Source: Fonticula alba ATCC 38817 | Lineage: Eukaryota > Protista > Nucleariida | Direction: 5' to 3' (one strand) | DNA length: 28,351 nt | Assembly (NCBI GenBank): GCA_000388065.2 | Contig: KB932205.1 | Part shown: positions 1-28,351 of the stretch, piece by piece | How positions within the stretch are numbered: position 1 is the stretch's first letter | How the letters are laid out: each line of letters opens with the position of its first letter | Notes under the pieces: generated by a model | What the model saw: the letters and a program-made list of their open reading frames with translations, nothing else | Told to the model about the DNA's origin: nothing | Database searches by the model: none | Translations under genes and position numbers: made by a program

Positions 1-10
1 TCTTGGCCGC

Positions 11-17
11 TTTTATA
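11..17 (-). promoter_or_regulatory. TATA box (TATAAAA) of a presumed leftward gene starting outside the window
   Basis: ttttata at 11-17 reads TATAAAA on the minus strand in GC-rich context, like the TATA boxes upstream of the 5816 and 15092 starts. The gene itself is not visible. Confidence 0.4.
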
Positions 18-1925
18 GGGGGGGGGGGGGAGACGGGCGAGCCGCTCCAGGCGGTGGGAAAAGTCGGTGGGCGAGTGGGTGGGAACAAGAAAGGGGCGAA
101 CATTCCACGAGATCCTGGACAAGCGCGAGGGCGGTCACCGGGGCGTACGTCGGCACGGAAGACCGAGGTGTGTCGACAGGAAAACCGATCGCCGGCACCG
201 GTGAACGGGTAAAGGGGAGAGAATTATAACCAACAGTAGAGGTTATTCGACTGTTCGAGGGAACTGGCCAGCCCCGCGAGAAGACGACCAACAACACCAA
301 GTGGCCCCGGCCAGGGGGGGGGGGAGGGGGACACAAGCACAAAGGCACGCACTCAACGAATAATCAAAAGGATATATCCCCCCACCACTGGCCTCCGCAC
401 GAATCCCCACGCGAATCTCCCACGAACCCCCGCGGCCGACGGGCAGAGGGCAGAGGGCAGCGAAACTGTCTCGCGACTTTTACTCCGCTGATACAGGGGG
501 GAAGGGCGAGGGGCCGAAGGGGGGGGGGGAGGGGGGATACAAGGCGGTCGCCTGGTGGCGAGGTCGCGCGCGGGCGCGGGTGTCGCAGGTACGGCGGGCT
601 GGGTCGCCGGGTGGTGTCCCGGAAGGTGGATTGCGGCCGGACCATAATCCCAGGCGGCGACCGAGTGGTCACACTGTGGCCTCCAGAATGGCTGCTCACC
701 GAAGACATCACACACACACAAACACACACACGAGCAGCTGCGTCGAAGTCTCGGAGCCGGAAACTTGTTCCCCATGCAGCCCCTCTTCTTTGTCGCAGAA
801 GCACGGGGCAGCGAGAGAAAAGGTCTGCGAAGAAAGCACCCGGAGAATGGCCGACGAGCCCTGCACAACAGGGGCAGTCCCCTGGCCAGCGGCTTGAAGA
901 ACACAGTTCACAAGTCGGCGCATGGTTCTTGGGGGCCCGAAGGGGGGGGGCCATGCGGACACGAGGGAGGGGGCTAGAAACATATGAACCGTTCACGATG
1001 CCCGCCACGACTGGCAAGCCCGCTCGGCTCGCGGAGCGGGCTGCTGAGGTGGCCGGAGGGGAGGCTGGCCCCTTGCCCACGCGGAATGCCCCCTGGCCTT
1101 CTCCGCGCCCTGCCCACCGCCGACCGCTTCGGAGCTATGTTCCTCAGACAAAACCTTCCTAGGGAATTTATCGCCAAAGTACGCTACTGGTGGCGGGGTG
1201 CTTACTGGGGGATGGGTAGCCGCCTTTGGGTAAAGTCATCATCGGGGGTCTGGGCGTGATTACTTCTACTCACGAGACAAATGTGGTGCCAACGAAGGGT
1301 CTCTGCATTTGGTTCCCGTCTCGTTGGCTCCTCAGGCAGCATGTTGATGCGTCCGACCGAGGCGGCCCCCGGCGAAAAAGCCCGCGATGCGGCAAGGCTG
1401 ATCCTGGGCAAGGTGCCTACAGCTACAGGTCTCCCTCGAGGCATCTTGAGAGCGTCTTCGGAGATTCCAAACGCCGGGGCAATCCTTGTGTCTCCATCCA
1501 CGCTGGCATGAAGCGATTTTGGCTCGTCGAAGGATAGAGGGATTTTATTCCAGCCATATCATGTTTACACACCAAGCACTCTCCTGGGGGTGGGGGGGAG
1601 ACTCGGCCGGCGCCACATTACATTTTTTCGGACACACAATGAAGCTCCCAAGATAGATAGCAAGGGGAGGATGGATTATTTGCATTACAACAAACGTCGA
1701 TGCTGAAGTCGGCCTTGGGACCGGGGCCCGAGACGAAAGAGGGAGGTCTCCGGCAAAGGAAGTGAACGCCGGCTTCATCGCCGATCTCCTGTCTTTACGG
1801 GTGCGCGGGACGAGGTGTGAACCTTGCATCTGATGGCTGACAACCTGAGGTCAAAAGGCGTAATTGCGTGGCAGCGGACATATGAACGGGATGACTCTAG
1901 AATGGCTGGGTGAAGGAGAATGTGC

Positions 1926-2080
1926 GAGAGAGAGAGAGAGAGAGGGGGGGAGGGAGAGGGGGAGAGAGGGAGAGAGGGATCGAGGGAGAGAGGAGAGGGA
2001 TCGAGGGAGAGGGGGAGAGAGGGAGAGAGAGGGATCGAGGGAGAGAGGAGAGGGATCGAGGGAGAGAGGAGAGGGAGAGA
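1926..2080. repeat. Composite purine-rich (GA) repeat with a recurring gggatcgagggaga core
   Basis: (GA)n is followed by gggatcgagggaga at 1976, 1997, 2031 and 2052 (spacings 21, 34, 21), i.e. a duplicated 55-bp unit built from 21-bp subunits. Confidence 0.85.
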
Positions 2081-2601
2081 CTGAGAGCTTGAGAGAGCTG
2101 TCAGGAGCGCGACACATTGGCTCGACCGCATGGCCTGCCAAAGCCCACACATCTCACGGGCAACTCGCCTTGAGAAAGTCTTCAGAACGAGGGGATGAAA
2201 TTAGCGGTGCGAAACTGAAAACGCAACTCAAGTCATTCCCACAGCTAGGGGGCCAGGGGAGAAAGAAAAAGGCAGTGAAAGGACCTGCGAATTGCCGTGG
2301 GGCATGAGCTGAATACCGAAATTTGTTGACCCAAGCTTCGGCACGATCGGCAGGCTGGGACGCAATGCCCAAGTCACAAGGAGGGCCGTCTGCGTGAGGG
2401 TGTGCCCTGAGTGCAGGGCCCAGTCGAGCGAAACTCGCTGGCCCCCTTTCCAATGGCCGTGAATGCGGCTCCCACGCATCCCCCGTTGTTTTGTGTTTTG
2501 AAACGAAAAAAGGACCGGGCCCTCAAGCTCAGGATGAAGCGGCGTCTTCCGAGAGACCATGTCCAACAGTCGGTGACGATCCCATCACCGCCGGACACAA
2601 C

Positions 2602-4198
2602 TCAACCCAGGGCAAGGCACCTCCATCGGAGGAGCTCTTGCAGCCAGGCAGGAAGCCGCGACTCAGCTGCTTTCAAATAAACCCACGCCCCTTGAGAGGA
2701 GCTAATATCCTCAAGAGTGGATATGGTGCGAGGCAGGAGAAGGGCTTGGCTGTAAGGCGCGCATTCAGCCATCTTGGCATCAGGCTGTAGGGGAATGGCG
2801 TGCCTGTGCGAGTCTCTGCGAGTCTGTGCGCCAGTGGAAATAAAGATGGCTGAGGGACCATTGAGCAAGGGTGTAAGGGATTGGGAGGGGAGAAAGCGGA
2901 ACATGCCCGGCGGAGAAGCGTGAGTTACGCCAAGAAATCCACTCAAGGGTGCAATGGTCTCCTGTAAGTCGGAGGGGGGGAAGGAGGAGGGGGCGATCTC
3001 GCCAGCAAGTGTGTGGGCGATTGTGAGAAAGATGAAAGCACATGTGACAACCACCAACAGGGGTCCTCTCTCATGGCTGGACATCACAAGGGTGCAATTG
3101 GATCCAGCCATGCTTTTTCCTTTCCTTTCTCCAGGACGCTGGGGGTGTTTACCCTGTGCCGTGATTTTTGACGTTTTCGCCCCGCAAATCCCACAGTCTA
3201 AGGGGGGTACTTACCCATCATATAGAATGGGAGATTTCCAAAGAGGGCGATACAGGGCAAAACAAGGGAGAATAGACAGCAACAGGAAAGGAGGGAGCGG
3301 GAGAGAAGAGGAGGAAAAGGAAAGAGAGGAACATCGGAGGCAGAACGCCTCTTCCCAGTTACCCACCAGCGTGTCTCTCGGGAAAGTCCAGCCTGGTGGG
3401 ATTTGGAATACAGGCAGCGGAGAAGTTCCACACGCATGTCAGACTGAACGGGAGAATGGCGATACATGAACCAAGAAAACCAACGTAGCTGACCAGCCAT
3501 GTGGCACTTTGGTGAGCTTGGTGCCTTTGTGCTGGGGATGGGGGGAGGGATCTGTCAGGGAACATGGTGCATCCGAGCATGCTCGAAGTGGTGCCGCAAG
3601 CTGTGTCCCTCTCCGGGTGAAGACCGAGCTGGGGTCGGTGATACGAAGCAACATGCAAACCGTTTGACAAGAAGATGGCCGGTCCGAGCTCTTCTCCCGC
3701 CATGCCCTGCTCATCTTCCTCTCGTGCAGGCAGGCTCCTCCTGCTCGTGTTCAGCAAGACTGTGGCCAGGTCGTCATCGGCAAGGGACATTGGCAATGAA
3801 GGCGCCTGGCGGCTGGTACAGATCCTGCTCCTGGCACTCTTTGGGGAAGTGCACCTTTTCGGTCACAGCTGTGGCTAGCTCAGCCAGCTGGCAGGGGAGA
3901 TCCTACAATTGGTGGCGGTTGGCTCGGAGTCCTCAGCTTGGCAAAGTCCCGACGGATCGAGAGGAAAGACCACGCAGGCTTCCAAGGCAATGGTGGGCCC
4001 AGCCGGCTTGGAGTCGAGCCTTTGTTGGCTGTCGAGACGGAAGAACCAAGATGGCCGCAACCGGTGTTGATCCTGCAGTTGACCGGAGACCTTGCACCAA
4101 TGACATGATCAAAAGTCACTGGTCCGAGCATCTGTAAGAAGTGTGTCGGTAGATTGGTCAGTGTGTAGGAGGTATTCAAGGGAGCTATGGCACTGGCG

Positions 4199-4245
<47 letters not shown>

Positions 4246-4344
4246 GGGGGGGGGAGAGGGAGGGAGAAACAAGAACCATGTACCCAGGGAGGTATGAAAA
4301 GGATAGGATGAAGGGGATGCAAGTTCACACGAAATGCCGAACAA
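2602..4344 (-). pseudogene. Possible decayed gene or spliced non-coding transcript
   Basis: Protein-like minus-strand fragments occur in different frames (LADDDLATVLLNT..., SDMRVELLRCLYSK..., WVYLKAAESRLPAWLQELLRW). There is no continuous ORF and codon bias is weak. A good intron lies at 4132-4283. Confidence 0.25.
4132..4283 (-). other. Putative spliceosomal intron (152 nt)
   Basis: GTACAT donor at 4283 (same hexamer as the RhoGAP intron donor at 10216), internal poly-C and (CT)n, CTGAC branch at 4157-4161, TTACAG acceptor ending at 4132. Confidence 0.55.
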
Positions 4345-5036
4345 GTGGCATGCCTGCCGGCGCCAGGAAAACGCGGCAAAAGCCTGGACTAGGTAGGGCT
4401 CTCCTGGTAACTGGAGGAGGAGAACTCAAAAGGGCGAAGCAGAGGAAGAAACATCAGGATTTTCAGCCGGACGGTGATTCGGCGAAAGGAGACAGCAATA
4501 GAGGGCAATAAACGCATGATCCTCTCCGGTTAGCGGAATCTCGCGGCAGAAGGGACCCAGGGGGGAGTGTATCATGGCCTGTGGGTTGGTGGGGGGGAGG
4601 GGGTCTTTGACCCCTATTCTCTCTCCTCCACCCTACAGCATGCAATATCTAGACACAGGGACACTCGGTGAGCACATGAGCATCGGACGACGGACAGGCA
4701 CACCGCACAGACAGCAGAGTCCCTCCCCTTAAGTGGAGGAGTAAGGCCACATTTGTCAATCGGGAGAGAAGACATATGAGATGACAATATTCTGGGGTGT
4801 ATTGGATCACCGCGGGGCAACATGGGAGGGGGTGCGACAGCGCTCAGGTATGAAAACGGAGAAGCAAGGAGGAGCAACAAGGAGGAAGATGTCCCCCCCC
4901 CTCTCAAATGCACAGGAGCCATGATTCCCCTCGCACAAAATCATCCCTTCGTCACTCGGAAAGGGGCAGGAGAGGGAAGATTCTTCAGCCCTTTAGAGGG
5001 AGGGAAAAGGGAAGGAGAGAGAGTGGGCGAGCGCGC

Positions 5037-5816
5037 TTAGGCGGAGGAGGAGCCAGAGCCAGTCTGCTTGGGCTTCTCGATGGGCTTGAAGTCGGTGGTC
5101 TTCTCGCTGTAGTCGTAGGCGTGAGCAGGGACCTTGCAGTCGAACTTGGTGAAGGTCTTGTAGCCAACGGTGTCCTCCGGGCAGAAGACCGAGAAGGAGA
5201 AGGTGTTGTTGAGGAGAGCGCAAACGGAGTGAGGAGAGGCGTAGCGGTCCATGCCACACTCGTGGGCGTCCTCCATGGCGGCGATGCACTTCTTGTTGTT
5301 GCACAGGGAGTCGAGAGAGACACCGGCGAAGCCGCCGGAGATGCAGCTCTTCTCGAACTTAGCCTTGATCTTATCGGCGGACATGTTGTCGCAACCCTTC
5401 TTGGGGAAGCTCTTGTTGCCGGCGAAGGTCTGGTAGCGAGTGGGGCAAGTGAAGTAGGAGAGGTCGGCCTTGGCAGCAGAAGACTCGGGCTCGTGCTTCT
5501 TGCACCAGTCACGGTGGCTGATGACGATCTCCGAGCAGTCCTCGAAGGCCTTGGAGGTGTCGACCGGCTTGCCGTCGAACTTGTTGGCAGTGGTGACCAC
5601 GCAGTTGGCGTAGGTCACGGCGGCGGAGATGGAGGAGCTGTTGCAACGGGAAGACTCGTTGCGGATGGCGTAGGCGAAGTCGCGCAGCGAGCTCTCGCAC
5701 GGGTTGGTGGCGGAGTTGACCAGAGTGCCGGCATCATCGGAGGCGAGCTCGATGGGGGCGCCAGAGGCGACGGCCAGGATGGCGAAGAAGGCAAGGAGGA
5801 AGGCGGCCTTGATCAT
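5037..5816 (-). CDS. Secreted cysteine-rich protein, 259 aa, family unrecognised
   Basis: Intact intronless ATG-TAA ORF with strongly C/G-ending codons. Hydrophobic signal peptide MIKAAFLLAFFAILAVASG, 14 Cys, five N-x-S/T sequons (N53, N59, N134, N144, N203). No TM or GPI tail. Upstream TATA box. Confidence 0.92.
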   Translation of the reverse strand: MIKAAFLLAFFAILAVASGAPIELASDDAGTLVNSATNPCESSLRDFAYAIRNESSRCNSSSISAAVTYANCVVTTANKFDGKPVDTSKAFEDCSEIVISHRDWCKKHEPESSAAKADLSYFTCPTRYQTFAGNKSFPKKGCDNMSADKIKAKFEKSCISGGFAGVSLDSLCNNKKCIAAMEDAHECGMDRYASPHSVCALLNNTFSFSVFCPEDTVGYKTFTKFDCKVPAHAYDYSEKTTDFKPIEKPKQTGSGSSSA

Positions 5817-5915
5817 TGTGGAAAAGGGAGATTCTGTGAGGAAAGGAGGGAGGGAACAACGTCAGGAGATGTTGCACTGACCGGCACCTGGTGTTTCGGT
5901 GGCCACCGGGGAGGC

Positions 5916-5922
5916 ATTTATA
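5916..5922 (-). promoter_or_regulatory. TATA box (TATAAAT) for the secreted-protein gene
   Basis: atttata reads TATAAAT on the minus strand, 100 nt upstream of the ATG at 5816. Confidence 0.65.
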
Positions 5923-5988
5923 GAGATGCCGGGGTGCTGGGAGACTGACGGATTGTTGGCCCCGCGCGACCTCTCCCTCGCTCCTCGC

Positions 5989-6116
5989 CGCGCGCGTGCA
6001 CACACCCACGCACCCACCCACACACGCACACAGACACGCACACAGACACTCACACAGACACTCACACAGACACTCACACAGACACGCACGCAGAGGCACG
6101 CACGCGCGCGCGCATA
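5989..6116. repeat. CA/CG-rich tract containing a 12-bp minisatellite (cacacagacact/g) x5
   Basis: Five tandem 12-mers at 6027-6086, flanked by (CG)n and (CA)n. Confidence 0.85.
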
Positions 6117-7237
6117 TTATCACCCAAACGAGCGCCCCCCCCCTCCCCCCGGTCGGCTGGGCCCCATACACGACTTCGGGCAGCGAATGTGCGCTCAAAA
6201 TCCAAGGCCCGGGCCTCTCTCCAGGAGGCAAGAGGCTAAGGGGCGAGAAAGAACCGCCTGGGGAAACTCGGCCGCAGTAGTGGCGGCTGGAGACCGAGCA
6301 AGCGCATCTCCCTGAACATTCCTCCCTCTCTCGGAGGGCGGCCCTGAGCTTGAAAATTGCCGGACCCAGTCCGGGAACACCGTCCGGGGATGAGCTCGCC
6401 AGAGTGCCCGCGAGGGCGAGGCAAGAGGCGGGAAAAAATGGCTGGAACGTGGGGGGGCCGCACTTTGGGGAAACGGGCCGGGTATTTGCAAGGGAATGGC
6501 GGGTCTGTCGGCAGTGCGCCACATTTTGGTCGGGGCCGCGACCCGGGCCGGTGGACCGGCTACTGCCCTTCCGGGAACATGGGCGCCCGGTCCTGGCCCT
6601 CTGGCCCATCCCCTCCTTTCCCTCCCGGTGGGGCAGGAAAAGCGGGGTAGGGGGCGGATACTAGTTTGTTTGCCTGGCCGTCTGTCCAGACCGGCCGGGG
6701 CCCTGCCCGCCCCTAGGTCCTGGACCGCCGCGTGGAGAGCCCGTTGTCGATGTGGTCCCCAACGGCGGGCCGGAGTGTGTACCGGGGGGGGGGGGGGGGG
6801 GGGGGGGGGCACACACACGCCATTCGGGCTTTCTTGGTGTCGCTTCGGCTCGGCGCGCGCATTTTCTTTTGGCCCCGCATCTCCCTCCCTTTCCGCCATG
6901 CTAACGGCCGGGGGGGGACAGTGAGGAGAATACCGCACCCGGGTGAAGGCACCTCCCTGTTCGTCCATGCGACTGGTCCGCAACTCGCGCCACCCCTCAT
7001 GGGCACAAGGGCAGGATCGGGGAGCGGGCCGAATTGGAATGGTCCAGCCCCCGAGGGGCACGCGACCCTGGCCCCGGGGAAAAGTGTCCTCTCCCCTCCC
7101 ACGTTGTGGACCCCTTGCATCGGGGAAGGCCGTTCCAGGAACCGCGGGAAGGCCGGCAGACGAACTTCGAGACTCGGGCCGGTGCACTAGACCAGCGCCA
7201 TGGACGGCCTAGCTGCGCGGGGCCTGGGAACACAATG

Positions 7238-8930
7238 TCAACTGCTCCCCCTCCTGGGGGAGCGAAATCTCCATCCCAGACGCAAGTATTCTTGAGATGA
7301 ACCTTGGGCTCCTGCCCCCCCCCCCCCGTCAACGAGCAAGCGTGGATGGAAATCCTCGGGCGAGGGCGGGGGAGCAACATGACGACACGAGGAATCTGCA
7401 ACAATGCAGGTGCCATTCTCAGCCGGACATAGTCTGTTGGCTGCTTCAGGCATCCCCGGCTCGGACGGCCAGGGCTGGCCGGAAAGGCCGGCCCCGGGGC
7501 CGGCTGGCGCTTCCATGGAGCAGGCACAAGCCCCTGGGAGAAGGTCCACTCCAGGGGACATCCCCGGGAGAACCCCACACCCGCGGAATATCCGATCATG
7601 CTTGAACTCCAACTTGGGGCATGCCCCGAGGAGGAAAGGGAGGGAACCGGCGAGGACAGGGATCCGGGATCACGGCCACGAACGGAGCGACGAGAACACC
7701 ACGGCACACACCCACACCTACAAACATCCCTCGGCGGAAGGCGGGGCACAACCGGCGCCTGGGACCCGCCGGGCCGGCCCCTCTCCCGTACTTTGGGCCA
7801 TAATGAGTACTCCTAAAGCCGAAGGACAGGGTCCGACCATGCCACGCTTGCCGGCCGGCCGGCCGGCCAGCCGGCTGGGGCCTACATGCCCTCCCACCAA
7901 GCGCAGACCCTGATGGTCGCCGGCCTGGAGGACATCCGAAAAAGAGGAGACGGGAACGCCCCCCATGCTCCACAGGAGCAAAGCCCATCACATCGGGCAG
8001 CCAGGAGGGCCAAGCCCAAACGCGAACTAGCCTCCGGCAGGAGCCGGAAACGCCTTTCTCAACACGCGTTCAAGAATGAGCCCCGCTGGGGCATGGGTCG
8101 CCAGGGGGTGGAGGGGTCATGAAACAGATCGAAACAACGCAACCGGGCGGCAACAGGCACCCTTTCAACGATGATCAGGCTCAGGGTCCTCGGGCTCCTG
8201 AGCCCGCTGCTGGGGCCATGCGAGCACAGCCGAGCGCAGAAGAATGTCAACCGCTGGTAAACGACAGAGGCAAGTAGCCGAGAAGTGAACATGGCGCATC
8301 GCCCTCCTGACAAGGTGCACAGGGAGGAGACACTAAGATACTCACAGGGGCCATTCTCCCCAGACACATTCCGTCGTCGCTCCCTATGCTACCGCGGCCT
8401 CGCCCTGGGAGATGTGGAGGACGGAAAAAAACGACCGTGGTCCTCTTCGGGAAGTAGCCGGGAGAACTCGAAAACTGTTGCCCCCGGCCACGCGGACCGT
8501 CGGAACACACAGCCAGAAGTGTCATCATGGACCTCCCTCAGGCAGCAGGCCTACCCTCCCCATGCCTGGCCTGGCAGGCCTCGGGTCTTCGGTCCTGGCC
8601 GGGGGTGGGGGACAGAATGAGGCGGTGAATGTTGTCCCATCCTCCGCTGAGCTTGGTTGTTCCTTCCCTCGGCTTTGGCTGTTCCCGAGACGCCGAGGCA
8701 CCTGCGGGCGCCCGGGGCTAGTAAGACCAGGCAAAGACGGCCTACAAGCCCATCGAGAGGGGGGAGCTGGCTCTGGGCTCCTCTGACTCGCCCCTCCATG
8801 AGGATCCGACCCGGCCAGTGTGCATCAGGGCACGGGCCGAAAAGGCCCCCTCCCCCCTCGTGGTCCCAGAAAATGCCGAGCGAACCCGCCCGGTCTTCGG
8901 GAGGCTGGAGAATGCGTCCAGCTTCGCCAC
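7238..8930 (-). pseudogene. Possible degenerate Cys-rich coding remnant
   Basis: Disconnected minus-strand fragments with spaced cysteines (ENGPCEYLSVSSLCTLSGGRC..., RLCPAENGTCIVADSSC). No continuous frame. Confidence 0.15.
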
Positions 8931-9257
8931 TTCGGCCAGGGGCTCGGCCTTGGTATGCTCTTAGGGTCATGTACAGGGGATTGTGAAAGTTCAGGGACGG
9001 GATATCGCCGGAAAATAAGGCGGGATGTTCGTCCTCACAGTTGTATCATGGGGCCAATAGCAGGAGGACCGCGTCGTATGATCAAAGGGCGAGTATGTCA
9101 CGTTCGGCCGCCCGATCCCAGGCCGACAAATCTCCCCCTTCCCAGTCCACCTCACTTCAACGTGCCGTTCTCCGATCGGCATAAAAGCACAGCAGAGTCC
9201 ATATCGGAAGCACCATCATCGACAAGCTTGGCTTACATACATACACAAAGATATGGG

Positions 9258-9288
<31 letters not shown>

Positions 9289-9358
9289 TATATGCCTCTT
9301 GAAGAGGCGAGGGCCGGGGGAAGATGCGGAAAAGCCGTGAACAGGGGGTGGTGCACGC

Positions 9359-10901
9359 TCAGGAGTGGATCTTCGCGCGCTTGGACAGGAGCGCAAAGAC
9401 GAAGTTGGCAATTTGCTGCGACAGACGCAGCGACTCGAGTGGCGGCAATGCCGAGCTGCCCGTTGTGAAGTAAAGATTTGGCCCGATGATGTTTGCCAGC
9501 GCCTTGAGACTCATGCCGTTGACCGAGCTGAAGAGTGCCACTTGGCAAATGAGATCCAGGAGCCAGAAGACGATCGACCGAGCCGGGTTCGGCACCCGAG
9601 TGCAAAGGGCCTCGTAGCAGGCAGCCTCATCGGTGGATGCAAGTGCCTCAGCTGGCAGGTCGGACAAGATGCATGCCGGGAGCTCGCGGAACCAAATCTT
9701 GATCAGATTGGCCACCGCATATACATCTTCCACCTGGATCCCCTGGGGGTCGCCCTTGTGGCGATTGATTTGCGACCGAAGGAGGGTGGCTGCGGGATGC
9801 GTAGGTGAGTATGCGAACCGGGCGGGGGGGGGGGGGGGGAAGCTCATGTCCAGGGTGAGGGGGGGGAGAGAGAGAGAGAGAGAGAGAGAGGAACGCACTC
9901 GTGTCACCATCCTCATTTGAGAGGCGGAAGATCCCGGGCGCTGAGTAGCCATTGTGCTGCGTCAGCAGGGTCTTGAGAGTGACCAGTACTGGCGGGACTT
10001 CGAAGATGTGCTCGGCAAAGATCTGATCCGGGATCAGCTCAATCGTGGAGATCGCCATGCCGAACATGGAAGGCTCACTTTGGATGTTCAGACAGAAGAG
10101 ATGATGCGGCCCGCCTGCTCGGTGTCACAGCCGGGTGGGAGGTGGAGGTCAGTGTCAAGGAGGGACCACGATCGGCCGACTGGACATGCGGGGAGTGATG
10201 GCTCGTGATGATGTACCCTCGACCTCCATGATGATGATGTCCTGGATGTGGACCGTGGTTTTGCAGGTGAGCTTAAAGATGATCTCTTCGCGCGGGCCGC
10301 GTCCGGAGGACTTGACTCGTCCCGACAGGGGGGTCACCTCCAAGTCGTAGCGAATATCCCGCGGAGGGAGGTTGAACTTAAACTTGACCTTGCCCACTGG
10401 ATGGACAGGCGGGAGGGAGGGTCAGAGAGGCGGAGGGGAGGGGAGGGGGGGGGGGCTTGACAAAGAAACAGACCCGGAGGCAAGGCGTACTCTTGTTGTG
10501 GATGAAGATCTTCTCCACAATGGCCTGGCCAATGGGGGCCGTGATGCCGTTGAAGTTGATGTAGTAGTTGCTGACTTCGGCGAGCGGTGGACCGGAGTTA
10601 CGATTGACGATGTCACTGAGGACCGAATTCCGGGTTCGGAGGATGGGATTCTCTGGGGGACAGGGCAACGAGGGGGGATGGGAGTCAGCGAGCGGGAGGG
10701 GGGGGGGGGAGGAGTATCCGAGCGGCCCTTGGGCTTCGAGGAATACGCACTGGCGTCACTGAGGACCTTCGACTGCATGGCATTGTAGGAGGTTGGTGAC
10801 AACTGATAGATGTAGCTGTACAGGAGTTGTTGCTCCTTCGGTCCGATGACACCCTTGGTGGCGCTGGGAGTGTGGGGAGGGTCGTGAGTTTATGGAATGC
10901 T

Positions 10902-10961
<60 letters not shown>

Positions 10962-11762
10962 TATATGGGCGTGTATGTGTGTGCTCTTTGGGCGGGAAGA
11001 GGGGGGAAAGAGGGGTTGGCTGGGAACAGGGAGACGCAATACGCACCGCCGCAGGAGATCCTCATAATCTCGGTTCGGCTGGGGAGAGAGGAGCCCACTG
11101 GGCGCCGCAGATGACGGGGACTCCGGAGCGGCGACATCCAGGCTGCGTGAGACCTCCAGAGAAAGAGACGGCCCAGGTGCGCGTGCAGAAGCCGCGGAGG
11201 AGGCGATTGGTGCCGCGGCGGTGGCCCCGGCAACGGTCGCTGCAGGGCCGGTGGACGAGGAGGCTGCCCCGGGCGAGGGAAGCGCCACCGGGGAGGAAGC
11301 GCCGCCAGCGGGAGACGCTGTGGCAGCTGTCGCGGAAACGGCCAACGAAGCCGGCTCGGGCGTGCCAGTCGCAGGGGCCAGAGAAATGGAGGAAGAGCCT
11401 CCGGAAACGGCCCCGGCCCCAGGAATGCTTGAAGAGATGCTGGCGGGAACTGGGCGAATGGGCGAAGGGAGAGGGGGGGGGGGCGGCGAAGCTGTTAGAC
11501 AAGGAAAGGGCGTGGTGAGGTAGGGAAGAGAGGACGTCCTGAATGGCGCACCAACTGGCTCCGGGTCGAAGGAGGGAGTGTTGGTAGGCGGCGAGGGGAA
11601 CTTGTCCAGGAGCTCCTCGATCGACAGGAGGATGAGCGACTCGAAGGAATCCAACTCGGCCAAACCAGCGGACATCATGCCTGTGCCTCCTCCAGTGGAG
11701 GATGCCCCTGTTGAGTAGTGCCCGGGGAGACCACCCGGCGAAAGGAGCGCGGTGCTGGCCAT
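9359..11762 (-). CDS. Rho GTPase-activating protein with an ASH/Ig-like domain before the RhoGAP domain (GacA-like or OCRL C-terminus-like architecture), 605 aa, 6 exons
   Basis: Exons (minus): 11762-11047, 10863-10751, 10652-10491, 10396-10217, 10114-9899, 9789-9359, total 1818 nt, in frame from ATG to TGA. All introns are GT..CAG with CT(C/G)AC branch sites. RhoGAP motifs: GIFRLS (Arg454, 9924-9926), DVYAVANLIKIWFRELP, NGMSLKALANIIGPNL. The exact start is less certain than the domain exons. Confidence 0.9.
10902..10966. repeat. (CG)n-(TG)n alternating purine-pyrimidine microsatellite in RhoGAP intron 1
   Basis: Uninterrupted alternation tgcgcgcgcgcgcgcgtgtgtg...gtatat inside intron 10864-11046. 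Confidence 0.9.
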
Positions 11763-12242
11763 GGCTCGGGGTGGGCGGAAAGACACAGGTGACAGGGGGA
11801 GGGAGGGGGGAGAGACGTGTGTGGAAGTGGGAGAGGACAAGAAGGGGAGGGAGGACAAGAGGGGCGAGGGTGCGGAGGGCTAGGGGAGCGAGAGGAGGAA
11901 GAAGGTGACAAAAGCCGCGGCAAGGCAACTCAGTGTCGGAGCGCATCCTGACAAAGATTCGCGCCCAGGGGAAGGGGGTTGAGGGTGGCTGCGTGGTCAC
12001 AAACAAAAAAACAACACCCCCGTCCGACGCCGGAGGGGAGAGGGGCTCGTGTGCATCCCTCGGGGGCGCGGGGGCTCGGGGGAGTGGGGGGGGGGGACAT
12101 GCAGTTGGGCAGTCCCAGCGAGGACGCAGTTTCTCCAGCGCGAAAACCTTGCCGTGTACTGGGTTCCGGCACGATCTTGCACCTGTCTGGCTCCCACTCT
12201 GAATACAGGGGCGGATTGCGCGAGAAGGGGCAAATGGGGGGG

Positions 12243-12457
12243 NNNNNNNNNNNNNNNNNNNNNNNNNNNNNNNNNNNNNNNNNNNNNNNNNNNNNNNNNN
12301 NNNNNNNNNNNNNNNNNNNNNNNNNNNNNNNNNNNNNNNNNNNNNNNNNNNNNNNNNNNNNNNNNNNNNNNNNNNNNNNNNNNNNNNNNNNNNNNNNNNN
12401 NNNNNNNNNNNNNNNNNNNNNNNNNNNNNNNNNNNNNNNNNNNNNNNNNNNNNNNNN
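12243..12457. other. Assembly gap (215 N)
   Basis: Run of n, preceded by G-rich sequence. Confidence 1.
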
Positions 12458-12825
12458 GGACGAGGATCCTGCTATTTAACGTGATTTCACATGACCGACA
12501 GGCATCGAATCACCCTTAAAGTGCTGCCACCCAACTGTCTGTCGTGGCGCGGGCAGCTGCTCGAGGCCGTTCCGGGGATGTGACGTGATCATTCCTCTGC
12601 TGTGTCGAGGGCATCATGTGCGCAGTCTCGGGGAGGGTGATTCATTGGTATGCCGACGAAGGTGCAACCAGTCCCAGCTCCCGCCGGAGAGCCAGTTCCG
12701 AGGTCTGAAAGGACGGTGCAGAAATTCCCCCGGAAGTGAGGACGATGGGCACCAACATGCCCCCTCCCCGTATGAGGGATTAGACCATGTCTGGTCATGG
12801 ATCTGAAAGTGGGGGAGGTTGTCTT

Positions 12826-12828
<3 letters not shown>

Positions 12829-12866
<38 letters not shown>
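12829..12866. repeat. (AG)19 microsatellite
   Basis: Perfect dinucleotide run. Confidence 0.95.
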
Positions 12867-12868
<2 letters not shown>

Positions 12869-13543
12869 CCCACGTTTTTTTCTGACAACTACTCCTGGGC
12901 GAGCATCAGTGCTGGTACACCCCGCCCCCTGCCCCCTCCCCGGCCAAGAGCGTGTGGGTGTGGGAATGGTCCTTACTCCCCCGAACCATGGCCTGGGTGG
13001 CGGTGAGAAACTATTCCTAGGCAGGGAAAGGTGCTGGGAAGCTCCATCAGAGGCAGGACGCGTGAGCTGGTCGGGAGGGGGGAAACTCGCTCGTCGAAAA
13101 CGTGCGCACGCCTTTTGAGGCCCTCCGATGGGTCCTGAGCCGCACATGCCCTCGCGCGCGTGCGACGCACAGGCCTCGGCCCCGGGTGATGAGAGCCCCG
13201 CATTACTCTGCCCCCCTTCCAAAATGCCAGCCTCCAGGAACGAGGTCCGAACACCGGACGAGCTCCCCCGAACCCGCGCACAGTCCGACAAAGTGCCCGG
13301 AGAGGTCTGGGAAGCGTTCAAGGGGGCTTCACATGGAGGGGGCCTGCTGCATTTCGCGTCCTCGCCAGCCCCGTCCCCCGTCCCCTCGCCCCGAAGAGGC
13401 AGGCGCGCGGCAGCGGCAGCACGAACAGCAGCGGTGGCAGCTGATGTGCTGAGCACGTTTTTGGGCAGGGGGAAGCAGGGGCACAAGGAGGGGCTACAAC
13501 ACAAGGAGCGAGGCTGAGAAGAGGAGACGAAACACCTCCACAG

Positions 13544-13617
13544 ACACACACACACACATACACACACATACACACACATACACACACACACACACATACA
13601 CATGCACATACATACAC
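13544..13617. repeat. Compound (CA)n/CATA microsatellite
   Basis: acacacac...catacacacacatac... run. Confidence 0.9.
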
Positions 13618-13722
13618 CGTGAGGCAAAAAGAAGGGCAGGGAGGCAGAAGGGGGAAAGAGAGGGAACGAAACAGAGGATGAGCACGGAGGGAAGGAGATG
13701 TTGTTTAAAAAAGTTTCTGGTT

Positions 13723-13728
13723 TTTATT
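13723..13728 (-). terminator. Possible polyadenylation signal (AATAAA) for the 165-aa gene transcript
   Basis: AATAAA on the minus strand within an A-rich patch about 870 nt downstream of the 14595 stop. The assignment is inferred. Confidence 0.3.
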
Positions 13729-14594
13729 GTTTTTCGGTTCTTTGCGGGTTTTAACTTTTTGGTAGCAGCAAACGGAAAAATTTATGCACGAGGGGGCAGA
13801 GGAGACGCCCTATACTTCCCCCCCTCCGCGACCGGTAATGCGCGAGAGGAGGAGAGAGGGCTTGATCGTACACCATCGAGGTTACGAGTTTTCAGAGGAG
13901 GGGGAAGGGAGAGTATGGTACAATTCTGAAGGTTTGGGGGGTTTTCTGTAGAAAGAGAGGGAGGCGCGCGCTCGGCACACCACCGCCCGCCCAGCCCCCA
14001 CATATCCACACGCACACAGGACCAGCCTGAGGGAGAGGGGGGAAGGGGGGGGGGGTATCCGTGGCGGGAAAGTGCACGGCGGCGAGGAGGAGAGCGGGCG
14101 GCAAGGCAACGCCCAGAGGACGTTGAGCATCGGTGCGCGCGCACATTCCGAGGAGAGGGATTTACAAATACAACTGGCTTTTGGGCGCCAAGGGGGAGTT
14201 TTCTCGGTGGAAGCCGTCCGAAGGAGAGAAGAGAGAGAGAAGCAGCAGGTGCAGAACGAGGTGGTGTGCAGGCGGCGGGTCGTGGTCCGGCTACACTCGA
14301 AGCACGTGAGCGGTCTGTGGCAATGGGGGAGGGGGGTATGGCGAGCAAGCAGGAGGGGATGCCCTCTGTTTGCACACGTGCCCCCCCCACCATCGAGCGA
14401 AGACGCTTTCTGAAGAGAGGGAGAGGAGGAGGTGGACACTGGGAGAGTGCCACATGTTCGAAACGGCGGAGGCGCGATTTTTGGAGGAATTTTCAAAGAG
14501 AAGAAGAAAAGCTGCTACGACGAGAGGAAAGAGGGGGGACGGAGAGGGAAGCCAAGCCCCGTGAGTGTGTGCGGGAGGAGGCGGCACCTCGCAC

Positions 14595-15092
14595 TTAGCG
14601 ACGGCGAGAGCGGACACCCATCATCTGCTGGCCGCAGGACACGGTCGGGGAATTGACAACATGGACGAAGAGCTTGCCGGCGCGCTTCTTGGCAAACTGG
14701 TTGAGCTTGCGCAGCTCCTCCGGCGGGAAGGCCACGCGGTTGCGAGGCTCGAACTCGAGGAAGTGGCCGTTGTCAAAGTAGACGCAGGCGCGGGAGAAGG
14801 TCGAGTTGCCGGTGGTGGCGTAGGAGAGGGCCTGGCGCGAAGGGGCCGGAGCCGGGGCCGGGGCCGGGGCCGTGATGGGGGCCGGGGCGGCGACCGGCTC
14901 CGGGGCCGAGGAAGTCATCTCCTGGTCGGCGGCCGGGGTGGAGGTCGCCAGGAAATGCGCATGCAGCTGGCTGTGCAGCATGCGCATGCGCTCCTGCTTG
15001 TTGAGCTGCTCCTGCTCGAGGAGGTCGCCAACAGTGGGCAGGGGAGCGAGAGCCGGGGAAGAGGAGGCAGAGCTGAGGAGGAGGGAGGCCAT
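14595..15092 (-). CDS. Hypothetical protein, 165 aa (Ser/Ala/Pro-rich N-half, compact C-terminal domain)
   Basis: ATG-TAA ORF with strong C/G third-position bias (e.g. TGC GTC TAC TTT GAC AAC GGC CAC TTC CTC GAG TTC GAG), a pyrimidine-rich leader and an upstream TATA box. No family recognised. Confidence 0.8.
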   Translation of the reverse strand: MASLLLSSASSSPALAPLPTVGDLLEQEQLNKQERMRMLHSQLHAHFLATSTPAADQEMTSSAPEPVAAPAPITAPAPAPAPAPSRQALSYATTGNSTFSRACVYFDNGHFLEFEPRNRVAFPPEELRKLNQFAKKRAGKLFVHVVNSPTVSCGQQMMGVRSRRR

Positions 15093-15247
15093 GGCTGAAG
15101 AGAAAGGGAAGGAAGAAGAGAAGGAGAGTAGGGAAGAAGGGGGGGGAGGGGGGTGGACAGCGCAGGCTCGATTGGGGGGGGGGGCGGGGAGGAGGGGAGG
15201 ATGCAGCTGAGAGGGCCGACCCTTTGGAGGAGTTCCAAGGCAGGGGG

Positions 15248-15273
15248 CTTATATACCAGGGCCTTTCACCAAT
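15248..15273 (-). promoter_or_regulatory. TATA box (TATATAAG) with adjacent CCAAT
   Basis: cttatata at 15248-15255 reads TATATAAG on the minus strand, 156 nt upstream of the ATG at 15092. CCAAT lies at 15269-15273. Confidence 0.6.
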
Positions 15274-18200
15274 GGAGGACCGATGTGCTCTCGGGGGGCC
15301 GGCGGAGGGGGCGGGGAGGAATGTGTAGTCCCCTCCCCTCCGCCCAAAGGGGGGGCACCGTTCCGCCCCCCACACCGGCCCCAGGGCCCCGGTAGCGCGC
15401 CGAAGCCCATCCTGCTTCACTTGGCGCCAGGCACCGTCGGCCGGGGCGCCCCCTCGGCGGCTTGTCTCGACAGCCCCCCGGGGCGGGCCGGAGCCGGGGG
15501 GGGGGGGGGGGGGGGCGCGCTCTCGGAGAGGGAGCCTTAGTCTCTTGTTTGCCCGTTGGCCCCTGTCCAACATCAGCCGGGGGCAGGGGAAATCATTTCG
15601 CGCTTCGCCCGAGGCGCACACACAGACGCACATTCGGAACGAATGGTCCTCGTAAACACGCCCGCCCCCGGGTGCCGGGGGGGGGGGGGGCGGTGGGGGG
15701 GGAAACGGCGCCGGAGGGCGGCCCCGGGCCGGTGGCGCAATGACAACAGCTCGCCAGGTGGCCCCGGCAGCTGGAGCCTTCCGGCACGCGGGCTGGCGCT
15801 GGTGGCCCGTGGCACGAACCCCGCCGCCCCCGATGAACGACAGCCTGACCCTCTGGAAGGTGCCGGACTGATGACCGTACTCTCTCGGGCGTGAAAGCGC
15901 CCGGGTGCCGGCTCACCAACAGACCGGCGCCCGGGACGAGGGGGCAGGGAGAGATGACAACCGCTTGCCGAGTTTCGATGTCCGGCATCGGGGTGTCGAC
16001 CGGTGCCCACCGGGCGAGTGACACCCCTCGCGCCCCTGGGCGGCGTGCCGGCTGGCGGGCGCACAATAGCGCCGGCGGTATGTGTGCGTGCGCGCGTGCC
16101 TGTGCTGCCGTTGGCGGTGACTGCGCCCGGCTCCACCGGGTGCAGGGAGCCCGAGCTGGCATGTGCCCCCCCGCCCCCGGCTCCGGCCCGCGCCGGGAGA
16201 GGCGGAGAATCCATGGCTTGACATTAGACGCCGGAGCGGGCGGCCCTTCTTGGGGCAAACCACCGGCCCTTCGCGGCCTGGTGGCCATGATCAAGCGAGC
16301 CATCACCGGCCTCCAGGCCCTTCATGCGGCTCCGACCAGGGCCCCCTCTACGGGGCACCAGTCCGACGGCACCCGGGCTCGATATCCTTCGCCAACACGA
16401 GAAAGCCGGCTAAACGTGCGGCTTCCCCAGCGTCCTCGCAGGGCAGCATGGTCCCCCCGGCCAGTGGTGCTCCTTTGCCAGACGATGTTTCCCGAAGACG
16501 CTGGCCGGCACGGCGATCTTCTCGAAGGCGGCCGGCTGCCGGCGGACCACGAAATCCATTCCTGCCATCAACCCGCACATGTTGTGGCCGGCACTTCCGG
16601 AAACTTCCCGGTGAGTCGGCGGCCCGAGAGGCACACATGCGGGGGGGCTATGGCTAGTCGAGTTCCCTCACGTCGGGGCGTCTGCTCGGCCACAGCCGGG
16701 GCCTCTCAGGCTGGGCCTTCGTTCCGCTGGGCCTCCTCCACTGGAGCAGGACGTGACCCCCCCCCCCCCCCCCCCCCTCCCGCCGGTCACCCTCCTGACC
16801 CATGAGCTCGGTCCTCCCAGAGCGCGGTGCCCTTTCCCCTCGGTGGACTCTCCCGGCTTCTCGCTCGGGGGGAGGGGGATCGGCACCTGTTCCCCACTCA
16901 CCTGGTCGACCAGGCCCCCGCTGCGGGGCCCAGATGCCGAGAGTGGGGGAGGGGGTGCCCCGAGAAGGTCGGGGCGCCCGGCTGCCGAGCCCCTCCCGGG
17001 GCACGGACGGGGTCCCGACTTCGAAGGGGCTCCGAGGGGGCGGGCAGGGGGGGCGGGGGGAACCAGAAGCCACGAAGGCAAAGGGCACGCCCGGATGACC
17101 GAGTCATGCGTCCAAGGGCACCAGGGCAGGCCTTGCGCCCAAACAAGAGGAAGACATTCCCCCCCCCCCCCCCCCCCCGAGACCGCCGGACAAACACTCG
17201 GGCAGGGAATGACTCGGCCGCCCAGCCGAGCAACATGTTATGGGGGATACCCCGCACCCACCCAGGGCAGGGCATGGCAAAAAAACGGCAGCACCCGCGG
17301 GACACATTCTCCCTCCCCCTTGCCCTGGGCCATGGGGCTGGGTCGACGAGACACATGGAACAATGATCGCCAACGCAAACACGATCAGGGCACCGATCGC
17401 CCCTGCTCGGCACGTTTCCGACCACGGGAGGCTGGTCGGCTCCCGACCTGCCGCACATTTTGGATCCAAGGATTTTGGATGTATTCTGCACCATTAGACT
17501 ATTTTCAGATTATCCATGTGGCGATCTGGTGAAAACCAGTGTCAATACACGTGGTATTTGATTTTGAAATGACATTCTTTTCCTGGCGAAGGCATCTCCC
17601 TGGAGACTTCCCCCTGACGAAAGGCCGCCGCCGCAGGGCGCTCCCCCCCCCCCCCCCCCCCCCCCCCCAGGAAAACTTCCTCGCGGCCATCTTGACCTAG
17701 GCGGCCACGCCCGGGTCCGGCCCCTGGAGGAATAGGGCCCGCACACTTATGCGCCGCCGACACGCATCCGTGCAACAACGGGCCCACGATGGGAGGTGGT
17801 CGAACACCAAGGGTCTCGGGGCACGACGCGCCCATGGCACAACATGCGCGCCACCAGGCTGGAGATCTGCGGGATTAATCCAAGACGAACTCCAGTCCCC
17901 ATCGGTCAACCACTGGTTCCCGTTAATTAGGGCGCACTCCTCCGGAGGGGGGGGGGGGGCGGTGCGGCGCCCTCCCTGAGAAAACGGGCCAAGTTCCCAG
18001 GTGTCTCCTGTCCGCCCCGAGGCTGCGGCAGGGAGGGCCTGGGGAACCGGGAAGGTCGAACCGGGTTACGCCGGGGCATTTCCCGAACAAGGTGTCTCCT
18101 TCGGTCCCGGAACGCTCCGCCCGACTGGGGGTTAACCGCAGCCGGGGAGCCCGCCCTCTCGGCACCGGACTCCCACCACCGACCGATGCGCCGCTCGGGC

Positions 18201-18340
18201 CGATTCATCGCGGGTGATCGGCAGGGGGGGGGGGGGAGGGAGGACCAGCATAATGACAGGTCAGAGTACGTAGGAGGGAGCTAATCAAAAGGTAGACCGT
18301 TCCGCCGCGTCGGCTTCAAGGCGACCAGCCCTTCATCGAG

Positions 18341-18371
18341 ATTGGGGCGGGCGGTGGCTATTATTATATAT
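18341..18371 (+). promoter_or_regulatory. Candidate Pol II promoter: reverse CCAAT, GC box, TATA-like tract
   Basis: ATTGG at 18341-18345, GGGGCGGGCGG at 18344-18354 and TATTATTATATAT at 18359-18371, in an AT-rich island within a GC-rich intergenic region. Confidence 0.45.
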
Positions 18372-19621
18372 TCTGACTACTTGTTTTAATCCATATACTC
18401 GCTTGATCGACCTTTGGGTAGATTCCCTGCCTGAGTTCTCTTTCCCCCGGGTCCCGCGCACCACCCGGCCCCTGGTTCCCTAGGCAGGTGCCTTTTTGGG
18501 CGGGAACATCGACCCGCGTGTCCCCTTTTCCCGCCCACCTCGCCGGTATTTTATGAACCCGCGCGCGTGGCAGCGAACGGTGTCCGAGCGCCCTCCTGAA
18601 CGGGGCAGTTGTGTGGTTTCTCGTTCGCCCCTAAACTGCGTTCCTATGGCAGGCCGCGGGGCAGAGTTTATCAACAGAGTTACCCCGGTCCCCGGTGTGC
18701 TCGTCTCGAGAGGTCGAGTGGGGGCCGGGGGGGGGGGGGGGGGCGAGTCGGGAACAGCGCGGGGGCTGGGGGAGGGGATATGGTTAAAGCCCCCTCCTCC
18801 TCGAGGCAGAAGGGCCCCGGTCCCACGTTCCCGGGCGGATTACCTCCGCGTACACGCACAACAACGACGGGGGGAGACCTGTCCGTGCGTGGTGCGTGTG
18901 CGGCTGCTATTAACTCCTTGCGCTCCCGGGTGGGGGGTGGTAACCCATGGTGTGTAGGGCCTTTCTCGTTTCCGGGGCCTCTCCCTGCATCCTCTGTCCT
19001 TGTGTCTTGCTCGTGCTTTTTTTTTTCCCGCCCTTCCCACTTCAAGCACCGTGCATTTCTGTGTCCCCCGGAGACCCGGTGGAATGTTTCGCCGGGAGAT
19101 CCAGGCCTGGTGGATGCCTGGCTTGGGCTCGGGGAAATCCTGACGCATTCGTGCGCCCTTCGCCCCCCCCCCCACCCCCCGGAAAAGTGTTACTTCCCCC
19201 CTTCCCCCCTCCTGTTAATAGCCCCAACTGGGATGCTTAATTTAATCCGGCTGCCCTCCGCCCCCCCCCCCCCCTGTTGCCTGTTGTCTCGCCGCCTCGC
19301 CGCCTCTCGCCGGCGTAGCTTCTTCTCGGACCCCGCTCTTCTTGGGACCCTGGTGCTTCGGCATAGTCCGTCCCTCCCTGGCCCTGCATTCCTCCCCCCT
19401 CCCTCCCTCTTCTTTCTCCGCATTCTTGTCCTCCTCCCCTCGCCGCTTCTCGGTCCGGGCTCTCCTCTCCTTCAGCTGTCACGAGCCGCCGGCGTCTCGT
19501 GCTCACCTTTTCTGTTGTGCGTTCCCCGCCCTGCTTGGCCTGCCTGTCTTCTGCACCCACCGAGCCGAGATCTCTGACTCCCTTTTGGCCTGTGTGTGCG
19601 CACTCCCCTTCTGGTCGACAG

Positions 19622-22600
19622 ATGAGTGCCACCGGGGCGCCGCCTCCGATGGCCTACGGCTACCCGATGGCCCCGCCGCATATGGCATACCCGGCGCCAC
19701 CGGGCACTCCGGCTCCGGCCGGTGCGGCCACTCCGGCTGCCGGGCCCAGCACCCCGGCCCCGGCGCCGCACCCGGGTTACTATCACCCCCCACCGGGGTA
19801 CGGTCCGCCCCCGCCGGCCAGTCCTTCCGGTGCGCTCCTCTTTTTTCCTCGCCTCCCCCCCTCCCTCATCCACTTGTTTATATGACTTTTCTGACGCATC
19901 TGTGCCTTGATTCCCAGGTGTACCTGCTCCAGCTGGGGCTCATCCTCAGGCGCCGCACATGGCATATCCCGGCTACCCCGGTCACTACATGTACCCGATG
20001 ATGCCGCTGCCACCGGCCGCCCCGGCGCCTGTGGCTGCAGCGACTCCCGCTCCGGCTGCCCCCGCTGTCGCAGCGGCGGATGTCACACCGGCCGCCGCGC
20101 CGACTGCCACACCGGCCGCCGCACCGGCCGCCGCGCCGACTGCCACGCCGACCGCCACGCCGGCCGCCACGCCGGCCGCCGCACCGGCTGCCGCACCGGC
20201 TGCCACGCCGGCCGCCACCCCAGCTGCTGCTGATCCTGCAGCTGCCGTCGCTCATCCGCCCCACATGCCAGGCTACTATCCTGGCTACCATCCATACATG
20301 TCCTATCACCCGGGCTACCCGCCCCCAGGACCTCCGCCTCACGGCTATCCCGGCTATGGGGCAGCCCCCGCAGCAGCGCCGACCACCGTTCCTCCTGCTG
20401 CCTCTCCCTCTTCGCCTACTACCCCGGCTCCGGGTGTTGCCCCTGCGGCGGCGGCGGCGGCGGCGGCTGCTGCTGCTGCCTCGCCGGCTCCCGGATCGCC
20501 AGCTGTTACACCCATGTCGGCGCCCATGTCACCGGCACTTGCGGCCAGCGATGCTGCGGCGGCCTCTCCGGCGTCGCCGGCCCCGATGTCTGTTCTCACG
20601 TCTCCCGCGGCTGAGAGTGCCACCTCCACACCATCCCTCCCGGCTGTCAGCTCGCCAGCCGCGCCAGGCACGCCAACGGCCGCGCCTGCTACTCCGGCTG
20701 CGCCTGCTGCTCCGGCGGCTCCGACTGCCGCACCTGCCGGCCCTGCCGCCGTACCTCCCGGCTATCCTCCCTATGGCTATCCGGCTCCGTATGGCTATCC
20801 CCCGTATGGGCATCACCATCCTGGCGCCCCGATGCCTGGCTATGGATACCCGCCGCCGGGGGCTCCGCCTGGGCACATGCCCATGGCCGGGTATCCTGGG
20901 TATCCGCCGCCCCCCCCGGGCGCTGGTTACCATCCAGGCTACCCCCCGCCTGGGTATCCCGCACATCCCGGGGCTCCGTACATGCACGCGCCTGCGGCCA
21001 CTTCGGCCACGGGTGAAGCCGCCGCCGCGGCAGCGACACCCGCCACCAGCGGCACCCCGGGGACCCCGGCCTCGCCGGCCAGCACCCCCACCGCCGGGGC
21101 GGCTGCTGCTCCCGGAGCTGCTGCCGCCACGCCTCCCACTGCTGCCGCTGCTGCTACTGCGGCTTCCATGCCTCCAATGGGCTATCCCCCGATGGGGGGA
21201 TATATGCCGTATCCCGGTCCCTATGGCCATCCGGCGGTGTATGGTGACCCGGCAGCCGCTGGGATGATGCCCGGCATGCCGATGCATGCCTATCCCCCCG
21301 GCATGTACCCGGGCATGGTGCCACACCACCATCCAGGCATGGCCCAGGCCTCGGCCATCGGGGCAGCAACACCTGGGCCCCTGTCCACGGCCGCGGTCCC
21401 TGTCGGTGGCACCGGGGCCACTCCCTCGATCGCCAAGCCAGATGCGGCGGCCACCGGTGAGGAAAGCATTCCCCCCCTGGAGGCGGGATCGGCGGCGGCC
21501 GTGGCCGCGGCCACGGCCGCCACCGGAGATGCCGCCACCTCGACATCGACCGACATCGTCCTGGCAGCGGCCTCGGATGGGGCTCCTCAAAAGCGCCGGC
21601 GCGCCCGCCGGAGCAATGTCGATGGGAGCTCCGCCGGCGCGCCGGCCCCGCGCCGGCGTCGGACCGCCGCCGAGGCGGCCCTTTCCACGGCTCCTTCCTA
21701 CCTGACCGAGCGAGTAATCGATGCCGCGGCGTCGGCCCTGGAGCAGCCGGCCGCGCGTCGGCCCGAGCCCCGGCGCCGGGGGATTGGGCTGATTCAGCCC
21801 TCCAACTTCCGCATCTACTCCGGGCCGTTGGATGTGTGTGTGTTGGTCCTGCGGCATCAAGGGATGAGTGGGCGGCATCCCGTGCGCCCGGATCTCTTTT
21901 ATTATCAGGCTCGGGTGCGGAATTTCTACCCCCAGCGGCATCTGTGGGCCGGGTGGGAAACCAAGCAGGGCATCATCAATCGGGTTCACAGCGTGCGCGA
22001 TGAGTTCCTGCTGAAGCTGGCCGGGATGAATATCCCGGTGCCGGATTCCCTGGACTATGTCATGAAGACCATCCGTCGGACTGGGTCCTTCTCTGTGCCC
22101 CTGAGTGAGGAATATCCGCCGCGTATGGATGCGGCGGCGATGGCGGCGGCGGCCGCCGAAGCAGCGACAGCAGCAACAGCAGCAGTAGCATCGACGGACC
22201 CGACGGCCGTGGTCCCGGCAGCCCCGGGAACGCCCGTCCCCTTGGTGGCGCCGGCTCCCGGTCCCGAGGCGAGTGGTCCAGTGGCCGCCGGTGGTATCGT
22301 GCCGATCGAGGGCACTCCGGCAAATGTGGAGGATGACCTGCTGAAGCGGGCCGCGAGCAGCACCCCCCCCCTGAGCAGCAGCACGGCGACCACGCCGGTG
22401 GCGCTGGCGGCGACGGCGGCAGCCGCCACCCTGGCCCCGACACCTGGTATTTGTGCGCCAGGTGCGGCGCCCGGGGCCGGGGCGGATGGGACGTCCATCA
22501 GCCGGGCAGCCGTCTTCATGCCAGCGACCCATCCTTCTGATGGGTCGGAGGCCGTGGCCTTCGCCCAGGCCCCACATGCGATTCCCCCGTCGCCGCATTC

Positions 22601-23138
22601 GGCCATCATGCAGGCCACTCGCCGGCATACGGTGGCCAATGCCCTGGCGGCCATTCCCTCGTCATCGGTGAGCGCCTCGGCAGCGATCGCGGCGGCCGTT
22701 GACGCGGTCAAGGCGGCAAGTGTTCGTGTGTCTCATGACTCCTCAGCCGGGGATGCTTCTGTGGCTCCGGAACCATTGTCGGCCGGGCTTTTGGTTGCGC
22801 CATCGGCTTCCGCTTCGACTGCTCGGGCCCCGTCGACGGTGGTCTCTCCTGCCGCGGGGGACATGGCCGCCTCGGTCGCTTTGGTCGCGCCTGGGGCGGC
22901 TGCTTCCTCGGCGACGATCATGGTTGGTGCGACCGCGGGCCTGGGTGCGGCGTCGGCACTCCCGCCGGCGCCCTTGCCGCCTGATGCCTCCGCAGTGACG
23001 GCCATGTCGGCTGGCGGTGTGGAGACCGGCGAGGCGGCTGCCGCCGAGGCGGCTCCCTCGGCCGAAAAGGGTGGCGTAAGTGCTGTGCTTGTGGCGGCCG
23101 CCGCAGCCGCCGCGGCAGCCGCTACCTCCTCCCCCTGA
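19622..23138 (+). CDS. Low-complexity (Pro/Ala/Tyr/Gly) probable nuclear protein, candidate transcription factor, 1142 aa, 2 coding exons
   Basis: Exon 19622-19829, intron 19830-19917 (GTGCGC..CTGAC..CCCAG, phase 1), exon 19918-23138: 3429 nt in frame. Basic clusters KRRRARR (21591-21611) and RRRR precede one globular segment (about 21771-22127). The function is inferred. Confidence 0.88.
20085..20222 (+). repeat. Coding 12-bp minisatellite encoding (A/T)A(A/T)P tetrapeptides
   Basis: About 11 degenerate gccgccgcaccg/actgccacgccg units giving TPAAAPTATPAAAPAAAPTATP... Confidence 0.8.
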
Positions 23139-24833
23139 GTGGCGGAAATTGCTGTCCCCCCCCTCCCCCGGGACATCCTTCTATCCCCCCTTATTCCTCT
23201 TCTTCCCGCTCTGTCCTCTTGAACTTGGGCTGTGCCCCGAGCGTGTCGAGCATGTCCTTGTTTCGGCTATCCCCCGTCCCCTCCTCTTTCTCCCTCTCAC
23301 CATCCGCAGGGGTCCCGTGGTTTGCGCCTCATTTGCTGGGTGTGTTCCCGTTTCCCACAACCACCAGAGGCCCTCGCATGTGCCGTGTCATCTCGAGCAG
23401 GCGCCACAGGTGCTGCGCAACCACCTGCCTACCTCCCCTGTCGGGGGGCCTGCGTGTGTTTGCGTCGCCGGACGTTTGTGTGTACATCTTCTCATTGGTG
23501 AAAAATAATATCTTGTCTTTTGTCCTCTCTCTCTCTCTCTCCATCCCCATCTGCTTGTGCGTATACGGTGGGGCGGTCCCCGGAAGGGGAGATGGTTCAG
23601 ATAGGGACCCATGTGGACTGGATGGGGCACCTCCGCCTGAAAGGGCCGCGAGGGGATCCCTTTCGCATGGCAGTGATACTGCGCTTTGTCCGGGGCTCGC
23701 GGGCGGGTGGGGGGGACTCCTCGAGCTGACTGGAGTGTGGCTGCTTGGCTGGGAGTAGTGTACGTGCCTGGTCGGATGCGCGAGTCTGGACTGCGGTGGC
23801 TGGCGGGGGTAGAAGGGGGGGGGGGGGGGGGGGGCTTGATCGGTGAGTCAATGGTGATGCATGAAGAGCACCTCCGCAATGCGTGTGTCATCTGTCCTGA
23901 GCCCGAGGCCCCTGGGCCCTGTTGATATTCTGACATGCGTGAGCATTCTCTATTATCCTAGGGGTGTGTACAGGGTCTTAAGCAGGGGGGGGGGCAGGCG
24001 CGCAGGGATGTTTGTGGGGTCAAGGCACCCCCCCCCCCACCCGGGGATTTAGGGACTCCCTGGCACGGGGGGACATGTTACAGCTTGTCTTGGGGGTAGT
24101 TGTCAACGTGTTAGCCCGTACAGTGTCCTTGCTGAATGCCGGATGGTAGCACGAGGTAGGGTGGCGACACCTTCTCTCGGCCCAGGGTGTGGCGCTTTCT
24201 CGGCAAGGCTGGATGGAATGGATGCGGTGGACATGGTGCCGCCCCGAACGCCCCGTCGGCGTCGGGGCTCCGCTCGCCTCCTCCATCCTTGCTTCACCTC
24301 ACCGCACTCGGTTCATTAGCCTACACTTCGCCTCTTGTCCAAACTGGGACACGCCCTCGACGTGATCGAATGGCGAGGAGATCCTCTTTCCCCCCTCCCT
24401 TCCTCTGAGGGAGGGTCTGGGCACAGACTCTCGTCGATGCGAGCCAGTCCATCTCATTCCCGTCCCTTTCCCATGTATCTCCTGGCGACCGGGTGCTTCG
24501 CTTGAAGGGCCCCGACTCTCATCTTCCCGCCAATGTTTCGGCACCTTGAAGGATGGCCATTCTCTTCGCGGATGCTGTGACTTCCCGTTGTTCTGCCTCG
24601 GAACGTCGTTCCGCCCGGGGCGGCGTGGTTCGATTGCTGATGTTCCCCCGAAAAAGATGGAGATCCCCTACTCTCGTCTTTTCTTGTTGCTGTTTCTTTG
24701 TCCGATTGGTGTCCCTCTCTCAGGACGGAGCACTTCAGGTGGTTCGAAGGGAAGCCCACCGGTCCCCCTCGAGACTCATGTCTGGGCAGAGAGCCTACTT
24801 AAGCAAGATGTTGGCTTGAGTCGCCATGACTAG

Positions 24834-24905
24834 TCCCGATTAGTATAGTGGTGAGAATCCCCGCCTGTCACGCGGGAGGCCCGGGTTCAATTCCCGGATC
24901 GGGAG
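24834..24905 (+). tRNA. tRNA-Asp (GTC)
   Basis: Acceptor stem TCCCGAT/ATCGGGA plus G73, anticodon arm CCCGC-CT GTC AC-GCGGG, T arm CCGGG-TTCAATT-CCCGG. No intron and no encoded CCA. Confidence 0.97.
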
Positions 24906-24909
24906 TATC

Positions 24910-24915
24910 TTTTTT
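24910..24915 (+). terminator. Pol III oligo-T terminator (T6)
   Basis: TTTTTT starts 5 nt after the tRNA-Asp 3' end. Confidence 0.85.
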
Positions 24916-25796
24916 GAAATCGGACGCTCGTCCCCGCCGACGCCCATGCTTGAGTTCTCGACGAGAACGGGGGGGGGGGGGTAGATGTCTCCTTGCAAAG
25001 AAGATCAAGAAGCCTCGGGGGGTGGGTCCCTCCAGAAGGAGACCCCGCTCGGCGTTTGTCGGGGGTGTGCTGATGATAACGCCCTTCGCGGGAGCTGGGA
25101 TTGTTTTTCTTCTCGATTGCGGGGGATGTTGGTTATGTGGAGGTCACATCGACGTGCGCTTTCTTTTGCCGGATCACCCGGGGCAGGGCATGCGAAAGGC
25201 TGCGCGTTCATGGCAGGTGTAATCCCCGAGGGGGGCCGGTGGCCGATTCGAGGATCGCTCGGGGGCATTCCATTCCGAGGGGGCCGATGTGCAGGGGAGA
25301 CACACTAATGGGAGGGGGGCAGCGGGGAAGTTGCTAAGAGAGCCCCCTGGCACGGACAGTGTCGCTCGCGTGGGGAAGGATGGGCAGGGACTGGGCAAGG
25401 CATGGGCCGACAGGCTTGTCAGCGTGTGGCTAAAGCACTTACCCCACAGGAGAGGGGAGGAAGGAAGAAGGACTTCCCAATTGAGGGGGGATCCGGGAAA
25501 GAACGGAGCCGCAGGCTGGGAAGCAGGGGACGAGCACGGAAGGCCCCTCACGAGGCGTGTACGGGGGCAGGCCCCCTGTTCCTCCAAGGGACGGTGAGAT
25601 CAAGATCCCCTCGGGAGTCTTGGGGGCACGCGAGCAGGGACACTGACGAAAGAGGGCGATACGCTGGCTTTGGCTGGCGGGGCCGGGAGGGGTGTGGAGA
25701 CCTAGACCGGGGCGGGGGCGGCATGGCGGCTGGTGGCTGGGTTGCGTGAGAGAGTGGAGAAAATATATACCCACGACAGCGGTCCATCTCCAACAT

Positions 25797-25869
25797 GGGG
25801 GCGTAGCTCAAATGGTAGAGCGGCCGCTTAGCATGCGGCAGGCAGGGGGATCGATACCCTCCGCCTCCA
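25797..25869 (+). tRNA. tRNA-Ala (AGC)
   Basis: Acceptor stem GGGGGCG/CGCCTCC with the G3:U70 alanine identity pair and A73. D arm GCTC/GAGC, anticodon arm GCCGC-TT AGC AT-GCGGC, eukaryotic Ala-type T loop ATCGATA. Confidence 0.97.
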
Positions 25870-25876
25870 GATGACC

Positions 25877-25881
25877 TTTTT
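25877..25881 (+). terminator. Pol III oligo-T terminator (T5)
   Basis: TTTTT starts 8 nt after the tRNA-Ala 3' end. Confidence 0.8.
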
Positions 25882-26225
25882 CCCCCCGCCCGCCTGTTTG
25901 TTCTTGAGTCTTTTCCTTTTGCCCATTCGATCAGCCGGGGGGGACCCCTGCTCGGCGGTTTGCCGAGGGGCTTGCCGGTGCCAAGAGTCAGCGCCAGCGC
26001 GCGGGATTCTTCGCCAGGCATGCTTGCTCGAAGCGGCCCGTGGTCCAGCCCAATTCGGTAGGCCGGCGGGTCGGCGGTCTTGAGGGAGGCCGGTTGGGGG
26101 GTCTCTGTTGCGGGGGAGAGACTGCGACATACCCCGGGCAGGATGTGTTTCTTCGATGGGTAGCGAGTGTCTCATGCATGACCGGCTGAGGGAAGAAGAC
26201 GGCCTGGCGGGGATGGGGAAAGCGG

Positions 26226-28220
26226 ATGTTGGACATCCTCAGCGAGGGATGCTACCTTGAGTGGGGTGGCGTCTTCGCGGTGGCCCGTCGCTCGGGGTCC
26301 ATGCCTGCACCCGGAGAGTTGGCCCGTGGAACCCCCCCTGTGGCAGGGACCACCGGTCTTGAAGGGGGCAAAAGCCGGGCAAGAGGGGTGGGGAGGGAAG
26401 CGAGATGGGCTGCCGCTGCTGCATGCGAGCAAATGTTCCCTTCTAGTGGCGGTGCTTGCCGGGACGTCCAGGGGCCTGGTCCATGTCTGTCAGGAGGAGT
26501 GTCTTGTGGGGGTGGAGGATGGCCGACTCTGGGCAGTGATGTGCGCCGTTCACCGCGCAGACCTGGCCTTCGGCTCTCGGACACACAGGCACGGGACCGG
26601 GGGCTGATGTTGAGGGTGCCTGCCTGGTCGAGGGAGTCGGGCACTCTGGCCACGCGGAAACAAGGCCATTGCGCCGCGTGGGAATTCCAGCTGTCCCACT
26701 CGAGACGTGGCCGCTTCGACGGCGACCGGGGATCCGACTCCCAGTGCGACGACAGATACGAGTGCCTCTCGGAGGTATTCCATGGGTTAAGGTTATGGTG
26801 TTGGTGACGGCCCAGCAAAAGGAGACATCCACGAGGATTCTTGCCTGGAAGGAGGTCCGTGGGCGGCCTCTCACCGTGGGTCGGCCGATCTTCCAGAGCT
26901 GCCTCCCGGGCGGCGACTGTGAGAGGCATGAATGGGCCTGCGGATGGGCTCCCTCGCAAGGGCATCTATGGACTGACCGGCTCGAGTGGGGCCTCGATGC
27001 TCGAACTTGCAGGGCTCGGGGGGGACGCGGGAAGCCGTGCCAGCTTTGACGGCGTGCCAGACAATGGTTGGACTGGACACTGCCGATGGAATACGACGCG
27101 GCGGGGGCATCCGTGGACTCGATATCGAGCCCAACTTACGGAACGCAGCATTCCTCGAACGGATGGCGGTGGCTGTCGGCGGTGCGACTGACATGAGGAC
27201 CTGCCCCCATGTCGGTGATATATTGCATGCCGCCCGCCCAGGTGCCGGGCTGAAAGACCCGCCTTCACCGGGGACTGGGGTCTCGCATTCGGCTCCCGTG
27301 TCCAGGGGGGTTCGTCCGGGCGGAGGGGCCCTCCCCAGATAGGCTCAATAAGCCCGCGATGGATCAGAGCAAAGGAGCAGACATCAATGAGCCCCATGCG
27401 ACGTGAAACGAGGGCCTTTTAGCATCCTCCTGGCACGCTCGAGGCGGTGTATCGCCAGTGTTCCGAGGGGCAGCGCGCCGTCCTGGATTGCCGCTCACAT
27501 GGACCTTGGCACGAGAGTCGCTGGCCAGGGATGGGGCCGTGCTGCGGGGATAGACTGTCCCCGCTTTTCACGAGGCCCTCGCGGGCCTGAAAGTCCAACA
27601 AGACACCTGGACCTGGTTCGCCGGCTCGAGGTGGCACGAGGCGCCCAATGGGCCCGACTCTCTCCGGCTGGGACGCCAGGAGCTTGGAGTGCGATCCGCA
27701 TGCGACTGGTCTCCCTCCGTTGTGGCTGTCCCAGCACCCTGGGAATTGGTGGACATGTGGGGCGCGGTGGCCCCGGGGGTGAAGGACCCGCAAAATAGGT
27801 TGACTGGCCTCGTGGCTGGTGCGATGTGGACCAGACGCCGGAGTTCGGGCGGGGCAACGAACAGTGAGCAGGTCCCGCGAGGGGATGGCCGACTGGGGGG
27901 CTTGATCTGGCTCATGTCGGTGACACGTCCATGCGCATCTGTACATGGACCTGGGTGCCGAACAACTCCGAGGAAATGGGGGCGAGGTAGCACATCACGC
28001 TGGTAATAGAAAAGGGCCCTCCTGGTCCACGATATCCCCCAGGCATTCGGTGGTGGACCGGGGCATCCAGCCAGCAGGCCGGGGCCGGGGTTGCCGAGCG
28101 TTTGTGCTCGGGGTCGTGCCCGCCAGAGGAAGGTGGAGAAGGGCACTTCGTCAATATGCTTATCTTCAAGACGAGGGCCGGGCTCGGAGCACCCCCAGTC
28201 GACATCTGGGCAAAGGATGA
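26226..28220 (+). pseudogene. Possible heavily frameshifted coding remnant
   Basis: A succession of protein-like plus-strand fragments switches frame repeatedly. No long G/C homopolymer or dinucleotide tracts over about 2 kb. No family recognised. Confidence 0.25.
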
Positions 28221-28351
28221 TCCTCCTCCCGGCAAGTGGGCGTGGAGGATCAAATGAATGCGATGCCGAGGACCATGCACGCGGCGGAAGCTGGGGGGGC
28301 TCCATCTTATGACATCTGGCCTTTCCTGTCAGGCAAGTAATCCCCCCCCCC

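Follow-up and report, generated by a model that had tools for sequence, protein, structure and literature searches.

Background

Among the closest described systems, AP2/ERF domains and integrase arm-type domains are small, basic modules in which an antiparallel sheet is followed by a helix, with conserved Arg and Trp residues on the strands and a transcription-factor-like protein layout, and the domain examined in this study, with its fold as predicted, shares all of these characters. The domain comes from Fonticula alba; among the opisthokonts on the fungal side, the nucleariids and Fonticula branch off deepest, and to our knowledge their regulatory proteins have hardly been studied. The Fonticula alba genome has a very high GC content (PMC10752896). 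Our window, the whole stretch of 28,351 nucleotides that was analysed (G000:C5:2287665-2316015 of a 31.3-Mb, 214-contig genome), shows a GC content of 56-74%. We read the flagged peptide as a genuine domain, transcribed and some 75-95 residues long, which represents an undescribed eukaryotic family with no detectable AP2 homology and most likely lets nuclear regulators bind nucleic acid, probably DNA; we give this reading a probability of about 0.5.

Gene structure and transcription

The flagged peptide (21771-22127) is contained in an open reading frame on the plus strand (19959-23138). Contigs of two 2012 runs (X2 and X3, listed as 'RNA?') carry the GT..AG joints 19516->19622 and 19829->19918, which shows them to be transcript-derived. 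RNA runs X19 and X22, of organism B, gave no reads on the stretch and were left out of account. The joints set the coding sequence at 19622-19829 plus 19918-23138, encoding 1142 aa, so the spliced contigs yield the same length as the intron-containing protein that the first-pass annotation had proposed. On the plus strand, a GT..AG intron in the 5' leader (19517-19621) is followed directly by the start codon at 19622, which abuts its acceptor; the first coding exon (19622-19829, 69 codons and one base) is rich in Pro, Tyr, Gly and Ala, with its frame running on into 19918; the next intron (19830-19917, 88 nt, GT..AG) has a CTGAC branch-like site and its joint is present in both runs; and the second coding exon, including the stop codon (19918-23138), is defined by the open reading frame and the collinear transcript contigs. 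These contigs span the domain with zero differences and follow the second exon throughout, apart from two skipped simple repeats. A GTAAGT at about 23076 was considered as a splice site and discarded, as it is unused in the transcript contigs.

Simple Ala-codon repeats at 20435-20488 and 22127-22195 are break points of the transcript contigs, some of which join unrelated sequence at such repeats (seen as loose ends and, at 21512->21141, as a back-joint); these odd joins at GCC-rich repeats are most likely assembly chimeras. Just downstream of the gene lie a tRNA-Asp(GTC) (24834-24905) and a tRNA-Ala(AGC) (25796-25870), both on the plus strand. The sequence also turns up in soil, sediment and sludge runs.

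Domain anatomy and composition

The domain comprises residues 688-806 of the protein (21771-22127), the rest of which is 31% Ala and 19% Pro. Only residues ~698-770 can be aligned to any relative, and between family proteins the conservation is confined to the domain region, in keeping with the earlier description of a sole globular island. The two Arg clusters announced ahead of the domain were also located on the plus strand, KRRRARR at 21591-21611 (residues 628-634) and RRRR at 21651-21662 (residues 648-651); they are NLS-like and may act as nuclear localisation signals. The domain opens with a basic N-terminal arm (RRRGIG..., 21771-21803, plus strand), delimited from a 19-sequence alignment and metagenome loci, and in relatives this arm is R/K-rich, often reading ...TGG(T/S)(K/R)xD..SP..NF.

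The arm leads into a conserved core, domain residues 12-63 (21804-21959, plus strand), delimited by AF2 models and invariant columns. In the 19-sequence alignment the core displays the motif NF(R/N)x..G..xSVxVL(R/K)HQGxxG(R)HPx5(F/Y)Y(Y/F)QAR(I/V)RNxYPQ(K/R)H(L/I)W(A/S)GW(E/A), with 11 columns invariant in all 19 sequences (Q30, G31, G34, Y44, Q46, A47, R48, H57, W59, G61 and W62), and V72 of the long helix is invariant in the eight sequences that reach that far. The core is strongly basic, its pI being at least 9.7 and its net charge +2 to +7 in 18 of the 19 members, and it holds 6-9 aromatics per ~52 positions. The layout is the same in every family member: first comes a region of variable sequence that is acidic, Q-rich or rich in Ala and Pro, next an Arg/Lys-rich arm, and finally the domain; acidic or Q-rich regions were seen in the relatives too.

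Paralog and environmental relatives

One paralog was found in the same genome (G000:C6:1686614-1686781, minus strand), with 61% identity over the core (E 1e-19), and the family-profile search of the genome returned two copies only, the window gene and this paralog. The latter is embedded in a Q/A/H-rich open frame of 1775 codons (minus strand, in the region G000:C6:1681000-1690999), in which poly-Q, poly-A and His-rich tracts of great length were noticed. At the DNA level the paralog has a 102-nt GT..AG phase-0 intron right after HLWAGWE, which the window gene lacks, and downstream of this intron there is helix sequence matching the helix of the window's domain; in the family alignments used for profiles, the paralog row consists of the exon 1 part only and carries no helix.

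When 1.84 billion representatives were searched exhaustively with HMMER, 20 matches emerged, 15 of them at E < 1e-10. Three (P0015, P0018 and P0020) are repeat proteins lacking the motif and were discarded, leaving 17 genuine homolog clusters, all metagenomic (ENA, JGI, Logan), none of them named and none entered in NCBI or UniRef; three word-based protein searches added zero new and zero named members. With a paralog at E 1e-19 and 17 homolog clusters, the conservation of the domain is far above chance. A metagenome scan disclosed 12 further loci, nearly all of which break at GW(E/A)V, the position of the paralog intron, and in many relatives the sequence is truncated or reads through at this position. 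The relatives' contigs carry split eukaryotic genes, namely RIX1, Bud13, RPS3, TEX10, kinesin, Sec7 and Mago nashi. The phase-0 intron of the paralog, the breaks at the same point and the eukaryotic neighbour genes together support a eukaryotic, vertically inherited family. In the sequence searches it was found in Fonticula alba and a few uncultured eukaryotes only, a narrow distribution.

At least five of these 12 loci are distinct paralogs from one uncultured eukaryote of 26-28% GC (metagenomes Ga0209960 and ERZ778024); a T-rich intron follows each of them at the conserved position, and compared with the two copies in Fonticula alba the family has expanded in this organism. One relative's contig comes from the thiocyanate-bioreactor metagenome, which is listed among the sources of nucleariid data (preprint 10.1101/2023.12.07.570557), which makes a nucleariid origin of this contig a taxonomic lead. 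Microsynteny between the P0001 contig and the paralog was considered and rejected: the TEX10 gene beside P0001 has its match in the Fonticula alba genome, at 34% identity, 400 kb from the paralog, and therefore the P0001 contig does not come from a close relative. Two other relatives, P0003 (residues 101-130) and P0004 (residues 113-143), have an N-terminal Cys/His motif, C.CC...F.P..F..HAG, which scores 20.9 and 21.5 bits against the Pfam TDBD zinc motif, below the cut-off of 23.6.

Tests of AP2 homology

The first-pass annotation had proposed the peptide as a candidate divergent AP2/ERF-like domain, and the domain could in principle be a highly divergent AP2-integrase member, enlarged by an additional N-terminal strand and a long β1-β2 insertion. 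Under the Pfam AP2 model (PF00847), however, the window domain, the whole open reading frame and all 19 members gave no match at E <= 10, while bacterial AP2 domains, as a positive control, score 33-38 bits under this model; run against the Fonticula genome it returned zero matches, hence there is no canonical AP2 there. For profile comparison, five genuine AP2 domains from bacterial genomes, one of them from Trichodesmium, were fetched by the Pfam model, and 16 sequences were used for each integrase arm family (PF13356 and PF17293). Aligned by hhalign against this thin five-sequence AP2 profile, the family obtained a probability of 0.09% (E 0.61, 2 columns), and against Arm-DNA-bind_5 and Arm-DNA-bind_3 it obtained 0.1% and 0.4%. 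The controls gave 18.6% for AP2 against Arm_3 and 39.8% for Arm_5 against Arm_3, and therefore hhalign can see superfamily-level kinship at such profile depth; it saw none for the new family.

The motifs differ as well. A real AP2 alignment displays GV, LG and EAA.AYD..A, while the new family displays VLRHQG, YYQAR and HLW(A/S)GW and is devoid of YRG-type and RAYD-type elements; the AP2-like signature that had been claimed up to the helix end was not borne out, and the family alignment has no AYD-type helix motif. Nor did structure searches with the AlphaFold models give a significant superposition on a solved AP2 domain, AP2-type matches being tied with unrelated folds, and the integrase arm-type domains showed neither profile similarity nor a significant structural match. 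The modelled sheet-plus-helix class would be compatible with AP2, yet nothing singles AP2 out. On these comparisons AP2 homology appears undetectable and the assignment does not stand; we regard membership in AP2/ERF as quite improbable. What survives of the earlier interpretation is a real domain and a probable nucleic-acid binder, while its AP2 component failed every homology test. A false lead is thereby removed, as AP2 factors in the nucleariid lineage are left without evidence.

Other database scans were equally silent: Pfam, PHROGs and PDB yielded no family, whether a single sequence or a profile was used, and the family profile against PDB sequences produced just one chance 23-residue match, to a lyase.

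Predicted structure and alternative folds

Two AF2 models, built with different first sequences (the window domain and P0001), agree on a β-β-β-β-α-α order, with mean pLDDT of 75 and 84 and a core above 90. The predicted fold has four antiparallel strands in a meander, a long amphipathic helix and a weaker second helix. In the models the strands, all on the plus strand of the window, are β1 (21807-21821), β2 (21828-21848), β3 (21897-21917) and β4 (21936-21959), the RHQG-x2-GRHP loop lying at 21852-21881 (plus strand). The long helix (domain residues 65-85; 21963-22025, plus strand) follows, and the second helix (residues 94-104; 22050-22082, plus strand), placed from the alignment and the models, is weakly conserved and of low model confidence. 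The extra N-terminal strands that had been suggested are thus reproduced, the FRIYS...VCVLV piece being modelled as two strands. The three-stranded sheet plus helix of the same annotation is contained in the models as a β3-α unit, but four strands are modelled, and the arrangement is a common one.

Structural searches gave no significant neighbour. In Foldseek against PDB, neither model found anything below E 0.6; the structure-search values all lay under 8, the guide value of the tool; by shape, the ESM Atlas offered a TM of at most 0.46, with Arm-DNA-bind_5 at 0.44; and the first ESM Atlas feature search had no usable match. The top structural neighbours in VIA work by protein binding.

That protein binders top the structural neighbour lists agrees with a chromo-like or other reader, in which the conserved Tyr and Trp residues would recognise modified histone tails or another protein and not nucleic acid. 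The chromo fold likewise joins three strands to a C-terminal helix, the aromatic positions Y44, W59 and W62 do not vary, and a language-model feature search with the P0001 domain reached Chromo and Chromo-shadow clusters at 0.76-0.80, though scores below 0.9 are leads only according to the guide of that tool. Pfam Chromo gave no match, hhalign against the two chromodomains of this genome yielded 0.25%, no chromodomain was among the best 50 of either VIA search, and Eaf3 appeared in Foldseek at E ~1 with an rmsd of 7.5. Moreover, so strongly basic a core would be a better partner for nucleic acid, which is acidic, than for histone tails, which are basic, and a reader of this kind is in our estimation unlikely.

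Single-stranded nucleic acid offers another alternative, in which the domain would be a single β4-α unit of the PC4/PUR/Whirly type, dimerising and binding single-stranded DNA or RNA rather than duplex. The β-β-β-β-α order is that of a single PUR or PC4 unit, a basic sheet with exposed aromatics would lend itself to base stacking, the N-terminal half of the protein is Tyr/Gly/Pro/Met-rich like RNA-binding proteins, and for both models Foldseek repeatedly brought up MRP1/2, PURA and WHY2. These MRP/PUR/Whirly matches nevertheless stand at E 0.9-3, TM 0.2-0.3 and rmsd 7-12, while PC4, PUR and Whirly are missing from the best 50 of both VIA searches and Pfam gave no match to their families, so that this alternative, too, has little probability in our view. 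The chromo-like and PC4/PUR-like leads are equally as weak as the AP2 reading.

Discussion

Our data indicate that a transcribed, conserved and basic domain exists in Fonticula alba outside all database families, and we favour its role as a nucleic-acid-binding module of nuclear regulators. Nucleic-acid binding in the nucleus is the most likely role because of the protein layout, in which a low-complexity or acidic region precedes a basic arm and a basic, aromatic domain. In the proposed mechanism, the register of the β3-β4 hairpin would pair Y44, Q46 and R48 with G61, W59 and H57, creating one polar and aromatic face, while F43, Y45, A47, L58, A60 and W62 would lie on the opposite face and pack on the helix; this face assignment is read from the hairpin register alone and not from coordinates. 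The proposed contact surface would combine this exposed face with the basic arm and with the invariant RHQG-x2-G(R)HP loop.

A more specific proposal, which we put forward tentatively and with the odds against it, is that the domain founds a new family of transcription factors that bind specific DNA sequences, restricted to nucleariid-type protists, namely Fonticula and uncultured relatives, and built on a β4-α variant unrelated to AP2. If this is true, it would reveal a lineage-specific class of regulators in the sister group of fungi, where aggregative multicellularity evolved independently. In either case the domain supplies a testable candidate for a lineage-specific nucleic-acid-binding regulator, present twice in this genome and at least five times in an AT-rich uncultured relative.

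Comparison with known systems

Besides the AP2/ERF and integrase arm-type domains, the closest known systems named in this study include MmoD (6d7k_H) and the N-terminal domain of AcrIF24 (7dtr, 7elm). The chromodomain (PF00385) resembles the new domain in its short sheet with a C-terminal helix, in a 'W-E then helix' junction and in a weak language-model resemblance, but the new domain has no evident aromatic-cage pattern and no structural match to it, and is strongly basic. From PC4, PUR-alpha and Whirly the new domain is set apart by the want of a significant Foldseek or VIA match and of a Pfam match, although its predicted secondary-structure elements follow in the same order as theirs and its sheet is likewise basic and aromatic.
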